Source: Zygnema circumcarinatum SAG 698-1b
Taxonomy: Eukaryota > Plantae > Zygnematophyceae
Assembly: GCA_037447605.1 (NCBI GenBank)
Contig: CM074811.1
Location: forward strand, 1,364,001-1,428,000
Reading direction: 5' to 3'
Length of the DNA: 64,000 nucleotides
Each line of letters starts with the position of its first letter. The stretch's first letter is position 1. Positions 1-64,000 of the stretch are shown here, one piece after another. A model generated the notes under the pieces. It worked only from the letters and a program-made list of their open reading frames with translations. It searched no databases and had not been told where the DNA came from. The position numbers and the translations under genes are program-made.

Positions 1-1
1 G

Positions 2-1744
2 CAGACGAAGCAGATCAAGGAGCCTCCTCCCTATGGCCGACGCCAGGGCTTCGTTCCGCGAAAGCTTGAAGACTTTGGGGATGGTGGTGCATTCCCTGAG
101 ATACACGTTGCGCAGTACCCGCTGGACATGGGTCGGAAGGAGGACCGAATTAGCAACAAAGTTCTTCCTCTTAATGTGGATGGAAAAGGAAGTGTGGCCT
201 TTGATGCTATCGTCAGGCAGGGTGAAAACCGCAATAAGACGGTGTTCACACAACAGCGGGACCTTGTTCCGAAGCTGCAGGACTTGGATGCCGCCGAGGA
301 CTTGAAGCGGCCTGATGATGAAGAAGCGCAGGAGACGACGGACCGTACGCGAATGGCCCTGGAAAAGATTGTGACCACTCGATTGAGTGCAGCACAACCG
401 AAGAGCTTGCCTGGTGCGCCGGATGCTCCAACTTTTATTAAGTATACACCATCTCAGCAGGGGGCGGCATTTAATTCGGGGGCAAAGGAGCGGGTTATTC
501 GCATGGTAGAAATGCCAAAGGATCCTTTGGAGCCCCCCAAGTTCAAGCATAAGCGTGTTCCGAAGGCCTCAGGCTCTCCTCCGGTCCCTGTCATGCACTC
601 TCCTCCAAGGCCTGTCACGGTGAAGGACCAGCAGGACTGGAAAATTCCTCCCTGCATATCTAACTGGAAGAATCCTAAGGGTTACACTATTCCTCTAGAC
701 AAGCGTTTGGCAGCTGATGGCCGCGGTTTGCAGGAAGTTCAAATTAATGACAATTTTGCTCGTCTCTCAGAAGCTCTATATGTTGCAGAAAACAAAGCTC
801 GAGAGGCTGTCGAAATGCGCTCTAAAATCCAGCGAGAACTCATGCTTAAGGAGAAGGAGAAAAAGGAGCAAGAACTTCGACAGCTTGCACAAGCAGCGCG
901 GTTGGAGCGAGCTGGTGGAGCTGCAATTGGAGGTGGAATTTCACGCGATTCTGCAGTGGCAGCCAGTGTGCCAGCTGGCAGTGCTGCAGCTAAAGGGCCT
1001 TCTTGGTCTGGTGCTGCTGGAGCTGGAGCTGGAGGAAGGGGCGCTGAAGCAGACTTGCCAACTGAAGATAAGATTAGGGGAGAAACCAGGGTGGAGAAGG
1101 AGGAGAGGTTAAAGAGGGAGGCAATCAGAGAAGAGAGGCGGAGGGAGAGGGAAAGGGAACGGAGGCTAGAGGCTAAGGAGGGGGGTAATCCAAGCAAGAA
1201 GAGCAAACTCACCCGTGACAGAGATCGTGATGTCAGTGAGAAGGTCGCCTTAGGTTTGGCTTCTACTGGTACTCGAGGGGGTGAAATCATGTATGATCAG
1301 CGACTGTTCAATCAGGAAAAGGGCATGGAATCTGGGTTTGCAGCAGATGATTCCTATAATGTTTACGATAAGCCAATGTTCAACCGTGAAGGGGCTGGTG
1401 GTCTGTTCAAGGTTAGGAAGCTGACAGATGATGAGATGGCTGGAGGAGGCGGGGTCGGTGAGGATGTTGACCAGGTTTTGAAAAGTGATCGTTTCCGTCC
1501 GGATAAAGGCTTTGCAGGGGCCACAGAAAGGGGTGCCCCACGCGACAAACCCGTGGAGTTTGAGGCAGCAGAAGCCGATCCTTTCGGTCTAGACCAGTTC
1601 TTGACGCAGGTGCGAGGGAAGAAGGCGACAGATAAGGTTGGACAGAGTGGGACAATGCGTGCCAGCGGTGGATCAGGGACTAAGGACAGTTACGAGGGGG
1701 GCTCTGGGCGAAAGCGTGTTGATTTTGAGAGAGGCGACAGATAG
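2..1744 (+). CDS. SKIP: SNW/SKI-interacting protein (spliceosome/transcription co-factor, Prp45 homolog); 5' end lies outside the window, no introns in the visible part
   Basis: The reading frame is open from nt 2 (QTKQIKEPPPYGRRQGFVPRKLEDFGDGGAFPEIHVAQYPLDMG). It contains the diagnostic SNW motif DWKIPPCISNWKNPKGYTIPLDKRLAADGRGLQ and the C-terminal YDQRLFNQEKG...DPFGLDQF. Confidence 0.97.
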   Translation, partial: QTKQIKEPPPYGRRQGFVPRKLEDFGDGGAFPEIHVAQYPLDMGRKEDRISNKVLPLNVDGKGSVAFDAIVRQGENRNKTVFTQQRDLVPKLQDLDAAEDLKRPDDEEAQETTDRTRMALEKIVTTRLSAAQPKSLPGAPDAPTFIKYTPSQQGAAFNSGAKERVIRMVEMPKDPLEPPKFKHKRVPKASGSPPVPVMHSPPRPVTVKDQQDWKIPPCISNWKNPKGYTIPLDKRLAADGRGLQEVQINDNFARLSEALYVAENKAREAVEMRSKIQRELMLKEKEKKEQELRQLAQAARLERAGGAAIGGGISRDSAVAASVPAGSAAAKGPSWSGAAGAGAGGRGAEADLPTEDKIRGETRVEKEERLKREAIREERRRERERERRLEAKEGGNPSKKSKLTRDRDRDVSEKVALGLASTGTRGGEIMYDQRLFNQEKGMESGFAADDSYNVYDKPMFNREGAGGLFKVRKLTDDEMAGGGGVGEDVDQVLKSDRFRPDKGFAGATERGAPRDKPVEFEAAEADPFGLDQFLTQVRGKKATDKVGQSGTMRASGGSGTKDSYEGGSGRKRVDFERGDR

Positions 1745-2913
1745 TTTACTTTTGTTGATCTTGTATCCATTGTTGCAGCTGTAGAAGTCTTGCAGTCTGA
1801 CAGGTTTTTTTAACTGGTGGAATGTACTTATGGAGCTCCTTTTCAGTTAGCCAGAGTGTTGTACAAAGCACGGCTCAAAAGCAGAAATTCATTGTGGCTT
1901 TGGCAATAAGTTGTTGATTTGCCATGCTTGGTGGGGCTTCGTGGGCATGGGTATTGGTGTTTCCCTGTCAATGGAAGTTTTGCACAGGCACATGTAGGAC
2001 CTGACTTTGCTGTTCCTATTGGGAAACATTCAACCTTACGGATTAGAGCTTTTAGATTTGAGTTCTGCGCAACTCAAGTTCTTTTTTCATTTGGAATGGT
2101 TACTCAAGCTCATACAACAGTTTAAAAATTCACGCCAATCTGTTGACCAACTATAGTTATAATAAGTTTGCAATAGATATATTCGGAAAAAGAAAGAAAA
2201 GATAGGTTGACATGCCGTCTTGTTCACTGACTAAAAATTTTGCCCCCAGCCAAAACTAGATGTACTCTTCATAAAATGGAGGGTCATTTGGAAAAATCCT
2301 AATCGAGAACCCTAGAAATTCTCGAAGTCTGTGAGGCCCTAAACCCCAATCTCACTTTCAAAACTTCCTCTAATTATCCTAGTAGCAGCTACTAACAGCG
2401 AAACATAAAATTATTACATGAACGCAGAAGAAACTGCCATGTTGAGTGTCCATCGAATCCTGCGTGATAACAGTTGTAACTAGTCGTTATTAGCAGGATA
2501 CAAAATATCATGAGAAGCAGACCAAAGTGCCTCGAATCCTTTCCTTCAGGCTGCCAATCCAAATCACATTCCGCCGTGGAGGCTTTCCGAAAGGAAGTGA
2601 AAAAACCGCCTGCTTCCTGATAAGAGCTGTGGTCACTTGTTTCCATTCATGGCCCGATTTCCACTTCTTATATTTGCTTATGACGAAGTCTGGGCTGGGC
2701 CCAAGCACCGCTGCCCTCCAATCCAGAACCAAGGCCACTATTGGCGTATCATAGAACACGTCTCGTGAACTATTTCTGGACTTCAAAAAAAAAGCAAATA
2801 CACCCCAGCACTGTAGAAAGTGACTTGGAAGCACAGCGCTGTTTCCATAAGTTTGAACTTCCGTGAGCCTTTGAAGTCGTGGTCAAATAGCTTAACCTCC
2901 GCAAAAAGGCATT

Positions 2914-4598
2914 TTATTGCTGCTTTATGCCCAATTTCTTCATCGTGTCAACCATAACATGGCACACTGCAAAGCATCCTGGAGGCCTCAAGTCATCATC
3001 GTCAGAATCTGAGTAGTCTCCAGCAAACCCTGTTGCACTCTCTGTGCTTGTTCTTCCATCCAACCGCACAACTTCATTCAGCTTGCTTGCTTCGAACCCA
3101 TTGTGATCCCTTTCTGACTGCTTCTCTGCGGCTTCATTTTTCTCAGGCTGGGCTTCAGGTAACACAGATACAGCTTCAGAACTTTGCGCCTGGGAAGGTT
3201 GTTCTGCCTCGTTATCTGCCGCCAGTTCTTCCTGCCTGACAGCTGTTTCCGGCTGATCACTAGAGCTTTCTTCCTGCACATTAACATCCATGTCACGCAG
3301 TTACAAACTGAAACGACTCAGCTCCACTAATCAAAACAGTGTCTGCAGTCAGGGCTTACCGTTACAAAGACGGCAGAAAAGCGGGTTCTCTTTAAAAGCT
3401 AGTATCCTATTCAATCTTGTTCCCGATGAATGGGGTGTATGTCAATGAGTCAACCGATATTAGAATGTGATGCTTTTAGTGTATTGCCATTAAGCATTGA
3501 TGCTTTCACATTACTCATTTGTTTATGGAGCCAAATAAACAACAATCTACCAAGTGTTTTGTGCTGACATCACAACCTTCGACACAAAAGCACCGCCTTG
3601 AAATCCTCGATCTGCACGGGAGCCCCAGCTTTGCAAATAAAATAAAAAAATACTAAGCTAATCTCCAAACAAAGCAGGAATAAGTTCAAGGCAGCCGCAA
3701 GTACCTGAGGAACTGCAGGCTTGAACAGAGAAATCACTGGCTCAGATAATTCTTCAGTTTCAGAGTTCACATTTACGATGTCCTCACTTACTCGTCGAAC
3801 TTGCATGCTAACTGCATCACCTTCAAATTCCTTTTTCTCCTCATCCTTTACTTCTCTGCCACGGGTTTGTTCTATACTTGGTCCGTCGTCTTCCTCCTCC
3901 TCCTCCTCTTCCTCAACCTCCTCTTCCACTTCCTCATCGTCAAACTGGATGCCTTGCACCTTGTCAACAGACCGTATCCTCAAGCTAAGGTTGTTATTCA
4001 AAGATTTCTTCACCTCCTCCTCTGTCAAACACTTTGTTTCAGCTAACTCGTTCGTTTGCTCCTCTTCGTTCGCTTCCTCAGAGTCCACAGCTTTCACAAT
4101 TAAATTTTCGCGTTCCTGCTCCTCCTTGACATTCTTTCTTGTCTCCTCCACATCGGACTCCTCCATGTCATCACCACTCTCATCCTCATCGAAATGATCC
4201 ACAACCCCGGTTTTGGGAGGGTTTGGAACATAGTCATCATTGTTAGCGTCAAAATCTTTTTCCGAAACGGAAAGCGCTGGGTACTCTCCGTCATCAAATT
4301 TGGTGTCCTCCTCCTCCTCACTTTCTTGCTGATCATCCATTAACGTCACACCATTGCTATGAGTGACAAACTTATCTATTACGAAAATTTGCGGCTCCGC
4401 TGTGTTTATTCTGACTTTTGCTGCTCCAGACGGCTCAGTGTGACCTTCATCAGCTTCACCTTCACCTTCCTCTTCTTCCTCCTCCCAGTCTTCCTCAGAA
4501 TCACCGAGCTCTTTATACATTACCTCCTGATCATCATCTTCGTCCTTGCTAACTTTGGCACGGGGTGCGAAGGCCACTTCTGCGGCCATGGCTGCCAA
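2914..4598 (-). CDS. Uncharacterised highly acidic, low-complexity protein (acidic gene A)
   Basis: E/D-rich ORF 3705-4598 ends at a phase-0 donor (CAG|GTACTT) and joins a phase-0 acceptor at 3273 (GTGCAG|GAA) into ORF 2914-3291. A further exon near 2508-2810 is possible but unresolved. No family recognised. Confidence 0.62.
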
Positions 4599-5367
4599 GC
4601 GCTGCTGACTCTGAAAACCAAAGAGAAGGGGTAAACTCTGTGCGTCCTTGACGCTAGCGTATTAAAACTCAAGTAATCAAGCAAACGGAGTGGGAAAGAA
4701 AAAAGTACGAGGCGAAAAGAAGGAAAAGGAGATTAATAAAAAAATTAAACTTGCAGCATACAACGGCTAACTCCGCAGTACCGCCGAGTTTCCCGCAACC
4801 AAGTCACAAGAACGCCTGCCGCCCGTCCCTCTTCAAAAAATTCTCTCGCTTCCAGCACCTCAGTACTCCCTCTTTAACCCCCTCTCTCCCCTCTCTCCCT
4901 CCCTCTCTCTCCTCCCTCCCTCCCTCCCTCTCCTGCAGCGGCGGCCTCCGGCGAGCGGCTTTGGGGGCTCCACGTGTCGCTCTGGGGAGGAGCCAGCGCC
5001 GCCCTGCGGCTTGTTGGGGGCCCGCGCCTCCCGCTTCCCTCTGAGGACGGCCTCTCGTCCGTCGGCGGCCACGTCGCGTCCGCGAGCAGCGGATACTTCG
5101 AGGTACTTCAAATGAATAATTCCGTTTCCCTTTGTACGGACGCTGTTTGAAAATCGACGGCCGACAAGCGCTGAATTTGAAAAATAACGGTCATGATCGA
5201 CCGTTGTGCCGTACGGACGGATCTCTACGGGAAACAAACGGTCGACCGGTTCAAGATTCCGTACCGTACAAAAAAAATTGTTCCAGTACGGTACGGTGTG
5301 TGGAAAGTGACGTCACTGATCGCTCGCGCGCGTCGTACATGTGCTGTAGGAATTGCACGTTTAAAAT

Positions 5368-5753
5368 CTCGAGCAACCATTGGCAATGGTTCCAACCATT
5401 GGATTGAATGGACATGGGAAATGATTGGAACAAAAAAAAAAACAACCATTAAAACCATGGAACCATTTGTTTTGATTAATTTTGAATATTAAGGTGAAAA
5501 TCCAAGTTAGGTTGCTATAGAAAATCTAGAAGCACGGCCCTTTCGCACAATACGAGACGTGAGTTCAAATCCGTCAGTCGAGGAAGACACGTTTCCATTT
5601 TTCTAGGTACAGTACCGTAATGTTTCCAACCATTGCAATGGCTTCCAACCATTGGGTTCATCATTGGTTGCCTCCAATGGTTGCCAAGAATTCCCATGAT
5701 TGCCAACTATTGGGCGCCAACCAATGCTATCCAACGGTTGTCCAATGGGCTCG
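5368..5753. mobile_element. Foldback/MITE-like non-autonomous element, copy 1 (palindromic CAATGG/CCATTG module arrays flanking a spacer)
   Basis: Two module arrays (about 5370-5470 and 5620-5753) with imperfect terminal inverted repeats (TCGAGCAACCATTGG vs reverse complement TCGAGCCCATTGG). Arm and spacer are homologous, in inverse orientation, to 54133-54656. No target-site duplication seen. Confidence 0.55.
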
Positions 5754-5846
5754 ATTGTCACGGAATACCTCTCTACCGTAGACGTCCATGTTCAGATAAA
5801 ACGACAAGAAAACAAATCGAGGGCAACTTCCGCGCAGCGCACCATG

Positions 5847-5885
5847 ATGGCATGGCATGGGATGGCATGGCATGGCATGGCATGG
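5847..5885 (+). repeat. (ATGGC)n pentanucleotide microsatellite, ~8 units
   Basis: atggcatggcatgggatggcatggcatggcatggcatgg read directly. Confidence 0.9.
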
Positions 5886-6316
5886 GAGTCATCCATTCTG
5901 AGGGTCGTTTTGGCAAGTGCATGTCATGTCAAGTATGTGTCTGACTCGCTCCTGCAGCGCAGCCGGCCTGGCAGCCTCCTGAGATAGAGATAGATGTTAC
6001 TTTTTCCTAGTCTTGCATGAAAGAAGGCTCAGCTGAATTTGAATGAATTTTTTTTATTGTATTGGAAGCGGAGGAGGAAAGGAAGAATGTGAAGGTCGAC
6101 AGCTTTGTCTACAGCTTCATGAGACGGAGTATAAGCCTGAGATAGTGATCAGTTCGTGTATCAGCTTTCTTGGTGCCATTTTTTTGCCATAGACGGCTTC
6201 TACATCGTTGCTAACATTTTCACAAATGCTTGGAGTTTGACTGAAGGCAGCAGAACGGATGATGGGAGTCAGCCAGTCCATTTGTTTTGGATAAACTTGA
6301 AGGAGAGGTAATAGCT

Positions 6317-9300
6317 ATGGCTACGCCTATTGAGGTTACTGGACGTGATGACGTGACGGAGGAGGTGGTGAATGAAGAGATGGAAGCGGATGCAGTCCCA
6401 AAGCAAGGGGTGGTGAGCTTGCATGACAGCAGTTCTTTGGGAGATAAAGGAAAAGAGGAACCTTCAAAATATGAGAGCCCTTCAGAGCGCGAGAAAGCAT
6501 CTCAGCATAGTTCAGGGCTTGAAGCTGCTGAAGCTATAGCTGAGTATCCTGCGCCTTTGGTGTCGAACGATCAGTCAGACGTTTACGTTGAGGGTAGTCC
6601 GAGAGCTGGACCAGCCGGGTCGACTATTTCGGAAGAGCTCTATCCTGCATTAAGTATATCTGAGAAGGATTGGGGGGATGATGAATGGTACATACCTGAA
6701 CGAGATGGAAGGAAAAGAGTGAAAGGAAGAGCATCTGATGGTGGGATTCCATTCGCACCTCAGAGTTGGGAACTAAATGAAGCAGTTGATGTCCGACCAC
6801 GAGTGAGGGCAGTTAGCGAGTTTGGGATAGACAGCGAGGAGGAGGAAGGAGACGACGATGAAGAGGAGGAGGAGGGACAATGGGAAGAACTTGACGATCA
6901 TGAGGAATCTGAAGTTGAGAGTTTGGTGGAGGAGGAGGAGGAGGAGGAGGTGCGTGGGAATGGCCTATCGGTGAGAAAAGATGGGGTGGTACGAGTCGCT
7001 GGTCGAGAAGGAGATCGTTTTGGACTCCATGAGTATGAGGATGATGACAATTCGGACGTGGGGGTCGACGAGGAGAATGATGGCGTTGAAGAAAGTTCAA
7101 TTTCCAATGTTTCTCAGAGCATTATTGCCCGGATGGAGGCAGAGGAGGAACTGGAACCATTTCACACTTCTGGGTTAAATGCAAAAGTTGTACATGATGA
7201 TGAAGACGAGTGGGAAGAGGAGGACGAAGAGGACGAAGAGGACTTAGACGAGTTCCTTGACGAGGCCCTCCACTTTGTGGCTGAACAAGCCATTCCAAGA
7301 GCCGCTCCAAGTCCAGACCACGAAGGGGTGAGTCATCTCTTCTGCCAAGCTTCTTCCTTCCGTGCACAAGTATCCTTTCCACGTATGCATATGGATATGC
7401 TCATGCGCAAGTGTTTGTCACAAACTTTTGGCTACCTTCCAGTATCTCCGATTTTGTTGAAGGGTCCATTGGTCAAGCAATAGTTTACCGATGCCACACA
7501 TAGAGAAATTCGAGCTGCCTCGCCAGAGGAAAGAGATATTTCTCTAAGCGGATTGTTCTATTAGTGCTTGTTAGTTAATTCTGTGATGTTGTTTTTGCTC
7601 CTTACCTTTTTGATTAGTGTCAGGTTCACACGTTCAATGTCTGCTACATAAGTACCGTACTTCTTATTCAGGAAATCTGAGATTTTTTGTTTCTTTTTCA
7701 GGTAGAACATCGTGAGCTCCCAGCCTGGATTTCGTTGAGGAGAGCAGATTTATCAGAAGAGCAGCAAAAACAAGTGGAGGAAGCGAGATCTGCGCTTATG
7801 GCAAGTGAGGCCTTGGCTTCGCATCTGGAAACTGAGCTTGATGGGTATCGCAAAAGAGCTTCTACTTTAGAAGCCATGACTCTCAGACTCTCAGAGGAGC
7901 TACATGCCAAACGACGTCTTGTGATTATCTCAGCAGAGCGTGCAAGGCTGGCAGAGGCAGCTGCAGCAGCCATGGCATCAAAAGTGGAAACTACAGGAAC
8001 AAGTGAGAATGCAGAATTAGCACAATTGAAGGAAGAGGTCCAACGGCTGAGGGAAGAGATGGCTAAGAAGACGGTGCAATCAGCTCGAGGGGATGAGCAG
8101 CATGGCACGCAAGTGGAGGAGGTTACTTGCTCACGAGGTGGAGCAATTGAGACATCTCTCAATGGTAGTGGGGAGGAGGCGAGAGAATTGATAGCGAAGT
8201 TGAGAAGGGATTTGGAATGCCAGGAAAAAGTGGCCAAAGATCAAGCGAATAAAGCCACAATGACTCGACATAAGCTTCTTCAGGCTGAGCAAGCATTGGA
8301 AGCCATGAGATCGACGTTACAGGCCGAGGAGGTTGCAAAACGTGAAATGACGAGAGACCTTAAAACGTTGCGGGAACAGGTGGCATCTTTGCAGCAGAGT
8401 GGGAAGGGAGCACCAAATGAACGGCTGGGGGGGGGTGGGTTAAGAAAGGTGCATGGAAGGGATAAGATGCTTCAACGGGATATCATGGCAAAGGATCTGG
8501 GTCTGTCAGATGTTGATGAAGAAACGAAGAAATTAAAGGAGGAGTTGAAATCAGTGATGAGCTTATTGTCTGAAGCAGCAAAATGTTTTTGTTTGGAAAA
8601 ATGTTTGGAGTCTGGCACGAACGGGCTGCCAGCTTCACAGAATTCAGGAGGGGAGCTAGTAAAACTACTTACCAGTAAGTTACAGGATTTGCAAGAGGAA
8701 GTCAAAGCAGCTCAGAAGCGGGCTAGTGGGGCAGAGAATCGACTGGCTACTTTTGGAATACAACCTGATGAGGCAGCTCACTTGGAGTCAATAGAAAAAG
8801 AGTCAGATAGGCTGAAAAGGCAGGCGAAGGCTGTTGGGGAGAAGCTAGAGTTGGAGAGACAACGGTATGAGGACAAGGGAGGGGCATTGGCAAGTTTTCA
8901 TAGCAACCCTCTCTTCGTTTCTGAACCCCACGAGTCGGAAAGGGCGGGAATGTCCGGCTCTCCTAATGAGCGAGAGCATGGGTTAGTCAAGTCATTGGTG
9001 CGTAAGTTCGAGGATGATGTGAATCTGACGAGATTGGAAATCGAGCAGTGGAAGGCGAGAGAGGAAGCAGCAAAGACGGAGGCTCAAAGGCATGCTGTCC
9101 GACATTCTTTTGATAAACGGTTGCAGTCAGTGCGGGCAACAGCTGTGGGTGGTAGCAATGGCAGTGTGGGTGAGGGTGCGAAAAAGGGGAGGGGTCAGAA
9201 GTCTGTTTTCGCAGAGGAAGTGCAAAGGGATGTGGCATTTCCATCCTTGAAGAACGTGCATGAAGCTGAAACGAAGGGAGTAGGGGGAGAAGATCATACA

Positions 9301-9864
9301 GTTGGGCAAGCAACGGAGATGGCTGAACTTCAGGTGTTGGGACCTCAAAGGGCTGCAGGGAAAGAAGGTGGGATAGAAGGTGTTGCTGAACAGGGAATGG
9401 CCTTAGGAGTGGGGGTATCACCTGACAGGGTTCAAGCAGGAGCCAGTGATGTTCAATCACCGGATTTGGATAGTGAAAGAACAAAATGCTCATTAGAAGA
9501 ACGATTTAATGAATCCCAGGTGGTAATTACAGAGGACAAAGCCCAACCGGAGCGTGCTTTTGTGAACGGAGGTTCTATGGGTGACCGTCAGTTGTGGAAG
9601 AAATTGGCAGCTTTACAGCAAGACTTGGCGAATGCTAAAGCGAGAGCATCACAGCTTTGCTCGGGGTTGAAAAGGGCTCAGGACCAGGCACATTCTGTCA
9701 CAGAAGACGATGCCAAGATGCCTGATCTTCCCAAGGGACGGCCCATAGTTACTAAACAGTGGAGCGCTGCAGCTTTAACGAATGGAGAGCGGCAAACAGA
9801 TCGGCAGAGCAGGTTTAGAGAGACCTTGCGGACAAGGACCTTTTCAAGTACACGGGGAGTTTGA
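6317..9864 (+). CDS. Uncharacterised large protein with an acidic disordered N-terminus and a long coiled-coil C-terminus (acidic gene B)
   Basis: Exon 1 6317-7327 (MATPIEVTG..., donor GGG|GTGAGT) is spliced in phase 0 to exon 2 7702-9864 (TTTTCAG|GTA). Exon 2 has extensive heptad-like E/K/L/A/Q segments. No family recognised. Confidence 0.75.
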
Positions 9865-10836
9865 GCTGCTAATGTGCGTTCTGTTATTTGGCAGTGTTCG
9901 GCTCAACTAAAGCGTGGAGTTATGATTTGAGGGTGAGAATAGGGAGAGGGGGAGAAATTAATGGACGAGATAAGGGGGGTTACATTCTTGGAGAGATGCT
10001 CATGGTGTAGGAGAGCTTTGGCAGAGCAATAATCTTGACATTCATCCACAGAAGCATTCTTTTTTTCGTTTTGAGGCAAGCGGACTGTGTCAGTCGGATT
10101 GGACTCTTGTCGAATTCGCGGAGTGTACTAAAACCATTTTGGTTCATGAAATCGAGCTATTTTGTAGACCTTGGCCTTCTCCCTTCTCGAGGACAATTGT
10201 TGTAGACCTGCTTGTATCGCGGAAAAATGAAGAGCATCAGTGAAAAGTATCAGATACTTGAATTGGAAACCAGGTTTTACCAAGATTGTGGGACAATGCT
10301 AACCCAACAGGAAACATTTAAGGGAGGGGATGTGCTGTCTTTGTTGTCAGACTTGGAGTTTCCATAGCATGCCTGCTTCATAACTTGAGAGGCTCCATAA
10401 TGGGATTTGGTGACAAAGGACAGCCGCCATTTAAGTCCTGTCATGAGCTATGACAATGAGCCACGAGTCATGTCACGTCACAAGTCTTTACTAGTCATAA
10501 CCCACTTTGTCGAAAGCCATAAAATCAAAAAGCATGAATCACATGCAAGTAACCTCTCAATTTTGGAAATTCCTTGATACAAAAGAGAAGAAATTGCTCT
10601 TCTCGGATGAATTTCACTCTGTGGCTCCGCCAGATACTTCCCTTTCCTCGACTCTCCCTATCCCCTGCGTCAAGTGTCTATCGCCTACTGTCAACAAGTA
10701 CCAAACCCTAATTTTATCAAGAGAATCCGAAGATCAGAGAACATTCTATAAGGCACATGATCCCTCCCTCACCGCATCACCAAAAGAATGGAAGCCTAAA
10801 AAGAAGCACCAACAGTGAATCCTAAAACTGCTTTGT

Positions 10837-13800
10837 TTACTTCATATATTCCCGGGCATCGTTTGCGACTACTTGCTCCAAAAACGAGACAAAGCCTGCT
10901 CCTCCGTGCCCCTCTATCTGCCCGTCCACATCTTGCTCCTCGATCAAAAATCTCTCAAAGGGCTCTGTGTTGTCACGCCCTCCTCTGATCATGAGGAGCC
11001 GTGGAGTGATGTTACGATCCTGCTTCAATCGGTTGATCGTGTTTCGTAGTAAAGCTGAGAATCCCAACAGGCCACAGTTAGGAAAACCAACATTAGAGAA
11101 ACAAAAAGCTACACAAACTGGAAGATGAGTCAAAATCTCATGTACACCTTTCATGTAGCAAATCAGTTTCAGAATGCTTCACCATCTCATTGTTTTTTTG
11201 AGAAGTTGTGTCTACAGCCACACCATGACGACGAAGTTTAAATTCAAGGCAGAACTTAGAAAGGAAGGAAGGAAGCAGTCAGAGTGTGGACTCACAGTTG
11301 TGAGGTGGGGGGAATGGAAGATCAGGAGGTGCTGCAGGTGAGTAGTAGACGATCAGCATAGTGAAAGCATCAAGGAGAAAAATGGGAGCTCCGCTTGTGA
11401 TCAAGGCAGCCCTACTGAGGGAGTGCCGCGGAAATGCAGGTTTGTCGGGAGAGGTGTAGGAGGACAGCATGGGGTAGACCGCTCGCAAAAGGCACGCCGG
11501 ATCAAGGCAGCTGCAAAAAAAATCCATCCCTCGGCACCCATATCAAGACAGAGAAGGATAGAGATGTAGCTTTGTCTGCATCACTACTCTCAATCTTTGC
11601 CACACATTGACTCCCTACTCCTCTTCCTCCTCCTCCTCCTCCTCCTCCTCTGTTTCCCACTCCTCCAGGTGGATGAAGTCGGAAAGGATCTAAACCTCAG
11701 GTTAGTTCAGTTTTTGGTTCAGAACGTCTCTGCCAAGATGGCTGCCAACAGTGAACTACCAAACTAAACAGGGCATTCTCCAGCTGCACTTCCATACCTG
11801 TAGAGGCACTGCAGGTATATCCGCATGTCGGGATGCACCCCTTCATGGTTGGTCCGCAGGAGAGGGCTTCGCAGCATAGAGAAGACGAGGCGAGGGAGAG
11901 GCTGCAGCTGAGGGCAGCGCACAAAGGCAACGTCGAGCTGCGGAACAGTACTGGGCTGCTCAAACTGTGCGAGTTTGAAGTGGTGGTTATACTGTGCGGT
12001 CAAAATGACTAACCAGTCCTGAAGTAGCAAGCGGCCCTCCTTCACTCCTTCCTCGAGAGTGGCCCTTATGACCTGCAGCACCGAAACGTTGCTTGGTCAG
12101 CACAGCCCACAACAGCAAGTGAAAAGTTTAGTTGTACAAGCATGGACTACCTCCATGTCTCCATGCATTATGTAGAAGTGAGAGCTTCTCACCTTTTGGG
12201 TCAGAACAGTGAGTATGGCCTCTGTATCAGCTGACTCGTATATCTCCTCAACATTTCGAGTTACAGGAATCTGCACTGTCCGTACCACCATTCTTCGACG
12301 GAGCACATAACCAACCTCCGCTTTCGATTCCTTAATACCATTAGTTGTCACAGATTCCTCTGCTCCTGACAGAGTTGAATCAGCTTGCCCATCTTCCTCT
12401 CCCTCCTCCTTATCAAGGGGTACAAGCACAGTGTACTGAAAGGCTAGCTGAAGCATCGGAAGTGAATCCGACTGTCTACTAAAACCGCTGTTGCTGGTGA
12501 ATTCAAAATCAAAAGCGTATGTGTCGAAAGAATCGCAGGAGATGATGTGGTAAAGATTCTCATACTGAACGTCGGGGAAAAAGTGGCCATAAGCTCTAAC
12601 GAGTTGAAAGTCTGGGGAGCATCGAAGTCGCAGAATTCCTCCCAAAGCATGGGGCCGACTGAGCATTCGGTATATGTCCTGAGGAAGAGTTGCCTCTTCT
12701 GCACTCGAGTACAGAAAAAGGGCCCCCCCAGACTCTACGCTTAAGAATTTTAGTGATGCAAGATCTACATATTCGTTTGTTACCACATAAAGGTCCACAC
12801 ATACACCCGCCTGAACAGCTGCAGCTGCCACCTCCTTATAGAAATCTGTCTGTTCAACGAGTAGGCCAGCTGGCTCGCTCTCATTGGTGCTGGAAGGCTG
12901 ACTGTACCGGCTTGTATCCAACTTCCCTATTCCCATAGTGGGTGGTCCTGAAATGAATGCAAACAGACGCGCACTCACAAAGCTACCGCCTTCATCGGCA
13001 CCGAAATAACGCAAAATGGCATCCATGGCAACTCCAAATCCTCGTCTACCGGCACCTTCTGAATGCTCCAAACCATTCGCCCCTTCAACTGGGGCAGTCC
13101 CGTTGGAACTATCCAATTGGGTGGTGGGCCTAAGCGTTTCCAGGGCTGCAGTAATGTGGTCCTTGTGTTTGTCAACTGGGGCGAGAAAGGCCTGCAGGAA
13201 AACACAGAAAGGAGTTCAAGATGGTTTGGTTTTTGGTAGGCAAGATCGCCTATTTTTATAAAGAGGCAGCACCTCTATTAGCAAGTATATGCAACGGCAA
13301 GGGGAGGCCTTTATTTGAAGTGTTATGAGAAAAGCTGATGATCACATGCAAGCTTTTGGTCAAATGTTTGCAATCTGTCATGTTGGAGGACGGAGCTTTA
13401 AACTTGCACTCAGTATGCCCTGTGCATAACATTACCTTTGGCTGCACACGACCTGACAGTTTATGCTGATGTTCACATGAAAGTCATGCGCAGAATTTAA
13501 GGCGAACTCCAACTCTAGTTTAATTTGATGCATAAGTGACAGTTGCTCTGATTTATAATAATCCCTAATTAAGCTTCAGTCGAACCATGGCTGAAGACTC
13601 GTCCACATGATAAGTGATGATACCCTTTCAGTAACTCTGCCATCGTGAATGGTCAGGATTTGTCTTAAAAAACCGAGAACGGAAACTTGAACTAAAGATC
13701 TCTTCTTCAAATGCAGGTATACTTCCTTGACCAGTTTTCAGACGTCAAGTCACGTTACAGGGTTTCGCGCTTGGGCCAGAATGGCCTACCTCTTGAATGC

Positions 13801-15220
13801 TTTTTTTACCTACAACTCACGTGCCTTAATATGTCAGGCTTCCTACAAGATAAAATAGGCTCCACTACAAAAGGAAAACTTTAGAGTATCCTCTCTAAAC
13901 TGAAGTTCATATTTGCCGCACAACTTTTGAACAATTTCCGACAACTCGCCTTAGCATATATCAATGCTTGGACATTATTAGGTTCAATTGTGACTCACCT
14001 CCATTGACATAACCTCCTCAAGGTCCAGTGGAAGACGCGCATCTTTACCCGTCGGAATGGTGACATACTTCACCACAGGAACACCACCTTGCAAGTCATA
14101 AAGTCCGACCTGCATTCCATATCTCCACCGATGAAGCCCAAATTGAACACAGTCAGACCAGGGGAATATAAACAAACCAAGCATGATATTTTCGAATTTT
14201 TAATCACTCACAGCTAGAGTTATCTTCTGAATCGTAAAGGTTCCTAACTTTCGTGTTTATTGGGTATAACGGATGTCTAAAAAATAATCTCCACATTAAC
14301 GACTAGGAACCACGTATCTCTTGCTATTTTCGAATCAATCAATGAAAGGATTGTCCAAAACATGACGTTCTTCATGCCTCAACTAAGGGACGAAGGGTTT
14401 TCTGGTTGACTTGAATGGTGCTGACTTGAATAGAAATGTTAGAGATGGCGACAGAAATCCTGCAGAACATAGAATGGACAACTTGGAAGTATCCCGCACA
14501 CATCAGGCATTGCTATGCAGATCCATGCAATTGCATCGACCGCATTTTCACTATGATTCACTTGTCTCTTCATCAAAATAAAACGAAAGGTGATACTGAA
14601 AATACGATTGGCTACTTCTGAAGCCCCCCCCGATAACTCCCTAACTGAAGGAGTTTCTGCAGAAAAATCTCCCACCATGTTCACACCTTGTGCCCAAAAG
14701 TAAGCAGTCCAAAAAGCGCGGTGGGATGCAGCGCCTCAAGAGCTGCCAGAAGCGCGCTCTTCACAAGCTCTAGAAACTCCTCCGAACTTGCTAAGTCCAC
14801 AGCTGCCACATACACCGGCCTTCTATACAAGTCGCCGCCCTCCCCCCCCACCCTCCCTCCATCCCCTCCCTCTTCCTCCACAGCCACATCCAGCTCCACC
14901 ATGGTGCTTGCGAGCTCTGGAAGCTCCGCCAGGCGAGCCCTATTTCCATACCGTTGGTAGTTGTAATCTGCAAAGGAGTTCACCGCCTCACAGAGCGAAC
15001 AGCGCCAACTGTACCGCTCCAGCGTACAGTATGCGTTGATGTATCCGTAGCACTCTTCACAGCGTGCCACTTCGTCTGCATGTGGCAATGGTGCAGCGGA
15101 TTGGAGCGAAGAGCTGCCTTCAAGGGAGAAAGGCTGCACCACGCACGCCCAGGGAAGCCCGCAGCTGTCTCTTAAGGCCGGAGTCTTGGGAAACTTCCCT
15201 GTGGTGAAACGGATAGACAT
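10837..15220 (-). CDS. SEC23D: COPII coat Sec23/Sec24-family protein, SEC23D-like (At2g27460 type)
   Basis: Six exons with GT-AG borders: 14687-15220, 13999-14109, 12193-13191, 11798-12072, 11296-11510, 10837-11054. Zn finger RCEECYGYINAYC...WRCSLC; trunk RPVYVAAVDLASSEEFLELVKSALLAALEAL; C-terminus FLIEEQDVDG...GFVSFL...EYMK. Confidence 0.93.
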
Positions 15221-16023
15221 GGCTGCACGAACCCTAAAATCGATGAGAGACCCAACGACAGAATGCGAGGATGCGCGTCTCGGATCTGCTCCTTTCAGAT
15301 CTGATCAGCACCCGAGGCGGGCAAAGGCGTTGGCTCTGAGGAGAAGTGAGAGAGCGGCGAGGGAGAGGGAGAAGGAGAGAGAGGCGATGGAAGAGGGCCC
15401 GCCATGGCCTTCAGAGAGAGCCGTCTCCGGGAGGGCAGGGAGAGGGGGTGGCCTTGGGGGAAGGGTCCGACGTGGCGGACCGCAAAATTCGGACCCAATG
15501 GCAGCCGTTCTTGACACATACGGTGTGCCACGTGGCACGTTGCTGGAGCCGGAAGTCGCCACGTGGCGCCCAACGGTCGGTTTGGTGGCGGCTCCTCCAA
15601 ACGGGCGGTGGGCCCCGCACGACTTTGCGACCTGGCGAATGTTATGACGTCATTAACAGCTGATATCTCGTCATTTTTCGTACCATAGATGGTACAGGCC
15701 GTGCGGTACGGCAGGGCGTGCGGTACGGCAGCAAAGTACCGCCGTTAGGGTTTGCATGGGGAAGGGAAGGAGAGAGGGGTAGAGGGGGAGAGAGAGGGAG
15801 ATAGGGGTGAGAGAGAGAGGGAGACAGGGGTGAGAGAGAGAGGGAGGGAGAGGGAGAGAGGGCGGGGTGAGAGAGGGAAGGGCGAGAAGGTGGAGTGCGC
15901 CACGGGGCTGGGATTGAGCTGGTGGCCAGCGTGCCCTGCGGCTGCAGACAGCTGAGAGGAACCTTTAAGGTTCCATTACTCGTAGGCGGCGAAGCCGTCG
16001 CTTCCAGCAGCATTGCAATAGCC
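15221..16023. promoter_or_regulatory. Bidirectional promoter between SEC23D and DUF819
   Basis: Two palindromic G-boxes GCCACGTGGC (15527, 15558), five GTAC cores (15680-15739), telo-box TAGGGTTT (~15746) and GA-rich leaders pointing in both directions. Confidence 0.7.
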
Positions 16024-18749
16024 ATGGAGGCCGTGTCGCCCACCAGCGGCTGGTTTGAAACTTCTTTGCCGAGAGGTGCTGCCACTATGGCTGAATCGAC
16101 GCAATTTCATCCATGGCGATGGCAGGACTGCACCAAGCGTCAGTCTGTAAGGAGTGGCAGCTGGCAGCTCCTGCCCAGCTCCAGGCTCTCTGCAAGACTA
16201 CTTCTGACACGCACAAATGGAGAACTATTGGGAAGCACTAGGTGGCAGACAAGCAGGGTGCGGCCGGCAGGAACTCGTAGCTTGGAAACGAGAGCGTTGT
16301 TTTCTGGAGCAGGAACGGGGCCGTTGATTCCAGCAAGTGACACGTGGGGCATATGGACAGTGCTGCTTGCTTGCGCTGCTGGAGGATTTTGGTGAGGGCT
16401 GGCTCCCAAGGTCCTACATTTTTATAAATCTTTAGTCTTTTGGTTAGTCCATGTATTCCTATCTTTCACGTGTCGCATAGCTTTTCCTGTAGAAGCAGTG
16501 TTACCCCTTTTTTTCCAAAGGAGAAACTGTCCACGACTGCATCAGGACTTCAATGATGATGACCTGATAGATAAGGCTGCTATACCTCACAGCATTGGCA
16601 GCTATAGCAGTTATCTGGTGCAGGGTTTGGTGGGTCCCACCAGGTCGGAAAAAACAGAGATTGGAAAGCGGCTGAGTGGACCTCTGGTGGCAACTCTGCT
16701 GGGCCTTGTTGCGAGCAATGGAGGCATCATCCCTTGCGAGGCACCTGCCTTTTTGGCGGTCAATATGTACCTCATGCCTTTGGCTGTGCCGCTTCTCCTC
16801 TTCGGAGCAGACTTGCGGAGAGTGCTCCGGGACTCAGGACGCCTTCTTTTGGCGTTTCTGTTAGGGGCAGGTGTGTTTCTTAGCCATTACGAATCATATC
16901 TGCATTTTGCTCATTCTGCTGCCCGCATTACCATGTTCTACCCGTTTTTTAAAGCTACGGTATTTGAAACCGTGTTATGGACACAGTTTCATTCAATTGC
17001 TAATAAGGTTGTTATAAACGAATATGCTGCTCTATGACTGAATGCGCTTTAAAAAGATGTTTAAGCCTTCACAATCCTCTCGAGCCGTTGAGCCATTTCA
17101 ATTTATCAAAGCCCTCCAATCCTCTCTATTGCAAACATGTCACTGCAATGGAAGAAGGTTGCACTTATAGAATGAAGGCAGTTAACGGCTTGCGCGTAGC
17201 TAGCTAAGTTTTTATCCAACCTGGAGAATCCCTTCCCCTCTAGCAAGTGAGACATTCCCTCAAAATGGGTGATGCAGGCGGGACTATTATTGGGACACTT
17301 GTTGCCCTCAAATTCCTGCCTTTGCGGTCGCTTGGAGAGGATGGATGGAAGATTGCAGCGGCTCTCATGAGTCGTCACATTGGTGGAGGTGTGGACAACA
17401 GCTTCCTTCTTTCATTCATTTTGCCCCGTACTAGGCAGCGCTCTATGTGACAAAGTTCAGTAATTTGTAATGTAGACGGCTGGTCAGAGTCCTCCCTTGA
17501 GCAAATCCTCAGCGAATCTTCTTTTTTTGCCCCATCACTCTTTTAATCTGCAATCTATGGGCTAAGTTTGACCGCTTGTAAGGAGAAGTTCTTTCATCTT
17601 TGCGTCTCACTTTTTCCAGCATTGGGCTGATGGATAGTCTGCTTGTGTTCTGCAGCTGTTAACTATGTGGCAGTCTCAGAGGCGCTGGGAGTTTCGTCAT
17701 CTGTAGTTACAGCAGGACTTGCAGCAGACAATCTCATTTGCGCCATTTATTTCACTTCACTCTTCGCTTTGGCATCAGGGATTCCACCAGACCCTCCTAA
17801 TGCTACCAGCAGCCAATCAGGTGAGGAACCTCTTTATTGCCAGCTTACATTTCTGTTCATGAGCATTAAGCGTGGTCTCTGTCTCAACTTGAGCAGTTCT
17901 ATGGAACAAACTGAGACTTTCATTTGTATTCAGTTCTTTGCTCCTCTTTTCGCCAACTCGGAGTCGAGTGAGATTTCTGCGTCTCTCAAATCTGAAGACA
18001 CATTTTCTTTCTGCTCCTTTCTTTTGCTTACAGGGGACATCCCTCAGATGGAAGATAGCCGTGCAGCAATTGGAGTTCTTGAGACCTCAACAGCCCTCGC
18101 CCTCTCAGCCGCTCTCTGCACACTCGGTGCATCTCTGGCCAAAGCAGTTTCCTTTCGAGGAGGGATGATTCCCTGCACGACTTTTCTGGTGGTGTTGATG
18201 GCGACTCTCTTTCCTTCCTGGGTGGGAGGCTTGGCAGCTTCTGGAGAAGGGATGGCAGCCATTCTCATGCAGGTATGTGGGACTTCACATTGCATGAAGT
18301 GGGTCAGAGAGGAGGAGAGAGGGACATTTGTTCAGGGCCATGTATTTGCCATTTTTTATTTGTTTAAGTTGTCTGTGTTTCCCCTTCCTAATGTTAAGCC
18401 AGATGTTGCCTTCTTGCAGATATTCTTTGCCTCGGTAGGAGCCAACGGGAGTGTAGATTACGTCATCCGCACGGCTCCCGCCCTTTTCATCTTCAGCTTT
18501 ATCCAAATAGCCGTTCACTTAGCTCTCATACTCGGAGTTGGACGAATTTTAGGGTTCGAGAGAAGGGAGCTTCTCTTGGCTTCAAATGCCAACGTAGGCG
18601 GGCCAACAACGGGAGCAGGCATGGCGACTGCCAAGGGTTGGCGAACTCTCTTAGTTCCGACTATCCTTGTGGGTATATTTGGGTATAGCATAGCCACATT
18701 TTTGTCCATAGTGTTGGGCCAATCCGTGCTGAGGAAAATGACATGGTAA
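16024..18749 (+). CDS. DUF819-family multi-pass membrane protein with an N-terminal transit-peptide-like extension
   Basis: Exons 16024-16391, 16644-16870, 17278-17388, 17656-17820, 18034-18272, 18420-18749. Motifs PLAVPLLLFGADLRRV, WKIAAALMSRHIGGAVNYVAVS, LLLASNANVGGPTTGAGMATAKGW. Confidence 0.93.
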
Positions 18750-18986
18750 TCTCGGCTTGCACATTCGTTAACAATGGAAAGGCGCTTTTTTAGTTTATCC
18801 GTAACTTTATTCAGATTGTGACTTGAGCCTGCTGACATTATGCCATTGAATACTATCAGGCCGCAGTTAAAATCATGTTACCCCTTTAGGAATCTCCCTC
18901 AGTGACAATGCGGTCAAAATCAATTGCAGAACAGTCCCTCCTACATAAGAATTTCCTACAAAACTTGAAAATCCAACTCTACTCTC

Positions 18987-21091
18987 CTAAAATATCTTCT
19001 GCAGCAGCTTCAGCAGTCTCCTCCTGGTCGGCCTCCACCAGTCAATGAAATCCTCAGAGGTCCTCACTGCCCACTCCTCTAACAACGCCACTCTCCTCTT
19101 CGCTATCTGCACCGCCTGCTCCTTTGCATCTAGAGCTAGCTGCCCACTTTCTACATACTTCACCAAAGAATCCTTCTTTCCGGAAGTCAACAGCAGAAGC
19201 TGCTGTCCCTTCTCTTCGAGCTCTGCCCTTTTGGCCGAAGAGAGAGCTCTCGCATCCTCAGCTAACTTCCCGGTCTGTGCATATTCATAAAGCTCAGCAC
19301 TCTTACTGGCTAGCAGGAGACTCGTTTGTGCTGTGACAGTAATGGCACGCCTGCTTCCACGTAGGATTGTAATACTCAGCCACACCGTGAAGCTGAGAAA
19401 GAAGGGCCCCAAAAGCCACAAGGGAGCGAGATCGCCTACCACTGCTGATCCAAATCTTAATCGCAGAAAAAGAAAAAGTGGAATGCTGCAGAGGGAGAGA
19501 TGGCAACCACATGTAGTCAGCCAAAAAAGTGCTTGCAGTCTGTGAGAGGCATCTCAGTACGAGGCAAAACGATCGGGAATGAATTCAGTTTGCTGGGTGA
19601 ACTGTTCTTCCTAATCATTTTCCAAAAGCATCATCACTTTCATTGATTCTTTAATATCGCTATATTGAAGTTCTGCCTCCCAAAAATCTTCACTTCAGTT
19701 ACTTCTTTATCGGTTTCAATTAACGGAAAGCGTCAACAACAACAAGAGAGCAGGTTTAGGAATGAAAATCAAACTTACAATACAGCCACTGGCCACTTGT
19801 ACCAGGGGGCAGTTGATTTCCACCACGATCGAATTCTCTCATCGCATAAATTCCAAACATCTGCTGACAACTGCTTGATATCCAAATTTTGAAGCGTTTC
19901 TTGGGTACTTTGTAATCTGCCAGATGCTTCTAGTTTGAGCTTGCCCATGACATCTGCAGCTGTTCCAGTCATTTTTTTTAACTGCAGTTTCTCTTCCTCG
20001 CCTGCATCCTCAATCCTTTCTTCACGGTTCAACGCGCTTGAAAGAGAATTTCCACCGCTCAACGAAGAATAAGCCCCCCCATGGGAGTGAGTTCTGATAA
20101 TGCGCTGAGGTTGCAAACAATTACGCCGCCTCCGCTGTACAGTATGGAACTCCCATTGCTGCCTGTCTAGGCACCTCTCACTGATCGAAACAAACCAGCA
20201 AAATGCTCAAGTAAGGCCGAAATAGCGATGGAATCCTTTCACCCTCTCACTGCTAAAAATGGAGAAACTTGCTTCCTTTAAGCTTCAAGAAGACAAGAAC
20301 ATCGGCTGTTATTATCTTAAGTAAACACAGTGCCATTTCCTTCACAAGTTTTCCCAGCATTGTTGGAAAAGCTCAGGAGACCAAGGCAAACCTAACTTCG
20401 GATTGTCTTATTGATCGAAAATGAAGTGAGCATAGACACTCCAAAACGCATGAGGAAAATCACATGGGTTTCGACTCAACTCTAAACAAGCAAGCAAACG
20501 TATTGGTAAAATTAATATATTCACATACAACAGCCCGAGCCCAAATCCCAACCTTTCCGCATTCACGCCTCGGAGCAGAAGTACCTGCTATTCATGAAGC
20601 AGTCGCACCTCTTCTGGAAAGACGCCTTGCAGCCTCACTCTAACAACCACAGTATGGGGCGAGCACCAGCATACTGGAGCTCCAATCTTTGCCAGGAGTA
20701 ATGTTAATGGGACTTTTAACGTTATTTTGAGTCAAATTAGGTCAAAGCTCTTACAGCGAGTGTGCAGTTTGTTCCACTGCTGGTCGTGCAGAACGAGCCT
20801 CTGCCCTAAGCAGCCTGGATTGTCCTCCAACATGAGAATATGCATTTCTGCAAGGCTGTAACATGCCAGAAACATGGTACAGGAAGGACGGGTTAAGCCA
20901 GAGAATACGGAGTATGGCCTCAAACTCATATTGTAATGAAAACCCTAATTTCCAGAAAATTCAGACCCCTCCAGCCGTCTCCCTCCTAAATACAGTAAAG
21001 ACCCTAAAATCGCAATAGAGGCGCAGGTTCAGTGCGATTATCAGCCACTCACAACTACAACAAGAGCCCCTCCAGCGCTCAGAGTTGCCAT
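18987..21091 (-). CDS. Plant-specific membrane protein resembling EMB2759 (At5g63050) family; likely plastid-targeted
   Basis: Last two exons (18987-19485; 19779-~20110) splice to ...WYKWPVAVFIPLFLFLRLRFGSAVVGDLAPLWLLGPFF...YEYAQTGKLAEDARA..., matching my recollection of this family. Short first exon MATLSAGGALVVV (21053-21091, donor GTGAGT). Middle exons only partly resolved. Confidence 0.6.
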
Positions 21092-22660
21092 GGAAGCTGC
21101 AAACGACGACACCAGGAACCTCCCCGCAAGAAACTCCGCCAGATGAAGGCCCTCCTTGTCCTAGCTCCTTCTCCTCCAAAACTTCATTTCCTCAAGGAAG
21201 CGCTGCCCTCGAGCCGAGGGACTTCAAGGCGGGCTCGGCCGCCATGGCCTCTTCCGCCATTCATTCTTCCACAGCTGGACCTGTTGCCACCTTCCGAACT
21301 TACGGAATTTTTCGGATAAAGGCGGGTTTCCTAGCTGTCCAAAATGGACGGTCAGATGCTGTCGATATTGATCCGACGGTAAATATTTACTTAATCCTAC
21401 GGCTGACGTTGATGGAATGTCAGAAGGGCTGACATCTATGTTACTGTATGGGTAAACATCCGATTTTTCCTACAGTTGACGTCTACTTCAGCTTTAGATG
21501 ACGTCATTTACATCGGACGGTTCACGTTCATCGCATTCTACGGCTGCATGTCCGTTAAATCGCCGGCGGGTTTTCTCCTGATGAGAGAGAGCCGAGCCAC
21601 ATGGCGCCCCGCGAGGCCATTCCGTCGCCTCTCATGGCTGCCTCGCCTCCACGCCCCTTCAACCCGCCATGGCCCCATGGGCCACTCGTGTTGGAGGCCA
21701 TCCCACTGGCCTTCCGCCCTCTCCCTCTACGCAACGTGCCTCAAATCGGTTACCTTCACGGCTGCTTTTAGAGCCAGTTGTTAGGCCTAGAAGCAGAGTT
21801 CCGCTCATAGTTTTTATTTCGTTCTTAAGTCATTTGTTGCCGGTTCCTCTTGGTTCTACATGTTTTTGTCCGAGTACATTTGATGGCATCGCCATTGTGA
21901 GATGAATGTCAGATCCATCCATTATTCGATCCTATGGCTGACAATTGCTGGTACTTCTGATGTTCACCATATTCCATCGTACGGCAACTCTGACAGAATG
22001 GTCCTTTGCGATGTTGGTTGAAACCCCAGCCCATTTCTCTTGCTGTCCATTCGACCATATGCAAATGGGAAAAAAAGATGGGTTTTAAGGCTTTTTAGGG
22101 ATTGTTTAGACAATCCGACAATCGTCATTCTTGGTTCGAATTACTGAACGTTTTTTGTTACCTTGTTGACACGCAAGGGACAAGCCACCGGACCGTTCAG
22201 TTCGTACAAGGTGATTTCGGCTGTTGCGATGTCCGAGCTAGAAAACATGGCCAGACGCATACTCGTACTAATCGATCCTTAACGAAAACCATCCTTAAAG
22301 TAAATTATGACTTCGGTGAAATCCATAACAAGGGCACTTCGCAAGGACACTTTTCAGAGAGAAAACCCTCCCTTAGCGTTGCACCTCTTTTCCCCTCTCC
22401 TCCATAGCTTCCCTTGTTGCAAAACCAGGGCTTCTTATCGGGGACAAGCCCCGACCTAAATATAGGATTCCGACACTTGATACATATGACTTGAGGTCCT
22501 ATTCTATGCTTGAAAGTTGCTGCGTTGTAAGTACATTGCACCTAGTCCGTTTCAGAAGGAAGGCTCCTCAACAGCTAGATAAGGCTGACTCCCTCAGAAG
22601 TAACAGAGTCTACCCTATTCTTTTCACTTCTGGCAGAGAAGCAGAGAGTACCTTTGGAAC

Positions 22661-25600
22661 TTAGCCTGCAAGGTTCATGGTGATGGAGATGTACGGATGC
22701 AGGTCCGACTCACCCCCCGTCAGGCCGGCCATACTGGAGTCGGTATCCCCACCCTTCCAGAAGAGGCTGCATGATGCCATGCCACAAAATGCTCCCAAAG
22801 TCATGTTCAATGCATGATACTTCCCACGTGGGTGATCCTAACCTACCGGGACCACTATGACATTAACGTTCACATGAATCTGAAAGGCTGCATGCTGCCC
22901 CGCCCAAGAACTGAGACACGACTTGGAAAATGTTGGTACCTAGGCAGTAGATGTCGGCCATAACTTGCCCTCATAGAAGAGCAGACACCTAAGCCTCAGT
23001 GCAAGGGCTTGATCTTACCTGCTGCCTGTTGACGACAGAGTGTCCAACACTCCTCTAACTTTCTTCTCAGCTTTCATATTTGGTGCAATCACTGCAGCCT
23101 GCATTGCCATCAGAAGAAATCTCAGAAATGCTTCCGTTTTTGCATACTTCGCACGCAATTGTAGCGGACAATCTAAAGTACAAAGCCGAGATTTGTCATG
23201 ACACGAGAGGAGGCGGAGAGGGAAGATACCTGCGCCTACTATTCGAGGTTAGAATGCAAATCGCGCGAACTGTCCCATACATAGACGCTGCTAGCAATAA
23301 AAAACAGGACATCTGGCTAGCGATGCTTAGTGATTTCAGCACTGCACACCTGATAGGCGGGAGGCAATCCATATCGCAGAATGCTCTCAGTGAAGATTCT
23401 GATAGCACAGAGGTGCATCCAGGAGCTAAACACCTGGCTCAAATAAGATACCCAACATGAAAATAATAAGAACAGCATGACAGGACAAAGCATGCAAAAC
23501 CCATCTTGAGCAGCATGACTTTCACATCGAAAGGAATGGCTACATGCCTAAACGAGCGTCCAATACCTCCCCATAGCTGGCGTTGCACCATTGCTGCAAG
23601 GTTGTCCGCATGCTCTCCTGATCTTCACTCAGCCGCGCTTGCTCGTCCTGACGTTGCACGAACCCTTCTGGGTCATGCTCATATTCACGCACCTGCCAAG
23701 AAGCTTCTGTCAGAATGAAACACCCAAGCATCCTACAGAGTGACACGGACATTAAACCAGTCTACATGACATGACATGACATGACATATTGACAAGGCAT
23801 GACATGTTTATGTGGTCTACATGCAGATAAAGCCAACGCTCAGCAAACCTGTTGACACTCATAAGTACAATAATCACGGTAATTCCGACAATGGTTTCAA
23901 ACAAAAGAATGTGAGCACACCTGGAAGCCTTTTTCACGTGCAGCAACTTTGAAAGTATCCGTTACTTTGCGAAACAACGTCACCGTGAATAACGCGTACT
24001 CGTTGTCTTCCGAGATTCTTACTGAAGATCGAGGCACCTGTCCAACATTCAAAAGTCAAGATGCTAAAATAAGGACATTGCTTGAAAACAAAGGAGGATG
24101 TTTCCATTCCGAGTTCAAATACTATCGCCAAGCAATTAAACTATATCATCGTCGAGCTACTATACATAGTTTTCCACATTTGAGAACTTAGAAGCCTACT
24201 GCTTTAGCTCAGCGGTCAGGTCAGACTCCATGGTACATTTGATTATACAGCTGCAATATTGTATACTGGAAATTATAAATTTTCCAGAAAAATCCATTGT
24301 TGTAGTATTTCAGTACAGTTTACTTCACATCGAAGCAAACATCGTAAGCCGGCTTGTCTGATTATAATTCAAATCACTGGCACGGCCTTCCTTGGAGTAG
24401 TTTGACATCCATCAGGCAACGATTATCACTGAGTAGGGGTTCTACAATGTGTTCCGAAAAGCCCGAAAGCAAAAGTGAATTGTGGTTCACCTACCACAAA
24501 GTTAGAAATCGATTCATAGGAATTCAACCAGTCCTTTTCCACAAACTTGGAGACGACTACAATCAGAGTGGTGAGATGCTCAGATTCCACAATTTGCTCC
24601 GGTTTTATAATGCTCGACAGGTCTCTCACTGCCATGCTGCCCAGTCACGCACCACAGCAAAGACAATCTTTCAATTATAAAAAGTTCAGCACTTCTCAAC
24701 GAGGACAGTGGTTGCACTAGAGTTGCAGTACAGTGATGCTTCTGATAATGGACAGATAGATACTCTGGTTGGGACTACTTCCATGGTTAACGGGTATGTG
24801 CCTCTAGACCAGCACACTATCTTTGAAGTTGTAGCACCAAGCAGCTTCGCCTCACCCCAAAAAATAGAAACAGACAGCTTCACACTTCCTATCTTCCGCT
24901 GTGAATGGTATAACCTTGGAATGCATGACATACACGATGCAAATGCAGGGCACTGGGGGGGAGCATCAGCATGTCGTTCTTCAAAATTCTCCCAAATAAT
25001 TCGAAGCCAGGGAAATGCAAGGCAAAAACTTCAGCATACCTTCCACCGGCTTTGCGATTAAGAGCACTGAGCTGACTCTTCACCGAATTGTACTCTGCAA
25101 CTCGGACCTGAAAGAATCACATTTTTGTCAGAGTCAGGCTCGTAAAGACACAAACACATTAAGTGCATACTAGGTTGATTATTGATCGTGTGTGCAACCT
25201 TAATCCAAAACTACATTCCAGGAGCTCAATGGGTTTGCAAAAAATCAATACAACACCTATCCCAGAAGCTCTGAAGGCTTTAGATATAAGGTGACTCTTC
25301 TACAGATTTAAAAAAATCGATCAGACGCAGACCAAAGATGGGATTGAAAAAATCAACTTGGAGGATGGTCAAAGGACTGGCGTTCCAGCCTTTCGACCAA
25401 TTACACTCAAAGACTGGCATTCCTGGAGGATGGTCAAGGGTCTGTATACAGTACATGATTCCAGAAACAAGCAATACTTAATCAAAGAAGGGCTTGGACC
25501 TTAAGATCGTCTTCAAGCTTTGCAACATTCTCGTGAATTGTATCAACAGTCTCCCGAAGAGGGGTCATGATCGGGTACTTGGCTTCATCCCATGTGAACC

Positions 25601-26605
25601 TATACCCATGCCCCCTTCCTCCCTCAGCTTCCGTACAACATCTGAATGATTATTTGCTTCATTTAAGGCTGAAAGAGTAATAAAATTGTGGAGGAAAAGT
25701 GACCTTAATACCTTGTCAGGTATGACTCCAAGGGAACACCATCAACAGACAAGGTGCTTCCTTCTCCGCCAATTGTTCTGTCAAGCTCCTCAATCTGTCG
25801 CCTGATCTTATGAGTGACCCCTTCCACAAATGAATTTGCCTGTTTCAGAAGATCAAAGCAAAACAAGTCAAGTACATAAAGTCAGCGCTGGCAGCAGTAA
25901 TGAAAACAACTTTTATTTTCAAAGAAGCGGAATCAAGGCTAGATCTGCAGGCTTTCCTCAGGGAATGAAGTTCACACCATGCAGAGAGTTTGCAAAATCA
26001 GGCTCACCTTCACAAGGTCGTCACTAAGGGCCAACAGAGAGTCGAGAGTTCCGACACGTAAATCTGGAATAAAAAGCTGCAAAATAAAAAGCCTAATTTG
26101 CAAGTTAGTCAGCTTACAGACTACGTACTTTTTAAAGTTCAGAAAATTGATTACACAACTAAAACGCAGAAAGTCTGGGCTAAAAACAAAAACAATGAGG
26201 TCGCTAAAAAAAGCATTCGAGGAAAAAGGAGAGCATGAATACATCCACATTATGGATTTACGAGGAAATCGATGGATGAATGGATTCCAAAACATCTAAC
26301 GAATGAACTGATCCAAAGCAACCTGCTCAAAGATCCACAATGCTTGTGCAACAGAGAATTGGGAATGAGAGAGAAACAAAAGCAAACCAGACAAGGAGAC
26401 GAAGCTGAAAGGGGCGGGATTAAATGAAATGAGAGGGGAAAGAGCCGGGAAAGGAGAACAGTTCAGGCGAGAAGAGGGAGAGAGAATGAACCTTATAAAT
26501 CTGAGTATCAAATGCAACAGCTACTGTCTTATCATGAAGAGCTTTCCAAGTATCCTCTTTGCTGCCTCGAAGCGGCAAAGATACGAGAAGGTACTGACTG
26601 GGCAT
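22661..26605 (-). CDS. VHA-C: Vacuolar H+-ATPase V1 subunit C (DET3 ortholog)
   Basis: Multi-exon gene: [11 protein letters not shown]..., [70 protein letters not shown], final exon SLFWKGG...[14 protein letters not shown] with the stop at 22661-22663. Confidence 0.96.
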
Positions 26606-27003
26606 CTGCATGTAAACGCCACTCCCATCCAGAATCTAAATAAGAGATCTGTGCCAGCTTTAATCAAACAAAAAACTTGTCATTCAATCTCAAACACACA
26701 GTCCCCGTGATCTTCGTCCAATGTGTCAGGGTATTGTATACAATCTTCATTTTCAACCGCGACAAAACAAACCCTAAAATTATCCTTGAAACTCAACCAG
26801 AAAAAAATCACTAGCATAATATCGAAAAAAATCACACCTTGCAGGCTGCTCCGGCCGAGCGCGCTTCAATGTCGTCCCTCCCCTCTCGCCCCCTCCCTCC
26901 TCTCTTCCTCTCTCTCCCTCTCTCGCCCGGTGTCTCTCGGCGCCCTCTCCTCTTCGTAGGGCCCCCTTGCAGGCGTCCATTGCCGCACCTACATCAGTAG
27001 GCC

Positions 27004-27091
27004 GTACAACGTACGTCAGTACAGAACGTCGTACGGTGACGTACGTCAACCGGGACGTCTGTACGGTCCCTTGGAAACAAAATTAGGGTTT
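27004..27091. promoter_or_regulatory. VHA-C upstream element: six GTAC cores plus a telo-box
   Basis: GTAC at 27004, 27011, 27019, 27031, 27041, 27061; TAGGGTTT at 27084-27091; located just upstream of the CT-rich region marking the VHA-C 5' end. Confidence 0.6.
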
Positions 27092-27663
27092 CATGCTCTC
27101 AACATACTATACGGTTGTTGCTCAAGGTGAGGGTCAATGCCAATACATTTTTTACTTTATTTATTATTCACTTATTTATTTATTTGTTTTGTTTGTTTTA
27201 AAAGTGCTTTAACAATCCCAATGAATGCTCCTTCATTGACCACCACACAATACTTCCGTCGATAATGTTCACCCAGCTCTCGGCTGCTTCATCAAAAAAA
27301 AGCTACCATGGACAGAATTTATTAAAGCAAGCAGAAGCAGATAGCCATACCAAGGGCTATTCAGTATTCTCTTGAGGCCAGCTTTTCTTCATTCAATAAA
27401 AAACTTCTTCTTCTTTCTTCTTCTTCTTCTTCTAGCTTCTATTCCATTTCTAATCGCCAACCTCTCTGAACTCATTCCCTTCTACAGCACAAGGCCACCA
27501 ATAGTTCTTTCTATCACAGCTCTGAGAGCTTTCTCTCCTGCAGAGCCTGCCTACATTATGGTACAGTTCTAAACCGTTTCAGTTCAATGCCAATTTCTCT
27601 TCTTATTCTCAATTCAACCCCTGAGATCTCCAATTCCTAGAGCATGGTGAGGAGACCCCCGAG

Positions 27664-29584
27664 CTAGCTGTAAGAGGGGATGACATCATAGAAGTGGTAT
27701 ACTTCCTCCGCATCCAAAACCCCCACTTGCGTTCCGCACTCTGCGCACTGCACTGGCTTATAAACTTCCGCAGAGGGTTCAGCCTCTCCTCCAGAAGCTG
27801 GCTCGCCCTGGTCTGCACTCTTCCCAGACTTCCTTCTTGAAGTCTTTGGAGCTTGCTTCGCTGCATGCGGAGAAACCCTCAAAATCTCGCCTTCCACTAC
27901 TCGGCAATTCCGCACAAAAACCGCACGGAACTGGTTTGTATACTTTTCGTGCCTGCATGTGTGAAGTAAGCGGAGCTTCAGAAGACCTTCAAATCCCGAT
28001 AAGCGTTCTTGACAAGTATCATATGGAGGCACCTCAGTCATTGACTTAGTTAAACAGAAGGAAGAGTTTAAGTTCGAATCATCTCGCACTGACATCAAGG
28101 CCACACTCCCACACATCATTGAACTCAGGAAGCACTCAGTGGGAGAGAGCCTGTCCTAACCAAACCATCGCCTTCTCACAAGAGACCACCTTAGAACCAC
28201 ATCTCACCTAAATGGACTCGTGAGCTGCTCTTCAGAAGCAGCCCTTCCCATACGTGCAAGGAGCTCCTCTCCCAAACCAATCTACTTTAAGCCTCCCCCA
28301 ATGGGCAATCAGAGTGAGAGTGAGGGGGTGAGGTGGCAGCAAGCTGCAGACCGCTGGCAGTCCAAACAGAGGGAAGTGAAGCAGGCGGGACAGCTCAGAA
28401 CCGCATCCGACTCATGTCCGCGCCTTTGTTTGTCAGCCCATTTTTCATCAACATCATCGATGTTGGGGTCGTAATGTTCCTCGTCACCAGCAGGAGGCTG
28501 CACTGCACGAGCACAGTAAAATGCAAACTTCAACTTCTCCTCCAAATCAGGGAAGCACCGAAGCATCAAGAAGATGTCAATGGCACACGTTAGCAAGACA
28601 ATGAACAGACTTCGTGAACTTCATATTCTCCAAAAAGGCTGAAGGAGTGACCATCACTAACTGACTCAACGCAACACTGAAATTACTGGCTGTGGCAACA
28701 CAATTCTAAAGCAGCCCAGGTGACATCAATACTGGCGTGAATCGACAAAACAGATGGAACTACTTTACAAAAGCCAACTTTCCAACCACTTTCCCAAAGC
28801 CCTTAGGCTCTCTTTGACAAGTCCAGGTTTGCACTTTCAATCAACCTAGAAAATGCCAGCTGTATAATTCATCATCTCTTGAATTCGTGACCATTGAAAA
28901 ATCGTTTGAAAATAAACACGTGGCGAGCATTGATAAACAGTTTGCCAAAAAAAGACGTATTAATTGCTGGAGATCCCATAGCTTTACTTTTTAACGTCAC
29001 TAGATTGATAACTGCACAGACATTTTTCTTTTCTCCAATTCAGAATTTGGATGGCCAACAATGTCCGTTGGAGGCTTGAAACATGAACCAGGAAAACACT
29101 TCTGAGATCGCGTAATGGTGCCTTTCAAATTACAGATAGTTCAATTCTTTAGAACCCACAAAACGTAGATGGTGGTGGCAATAAACATATTCCACTTATC
29201 CCAGTTTCAATACGCTTGTACTATAAAGTGGCATTTATATATTAAGCCAAGTGGTCCAAGTGTCGTCCGGCTGCTTCCTTCGTTCAATTCAGTCACCTCA
29301 AGGCGTTGTCGAATGAAGACTTCCAAAGAATCTCAAGATGATACGCTGACGACTGCCAGACAACATTTCTACTTCTGTACTTCTATACCTCTGGTGTTCA
29401 TTCCCTACGTTATGAAACATCGATCGCTGTTTCAAGACTGGCAAGAAGAAGACTGATCCCCAGACAGAGAAATGAGAAAAATGAAGTGAAAGCAGCAAGA
29501 GGTCGAGAACTCACATGAACCATCCTCGTCTGACTGACTCTCTGCTTCATCTCGCAGAGGGGAACCCTGCTCTGTGGCAGCCAT
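27664..29584 (-). CDS. EAPP: E2F-associated phosphoprotein (EAPP family)
   Basis: Exons 29515-29584 (MAATEQGSPLRDEAESQSDEDG), ~28352-28503 and 27664-27952. Motifs [75 protein letters not shown]. Confidence 0.88.
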
Positions 29585-30640
29585 GCCGCCGTTGCAGCTT
29601 TACTGCCCCCCTTGGCCCTCGCGGGAACAAGTGGGAGGCTATGCTATGAGAATGCTATGCTTTGCGGGAGGAAAGAGAAACCACGCGCTGAAGGAAGAAA
29701 CCACGAACTAAAAATGAGCATGAAACCACGAGCGAACGACAGACAGGAGAAGCTCCTGCTAAATAAAAGGGAGAGGAAGTGGCATTTCGCTTGTTTGGTA
29801 CTTTTACTATAAAACTCTATATAAAGTACTGCACTTCCCCTGCTAATGTTTTCCTGTTTACAATAGTTTGCTTTTTTTCGCTACATTTTTTTGTTGGCTT
29901 CTCTTTTCTCCTGTGGACCTTTCGTTTGTGTTTTCGTTCCAAGCTGCTGTGCAGGAAGAAGATCTGGCATTTAGGTTTGCATAAGCATTTCTGGTTTAAT
30001 TGGATCTCATAGTCACCAGTCAGCTGTGGGCCTATCCTGCTCAAAAAAGGAAGGAAGCTGAAACTGCTTGTTGTCTGACGACCTGCATAGGAACTACAAT
30101 GTAAAGCTGCAGATACCGCAGCTGATTGCCGTAGTGTACAAGGAGAAAAACGGAGAGGCATATACAGTGAAGCAAGGGAGGTAAGGGAGGTAGTGCACAA
30201 ACACAGACACATTCGTGGCAGTAAAAATAAGATATTGACAACTGCTGCTTTAGCAGATGACCCGCGTGAGCGTGCAAATGACAACACTAAAACCTAATGC
30301 AGAGAGAACTACAAATTTTAGAACTAGCAACAGCAGCCTCTGCACACCTACATCTACTACGGCTGAGGTCAAAGGCGGAGAAAAAGCTATCTCTGTAACT
30401 TGTCATAGGGCTACATGCAGGAGCAGCCTTCTCCACTTCTTCAACCCAAAAAAGACAGCTGCTAAGTGTCCTCCTCGGGTGTAAGGTAGTGTCTCCATAA
30501 TCACACTCTTACTCACGAAAAGTATGGTTCCTAGTAAAATTCAATCTCTGCTCTTCAGAACTAACATTTTCCTAGCTCTCTCCAATTTAACTTGCCATCT
30601 AACTCTATCTACAAGACACATCGCTGCTCCCTGCCTTCAT

Positions 30641-33600
30641 TCATTCAGCACCTTCCGAAACCCCATCGTCGTCAGTTCCAGCTTCTCCCACACTGAGCCC
30701 ACTGCTCTTCTCTGTGCTTTCCCTTTCATGCCAACCCTCTGCTCTCCCTCCCTCCCAGTTGGCTACCCCCCATTGCCTGCCTTTGCTCTCTGTGCTCTCT
30801 CCCTCACTCGCCTCCCTTTTCCCTTTGGCAGCTATATCCCCCATGCTATCCTCCTTCCCACAACTGTTTTCCGGTGCCCCACGCATACTGCGCCCCTCTA
30901 AACTTCCGTTTCCTTCCGAATCCCCCTCTCCTCCACCAGAATGACCCCTCCCTCCTGCACTCCCCTCATAGGTAACGTTCTCCTCCCCCACTGCCTTGCT
31001 CAATTCTTGCATCGCCTGCCCTTTATGGAGAGGAGGCTTTGACCCTCCTTTCACTTGCACCCCTTTCCCCCCCCTTTGTTCACCATTGGAAACTGCTTCC
31101 TCTTTGCCTAAAGACGCACATGATCCCTCTCTTGACCGCTCTCTCCTCGTAACTTCACCTTGTCTCTTTACAAAAGAATCTACCACCTCAACTTGATTCA
31201 ATTCCCTGCCTCCTGCAGGTGCCCTAACTCCCCCTCCTGAAGGCCCATTTGAAGTTTTTTTGGATTTCCCTTTCTCCTTCAGAGAAGCGAACTTCTGCCC
31301 CCCTTTAGGCTGCTCCCCCCAAGCAGGGCCACTCCCACTCCCACCCTTTAACTTTCCAGAAACCAATTGTTTGTCTCTGAAGGTAGTAAGTCCCTTGCTC
31401 CCATCAACTTTCCCCCCCTTCCTTTTCACTCCACTCCCTTCTTCAACGACAACTGCCGTCTTTCCCTTCCCACTCTTTACATGCATAGCATCCACCTCCT
31501 TGCCTTTCACCCTACATACTACAACAGTGTTCAGTTCCTTAGGAACGAAAGCTTCTTCAATCCTCCTCCCACTCCCACTCCCTCCCTCCCCTTCTCCAGC
31601 CACTCTCACTGCCCCCGGCCGCTCATTGAAGGCTTCATCCTCAAGCATAGCGGGCTCCATAGGCTTTGCTTCTGACATGGGCTGAGGAAGTGGCCGACCC
31701 CCCATATCTGTTGGAGGGTATTTAAAGTCCGGCCCAAAATTGAAGCGGACAGTAGCCTTCTCTGTTTGCTCAGGTAGTGTATAAATGGAAGCTGCCGGAT
31801 AATACCTACCAGCAAAAATGTCGGTGTAGGCACTGCCCTGGCAGACACCATTACGGAAAAATGCGATCTCACTTCCTGTACAGAGAAAGCACAGAAACTC
31901 AGACTCTACACATTTGAACACAAGAGGAGAATGCCTTCAGGTCAGATAGCATTGGCAACGATCGCAACCTCTAACTTATCCCTTGAATCACTTTCCTAAC
32001 CCTTTAAAATGGTACATGCACTCCAAGAATGAAACACATAGAAAGCTCTTCAACTTAGTGAACTAGCATTGTGCCATTTTTCATGTCCCATACAAGAAAG
32101 CCAAGACACTTCACCTCCTCACCTGGAACAGGCACCTTGGGGCCCTCTCCATCATCAATGTAGTAGGGCTGCCCCTTCCAACGCACAAGCTGGCGAGGTC
32201 GGGGTGCAAGCTCTGCCCCTCCCGGCAAACTGATATAGAATCCTATTGTATCTCCCTCACCATACATTTCACCATAAGGCTCCCTCCGTGCCTGATGGAC
32301 CTTACATCCCTCTAAATCGCGATATGCATAACTGTTTGAATCGTATCCCACAGGTGCCTGCACGTCACCTCTCTGGGTGCACCATCCCAGCCGGGTGTGG
32401 CCTGCAAGGAGACCAAAAAAGCTTGGAATTGAGGAGGCTACAAAGAAGTGATTTCATGGTTTGGAAGGACCAATTTTTTGTATTTGGATAATCAGTCAAG
32501 CGGGGATAAGCGTATGTCAGCAAGCACACACACATCCGTAAGGCTGGGGGTACTCTCACTTTGGAAAGACAAAGGGAGCATGCATTGGATATTGTGTAGT
32601 TAGCGGTTCGAGCTATTCGGAAGTAAGAGGGAACACATGAGCTGACTGCAAAGAGATCTGAAACTGTCAACACACAGTGAGCCCTCAACTGGTGTTACCT
32701 CTAGCACACGTGAGGAGTCAAGAGGAAAGGATATTGGTCTAGACCTGTTTTCCCAAGATGCTCGATACTGATTTCGAAGTACCAGGCTCCCTCCATGACC
32801 CCCCTAGTTGCACGCACCATGCGATATCCCTTCCAGCAGGTCGCGCTCAGCCTGTCATCACTCAACTGCCAGCAGCATCCATTCCCAGAATCAAGCCCTA
32901 AACAAATCTTCGCGACCCAATTATACTTTGCAGAGGTCGTTTAAACTGTCAACCCCTTAAAACTCGAATTCAGAAGCTTCATCGTCCCTGGTGGTATCTC
33001 TGGTGGTGCTAAAGATGGTTAAAATTATTGGTATCATGCAGTGGAAATCTTTGGAGTAAGAAACCATTCTGCAATGGATAGAGACACGTTGCCGCTTGCC
33101 CGAGGTGCCCAAGAGGCATTGTTTGTTGCCATCGGGGCCAGCAAACTCGGTCTGCTGAAACATACATCAAGAAGTCCCCTGAGCCGTGCATCTGGCCATA
33201 CGCTAGGGAAATTGCAAAGGCGGTAAGGTCCTTCGACACACACACACTCGGCATCTGAATCTAGAACCCAACCTTATCAATATTGTTCAATAACGCAATT
33301 CACCGGTTGTCTGCTTCACAAGGGCACTCTCAAGTTCACTTCTTTTCGCGAGGTCCCCAGCACTCACTATAATTTCTAAGCTTTAGCAGCGGTATTTCGA
33401 ACCCAAGCGGCTGTACCTGTCAAACTCAATTCTCCCCTTACGTCCCCTCCACATGAATTCAAAAGTAGAAGCTGTCTTACACCTATTTCAAAACTGTCAA
33501 TATTAATGGAAAACAACTAGGCAATAGCCAAAAGCAGGCAATGCGTACCCACCATGACCTGACCCGCCTTATGGAACAGGGAAAGCACCATCTCCCGATC

Positions 33601-34197
33601 TTCAAGCTGATGTTGAAGCGGAGCAGGAGTGACTGGGAGCACGTCATCCTCTACATTGTTGTTGCCACTAATTGACTGCCGGGCACTAGCCTTTTTTGCC
33701 CCCTTCCGTGAACTCTTCGGTCGAGACAATGCTTTTTTCTTTGCTTTTTTATTTAGGGTTTCCTCCGCACCTCCCTCTCCTGCGTCTTCAGATATGCCAG
33801 GTGTGCTGGATCCATTCACATTCAGGCTGGGACTGCTGCCTGGCTTAACTTCAGCTTCTAATTTCCTCTTGCGTGACTCCTTCACCACTTCCGACTCGAC
33901 ATCATTCCCTTTACTTGAAGTCAAATGCGGCAGCTCCACCTCTTTCAACTCACCACACGTCCCAGGGCCGACAATTAGGGTTTCCTCATTATCTGCCCTT
34001 ACTGCAGCAAGCTCTCCCTCCCCACCAACAACATCCACGTTTCTCTCATCCTCTGGCTCCCTAAAAGGAGCAGAGCTGCTCTCAACATGCACCTCTTCCT
34101 CCCCTCCACATTCCCGGGTCGCGGATGCATCCTCCAGGCCTGCTGCTGCAGCCTCCTCAGATGCTGCACATGCCCCTGCCTCCTCTGCGGAAGCCAT
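30641..34197 (-). CDS. TRO: TRAUCO / ASH2-like COMPASS (H3K4 methyltransferase complex) subunit with SPRY domain
   Basis: Spliced SPRY domain: [39 protein letters not shown]...[28 protein letters not shown]...[11 protein letters not shown]...VRFNFGPDF. Exon 1 33559-34197; long low-complexity last exon. Confidence 0.93.
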
Positions 34198-34754
34198 GGC
34201 TGCCGCCACCTCTCACATGAGAGCTCTGCCCACTTTCAGCTTTCCACGAGGCACTCGCCAGGAGTCCTGCCACGTGTCCCAACCACAGCGCTCCCTCCCA
34301 CGCACAAGGCCCCAGCGTGCGCCACGTGGCAGCGGACGGCGGCTGACGGCCTCATGACTGGGCGTCGTCGCGCCGAGTGGGAAGCACTTTTGTCGTGTTC
34401 TGTGCGCTTTTGGGGGGCGCCCATGGGCATGGGCATGGACAAAGTCAACAACATACGAGGAACCATGGGCTCACAGCTTTCTACTTTCGTCCGTAGGTCC
34501 TTTGCGACCGGTTCCTCGTGGTTCTCCCTGTTGCTTCTGTGCGTAGACATTCGATGGCTTCGCCATGCGTGAGATCGATGCCAAATTCTTCCTTTCTTGA
34601 ACCGATACTAATGACCTAGCGAAAGGAAAGCTTGAGTTTTGAGCTTTGAGCTTGCGTATTGTTGTATGCTTCTAGGCCCAACAACAACACGGCTCTGGAA
34701 GCAGCCGCCAAGGGCGCCCTTGTGGGGCGCAGTCCCAATCCTGCTGAGGGCGCG

Positions 34755-34862
34755 CAATGGTTGCCAACCATTGAATCCAACGGTTGCAACCACTGGCAAT
34801 GGTTGGCTAGGATCCTTGCCAATGCTTGCCACGCTTGCCAAGCGTTACATGCCAATGGTTGG
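34755..34862. repeat. Solo arm of the palindromic CAATGG/CCATTG element family
   Basis: 34756-34792 matches 54516-54552 at 34/37 nt by manual alignment and contains CAATGGTTG-C-CAACCATTG. Confidence 0.7.
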
Positions 34863-35182
34863 TCCCTCGCCTCAAACGTGCACGCGGACGGACCTTCGAT
34901 GGCGAGAGCTCATCGACTTTGCGTCGCAGCGTATTCCGAAACCAGTACGATTATTTCACATTTTCAATTAATTTCGGATGATACATGTACTGATTTCGAT
35001 TTCTACTTTTGGGGTGCATACCGCATCATTATTCAAGCAGTGTGAGTGGAAGGGAGGGGGGGAGCGACAGTGGAAGGGGAGTGAGGGTCGAGGGGGAGAG
35101 AGAAAACGGACGAGACACAGAGCGAGGAGGAGGAGGAGGGAGCGGTGGACATATATTTAAGGCACGGAGTGTTTGGGCTGCA

Positions 35183-37947
35183 ATGCAACATGGCGCTCTG
35201 CGTGCCCTGCTCTCCGGGAACAGTTGTGGAAGGCAGCTGAGGAGCAGACTTTTTTTCCAAGGAAGCCCAAAGGCAGCAGCAGCAGCAGCAGCAGCAGCAG
35301 GGAGGCGATGGAGCTCAAGCGCTGCAGAGGGCGGAAGCGCAGGAGAGCAGCAGTTGGTGGCATCAGTGATTCTGGAGCGCCTGCCCGTCCTGCTTCCAGA
35401 GCTTCCTCAGTGGGAGATTGATTATCTCACTTTTAGGTCGACTCTCAACTTTTTGGTCGGAACCCTGTGATGCACTCGTACATCATGTGAATTTCTTTAG
35501 AAAGCACCCCTCCATTTCAGTCAGACACTTCATTTCCCTTTCAGCTTTCAGTTTATCACTTAGGGTTCAGAATTTCAGCTGGTACACGATTATGCATGAA
35601 GTTTTTTCTCTATGTTGGAGCATAATTGAAGCCACACTTGCTACCAGACACCTATTTTTTTGTCTCTTTTGCGCGTTGGACGGAATGACCCTCTGGCAGT
35701 TTCTGTTTTGCTTCTTGAGAACGGCAGGCCGTCTGCGTGAACATTTGGAGCAATAGCTTGACAAACTGCAATCTTGCTGACTCTCATTTCAGCCGTTCGC
35801 TATGGCCCCTGGCGCTGGGTATGCGGAGGCAGTTTTGAGCGGCGGCAGCTTTACCGGAAGGAGTATCCGGCAGAGTTTATTGATATGGGTTCCTCTGTTG
35901 GGTAAGTTTTTTTTTCTTATTCGAACAGATTAATCAATTTGTTATTGCTCATTTTTGGAGGTGAGTGATGATTTTTATTAGGTGCTGATTGCATCGGAGT
36001 ATCGTACACGAACAGTAGCTGCATTGCAGTTTATGGGCCTCAGAAAAGTGTAAGCATTCCTTTGTAAAGTGATCTACTTTCAAGCGTGGCTTTGTGAATT
36101 CCAAAAACCATTATTTATAGCGAAAAAATCTCTGAAGTTGTTGAAAATGGCGGCTGTTCCACTCTCTCCTGTATAGCAATAATGCTGGAAATGCGTATTA
36201 ACATTTTAGCGAACCTATAAAACCGAGTTCACTTTTGAGGTATGGAGAGGGAGGTCGTCGCTATATTACTTACAGTCCAATCTTAGAGGTAGTCCATCTA
36301 GCTGAACTTACAGCGGTTTTTATGCTCTTATAAGTGGATAAAAACATACTTCAAATACGATCTCATGAAGACAAAAAACTTGAATGAAACACCATCATGT
36401 CTACTTGTCAATACACTAGAGAGATTTCAAGAGAGACAGGGGAACCTTTAAATTTACTGTCCTAAGCCAGTTTCATGGGGTATGATGTCCTGGCACAGCT
36501 GTTGGTGACCCTAATATGAGTTAGTAAGAATGACATGACTAAGCAAAGAATCATATTGAATTAGTATAGGCTTCATCTGCATATTCTTCAAACTCGTGGA
36601 TGATTGCCGCCTGTGAGCGGTATAAGATCATTCAATACTCCACATATCTGCAGATACCATGTCTGCAGACTGCGATTTGATTTTCCTGAATATCTATGGT
36701 CCATGTGTGCTTTGCTATTACAGGGTGGACGAGGGGGACTTGACATTTGAGCCGGCGCCTCGAGAAACTGAAGCAGATCGGACTAATGATATACGGTGAG
36801 AGAACGACGCAAAGTTGCAGCCATGGATCACTTCGTTCTTCCTTCTACTTGGCTGTCATCAAATAAATTGTGAAAGTCTAGTTGATGACCTTTCCTTGAA
36901 AAGCGCTATTGTCCTAACTCAGGGTTGATGCTTATCAGTAGTTACCTAATGTGCTGAGTCCCTGGATGGGCAGTGCACATGAAACCTGCACATTGTCATT
37001 TTTTGTTTCCCATGTGCTTCACTTTCTTGCATAACGGCGCAGTTCTGTGCAGCGCGCACTGGATAAGCGACTTTTCTTTATTGTGCACGGGCAGCCCCTA
37101 AAGAGCCAGTCCAATGTGGCCAGGTGGCACTTTCCAGAAAAACCATACGATAATGAAGATACAATGCGGCAGGTGGGCCTTTTGGCCTTTTAATCCTGTA
37201 AAAGTTGATTTTGGCATTGGCAATTCACTTGAACCATATTCCTTGATGAGGTGGACCTTCAGATAGAGATGAAAGTACATGCGAGAACCGCCCTATTGTT
37301 AGACTGGCACACAAGTGTAACCCGTCAATCTTGAATCAGACATTTCACAGGGTAGACATGCAAATAGTATGAGGTGCGCTCGTCAATGTGATTGTTCCTT
37401 TTGGGGGGATGCGTGGTTTCTGCAGTGTGCCGAGGCAGCATTGGCAAGAAACGTTGGGACAAACATGGAAGTATATTTTGTAGGAAATGCGCCATGTGGG
37501 CATCTGCCTTCCCTATCTGAACCCAATCTCACGGTGAGGATACCATGCCTTTGTGTCATCATGGTTTCAGATTTTTGTGACATTCTGTCCCTCTGATTGA
37601 TATGCCCTGCACGCCGTGGGTTGTGTGTGCCTGGGCTTATACAGCTCCTTCCTCCCTACAGTTTTATATACATCTCTACACTCAGATTACCCTCAAAGTC
37701 TGTCTGAGACAACAATGTAGGTTTCATCTTTCCTATCTTGAAATGCCATTTGACATTTGCGATCGTCATCATGTATGTTGTGGACATGTTGTACCTCGAG
37801 GCGCAGCGCTTCTTCTTCCGCTCACAATTCCTTGATGGAAGAATACTTCTTCAAAACCAGAAACTTAAGGACTATGCGTGGGTGACAAAGGAGGAGCTTG
37901 CCAACTATTTTGAGGACTACGGGTTCTACCAAAAGATGCTCATATGA
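35183..37947 (+). CDS. MRPL46: Mitochondrial ribosomal protein mL46 (DECOY-like)
   Basis: Presequence-like N-terminus; VASVILERLPVLLP, FERRQLYRKEYPAEF, FEPAPRETEADRTND, RALDKRLFLFV, WHFPEK, VYFVGNAPCGH, RFFFRSQ...DYAWVTKEEL; all exons have GT-AG borders. Confidence 0.92.
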
Positions 37948-38937
37948 CCAGCCGCACTCATTTTTAAGGAGTGCCCTCTGGGGCAATTTGATCTAAGCCC
38001 ACTTATCCGCTCGTAGCTGTAGCTGACTCTTAGGTCAAAAGTATGTCAGGCTTTGCATTGGACGGTGCTTGGAGCTGCATAGGCACCACGAAGAGCTAAC
38101 TGAGCTGATATGACTTTTAAGAATTCAGCATTAGAGTTTTCTTTTGAATAAAGCGATGTTCCGAAGTTATGAAGTCAAACACATTGTTTTCCGTCCCTCG
38201 CGTTTCTCCCCCCTTTATGGAGTTGAATTGCTGGTTATTCAATGTGTGAATGTTTAACCCTACGGGACCCTTCGATTACTACACAATGCGGTCATCTAAG
38301 GACGGACCTTCTGGAAAAGTGAAGGAAAACATTTAACATTAAGGTTAACATTTTGATGGCTTCTTAAGGTTAGGAGACCGTGAGGACATGTGTGCGAGCT
38401 CATACTATATGTGAACGATCTGAAGCATACTCGAATGAGGACGACATCAGTTTCCACATAGGATCATGTGACGTTGAAAGATAGAAGCCAAGACAAGCTC
38501 CAAATTCAAAGTTGTTACCTTGTTAGCAGCAGTTCCGTTGCGTAAAAGATACAGAAGTAAGAGCTAACTTCTCCATGTCGTGACTGAAAGAGCTGCCAAT
38601 GACTGCAGACTGACTAGGCCTAGCAGTAACGTTGTTTGGGTGCTACAGAGTCAACAATGAAAGAGTATCGAAGTTGAAAAGCTACTATACAGATATTTGG
38701 ACAGACATGAAAGGCCTAACTTCGCTAGGAGATCGCAGGCTTCCCGGTTCATAGAAAGTCTGTACAAGGTCAGAATGTTAGTACTTACTTGAAAGAAGAA
38801 TAAAAATGTGCAAAAAAATATACTGAAGTACAGCAACTTTCGAGTCCCTTGACGAGTCGGTAGTGAATCAATCATATGTACGCTGAATTGGCGAGACTGT
38901 AATAGTCGAAGGCTTAATGTTCGAATCCTAACTACAA

Positions 38938-40770
38938 CTAAAGGTCAGCCACGCTAAAATTCCACTTCATGTGCAGCATGGGCCTCACACCTATGATTGG
39001 GAGCCTGTGCTCGTCTGAAATGCAGACCGACAGTCCTTCCATTTGGGTTTGGAGCTCAGGAGCATAACGCAGCATTCGGGCACACGCTGCAAGGAACTGC
39101 TCAGTGCTTATCTTATCGTCGCAAGCAAGGTGGCGAAGCCTTAACTTCGACCGAACATGACTTATAGCATCTTGAAGACGCTTTTCTTCACGTTTATACC
39201 GTTCCCTGTAAACCAAGGCTTTGTCACCTTCAGATTCAATAAACCGATAGATTTCATCTGGGCTTGCTGTTAAAGGCACTGTTATGAACCCCATGCTCTG
39301 ATTGATACTCCACAATGGCTCCATACCATTGGAGACTCGCGGTTCTCCATTTCCATCTACATCTCCCTCGCGTCTGCTGCTATGCCTGCTTTCAGAATGA
39401 TAACTTGACTCAGTCTTGTTATTCACAATCCTCACTGGCAGCTCCTGGAACCTTCCATTCCTCAACGCTCCCTTCTCCTCTGCCCACGCTACCAACTGCC
39501 TCAAAAGCTCAGCATACTCTGGCAAAACACTTGTGGCATCGTCAGTGTATACCATTTCCAACTCCATGGCTCGTGCAGTTAAGAACTCATGACCGCGACG
39601 AATCTCCGCTGCTTTCCGTCTCTCTCGAGCCTTGTCAACACTAACCTGAGGCAGCCATTGAGCCCACTCGCCGGCCTCATCCTGATGGTCCAACCAGATA
39701 TTGCCCAAGGGATCAATACCATAGCCATTGCCTACTACCATGGAACAGCCGGCTAAGTTCAAGTCAGGAACTTTGTCAAGCGCCCGGCCTAACCTCTCCA
39801 AGAATTCAATTTGATTTTCTATTCGAGCATCTGCAATTGGTGACCGGAAAGTTGCGACCACACCCCTTCCCATGCGGAGAGCATTCCGTACAATAATGAC
39901 ATGTCGCTCAGCAGAAGTTGCTGTGGCATTCCCGGACCTCTGTATCTCCAAAGCCTGCCGAAAAAGGTTCGATAATCTAATTCTTTCGTCGCCCTTTAAA
40001 CCTCCTAAAAAGTCTCCTGATAGACCACAGGCCTCAAATAGCCGACCAAGTGCAAGCCGTGTCGTCAATGGCAGCTCGCCGCCTGCAGACCTCGATCTTT
40101 GTGGAGGGGGTAGTGTTATTTCTACCTTATGGAGTGGAGAACCAGATGTCTGACCTTCAGACTCTCGCTGTCTGACAAAAAAACAGAAATGGTATAGGCG
40201 AGGAGAACCAAAATTCATGTTCTGCGGACCATCCTGCAGTTCAGAAAGGTATTCTTGCACAACCTGAAAGGACCGCTCGTTCGACAACTGCAGCACGCAC
40301 AACCCCCACTCAATAAACTTCGATTTGACCTACAGCCTGCTGAATGCAGACACTTTTAATAGCACATTCAACAGCAAGTACGACGGATTGAGATTGTCAT
40401 TCAAGCAATTCGTACACTTCGTAGCTGCTGGCGACAGAGAAATATTTTCCCGTCTCCCAATCGACACGCGACGATATGTTCAAACCTCTACCATAACCAG
40501 CCCCGGATTTTCCAATCATGTGTATGAGCTCAAACAGCCATAATTGCCGAGGTTGTGAAAACTCACTCGCTCTTCCGGAAAGTCATGAAGAAGGTCGGGA
40601 TGTATCTTCTTATAAAATGCTCGCAAGAGCTCCTTGAGGCTGGGCACTTCCTGTGCCCCACTGCTGAAGCCACGTGTCTCTCTCCAGTATCGCCAGCTGG
40701 CAGCACCTCCAGGGCTCGCAGCTGGCCGAGCCCCTCCCCACAGGCCCACCACGGCCGCTGCCTTCCTCAT
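38938..40770 (-). CDS. TCAIM-like (DUF4460/DUF4461) mitochondrial protein with a J-domain-like HPD motif
   Basis: Exon 1 40567-40770 (MRKAAAVVG...RGFSS...LRAFYKKIHPDLLHDFPEER, donor GTGAGT) joins exon 2 38938-40287 (LSNERSFQVVQEYL...). This resembles TCAIM LRPFYFAVHPDFF...EREINENSLKRLSVYL as recalled. Confidence 0.75.
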
Positions 40771-40853
40771 GCCGCGCCTCAAATGACAAAAGGTATGCGG
40801 CAGCGCGGCACGCTCGCCGCTCCTCAGCCCTGCGTCTGCCGAGGGCGCGAGCT

Positions 40854-41794
<941 letters not shown>

Positions 41795-43367
41795 GAGAAG
41801 AGCAGCAGCAGCGCAGGAGCGACGAGAGAGGAGAGAGCGGGAAACGGAGCCTGCGACTGCCTGGATGGCAAGCATGGATGGATTCATGTATGGGCGGCGC
41901 TGGATGGCATGTGGCCTTGATGGAGGCATGCATGCATCCATGCATGCCCGGATTGGGGGCCGTAGCGAGCCATTGGCGGGTATGTGCGGGCATGGATGGA
42001 TGGGCCATCATGGGTCGGCATGGGCGTATTGCCCATGGCCAGACCATCATGTGCACCAAGGGACATTTGGGTACAGTATCGACACGCCCTCGCCCGTATG
42101 CCTATACGAGGATGGAGCTCTTGATAATGCCCATTGGTTTGTTGAGAGTTTGCTTTTTTTTCGAAGCTCCTTCTCGTGCATGCTTCTGCAGCAGCACGGT
42201 ATCAGCTGGCTGTTGCGCTAGCAGAAGCATGGGCTCATAATATGGGCGCCAGGAAGAGATTCCAGATGTAAATTCTTGAATGAATGAAGGTGTAAGATAC
42301 GGCTTTACTATGACTCGGAAGATGCATGGCTTGATAACGTCGAACCTAAAATTCCCTGAAACTTTTCAAGGTACAAGAGCCTTCGATTAAGCGTATGCTA
42401 CTTTATGCTGTGCTTGCTACTCGGTATTGTAAAAAAAAAAAATTCTTACAACATTTGTCAAAAGGACTTTGTCGGGACACCTACGGATGTGCGCATTTTC
42501 ACGCCCTCCCACACAGGCACTACAAATTCATAGAACGATATTACAGCCCAACTGAGGTAGGGGATATGCTGCAAGTTTATTCATCATTGATAAGTGGCAC
42601 CTTGCCAATACCTATGACTGATCGATGTACGTGACTCCATTCGAAGGCAAAGTTTGAGTACTGAGTTGATAACTATCTTCTTGACGAAGGAACGCAGCGA
42701 CCAGTTCATATGCGGCAGCTTGGCTTGCATCACGCTTGCCATAGCCCTCTCCCTTCCCTATTTGCAAAACTTCTCGTGGTGCATAATCTGACAGGAGCTC
42801 TAACGAAGCTTCAACAACAAACCTGCAAAGCAGCAGTGTCTTGGAGGTCAGACTACCCTATTTCACGATGCAAAAGTGATGACCGTTGTAAACAGATTAC
42901 AAATCACATCCAGACAGTTACGATAGATACACGCTCCTTATGGTTCGGCACTGGCAAGCACTAGCTCATACACGAATAGGGAGCTCGAAAAAGTGACTTG
43001 CCCAAAATATTTATCAAACAGAGACAATTTCAGCATTGCCCTTCAAAACAGTCAAATTCCGCCTGGAAATGATTAGATCAGGTTCAGGACTTGATTCCAA
43101 TCAAATTAAACACATTCAGGAAGCAACGAGGGACTAAGCATATTAACAAGAGAATAGAACATCCGTTAAAGCGTGCGTCTACTTGACCTTCCAAATCATA
43201 CCTCGTGTGTAGATCACAATCGAAAACCAAACAAACACGTCCACCTTCCTTTGACATCATTTGCAACCAAGAGCTTCACATTCTATCCAAGTCATGCTTC
43301 TTCAGCAGCTTTGCCTTGCGCCTACATGCGAGAGCACGAGCAAGCAGTGAAATCATATGCACGACTT

Positions 43368-43997
43368 TCACACATACCTTTCACGGTGAGCCTCGTCAAG
43401 TGACTTCCGGATGGCAATGACATTGAAGTTCACCACAAGATACGGAAAACATGACTTGCAGACAACATCAAGGATTGCCAAAATCACCCCCGGACCTCCG
43501 TAGTGAGCAGGACCAGTGAAAACGTCTCGCAATTTGCTGTGGAATCTTCTCCTGATTTGCTTCTTCCAATCGTCGCTTAAAGCCATGCTAGAATTCGAGA
43601 GCTCTCTACAGACATTGGCGGCGTCAGGAATGGAGCCTGTGTTTTTCTCTTCATTTGCACTTTTCCTGACATTTGAAAGCGTACAAATATCTCGAGCGCT
43701 CGACGGGCCCCGGTTACCTTGAAACTCACGATGAAGCGCCAAACTATGCGCGACATTTCCAGCATAAGCTACTCTCAATCGAGAAAGAACTTTTGCTTTA
43801 TCTTGGAAGTTCTGTCTGGCCAATCCAGATGCTGACTCCAACCCTTGCGAGGGTGCATCAGGAACAGAGCGAAAGAGACGCAACAGAGTAAACGCACATG
43901 ACTGACATTCGGCGAAAGCAGTAGCGGAAGGCCGCGGCCATGGCCGCCCTCCCCCGGCTGCTACCCACAGGGACCTCCGCCCTCCAGAGGCCGCCAT
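43368..43997 (-). CDS. Hypothetical protein with an Arg-rich, acid-poor (organelle-targeting-like) N-terminus; 3' exons unresolved
   Basis: Open frame MAASGGRRSLWVAAGG...DWKKQIRRRFHSKLRDVFT starts close to a promoter-like region (CACGTG motifs at ~44097 and ~44122). Candidate acceptors lie near 43320 and 43062, but I could not fix the phase. No family recognised. Confidence 0.42.
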   Translation of the reverse strand: MAASGGRRSLWVAAGGGRPWPRPSATAFAECQSCAFTLLRLFRSVPDAPSQGLESASGLARQNFQDKAKVLSRLRVAYAGNVAHSLALHREFQGNRGPSSARDICTLSNVRKSANEEKNTGSIPDAANVCRELSNSSMALSDDWKKQIRRRFHSKLRDVFTGPAHYGGPGVILAILDVVCKSCFPYLVVNFNVIAIRKSLDEAHRERYV

Positions 43998-44298
43998 GGC
44001 CACGGCCCACACCTTCTCCCTCCGCGAGCAGCAGGCCTTAGCATTCTCCATTGTGAACGTGACTCGAGTATACAGTATATCCAATCATATTTTGCCACGT
44101 GTACATATTTTTGACTCTGTACACGTGGCAAATTTCCATTGGAAACAGCTTAGTCTGGTTCACACTGCAAAGATGAAAAAGGCACCACTAAGAAGACGTC
44201 ACGTCACGTGGAGATGGAACGGCTCCGTGTAGCGTGGTTAAACGGTGTAACGGAGGGAAATCCGGCGACATAGAACAGGCAGCCCTCGTAGTGTCGTC

Positions 44299-44350
44299 TT
44301 TAGGGTTTTAGGGGTTGTAAGAATTTTAGGGTTCGTTAGGGTTTCGGGTT
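44299..44350 (+). promoter_or_regulatory. Cluster of degenerate telo-box (TTTAGGG-like) repeats
   Basis: tttagggt-tttaggggt-tgtaagaa-ttttagggtt-cgttagggttt-cgggttt between two divergent genes. Confidence 0.7.
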
Positions 44351-45038
44351 TACGAGGTGGATAACGGTAACCGCGGTGACGGACGGTCGTACGGCCCTAC
44401 CGACCTGAACCCTCCCCTGCAGGGCCCTTACTGGGTTCTATCTAGCCCTCGCAAGGCTTCGTCTTGCATTAGGAAAGATTTGCCCTAATTTCAGCCTCCC
44501 TTCTTCCATCGCATTCTGCGTCAAGGTATGTATGTGCGCGCATGGATATACGATTGACTTCCATCGATTATAGCGCTAAAAGAACAAGATATCTTTTTTT
44601 ATAAACAACATGGGGGGAGATTGCTTCACTTGAGCTTAGATTTTTTAGCTGCATCAAGGGGAGGGTGTATGGGAAGGTTGGAGGCAGTGCAGAGCTTTGG
44701 TTTCCCTACGATTCCTGTGTCGATGCAAACGGCTGTCTGCTGGCTGAAGAAGGGGAAAGCTTTTGCAGATCACTGGAAATTCTAAGGGAAAAGTGCTTGA
44801 CAAAAGTGAAAGCATGAGCAAGATTAGCTTATCAGTTCTTCATGCAGCTCACACTCTCCTTCCTTTCCATCCATTCTGAAGCCTCTTGAAAGGTTCAAAA
44901 TGACATGGAATAAAAACGATAAACATCTACAACCAAGCCTCGCATTCTTTTTAAAAAATAAAGCTAATTTTGTTTAAGCCAGCAGTGATCTCATAGCCAG
45001 CCGATGCATGCAGGGCCCGCTACTTTGAAGTCCCCGCC

Positions 45039-46424
45039 ATGTTGGGAACTCTGCGCATTCGAGCCGGGGTGGCTCGCCTCGCCCGCCATCTCCCGGCTGC
45101 ACGGGAAGCTTTCGCGCAGCTGCATCCGCAGCAGCCCTGCTTGCAGGCTTACCCCCCCGCCCTGGCCTTCCGCCAGGCGCCTCCTGCACCCCACAGAGCT
45201 TTCATCACTTTTCCCTTAAGTTCCAGCGCTGCAAGCCATGCCCTTCGGGCGCTTCATCAACGTGCAGTTGAGGAAGGTTCAGCCCCGGATGCACCGCAGG
45301 CAGCTGCATCCATTTCACCGGAAAGCCATGGCGCTCTTGGAGAGGGAGAGCAGTCGGGGAGCCATAGCATTGCGCTGGAGGGAGAGCAGGTTGAGAGCCA
45401 TGGTGCACCGGGAGAGGGAGAGGAGCCGAACTCGCACTCAGTAGTTGATATTGAAGCTCGTGATCATGCTGTTAGCGACGAGGCTTCAGAACCTGATGTT
45501 GCAGAAGTAGACGTTACTTTCACGGAAGAATCGCGCGTAATTGCAGCAGGGGGAATTCCTATTCCAGACGATATGCCGCAAGTGGACCCTCCAGAAGATG
45601 CAGAGCTGGCAGAAATCGACGCAGCCAGTGTAGAGGAAAGCATTGAGGAATTTGTGGCAAAGACGAGGAGACGGAGAGGGAGGCGTGGTCGGAGGGAGGA
45701 GACAGAGGAACGCCTCGAGCCAACCAGTGAAAATATAGTGGCAGCCGCGAAGGATATAGCTGCGACATCACCCGAAGTAGAGCCTGTGAGCCAATTGGAG
45801 TTTCTGTGCAATAGGTTCCGCCGTGACCTTGTCATCAACTACAACGTTCTTGCAATGCGACCACGGTATGCTCTTCTGCTCCCGAACTCAGCATGCATAT
45901 TTGAGCAATCATCCAGCTTTGACCTTTCTGTTGATGCCTCAATTGTATGCAGTGCATTCGTGTTTTTTCAGTGCAATCGACCGGACAATAGGGAAGGGCT
46001 GCCGCAAAAGATCGTTTGTAGAGAACGTGCGTTTTATTTTGTATCGTTAGATGCACTTTTGCCTGCAAGCTGACGATCCCAAGGTTTTTTATACTTAATC
46101 AGCTTGTCAGAAGGAATCGTACTTGGTTTGCTAATGAGTGACAGCATCTCAGCACCAGTGTCAGCATCAGCACAGACTCTGTTCCTTTGCACCACTCACC
46201 ATTAAATCAAATCTGTGCTGTTGTTATTGGGCTGCAGGTTTGTCATTGAAGCTACCCTGGAGCTCCTTGTACCATCCAAGCCCAAGGTGGTTTTGGCTGC
46301 CGGGAGAGGCGAATCTTTCAGCAAGAAGACTTGTCGCCAATTGGCCGCCACCGCGTTGTTCCAAAGTCTTCAGGGAGAGTCGGAAGGGGCGTCGATTAAG
46401 GGAGAAGCTGAAGAGGAGGCTTGA
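45039..46424 (+). CDS. Putative mitochondrial protein: presequence, acidic linker and a single C-terminal double-stranded RNA-binding domain
   Basis: Exon 45039-45865 (donor CG|GTATGC) and exon 46238-46424 (CTGCAG|G) give PVSQLEFLCNRFRRDLVINYNVLAMRPRFVIEATLELL...VLAAGRGESFSKKTCRQLAATALFQSL, a dsRBD alpha-beta-beta-beta-alpha pattern. Probable 5'UTR intron from ~44527. Confidence 0.7.
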
Positions 46425-47111
46425 GCATTGGGAGTTATCAATTGGGCAGATGTCTGTGAAACTGTGAGAAGCTAGAGAGAGTATGAAGCAGACGAAAAAG
46501 GCGTTGTGGAGCTCCTGCTTTGAATTTTGCATCTTCGTTTTCGAAAGAAAGGCAAGCTGTTGGTACTCGGTGGGCATTGTATGAAGTGGGGTTCAGAGGA
46601 CAATCTGTCTTCAGTGCAATGTTTTGTCCTCTAAAAAAGGAATGATGCGATGAACTGAATAGAGAAGTTTCACCTCGAAAGCTCCGGTAAACGCTGCTTT
46701 CATTCTGCATAGGAATTCATGGTCTCCGATCATGGCGGACTTCTCCATGTGGGACGAGATCAGCACTTGCCCAGTTTGAACTGCCAAAACAAATTGCTAA
46801 TTTGGATTTAAAAAGAAGAAAATCATTTTCTACAAAAGCAAAAAAGTAAACTCGCAGGTCCCTATCCTTGCCTCTTTCCGGCAGAGATGCTTCTCACCTC
46901 TCGAACGCAAAACTCTCTTTCTCTCTTGGGACCTCTCTCTCCCCCCTGTAAACCAACCCCTTCCGCCCCTCAAGCCTCCAGCAACTGCCGTAGCGTTCTG
47001 CCGACTTATTTTGCAAAAAAATACTCAAATTTGCCCAAGAGCACAGCACAAAAACTCGTGGGTTGCAGGAAGACCTGCCCCTAGAGCACCTACTGTCCTA
47101 ACTGTCCCGCC

Positions 47112-50100
47112 CTACCGCTCCCCTCTCTGGTGATCTTCGTGGTAAGGCCTGTCATAGGGTGCCCCCCCCTCCCTCCATTCATCATCCTCCCGATTCTCGC
47201 CCATTTCCCCTTTCAACCTCCCTCGATTCCGCCGTGGAGAGTGGGACTGCTTGCCCAAGCTCCTCCCCCCGCCACTCCCATCCATCTCCGCGTCCTCTGC
47301 CCTCCCCCCTGAACTCTGACTGAAGGAAGCGAGGCTGTCCTGATGGTGGGACGCCTTTGTAGCCTCTTCCCTTTCCCTGGCTCCGGCTGCATCCCCTATA
47401 GGGCGGAAGCCCTCCTCTTGCGGAGGGCGGCTTAAAACGGGAGACTGGGAGGGAGGCTGGGAGGAGCCCTCAGCAACGCGAGGGACGTACTCGCTGAAGG
47501 CGGTCATTTTGTAAGAGTGAGGAGGAGACTTCCTCACACTCTGTAGGTTGTAACATGAGTCTTGCGCTGCTTGTGGAGGAGGGGAATGGCGAGGACTGCA
47601 CATCTCCCCCCAAACGAACAGAAGGATGAAAGGAGAAGTCGATGAGAGTGATGCTTTCGGGAGTGCAGCTGGAAACTGCAGTAGGCAAGTAAGGAAATGG
47701 TAATCATGCACATTAAGGAGAGCAATGGAAAGTGATATTTACCCGAAAAAGTCATGAGGATATGGGGGGCGGTGCTGCGTAGACGCCGCAGCATCATACA
47801 TGGCAGGATGCTGCTGAGCAGCTGCAGCTGCTGCGGCGTATTCTGGAGGAACCCATATTCCTCCGAGAACAAGAAGCTGTGGAGGAGAGGGAGTAGGTTG
47901 ATTTGGAGGCGAAGGGCTCGGCCGCCGTGTATGGAGCCGATACTTCTGAAGAGCAAGGACAGACCAAGAGTGGCAGACACTCTTAAGAACAAGTTTCGTA
48001 GCAAGTTCACTTCAGAGTTCAACACATCATCGGAATTCAGCATCCTTGTCGTCCGGCAAAGGATTTCACAACTCACCCAAACAACTCACGAAATGCACAT
48101 ACATTATGTATCTCCATATGAATCGGATACTAAGGAGTATGCAAGGAAATGTCGACTAGTCTCAGAGAGTAGAAGATGTGTTTTCTTATGCCAGAAACAG
48201 ACAGGCGACAAACACTAGACAATATTATTCAAAGCCTTGTATGATTTCAAATGGCAGTACACCTTAGATATTTAAGGGTGCCCCCCACCTCATATTCCTC
48301 GAAGAATTGGCTAGGTTATAGCATGCCTAAAAAAGAAAGCATTATAATGTGTAGGAGTGAAGTGCATCTGCGGCTGATTGGCGCGCATTCCATGCACAAC
48401 CATCCTATAGTTATCTGCATTTACATGATAAATCCTTCAATGCCTTAGTTGCCTTGTTGCAAGATTCACGAGGTACCTGCAAGTGACTCTTTACTTCATC
48501 GTTCGTCAAACCATCCACTTTCATCAGTTCACGAATCTGCTTCGGAGTAGCGACTGCAGTTCCCCAAATTCCTCCCCCAGCCATCATTGCAAGTAGACAA
48601 GGTCAGAACTTGCATTCAACTCCTGACGTATAGCACCCCATCACCAATTTCGTACCTATCTCCAGCTCAGCAGCAGCCTAAAGCAGCCACTCTCCTATCC
48701 CCATTATACCATTGCTGGTTTCGCCTGCATACCTTGGGATCCTCCCAGTTGGTTCAGAGCACTAACAAATCGGCGGTGCAACTCTGGAGACCAACAGCGC
48801 CGAGTTTTCCGCCGAGCCCCCCCTCCTCCATCCCCTCCTCCTCCTCCTCCTCCTCCTCCTCCTCCTCCTCCTCCTCCTCCTCCTCCTCCTGCCCTCCCTC
48901 CCTGTCCTGTTCCCTGGGAAGAAGGCCCCTCAGACTCCTGACTCCTCGCTGCTTGAGCTGGGGGATACCCACCTTCCAAGCTTCGGCCACGAGGTTCGGG
49001 AGAGCTGCGGCGATCAGTGGAATGCAGAGTCATGGGGGGCTCTCCTGTTGAAAGAGCAAGCTCGGTTGCAGGGGCATTACTGTCGTTGAATCTGAGAGGG
49101 CTGGGAGGAGCTGCTGGAGGATAACGGTCAGCTTTCGAGAAGGGCATGAAGGCTCCGGCCGTGCGGTGAGTTGCAGGAAACATGGGGGAAGCATAGAGCT
49201 TCTGCTGTTGAGGATCGGGCTCATTTGAAGGACTTGCAAACTGTCGGTATTGGAAAGGTTCAGGTTGTTCTCCCTGTTGCAAGAGGCCATTCGGTAAAGC
49301 GGAGTAAATGCAATGCAAGGAAGCAATGGTTCTCCATCTGCGCATGCTGTGTAGTCGAGTGATAGCAGCAACCCCCTTTCATGTTCAGCGATTCCTTGAT
49401 TCAGGCTGTCCCCTTCAGTGCGTTTTCTCACTGCTACCGGGCAGTCAAACTGCCATGGTGGGAAACAATGATCTCCCACACATAATCATGGTCAGTGCGT
49501 TCATGTATGCATACTGTGAGCCTTATCACTTGTGAAAGAGTTGACAGCAGTCAGCTCGCTGCCATCCTTAGTAACATGCAATCTGCGTGACTACATTCAA
49601 CCTCCTCTGCTACAACAGTGGCCGATCCTATATGATTTTGGTGGATTGAGATGAACCAGCCATTCATATTGGACGTTTATTGTCCATAATGTCAAAATTA
49701 AAGCGAATCAACTCAGTCAGTTTGTGGTATCGCCAGCACTGGTTTATAATCCAAATAGTGGGCATTGGGGGAGTTGAGTTGTCACTTAAGAAGTGTTCCA
49801 ACCGTGTCAGAGGTATAGAAAGGTAGATGCTGACATAGAATTGCACGATCTTCATGATACAAATCAGGAATTACGCCCATACATGTTCGAAATATGCTTT
49901 TTATATATGACTATGTACCTGACATGGTACAAAACAAATTTTCCTTTCTAAAACTGCAACTCGTGCAGTCAAGTTTCCTTAAAAAACAGAAAACTCGTCT
50001 GTAAATGTAAGTTGCTATCGTTTTACGGTCAAGCCCAGCTAAGAAATGATGACCTCGACTGCTTGAGAACTATTTGTCGCAGAAGCAGTCAAGCAGTTAA

Positions 50101-52057
50101 AAAGTATTCGTCCATCCATGAAAGATGAACTGCAGCGTGAAGTCGAACTCCATGACTAAGGACAGCTTACGCATTCTGTTAAACAGTTCACAACTCTTAA
50201 GGATCATTGAACTGCTACTTCCAAAGTGGACCATGCCAACAAATATATTAAGGTTGTAATAACCGAGAAATCCAGTAAAAGAGCGTGCCTCTATTGCCAG
50301 CCGCGACTTAAAGCTTACTCTCGCAGTTAGCAACACGGATCCACTGCGGACACGTCAGCACATTGAAATCTATACATGCTGTCAAGCTGCTCTCACAAAA
50401 AGAGTGACCCTAGCCATTTGACTGTGGCATGATATGTCAAGGCTTAAGTTGAAAAGCTCCTCATACATCTGCACCTACTGTGGTGAACCTCCCTATCCTC
50501 TCTGAGTTCAACTCTATCACGTGACATGTTCTCCGTATGAGCAGTAAGTAACTTGCGCGATTGAAACTGCTAACATGCGTGTGCCCTACGTTCACAAACA
50601 TAGTGCCACTACAGAGCACATCAATCGCCCATAGGTGTGATTGATGGAATATAGCTGGCTCAGTTTTGCAGGAACAGCACTCATAACTGTGTACGATCGT
50701 ATCCAGCTACTTGAACGTTTTCCTTTGCCATAAGCTTGTCGTTTCGCAGATGAAACGACTTTGAGCAGGTCAATCTCCGGTGACTGGATGAAGACTCCAA
50801 AGGAAGCAAATACAGAAATGAGCAATCAGGGCAATACTGGGTGCTTGGAGTTTTCCTGATGAACGTACCATCCTTGAGTGGGTGGATGGAACGTAACTCC
50901 AAAGCGGCGTAGGAGCCGGCCACGTTGGTCGCATGGCTTGCCCTTCACTCTGGCTTTGCTTTTGCAATGGTAGAAGTTCCGTTTCTTCCTTAACCTTCTC
51001 CCAAGGCACCTGCATGGAGCCGTACTCCTTCGCATCCGGTAACCCCCTGCTGCCTCCGTCGTCATCTGTCGTTTCTTGTTCCTCCTGCTTCGCACTATCA
51101 GAGACCTGTTCAGTCGCTGCTGCTGACGGAGAAGTACATGCTTCCGGCAATGGACTCTGCCGAAGGATCTCATCGTTGGCATCTTGAATAGCTGAAAAGC
51201 ACCCGAGAATTTGGTTAGCGACAACTCGTTACATTCACCCTACCAAACTAGCAATGAACGATCAGTCATGGAATACAAAAACTCGATCAGTACTTGTAAG
51301 GTCGCTTCATGCCAATTGCTTGCATTATTTAGAATGCATACTTGATGCAACCACCCTATTCTAGCAGTCAATGAAGCTAACTTTGAAAGTTGCAACATTC
51401 ACCCAACCGCTCTTTACCACATATTTTAAACCACCGGTGAAGTGCCACAATGGCCTAGTACTATTGCTGTCTGGAATAACTTACTGCCTCGTTCGGGTCC
51501 TGCACTCCTTTGAAAAACATCAAGCCTTTCCTCTATTGCCTGCTTTTAGATATGCGGTGAAAAGGCTGCCATCAAGTTGCGCTATACTCCTTCAATCAAG
51601 GAGTACAGAATGTATGATAAATGCATTGTTTCGCTAAGACTCCCACAAGTGTCGATCGGACCTTTTAAACCAACTGTGTTAAGTCACGTCAGTATATCTC
51701 AAATGTATACAATTTCTTATTCGATCTGCCCTGCTAGAACGTCTCAACTCCACACCATAAGTAGTTGCAAGTAAATGCAGGATATTCCATTGAGGCATTA
51801 GGATTTCAGGCAGCAACAAGACCACTAGCCCTTCCCTGTTTTCCAATATGGCTCCAATATCGGACTCTAACTCAAATGTGAAAAAATCTCAAGCTCTCCC
51901 TTGCCCAAGACCTCACTTTTCAGGTTCTGATGCATTGTTGCAGGAAGCGCATACCATTGTCGAGTAGCTGCATGCATAGTGGGAGCTCCCGTTTGAATGC
52001 CTCAACTTTCCGGCGCTCCTCCTCCAAAGCTGCCAATCGTTCCTTCAGTCTCTGCAT
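47112..52057 (-). CDS. HHO: GARP/G2-like MYB transcription factor of the NIGT1/HRS1/HHO family
   Basis: N-terminal [24 protein letters not shown]; GAFMPF; [60 protein letters not shown]; [13 protein letters not shown]. About six exons; the start codon (52057) is uncertain. Confidence 0.92.
48834..48890 (-). repeat. (CCT)~19 / (GGA)n coding microsatellite encoding poly-Gly
   Basis: Pure cct run in the HHO exon directly before the MYB-like domain. Confidence 0.95.
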
Positions 52058-52836
52058 GCGATCCGCCAGGGAAGCTGGCCCTCCCTGCTATCCTATGGGA
52101 GGGAAAAAAGCCCTTCCTCCTCGTCTTCTCGAACTCTCTTATTTCCCTTTTTTCTGAAGGAACCAGTGCGGTTTCTAGCCATTGTACATGGAAAACAGAA
52201 AGCTGAAGGGATCAGCAACACAGGTCTATCGGATCAATACCCGAACTCATAGAGACGAACTGATGTTTGAATAATGTATGTGCTCTTTCTTCTCTATTCA
52301 ATGTATGGCTGCCAAGGGCTAGCATGCGCATATGTTGGATTATTTGTTCAAGGTTCAGACTCTGCCGCAATCTTTCAATGTTCGTTCCAAACATAACCAT
52401 TGGCTGAATAAAAGTTCAGTTCCAGATATTGCAGCTCCGCACGGAGCCACGTTCCTTTTCTCTTGCAGTGTTCCCTTGCCGCTAACCACTTGCAGCCTTA
52501 ACAAGAGCCCGTTTTCCCGTGTGCTCTCTTTATAGATTTTCGCAATGGCATGGCAGGCATGTCTGGCAGTGGACTCCCTTCCCCTCCCCCTCCCCCAACC
52601 CCTCTCCTTTCCCGTCCCCCCTCTTCCCCGCTCCTCCCCACCCCTCCCCTCCCCTCCTTTCCCTCCCCTCCCTTCCCTCCCCTCCCCTCCTTTCTCTCCA
52701 CGCCCCGCTCCTGTTTCCTCCTGCCTCTCGCCCTCCCGCCCCTCTCCCTCCCACTCGCCCTCCCGCCTCCCTCCCTGCGGCCTTCCCGCCTGCAACAGCT
52801 CTGTTCGCGAAAACTCGTTCATACAGCGGCGAGGCT

Positions 52837-52970
52837 TTTTATAGGTGCTTGCCGGATCTCCGTCTGTTCCCTGATTGGGCCACGTGGCCACTGGGAATCT
52901 TCCTTGTCGGCGGCGGCGGCCAAAGTATATTCTGGGCGGTACGGCACGAGGCATCCTGCTGCCACGTGGC
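52837..52970 (-). promoter_or_regulatory. Core promoter of the HHO gene: TATA box, two G-boxes, GAATCT and P1BS
   Basis: TATAAAA on the minus strand at 52837-52843; GCCACGTGGC at 52879 and 52961; GAATCT at 52895-52900; GTATATTC (GNATATNC) at 52925-52932. Confidence 0.65.
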
Positions 52971-53199
52971 GTTGCGTGGCGGCGAGCCGGGCGGGCGGCA
53001 GGGCATCGCCGAAGATTCGGCCGAGAGCGGTGCGCTCCTGGCGGCCTGCCAGGATGGATGCTCGCCGTACAGGCGTACGGCCTGCACGGACTTGGCCAAG
53101 GACGGACTCGTGGTTTCTGCTGTCTAGGGCGGCAAGTTGGGTAACAACTAGTGATCCGTATGTATCAAACGCGTGTATTTCCCCTTCTTGAAATGAATC

Positions 53200-53839
53200 G
53201 CATTGAACTCACGATGGCGAGGCCATCAAAAGTACATGAACAAAAGCAGCATGTGGAACCACGAGGGACTGGTCGCAAAGGACCTAGGCAGGCGTGCCAT
53301 TGAAGGTGCTTGGGGGGGGAGGGGGGGGTGTATCATACACTGTATAATACATGCGTAATATACAACATTTTAAAAATACAATGTACTTTTAATGTATTTA
53401 ACGTCTTTTCTTCGTTTTCTTGCTAGTTAGACAGATATTGATTATAATGATTGAAGCTTCAAGCCGTAAGGAGCTCTAGGACACCTTATACAAGTCTCAA
53501 AATAGTTGTATTGAAAAATAGGTCCACAAGAGCAGTTTCAAGGGGGGCGGTGATGATGGGACATATGGTAATGCTGCTACCTACAGCGGTAAAGGCATCA
53601 TGAGCAGGATAAGAGAAGACGAGCAACAACAAAATGATGATGAAAACTCTTTATGCACACAACAAAAAACAGCCACGCCTTTCTTCTTCTTCTACTATTT
53701 ATAATAATTACACCCAACGGAGACAAGTGAATTGCGAGGAAAATGGCATTGAACTCACGGTGGAGAAGCCATCAAATGTACATGGACAAAAGCATGATGT
53801 GGAACCACGAAGGACGACTGGTCGCAAAGGACCTAAGCA
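53200..53839 (+). repeat. Pair of ~90-bp imperfect direct repeats (53200-53290 and 53746-53839)
   Basis: gcattgaactcacg...ccatcaaa(a/t)gtacatg(a/g)acaaaagc...atgtggaaccacga...gactggtcgcaaaggaccta(g/a)gca present twice, 546 bp apart. Confidence 0.9.
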
Positions 53840-54132
53840 CAAAAGAAAGAAGCTAGTGAATCGTTTGTCTCATTGATGATGCCATAATTATTGAGATCAA
53901 TCTGGTCAAGAATATCGTCACCAATGCCAGCACCACGACGCAAGCAAAATTTTGACTGCCTGCCCCCGGCGGCGCCGTGCTTGGCCCACTGGGGCGTGTC
54001 AGACTTCAAAAAATTCTCGTACTTCGAAAAAATCGATATTCGTAACATTTTTGTTTAGTCTGGGTCGACCTGAAGCTGCCACGTGGCGCGCAGGCTGTCC
54101 GGGAGGCTTCTGTACAGCACTGGCCATGCAGC

Positions 54133-54656
54133 GTCGGACCATTGGGTCGCCAACCGTTGGCCAAACATTGGACGGCAATGGTTGGTTCAACCATTGAATG
54201 GAACCATTGGCATCCAATGGTTTCGACCATTGGCAGTGATTGAGTCGGTCCGATGCCAATGATTGGCAAACACTACAATGGTTGGGAACCATTGGACACA
54301 ACCAATGATGAGTCTAATGTTTGGCAAATGCAACCATTACCAAGAAAGTGTACAGACTTGTACGCCGGCTGACTGATTCAAACTCATGTCTTGTGCGATA
54401 TTCAATGGGAGCGACGTGCTTAAACCACTAGTCGCAACTTACAAAGATGTAGATACCATTTGAAAAACCTACATCAAATCATAAAACTCCCCAACCAATG
54501 GTTCGAACCATTGCTAATGGTTGGCAACCATTAAATCCAACGGTTCCAACCATCAACATCCAACGGTTGCCGCCAGTCACGGGCAATTGTTGGTTGGGCC
54601 GCGACTCGCGAGTCAACGGCTCGCAACCATCCCAACGGTTGATCCAACGGTCCGAC
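54133..54656. mobile_element. Foldback/MITE-like non-autonomous element, copy 2
   Basis: Imperfect TIRs: GTCGGACCATTGGGTCGCCAACCGTTGG (54133-54160) vs reverse complement GTCGGACCGTTGGATCAACCGTTGG (54632-54656). Two palindromic module arrays flank a spacer homologous to that of copy 1. Confidence 0.6.
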
Positions 54657-55720
54657 CTGTGCACCCTCCGCCGCCAAGTGTCAGCCCGCCCCTCCGCCAC
54701 CGCGACCGTACGGCGGCGGGGAGCAGTCGCCGGACTGAACGTTGCGGCGGGCGGGCCCAGACGGCGCCACGCGCCCCCGCCGGCGGGGCAAGCGGGCCGT
54801 ACCGCCGCGGGGGGAGGGGACGGGCGCCGCGTGGCGGGGGGGCCGGGGCCCATCAATGCGGCGGGCGGCGGGGGACGCCTCGGGGACCGGCGGGTCCTTG
54901 TCCTTGTCCTTGTTCTTTTGGCCGGGGGGGAAAGGGAGGGGGAGAGGGAGGGAGGGACGCCGCGTGGGCGGCACACGCGCACGGCGACAAAACGACAATC
55001 TTTCGATTTTGGAAGGCGCGCCCGCGCTACTGTTCGCGGGAGCGGGCGCTGCGCGTCCTTGAGGCAGTTAGCGTTGGGGGGGACTGGAACTGCGGATAGA
55101 ACGGAGCAGCGACTCATGGAGCAATGCATTTTGCCAAATCGGACCAACTGTCCGGTGAAATTTTTGGGAGGAGTAAACCAGTACTCTTCATTCGGCAGAT
55201 CCACTTATAACTCGGAAAATATGTATTAGTTTTGAAGTACATTACGGTTTTCCTCCTTCCCCATTTTTCTGTTCAAGATTAGCCCGCCCCCCAGACAGAA
55301 CAAATGATTCAGGCAGCAAAAGGTGGCCCCGCCCCCTTTTTTTTTTTCTGGACTGCTCAATCGTGTAACTACTTGCAAGCATGCAGGCAGGGGGGGAGCT
55401 CAACCGACGGCCGAGAGTCCCCCAAGATTCCCGGATTGCGACCTCTCCGCGCATGCCCAGCGTCCGATTGGCCATCCGGATCGCCGTACGCCGGTAACCG
55501 CCCGCGTCACCGAACTGCAAAATGTCCTCTCCCTTGAATAATACCGCAATAAAAAACGCCAGTTGGGCGCCACTGTACGGAGCAAGTTACAGTACGTCAT
55601 TCCCCGTCGTTTTAAAAAAGACAAATCCTGAACATTTTGCCATTTTGCGCCTTGCCCGCCCCAGCCGCACGCGCCACCTCACCAAATCCGCCACGGATTC
55701 CGGCCCCGTCGAGGCCGGCC

Positions 55721-56070
55721 CCCCTGCCCGGGCCCTAATCTTCCGGAGGCTGCCCGCTTGCCGCCCCCCTGCCCGGGCCCTAATCTACCGGCGACTGCCC
55801 GCTCGCCACTCTCCTGACCGGGCCCTAATTTACCGGCGGCTGCCCGCTTGTCGGCCCCCTGCCCGGGCCCTAATTTACTGGCAGCTGCCCGCTCGCCACC
55901 CCCCCTGACCGGCCCTTGTTACCGGCGGCTGCCCGCTTGTCGCCCCCCTGCCCGGGCCCTAATTTACTGGCGGCTGCCCGCTCGCCACCCCCCCTGACCG
56001 GGCCCTTGTTACCGGCGGCTGCCCGCTCGCCGCCCCCCTGCCCGGGAACTAATTTTCCGGCGGCTGCCCG
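55721..56070 (+). repeat. GC-rich 45-bp minisatellite, ~8 copies with alternating A/B subtypes
   Basis: Unit ~CCCTG(C/A)CCGGGCCCTAATTTACCGGCGGCTGCCCGCT(C/T)G(C/T)C...; the 15-aa periodicity PARALIYRRLPACRP is visible in the ORF track. Confidence 0.95.
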
Positions 56071-56318
56071 GAGCCGCTTGGACCGCTCATCAATGCCAGC
56101 CGCCGCCCTCACTTCGCCTCGCCCGCCCGGCCGCCACCGCGCCACGTGGCCCCCAATCTGCTCAATTTCCCCGCGCGCTGATTGGCCCCGCTGCGCGGCA
56201 GACCAATCAGTCCCGCCCACCCGCCCGCCCGCTCGCCCTCGCGATCTCCGTACCGCGAGGCCCACCTCGCGCGGAGGCCGCCACGCCGTGCGGCATCTCC
56301 GTACGGCCCCGGCCGCTG

Positions 56319-56443
56319 CAGGCGCTTCGGTATATCGACATATTGCGATATGGTTGCTGCAGGCAGGCAGACAGGCTTGCGGGCGTGCAGCTCCAGGCGC
56401 TGCGGTATATCGAGATATTGCGATACGGCTGCTGCAGGCAGGC
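56319..56443 (+). repeat. Two 50-bp direct repeats (56319-56368, 56394-56443)
   Basis: caggcgct(t/g)cggtatatcga(c/g)atattgcgata(t/c)gg(t/c)tgctgcaggcaggc; 46/50 identical by manual alignment. Confidence 0.92.
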
Positions 56444-56764
56444 CTGCAGGCGGGACCATTCTGGACGGGACGGTTCGGGGCGGGTCGGGACGGGTCGGCT
56501 GTCAGGACTTGGGGAGGAAGGGGTCTGGGTGGAGGGCGAGGCGGGAGGGAGGGAGCGGGAGAGAAGGTTTCTTGGAAGGGCAAGGAGGGAGGGAGGGAGG
56601 GAGGGAGGAGAGGTTGTAGGAGAGTGAGAGGGGCGGTGGATGTGGAAGGGGGGAAAGGGTGCGAGAGCGGATTTGAATGGTGAGCGGAGAAGCGGAAGGG
56701 CGAAGATACAAGCGGTTTTGAAGGTGGTTCAGGGCTGAATTGAAGGTGACGATCTGCGCCAGCA

Positions 56765-59367
56765 ATGGATGCAATGGCTGTGCACCAGTCTCCTAAAGAC
56801 AGGTGTCGCAAGCATTTGCAGGTGAGTGGTCGGGGTTGGCGTGTATGTGGGATTTGAAGCCCTTAATAAAGAATGTTGCAGAATGAAGCAGGTGAAGCGC
56901 GGCAGTGTCTGCGAGTGAAGAGAGGAACATGTTCATTATCAGGTTTTCTTCGAGGAGCAACAGCGCGTTGTCTGAGTTCTTGCAGGATGCTGAGCGGCTT
57001 GGACGTATGCTGAATTGCGCCCTACCAGAAATGATCTCCAACTTCAAAGAAGGCACGGAATTGCTTGAGCAGCGAGTGCGGGATTTGGAAGAGCAGCTGA
57101 AGGCTGAGAGACGGGAAAAGGAAGAGGCGAAGGAGCAGTTGGAGGCCTTGGAAAAGAAGCTGTCCCTCAGACAGCATAGCTTAGGACGTAATCAGGTGCT
57201 TCCGTCAATAGGAAGTACCATTGGGGGAGAGCAGGTTGTGTCTCTTTCGATGACCCGCGTGGAGTCTGTGTCAAGAATGGCGGAACCCACTACGGCAACT
57301 CTGACTGAAGTGCACAGACATTTGCAAGAACAGATGCAGTTTCAGGAGCAAATGCAGTTGCAAGAGCAAATGCAGTTGCAAGAACAACATCAGCAGCATC
57401 GTAAGGAGCAGCAGCATCTGCAGCTGCAAATGAACAAGTCATCGCAGTTGCGAATGGACCTTCCCATTAAATTGGAGCAGCAGCACATCCATCTCGAGCT
57501 GCACCCGCTGGTTGAGCCAGTGCAGCAGATTCAGCAGCAATTCAGCCAGGGTCTGATGGATATGTCGAACCCCGCAAGCGCGAATCAGCTGCAGCATCAG
57601 CAGCATCTGCAGCAGGTGCTCGGCCTGGGACTCGCAGAGCCACAGCAGCAGCTACAACAACTTGAGCAGCCGTGTGGAGTTGATGTGAAACTCCATTCAG
57701 TTTCAGAGTCTCAGCAGCTTTCTCCGCAGATGCAGATAGATATGAGTGTGTCTGACTCGCAGCAACTGCAGAAGTCTGGACCTGTTCTGGATAGCGGAGC
57801 CTTGCAACCGCAGGTGCGACAGCAGATGTGCATGGAAGCTGCTTCTCCGAATAGCACTACCACCCTGTTCTCCATGTCGACATGTGGCAGTAATTCGTTG
57901 GTGCAGATGAATATTGGGGAGGCCATGGAGCAGCCTGGGCTACTAGGAGGGGATCCTTCACAATTGAGTCAGTTGGCAAACGATGCGTCTCAAATGCCTC
58001 CACACAGGGAAGTTACGATGTCGGATGTGCAATCAGCGCACCTTGTGCAGGCCTCCCTTGCTTCACAGCTTACAGGACCAGGGTACACGGTCGAAATGCA
58101 TGCACAGTCCGAGCAGCAGAGTATGCCGCTTGAATTGCCTCGGACAGGCGACTTCCAGCAGACTCATGCGCAGCAACAACACAATATACAGCAAGTGCAA
58201 GTCCAACCAATGCAACCGTTTCAGCTTCAGCACCAGCAGCAGCAACTGCAGCAACTACAGCTTCAGCAGCAACAGCAGCAACATCTCCAGCAGCAAAACG
58301 AATCACAGCAGTCGCAATCTGTTATCCAGCAGCAACTGCAGCAATTTCAGCAGCAGCAGCAGCAAGACCAGCACCAAATGGAGCTGCAGAAACAGGAGAT
58401 GTTGTCGCAGATTCCTCAGCAGTCCCAAGGTGTTGCGGACATTCAGATGCAGCTTCACGAGAGTCAACAGCAACACTTGCAGCAGCCAACTGAGAAGGAG
58501 AGACAGCAAATGCATTTGCAGCATGTGGAGATGGAGAGGCATCAGCAGCAGCAGCAGCAGCACCATCACGCCCAGATGCTGCAGGCGGAGCGTCAGAAAC
58601 AGCAACAACAACAGCAGATGGAATTCCAGCAACATCAGCAGCAGCAGTCGGGCCAACAGCATGTGTCGGATTCCCCGATGGTGCCTGTAATTTCGAGTGT
58701 GCAAAGTGCTGTATTTCTTTCTTCTCCCTCTCCAGCTGCCCTGAGCACAGTGCAGCTACCTGGTCCAATATTTAGCCACATTCCTCGACTTGCTGCATTG
58801 CAGTCAGCAGTCATGCCTCTTAATTCCCCTTCCTCCTCCCTGCTTCCCTCTAGATGTAGTACACCCGGTTCTTCAGAGCAGCCCTTTCAACCTCCCGTGT
58901 CTATCCACCAGCTACACCTTCCAGAACCTCCAGAAGCTGACGAAGGTGCATTACTGGCCAGGGCTCCTGAAAAGGGGCAAATGTTGAAGGCCGTAATGGA
59001 GTGTGGACCCGTTATTCTGAGCCTCATGCAGCCTGCCCCGGGCCCTCCATTCGGCCTACAAGGAGCAGGCGGAATCCCGGTGCCAACAACAAGTGCAACT
59101 CATATGGCTTTGACAGGCCACCTGCCCCCTCAGCTCCCGGGCCAAATCAACCCTCAAGTGGCAGGGCAACTTCTTACGGCAAGTGGTCAAATTGCAGCTG
59201 CGTATCCGCCAGGACTTGGTTTGGCGCCTGGTCTCGAGATGCGTATGGCAAATGGCAGGAGAGCGGTACGCCTGCCCTTCCATTCACCCAACCATATTCC
59301 TCTCCATGGGCCCCATTTCAATGGCGGCTTCTTACCCCCCATACATGTTCCTCCGGTCTTAATGTAG
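56765..59367 (+). CDS. DUF1635-like protein with an N-terminal coiled coil and a very long Gln-rich insertion
   Basis: Exon 1 56765-56821 (MDAMAVHQSPKDRCRKHLQ, donor GTGAGT) joins in phase 0 to 56986-59367. Coiled coil LLEQRVRDLEEQLKAERREKEEAKEQLEALEKK; late motif RAPEKGQMLKAVMECGPVILSL resembles the DUF1635 LPEKGKLLQAVMEAGPLLQTLL block as recalled. Confidence 0.6.
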
Positions 59368-59885
59368 CCTTCCAACGGGGTGTCAGCATGAGGAGGTGGC
59401 AAGCAGCTTTGCCTCTCACTGACATCGTTAGGAGGACGAAACATGTTTGTTGTTGTTGCATTATGTTTTCTAGTTTGTGCTTTGCTAGCATCTCTCCGAC
59501 AAAAGTTTAAAGTCGCTGCTAGGTTGACATAGTACTTTTCCTTGTCTTTCAGACATCCGCAAAGTCCTCCCTTCAGCTCTTTATAGTCCCTCAGTCCTAT
59601 GTAGTCCCTCCGCCCTATAGGCCTCCATTCGTTTCACCCCCCCTGCATTAAATTCAGTCCTTGCTGGCTGTCCTCCTGCAAGCGGTCGGTGGGAGACTTG
59701 GACCTAGTGATGTATGATTCATGTGTACCATATGTGGCCGGATTTAGGACATCCGGCTAACTGAGAAAGTCTAAGTAGACGCTTGTTGTTTTTGCGGCTT
59801 GTACGCCCTCCCATGTATTGTACTTGATGAGGGTGATAAGCGCACCCCATTCGTCCTTGGCAGTTTGCTAGGCAAGTAGACCCCG

Positions 59886-59921
59886 CCCTGGACAGCCCTG
59901 GACCCTGGACCCTGGACAGCC
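59886..59921 (+). repeat. Short CCCTGGA(CAG) tandem repeat in the 3' region between convergent genes
   Basis: ccctggacagccctggaccctggaccctggacagcc read directly. Confidence 0.8.
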
Positions 59922-61113
59922 AGGACTGCTCGTGCAGATTGCCAGTTTTCGGTTCATTTGAGCTTTTTACTGCAGTCGTAAGTTATTGGTCATCAGCCAA
60001 ACTCAATGTCCAGGAAGCTTTGCTTTGAGCTTCCTCTGTACGTTTTCAGAGTTGAAAGATTGTGATCCAAGGCAGCCGCAGCGGTCTTGGTCATTCTTGC
60101 CAGTAGAACTGTAGTTAGCTGAATTGTTTGGAATTGTACCTCGCCACCAGAACGCAATAGTTTTGGTGTTTCTCCTGGGCGACTGTCTTCTCCGCTCTGT
60201 GTGGGACTCATGGCGGCACTGCTGGGTATCTGGTGGCACACTCTTATCTTAACTTTTGGCTATTGACCTCTGGCAGCATTCTTATTGCCAGCATGCACGC
60301 TGATTCCTGCAACTGTGTGGTGCCGTTGTAATTTAGCAAGCAGAGACTTTCGAGGGACGTGTGCATGAGGATAAAATGCACATATTTTGCCTGCCAGTAG
60401 TCAGAATTTGCCCTTCAATAATAGTAGCTGGCGTGTTTCTGACAATGTCATTGGAATCCCGTACTTCATGACGACCGTGCGCGTTACTTGACACTGGAAT
60501 TGCAACTCTGCATGTGACGATGGCCGTCACCTATTCCGACCTCATGTCCCCATAGCATGGCCCATGCAAGCATGCAGGTGTCCGGCCTTTGCTCACAACA
60601 TATCCATGCAGGCATGTCCCTTGTTGGGGTTTGTCCTTAATGCTTTTTCCTAAAAACTAATTGAAGAGCGCTTTAAGTCATGAGCTGCCGTAGCCCAAAA
60701 TTGAGGCGCATGATCACAGAAACAAAACCATCTCACATTTGATTCTTCTTTTTTTCCCTTCTGTTCTGAAGCCCTAGCGACCACGCGGCAGCTCGAGAAT
60801 ACGAAGATCAGTTCAGGTCCACTTTGTGGCCACAAAGTGGGCGATGCCAGTGATGCGATGGAAAGAAGAAACCTCATGTCGTCTGAAGGTGGTTCTTTAG
60901 AGGTGAAGGGCAGACCGCAGCGTTGATAAGCATGTCAGCTCATTCGGCAGTGCATTCATTATTCCTCGGGCGGTAAAGTAAACCTCACTAATACAGAAGG
61001 CTGGATCCGTAACTAAGCCAAGGAACGGGGACGAGAGCAAAAATCAAAGGAGAGAGCGAGCGTGCAATTGAATGATCGCCTAAGCGCTGCCCATCACCAC
61101 CTACACAAGAAGC

Positions 61114-64000
61114 CTATTCAGCCGCTGCAGGAACTGGGCCCGGCCCTCGTGGTGGCCCCCCTCCCCCTCCCCCTCCTCCACGAGGCCCCCCATGGCCAGA
61201 AGTACCTCCCCCTCTCCTTGCGCCTCTGCTACCGCTTCCCATCCCCTCTCCACCTGTCCTCCTCACTGGTTCACCCCCTATCCCTCTCTCACCTGCCTGC
61301 CCTAAACCCTGACCTTGACCTTGACCTTGCCCGCTCGGGCCTTGTAGGTTAGGCCCACCTGGGCCAGGTCTACCTGGACCACCACCCGGTCCACGGCTGC
61401 GATTCTGAGGTCCATCACGTTCCCCTCCCCTGTCAGGGCCAGGCTGACCCCGCCCCCCCATACGCCCACCTCCTCCATACGCCTGTCCTCTCCCCATACG
61501 AAGATTATTATCATTCCGAAATGGTCGGTCTCCTCGGACATTTTGGCCTCCTCGCCCGCCGCGATAACCTGCCAGTTTCGGTTTGATTATTATTTAGCCA
61601 GTCAAGCCTCAGGATTGATGATGCATCATGTGTAAGGAGAACAGACGTAACCAACTCAGCCAAATTCGCATGCACGGATTATAAATGAACAGACAATAGG
61701 GAGAGGGTTGTGGGGGGACAATGGGGGGTATCATACTTGGCTTCCCGTTCTGAAATCCGAGTTTGCTCAAATTGATATGGTCCAGGGTTAGAATCCGTAG
61801 CAAGCAAATTCAGATTCTAGAACCCAAGCAAATTCGGACCAGAACGCGAAGCTAAGTCTGAAACCCCCTAATGAATGCACATCAAAAGGACATAAAATAC
61901 TAAAGAAAAGTCCAAAGGAGTTGAAGAACCCGGAAACACTTAAGTAGATTGGGTCGGCATTGAGGAAAAACTCACTCTTGTTGACTCCCATGGCTCTCTT
62001 CTCCTCAATCCTCACAAGAAAGGTCCCCACTGTAATGGTGCCTTTCTGCAAGAGCCATACCAAAGCTTGACGTAAAACAAATTGCCGCACACATTTTCTC
62101 AACAAAACTGCAAAACATCCAAGTTCAAGATAACTGAACATCCCGTGTGTAAGAGCCAGAGCAATAAGGTACCCGAAGGACCCAATACTCTAGCAAAATG
62201 CATAGAGGGAAGTGTGCATAGGATAGATCTGTTAATTTGAAAAGTAGGACTCACCTCCACTGCAGCTTGGGCGGATGCCATGTCTTCAAATTCCACAAAT
62301 GCAAAACAGGAATTTGTGTTCTGTGCCGTTCCACAGAGTTCTGCCGTCAGAAATAGTGGATCACATAACTAGACATTGGTGCCATCCATCAAACAGCTTA
62401 CACTGACCTCAGCTAGTATACATGATGCTTTTTGGACGAAAAAATCCCTTTAACACCAAGAAAGCGACATCGGCATTTATGATAGACAAATCTGAAGACT
62501 TTCCCAAGTATGCATATCAGATGATCATATAGACCTGTAAGTAATGCTCTTGCCAAGGTTGACAAGAAGAAATGAGATTAAGGAGTCACCTGCGCCTTCC
62601 CCCTAATTTGGATGTGATTCAACTTAACGGTACCGAACTGTTGCACAATCTCAGCAAGGTCTGCGTTTGTAATCTGTAAGGGAAGATTCTTCAAGAAGAC
62701 AGAACGTGCATCTGTTCAGATACAAACAACTAATTAGTAATGGAGCCAACCAAAAAGTAGAGTGTCCAAGGCAAAGTAATTCAACCTAAATTTCTTTCAG
62801 AGGCAATTTGCTTCTTCGTAAATTTCTTTCATGAGCAATTCGCAGAACGTCAGGCACAAGAGCACAGACGAAGTCACATTCAGAAAAAGGCTTGTTCCCA
62901 AGCTGTTCCTACATGTGCAGGTACGGCAGCAACCTAGCCACTTGGAATGAAAGAAAACATACCTCGTTCATTATACCGGTTCTCCTGTGGAGGAGCAGCA
63001 GCTGAACACCGTCAAATCGACAAAAAAACAAAGAAGGAACACCTAATTAGAAACCTTCATGCACTTTGTTTACGGCAAGAATGCTATGCAACAAAACAAA
63101 ACTCAAGCACATACATTACAGCAAGTTCAATTGCTACAAACGCAAGATTAGTTACAAGGGCTTGAATGATAAAGCGATAGAAACGAGGGGCACATGATTT
63201 GAGTCATGTTAGTTGTTGCCTCTTTCATCAACTGACCTTCAACCTCTGTAGTAGACGCATCTTCCAGATTCTCTTCAATAGGTACTGCAGCAGGAGTGGA
63301 TGGTGGGGGTGGTTGAATCGGAGCCGCTGCTTGCGGCTCTGACGAGCTCACATCTGTAGCAGGAAAAGGCGAAGCTCTGTTCGAGGCCTCGGCAGGCCTT
63401 GCAGGCGATGGCTGGGCCTGCGGCTGCTGTGGTAGCTGAATACCAGCCTGCTTCATGGTAAGCTGCGCAATACATGCATTTTGATCAGCGTCCCTGTTTC
63501 AAAAAAAAAAACTGATTAATACAGAGCCCCTCAGGTTGAAAATTCTTCCACTTACCACTGACGCATAAGAGAACTTCTTCGGCTTGTCTCCTGAGGCTTC
63601 TTCCTGCGCTATTTCAACTGTGGTGGCATCTGGCTCTGGAAGAGGCTGCTGCGATGGCACATCAACCACAGTGGCTGCCGTTTCTGTGTCCTGGATGCCG
63701 ACCTCTCCAGTCAACTCTTCTTCCACTTCAACGTACTCCTCTGCCTCCTCGGTCGGATTAAGTTCTGTCGGTTCTACCACCTCTGAAACATCTGTTTCAA
63801 CAAGTTCCTCCGGATGCTCGTCCACCATCACTTCGTGTACCACATGCTCCGCGACTGGCATTATTGGCACTGTGAGAAAGACAGGACAGAACGGCGAGGG
63901 CCTAAAGTGAATTTTAAGGACACACTCTTGCCTAAACGAGCCGTCTTTTAACGTGCGTATGACCATAGCTAAAATCAAAAGATGAAAGCTGGTCAAATCA
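61114..64000 (-). CDS. G3BP: G3BP-like protein (acidic region, RRM, RGG tail); the N-terminal NTF2 domain is presumably outside the window
   Basis: Acidic exon ending KPKKFSYASV; Pro/Gln-rich linker; RRM exons (ARSVFLKNLPLQITNADLAEIVQQFG; CFAFVEFEDMASAQAAVE; ITVGTFLVRIEEKR); RGG-rich last exon with the stop at 61114. Confidence 0.88.

Follow-up and report, generated by a model that had tools for sequence, protein, structure and literature searches.

The question raised by the 524 bases at 54133–54656 of the window (the whole 64,000-nucleotide stretch of DNA that was analysed) is whether their dense packing of one short word in both orientations marks a mobile element, a cluster of regulatory sites or a repeat that expanded in place and, if it is a mobile element, whether the type is new. 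The sequence-only reading had favoured an undescribed foldback-type transposon, built from helically phased palindromes and found only between divergent genes. With a probability of roughly 0.6, we propose that this site (C) and two related ones at 5368–5753 (A) and ~34750–34873 (B) belong to a single family of small DNA transposons without coding capacity and represent old, degenerate copies of it, MITE-like elements of 390–520 bases together with one 125-base single arm. The features on which the argument draws are:

5368–5753, minus strand: copy A, a full element inverted relative to C, with arms at 5368–5465 and 5620–5753
5552–5580, minus strand: core of copy A, homologous to 54366–54394
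34750–34873, plus strand: copy B, one arm only, left-truncated and lacking the centre, its right end terminus-like
54133–54656, plus strand: copy C, a full element with left arm, centre and right arm
54133–54160, plus strand: left terminal inverted repeat of C, which opens with GTCGGACC and continues with ATTGG and a CAACCGTTGG unit
54133–54340, no strand assigned: left arm of C, a word array in both orientations, palindromic about 54244–54254
54244–54254, no strand assigned: internal terminus-like palindrome in C, TCGGTCCGA plus one flanking base on each side
54366–54394, plus strand: word-free conserved core at the centre of C, matching the reverse complement of 5552–5580
54492–54656, no strand assigned: right arm of C, with a 23-base unit present twice at 54525–54568
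54632–54656, minus strand: right terminal inverted repeat of C, pairing with 54133–54160

The ends of copy C are imperfect terminal inverted repeats, as had been noted from the letters: over 28 and 25 nt, 23 of 25 positions match the reverse complement with one 3-nt gap, and without the gap the match is 16 nt long at 88%. The inner half of this repeat (ACCATTGG) is also the word that is iterated through the arms, and C holds 20 instances of it at no more than one mismatch. The palindromes listed earlier for C are all in place, at 54176–54196, 54214–54233, 54276–54294, 54496–54513 (a perfect 18-mer) and 54515–54533. The left arm is itself largely symmetrical, with 54155–54328 hitting itself on the opposite strand (nhmmer, E 2e-8), and judging from its sequence the palindrome at 54244–54254 may mark where a short unit (54133–54254) joins a long one (54244–54656).

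The iterated word is 9–11 bases long and reads [G/C]CAACCATTG[G] in a logo of 57 instances, in which CAACCGTTG is a minority form. It is packed in both orientations at sites A, B and C only, and the recurrence claimed for it is borne out by the counts: AACCATTG is present at 21 places in the 64 kb (2.57 expected), a number attained in none of 100 shuffles, and 18 of the 21 matches fall within the three sites, with the three matches outside the arrays at chance level (2.6 expected for the whole window). The string TCCAACGGT is found five times in the window (0.36 expected), each time inside one of these sites. The word can alternatively be read as a CAA-N3-TTG frame; of 22 exact frames in the arrays, 12 have CCA/TGG at the centre of the frame and five have CCG/CGG, and outside the arrays the middles are scattered. 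Derivation of the dominant word by CpG decay of a palindrome CAACGGTTG was considered and rejected, the other deamination product (CAACAGTTG) being absent from the arrays against 12 occurrences of CCA/TGG. A literature search for the word itself returned primers and unrelated sequences and nothing else, and a metagenome scan for the head-to-head word pair gave 120 loci, each with one chance palindrome and none with an array. Helical phasing of the modules did not survive analysis: adjacent words are spaced by 9, 10, 13 or 14 bases, the Rayleigh strength is at most 0.21 at all periods from 9 to 13, and the array has no long-range phase at these periods. The 9–14-base spacing arises because units of 9–11 bases abut in a close-packed array.

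Homology among the three sites extends well beyond the word. With C as the query, nhmmer aligns 54224–54570 to 5740–5373 on the opposite strand in a single alignment (E 3.8e-17) that covers both arms and the word-free centre, about 350 bases with 67% identity over 321 columns, although these comparisons concern three copies in one window and the word helps to anchor the alignments of its own arrays. The inverse homologue proposed at 5368–5753 is thereby confirmed. The solo arm reported near 34755 is also recovered, at ~34750–34873 (about 125 bases; E 1e-6); it matches the right arm of C and includes a higher-order unit of 37 nt at 92% identity to 54516–54552. The same search found no fourth site in the window. 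The cores of C (54366–54394) and A (5552–5580) agree at 23 of 29 positions, in the orientation predicted by the arms, with a score of 17 against 10.0 ± 1.5 for dinucleotide shuffles, 3 of 1000 of which attain 17. Five of the six mismatched core positions are CpG/TpG/CpA differences, and the contrast of TTCAAA with TTTGAA suggests, from the two sequences, an ancestral TTCGAA. Methylation-driven decay could not be read from the overall spectrum of differences between A and C (48 transitions and 57 transversions), which is too saturated, and is visible in the core only.

The limits of the elements are equally consistent. Copy A ends in TCGAGC followed by the word, inverted at its two ends, so that terminal inverted repeats are present in both full copies; the homology between A and C starts at identical terminal bases (TCG, two purines, CC, then ATTGG), and the outer flanks of A and C have nothing in common. 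The window holds three copies, one of them (B) a single arm, and the two full copies have the same discrete ends at unrelated loci; all three are small (386 bases for A, 524 for C and about 125 for B) and have no coding capacity. The recurrence of one discrete unit, with the same inverted ends, at unrelated loci points to a mobile element and not to binding sites accumulated in place. The proposal of a non-autonomous family bounded by terminal inverted repeats therefore stands, on the homology over arms and word-free centre, the shared ends, the unrelated flanks and the inverted termini, and further on the identity of the iterated word with the inner half of the terminal repeat. We consider the repeat family real and very likely transposon-derived, and its architecture familiar; at 67% identity between copies, it is old.

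Some features of the arrays would also fit an origin in place, in which a palindromic word expanded by slippage or through hairpins and each array became a minisatellite with no mobility or shared origin: the 23-base unit at 54525–54568 is locally duplicated, and arm lengths vary between copies. Such a process does not account for the collinear word-free core common to A and C, for the same terminal bases and inverted termini at unrelated loci or for the 37-base unit that B and C have in common at 92% identity, and Tandem Repeats Finder (TRF) detects no tandem array in A, and we regard independent expansion as very unlikely.

The usual accompaniments of transposition are less evident. Neither A nor C shows a target-site duplication, and in a test for an 8-base duplication 2–3 of the 8 flanking positions match where at least 5 would be expected at this divergence; an hAT-type 8-base duplication is therefore unlikely, and one of 2–3 bases could have decayed at 67% identity. 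An hAT-like CAG lies just outside both termini of C and is absent from copy A. Pfam scans, which covered 40 open reading frames, found no transposase in the window, and open reading frames beginning within C match no Pfam family and extend into GC-rich repeat DNA. In RNA runs, contigs with a depth exceeding the local one connect 54226 with 54638 and 54532 with 54642, which suggests that shorter copies are present elsewhere in the genome.

The designation of C as a foldback element is correct in part. As single-stranded DNA, C pairs its ends and folds far better than its shuffles (z -8.1); the fold of A is less strong (z -2.9). The arms are, on the other hand, barely inverse copies of each other: beyond the terminus of ~28 nt they match each other best over 38 nt, at 71%, and the inverse self-hit of the whole element has an E value of 8.5e-5. 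This weak match indicates that most of the folding is local, within local palindromes. Elements of the FB foldback type resemble C in their strong single-stranded fold and in having arms made of short repeats, but have two long arms that mirror one another as inverted copies and are composed of tandem direct subrepeats, whereas C has a unique centre and folds mostly through its local palindromes. We have therefore rejected membership among the foldback transposons, since two long, mutually inverted arms are not present.

Closer parallels are found among elements whose ends carry many short subterminal repeats in both orientations, a known layout that makes the description of the type as new overstated. 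Emigrant of Arabidopsis, which is mobilised by the pogo-like Lemi1, has such repeats corresponding to the inner half of its terminal repeat, and repeats matching the inner half of the terminal repeat have been noted in the IR/DR ends of Sleeping Beauty (PMC1636448). Like Emigrant, the elements described here are small and non-coding, have terminal inverted repeats and reiterate the inner-half word subterminally in both orientations. They differ in carrying 5–12 repeats per arm where Emigrant has 2–3, in having no visible TA target duplication and no known autonomous partner, and in their age, the present copies being old (67% identity) and those of Emigrant homogeneous.

The ends of Ac/Ds (hAT) and En/Spm (CACTA) elements contain many subterminal hexamer or 12-mer repeats that bind the transposase, and both systems have internally deleted, non-autonomous derivatives. 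They share with A and C subterminal regions of 100–300 bases that are dense in one short word in both orientations; the 8-base or 3-base target duplications of those systems are not seen here, nor is there a CACTA terminus.

By analogy with these systems, the inner-half word ACCATTGG, reiterated 5–12 times per arm in both orientations within the subterminal 100–200 bases, would provide binding sites for the transposase of the family or for an accessory DNA-binding protein, and the bound protein would have assembled the two element ends for cut-and-paste movement. The location of the copies in 5’ intergenic DNA would then reflect a tendency of such elements to insert, or to be tolerated, near gene starts. 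The word arrays, the terminal repeats, the homology over arms and centre and the ends shared in unrelated flanks are observed directly; the mobility, the protein binding and the cause of this location we infer from them and from the analogy.

The genes around the three sites bear on a second explanation. On the evidence of open reading frames, A lies between a minus-strand gene (ATG at 4589) and a plus-strand gene (ATG at 6317), and B between a minus-strand gene (ATG at 34197) and a plus-strand gene (ATG at 35183) whose product resembles mitochondrial ribosomal protein L46. To the right of C is a gene at 56617–59367 on the plus strand, with an RNA-supported start at ~56617 and a GT..AG intron at 56816–56979, that encodes a Q-rich coiled-coil protein starting in exon 1 and without a Pfam match. 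The gene to the left of C is probably on the minus strand, as indicated by a TATA-like box at 52838–52846, G-boxes upstream of it, a GA-rich leader and a layout like that of the right gene; scoring of codon usage was also tried as a means of orienting this gene and had no discriminating power. The earlier statement that the element occurs only between divergent genes thus agrees with the open reading frames at A and B, depends at C on the probable strand of the left gene, and with n=3 is not statistically meaningful. The occurrence of all three sites in head-to-head DNA is suggestive and far from a test, and one divergent pair in the window, Sec24/DUF819 at 15220–15895, has no copy of the element. 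Copy C is 1.3–2 kb from either gene start, in an intergenic region of 3.8 kb that also holds another repeat family and a block of GC-rich tandem repeats.

Several other features of these regions were observed. The genes flanking A, at 3573–4589 (minus strand) and 6317–7483 (plus strand), both encode very acidic proteins that share the string YPALS(V/I)SEKD(F/W), followed by an acidic stretch, an aromatic residue and (V/I)P. BLASTP finds no significant overall similarity of the two to each other, and they may be a pair of distant paralogs or have a short linear motif in common. G-box palindromes (GCCACGTGGC or a CACGTG core) lie upstream of inferred gene starts at 52880–52890, 52963–52972, 54079–54089, 34321–34331 and 4970–4976, and GA/CT-rich tracts mark 5’ leaders at 4866–4937, 35047–35124, 52560–52780 and 56533–56631. 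The GC block (54660–56600, 59–69% GC) houses a 45-base tandem repeat in at least seven copies and a 65-base unit present twice (55653–56070 and 56312–56451); it has open frames on both strands with no Pfam match, and its RNA depth is very low.

The arrays might instead be working cis-regulatory modules, homotypic clusters of sites for a host factor in shared head-to-head promoters, whether or not a transposon delivered them. The putative factor would be of the MYB type, recognising the CAACGG form, or a dimeric one for the CAA-N3-TTG frame. In addition to the head-to-head setting of all three sites (with the left gene of C probably, by its sequence features, in the required orientation), this explanation can draw on the confinement of all five TCCAACGGT strings to the arrays. 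Four of the five fit the MSA consensus, (T/C)C(T/C)AACGG(T/C)(T/C)A with its AACGG core, at 10 of 11 positions (PMC5405339), as does the TCCAACGGTT variant, a minority form of the word. Six AACGG cores fall in the 524 bases of C, compared with a mean of 1.7 in the 2 kb upstream of randomly chosen plant genes (PMC5405339), and MITEs are documented to have brought motifs for transcription factors such as E2F, bZIP60, PIF3 and TCP15/23 into plant promoters (PMC5950925). The present family resembles those MITEs in placing many factor-like words, including TCCAACGGTT, beside gene starts.

Against a regulatory function, the dominant word is AATGG/CCATT and lacks the AACGG core, and so differs from the MSA/MYB3R element. 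The word is not enriched in the other promoters of the window, C lies well away from both of its flanking starts, another divergent pair (Sec24/DUF819) carries no copy, and the flanking genes have no common function (acidic proteins at A, an L46-like protein at B and a Q-rich coiled-coil protein at C). Conservation between A and C is 74–79% in word columns, 70% in arm spacers and 60% in the centre; word columns barely better conserved than the arm spacers are as expected for neutral decay, and alignment anchoring alone could be enough to produce the slight excess. The modules had further been likened to NF-Y, LEAFY and MSA sites, all of which are resemblances of strings, and among them only that of the TCCAACGGTT variant fits a published consensus. 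An array of NF-Y CCAAT boxes is not what is found, since ATTGG requires a G after the 9-mer that is present in 30 of the 57 instances, and the AACC half of the conserved core CAACCATTG lies outside the CCAAT pentamer. Taking both sides together, we think it unlikely that the arrays are working regulatory modules.

The transposon reading leaves room for a later change of role, in which the family would have spread MYB-type (TCCAACGGTT) and CAA-N3-TTG words and a subset of its copies would now work, in either orientation, as enhancers shared by head-to-head genes or as boundaries between them. We hold this to be quite improbable. We know of no case of transposon-borne regulatory wiring in the algal relatives of land plants, and such co-option, if true, would be an early-plant example of mobile elements wiring regulation. 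In land plants themselves, binding sites carried by transposons are known to give rise to new regulatory wiring (PMC5950925). If the transposon reading holds, there is one more repeat family of a streptophyte alga to annotate and mask, and such arrays can pass for promoter motifs in searches for cis-elements; the family would become more important if its copies were enriched genome-wide at gene starts, lay in open chromatin and were bound by host factors.

The hairpin potential of the elements raises another alternative, that the centre encodes a small RNA for which the arrays supply promoter or processing signals, or that small RNAs derive from the entire hairpin. Both DNA and RNA hairpins are predicted to be strong, and the core common to A and C contains a string (GAGTTCAAATCC in copy A) that we take to be B-box-like. 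Neither the window nor the elements have an Rfam match at the gathering threshold, however, and relaxed thresholds return noise; a tRNA scan of the window found no tRNA, and the depth of RNA runs over the element is 0–8, against 38–80 for the neighbouring gene. A small-RNA origin is accordingly, in our estimation, extremely unlikely, and decayed copies of a non-coding transposon family remain the preferred reading.

A second repeat family was observed in the same intergenic regions, with pieces at 53196–53286 and 53736–53859 in direct orientation and at 34471–34591 and 21859–21911 in inverted orientation. Within 53196–53859, two direct repeats of 90–125 bases flank 450 bases of AT-rich DNA. 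Word depths of its pieces in RNA runs are in the thousands, with many different flanks, which indicates a transcribed repeat of high copy number that may be SINE- or TRIM-like. Members of this family lie within 300 bases of both B and C, so repeats do accumulate in these intergenic regions, as the transposon reading would lead one to expect.

Elsewhere in the window, a (GA)n-rich microsatellite of about 1 kb at 40830–41800 has a strong purine skew and gives rise to spurious long open reading frames on both strands. Strings resembling telomere repeats (TTAGGGTTT) occur at 33753–33761 and 33975–33983, inside the minus-strand open reading frame to the left of B. The window also encodes a SKIP/SNW protein that is 70–84% identical to proteins of Sphagnum, Closterium, Marchantia and Mesotaenium.
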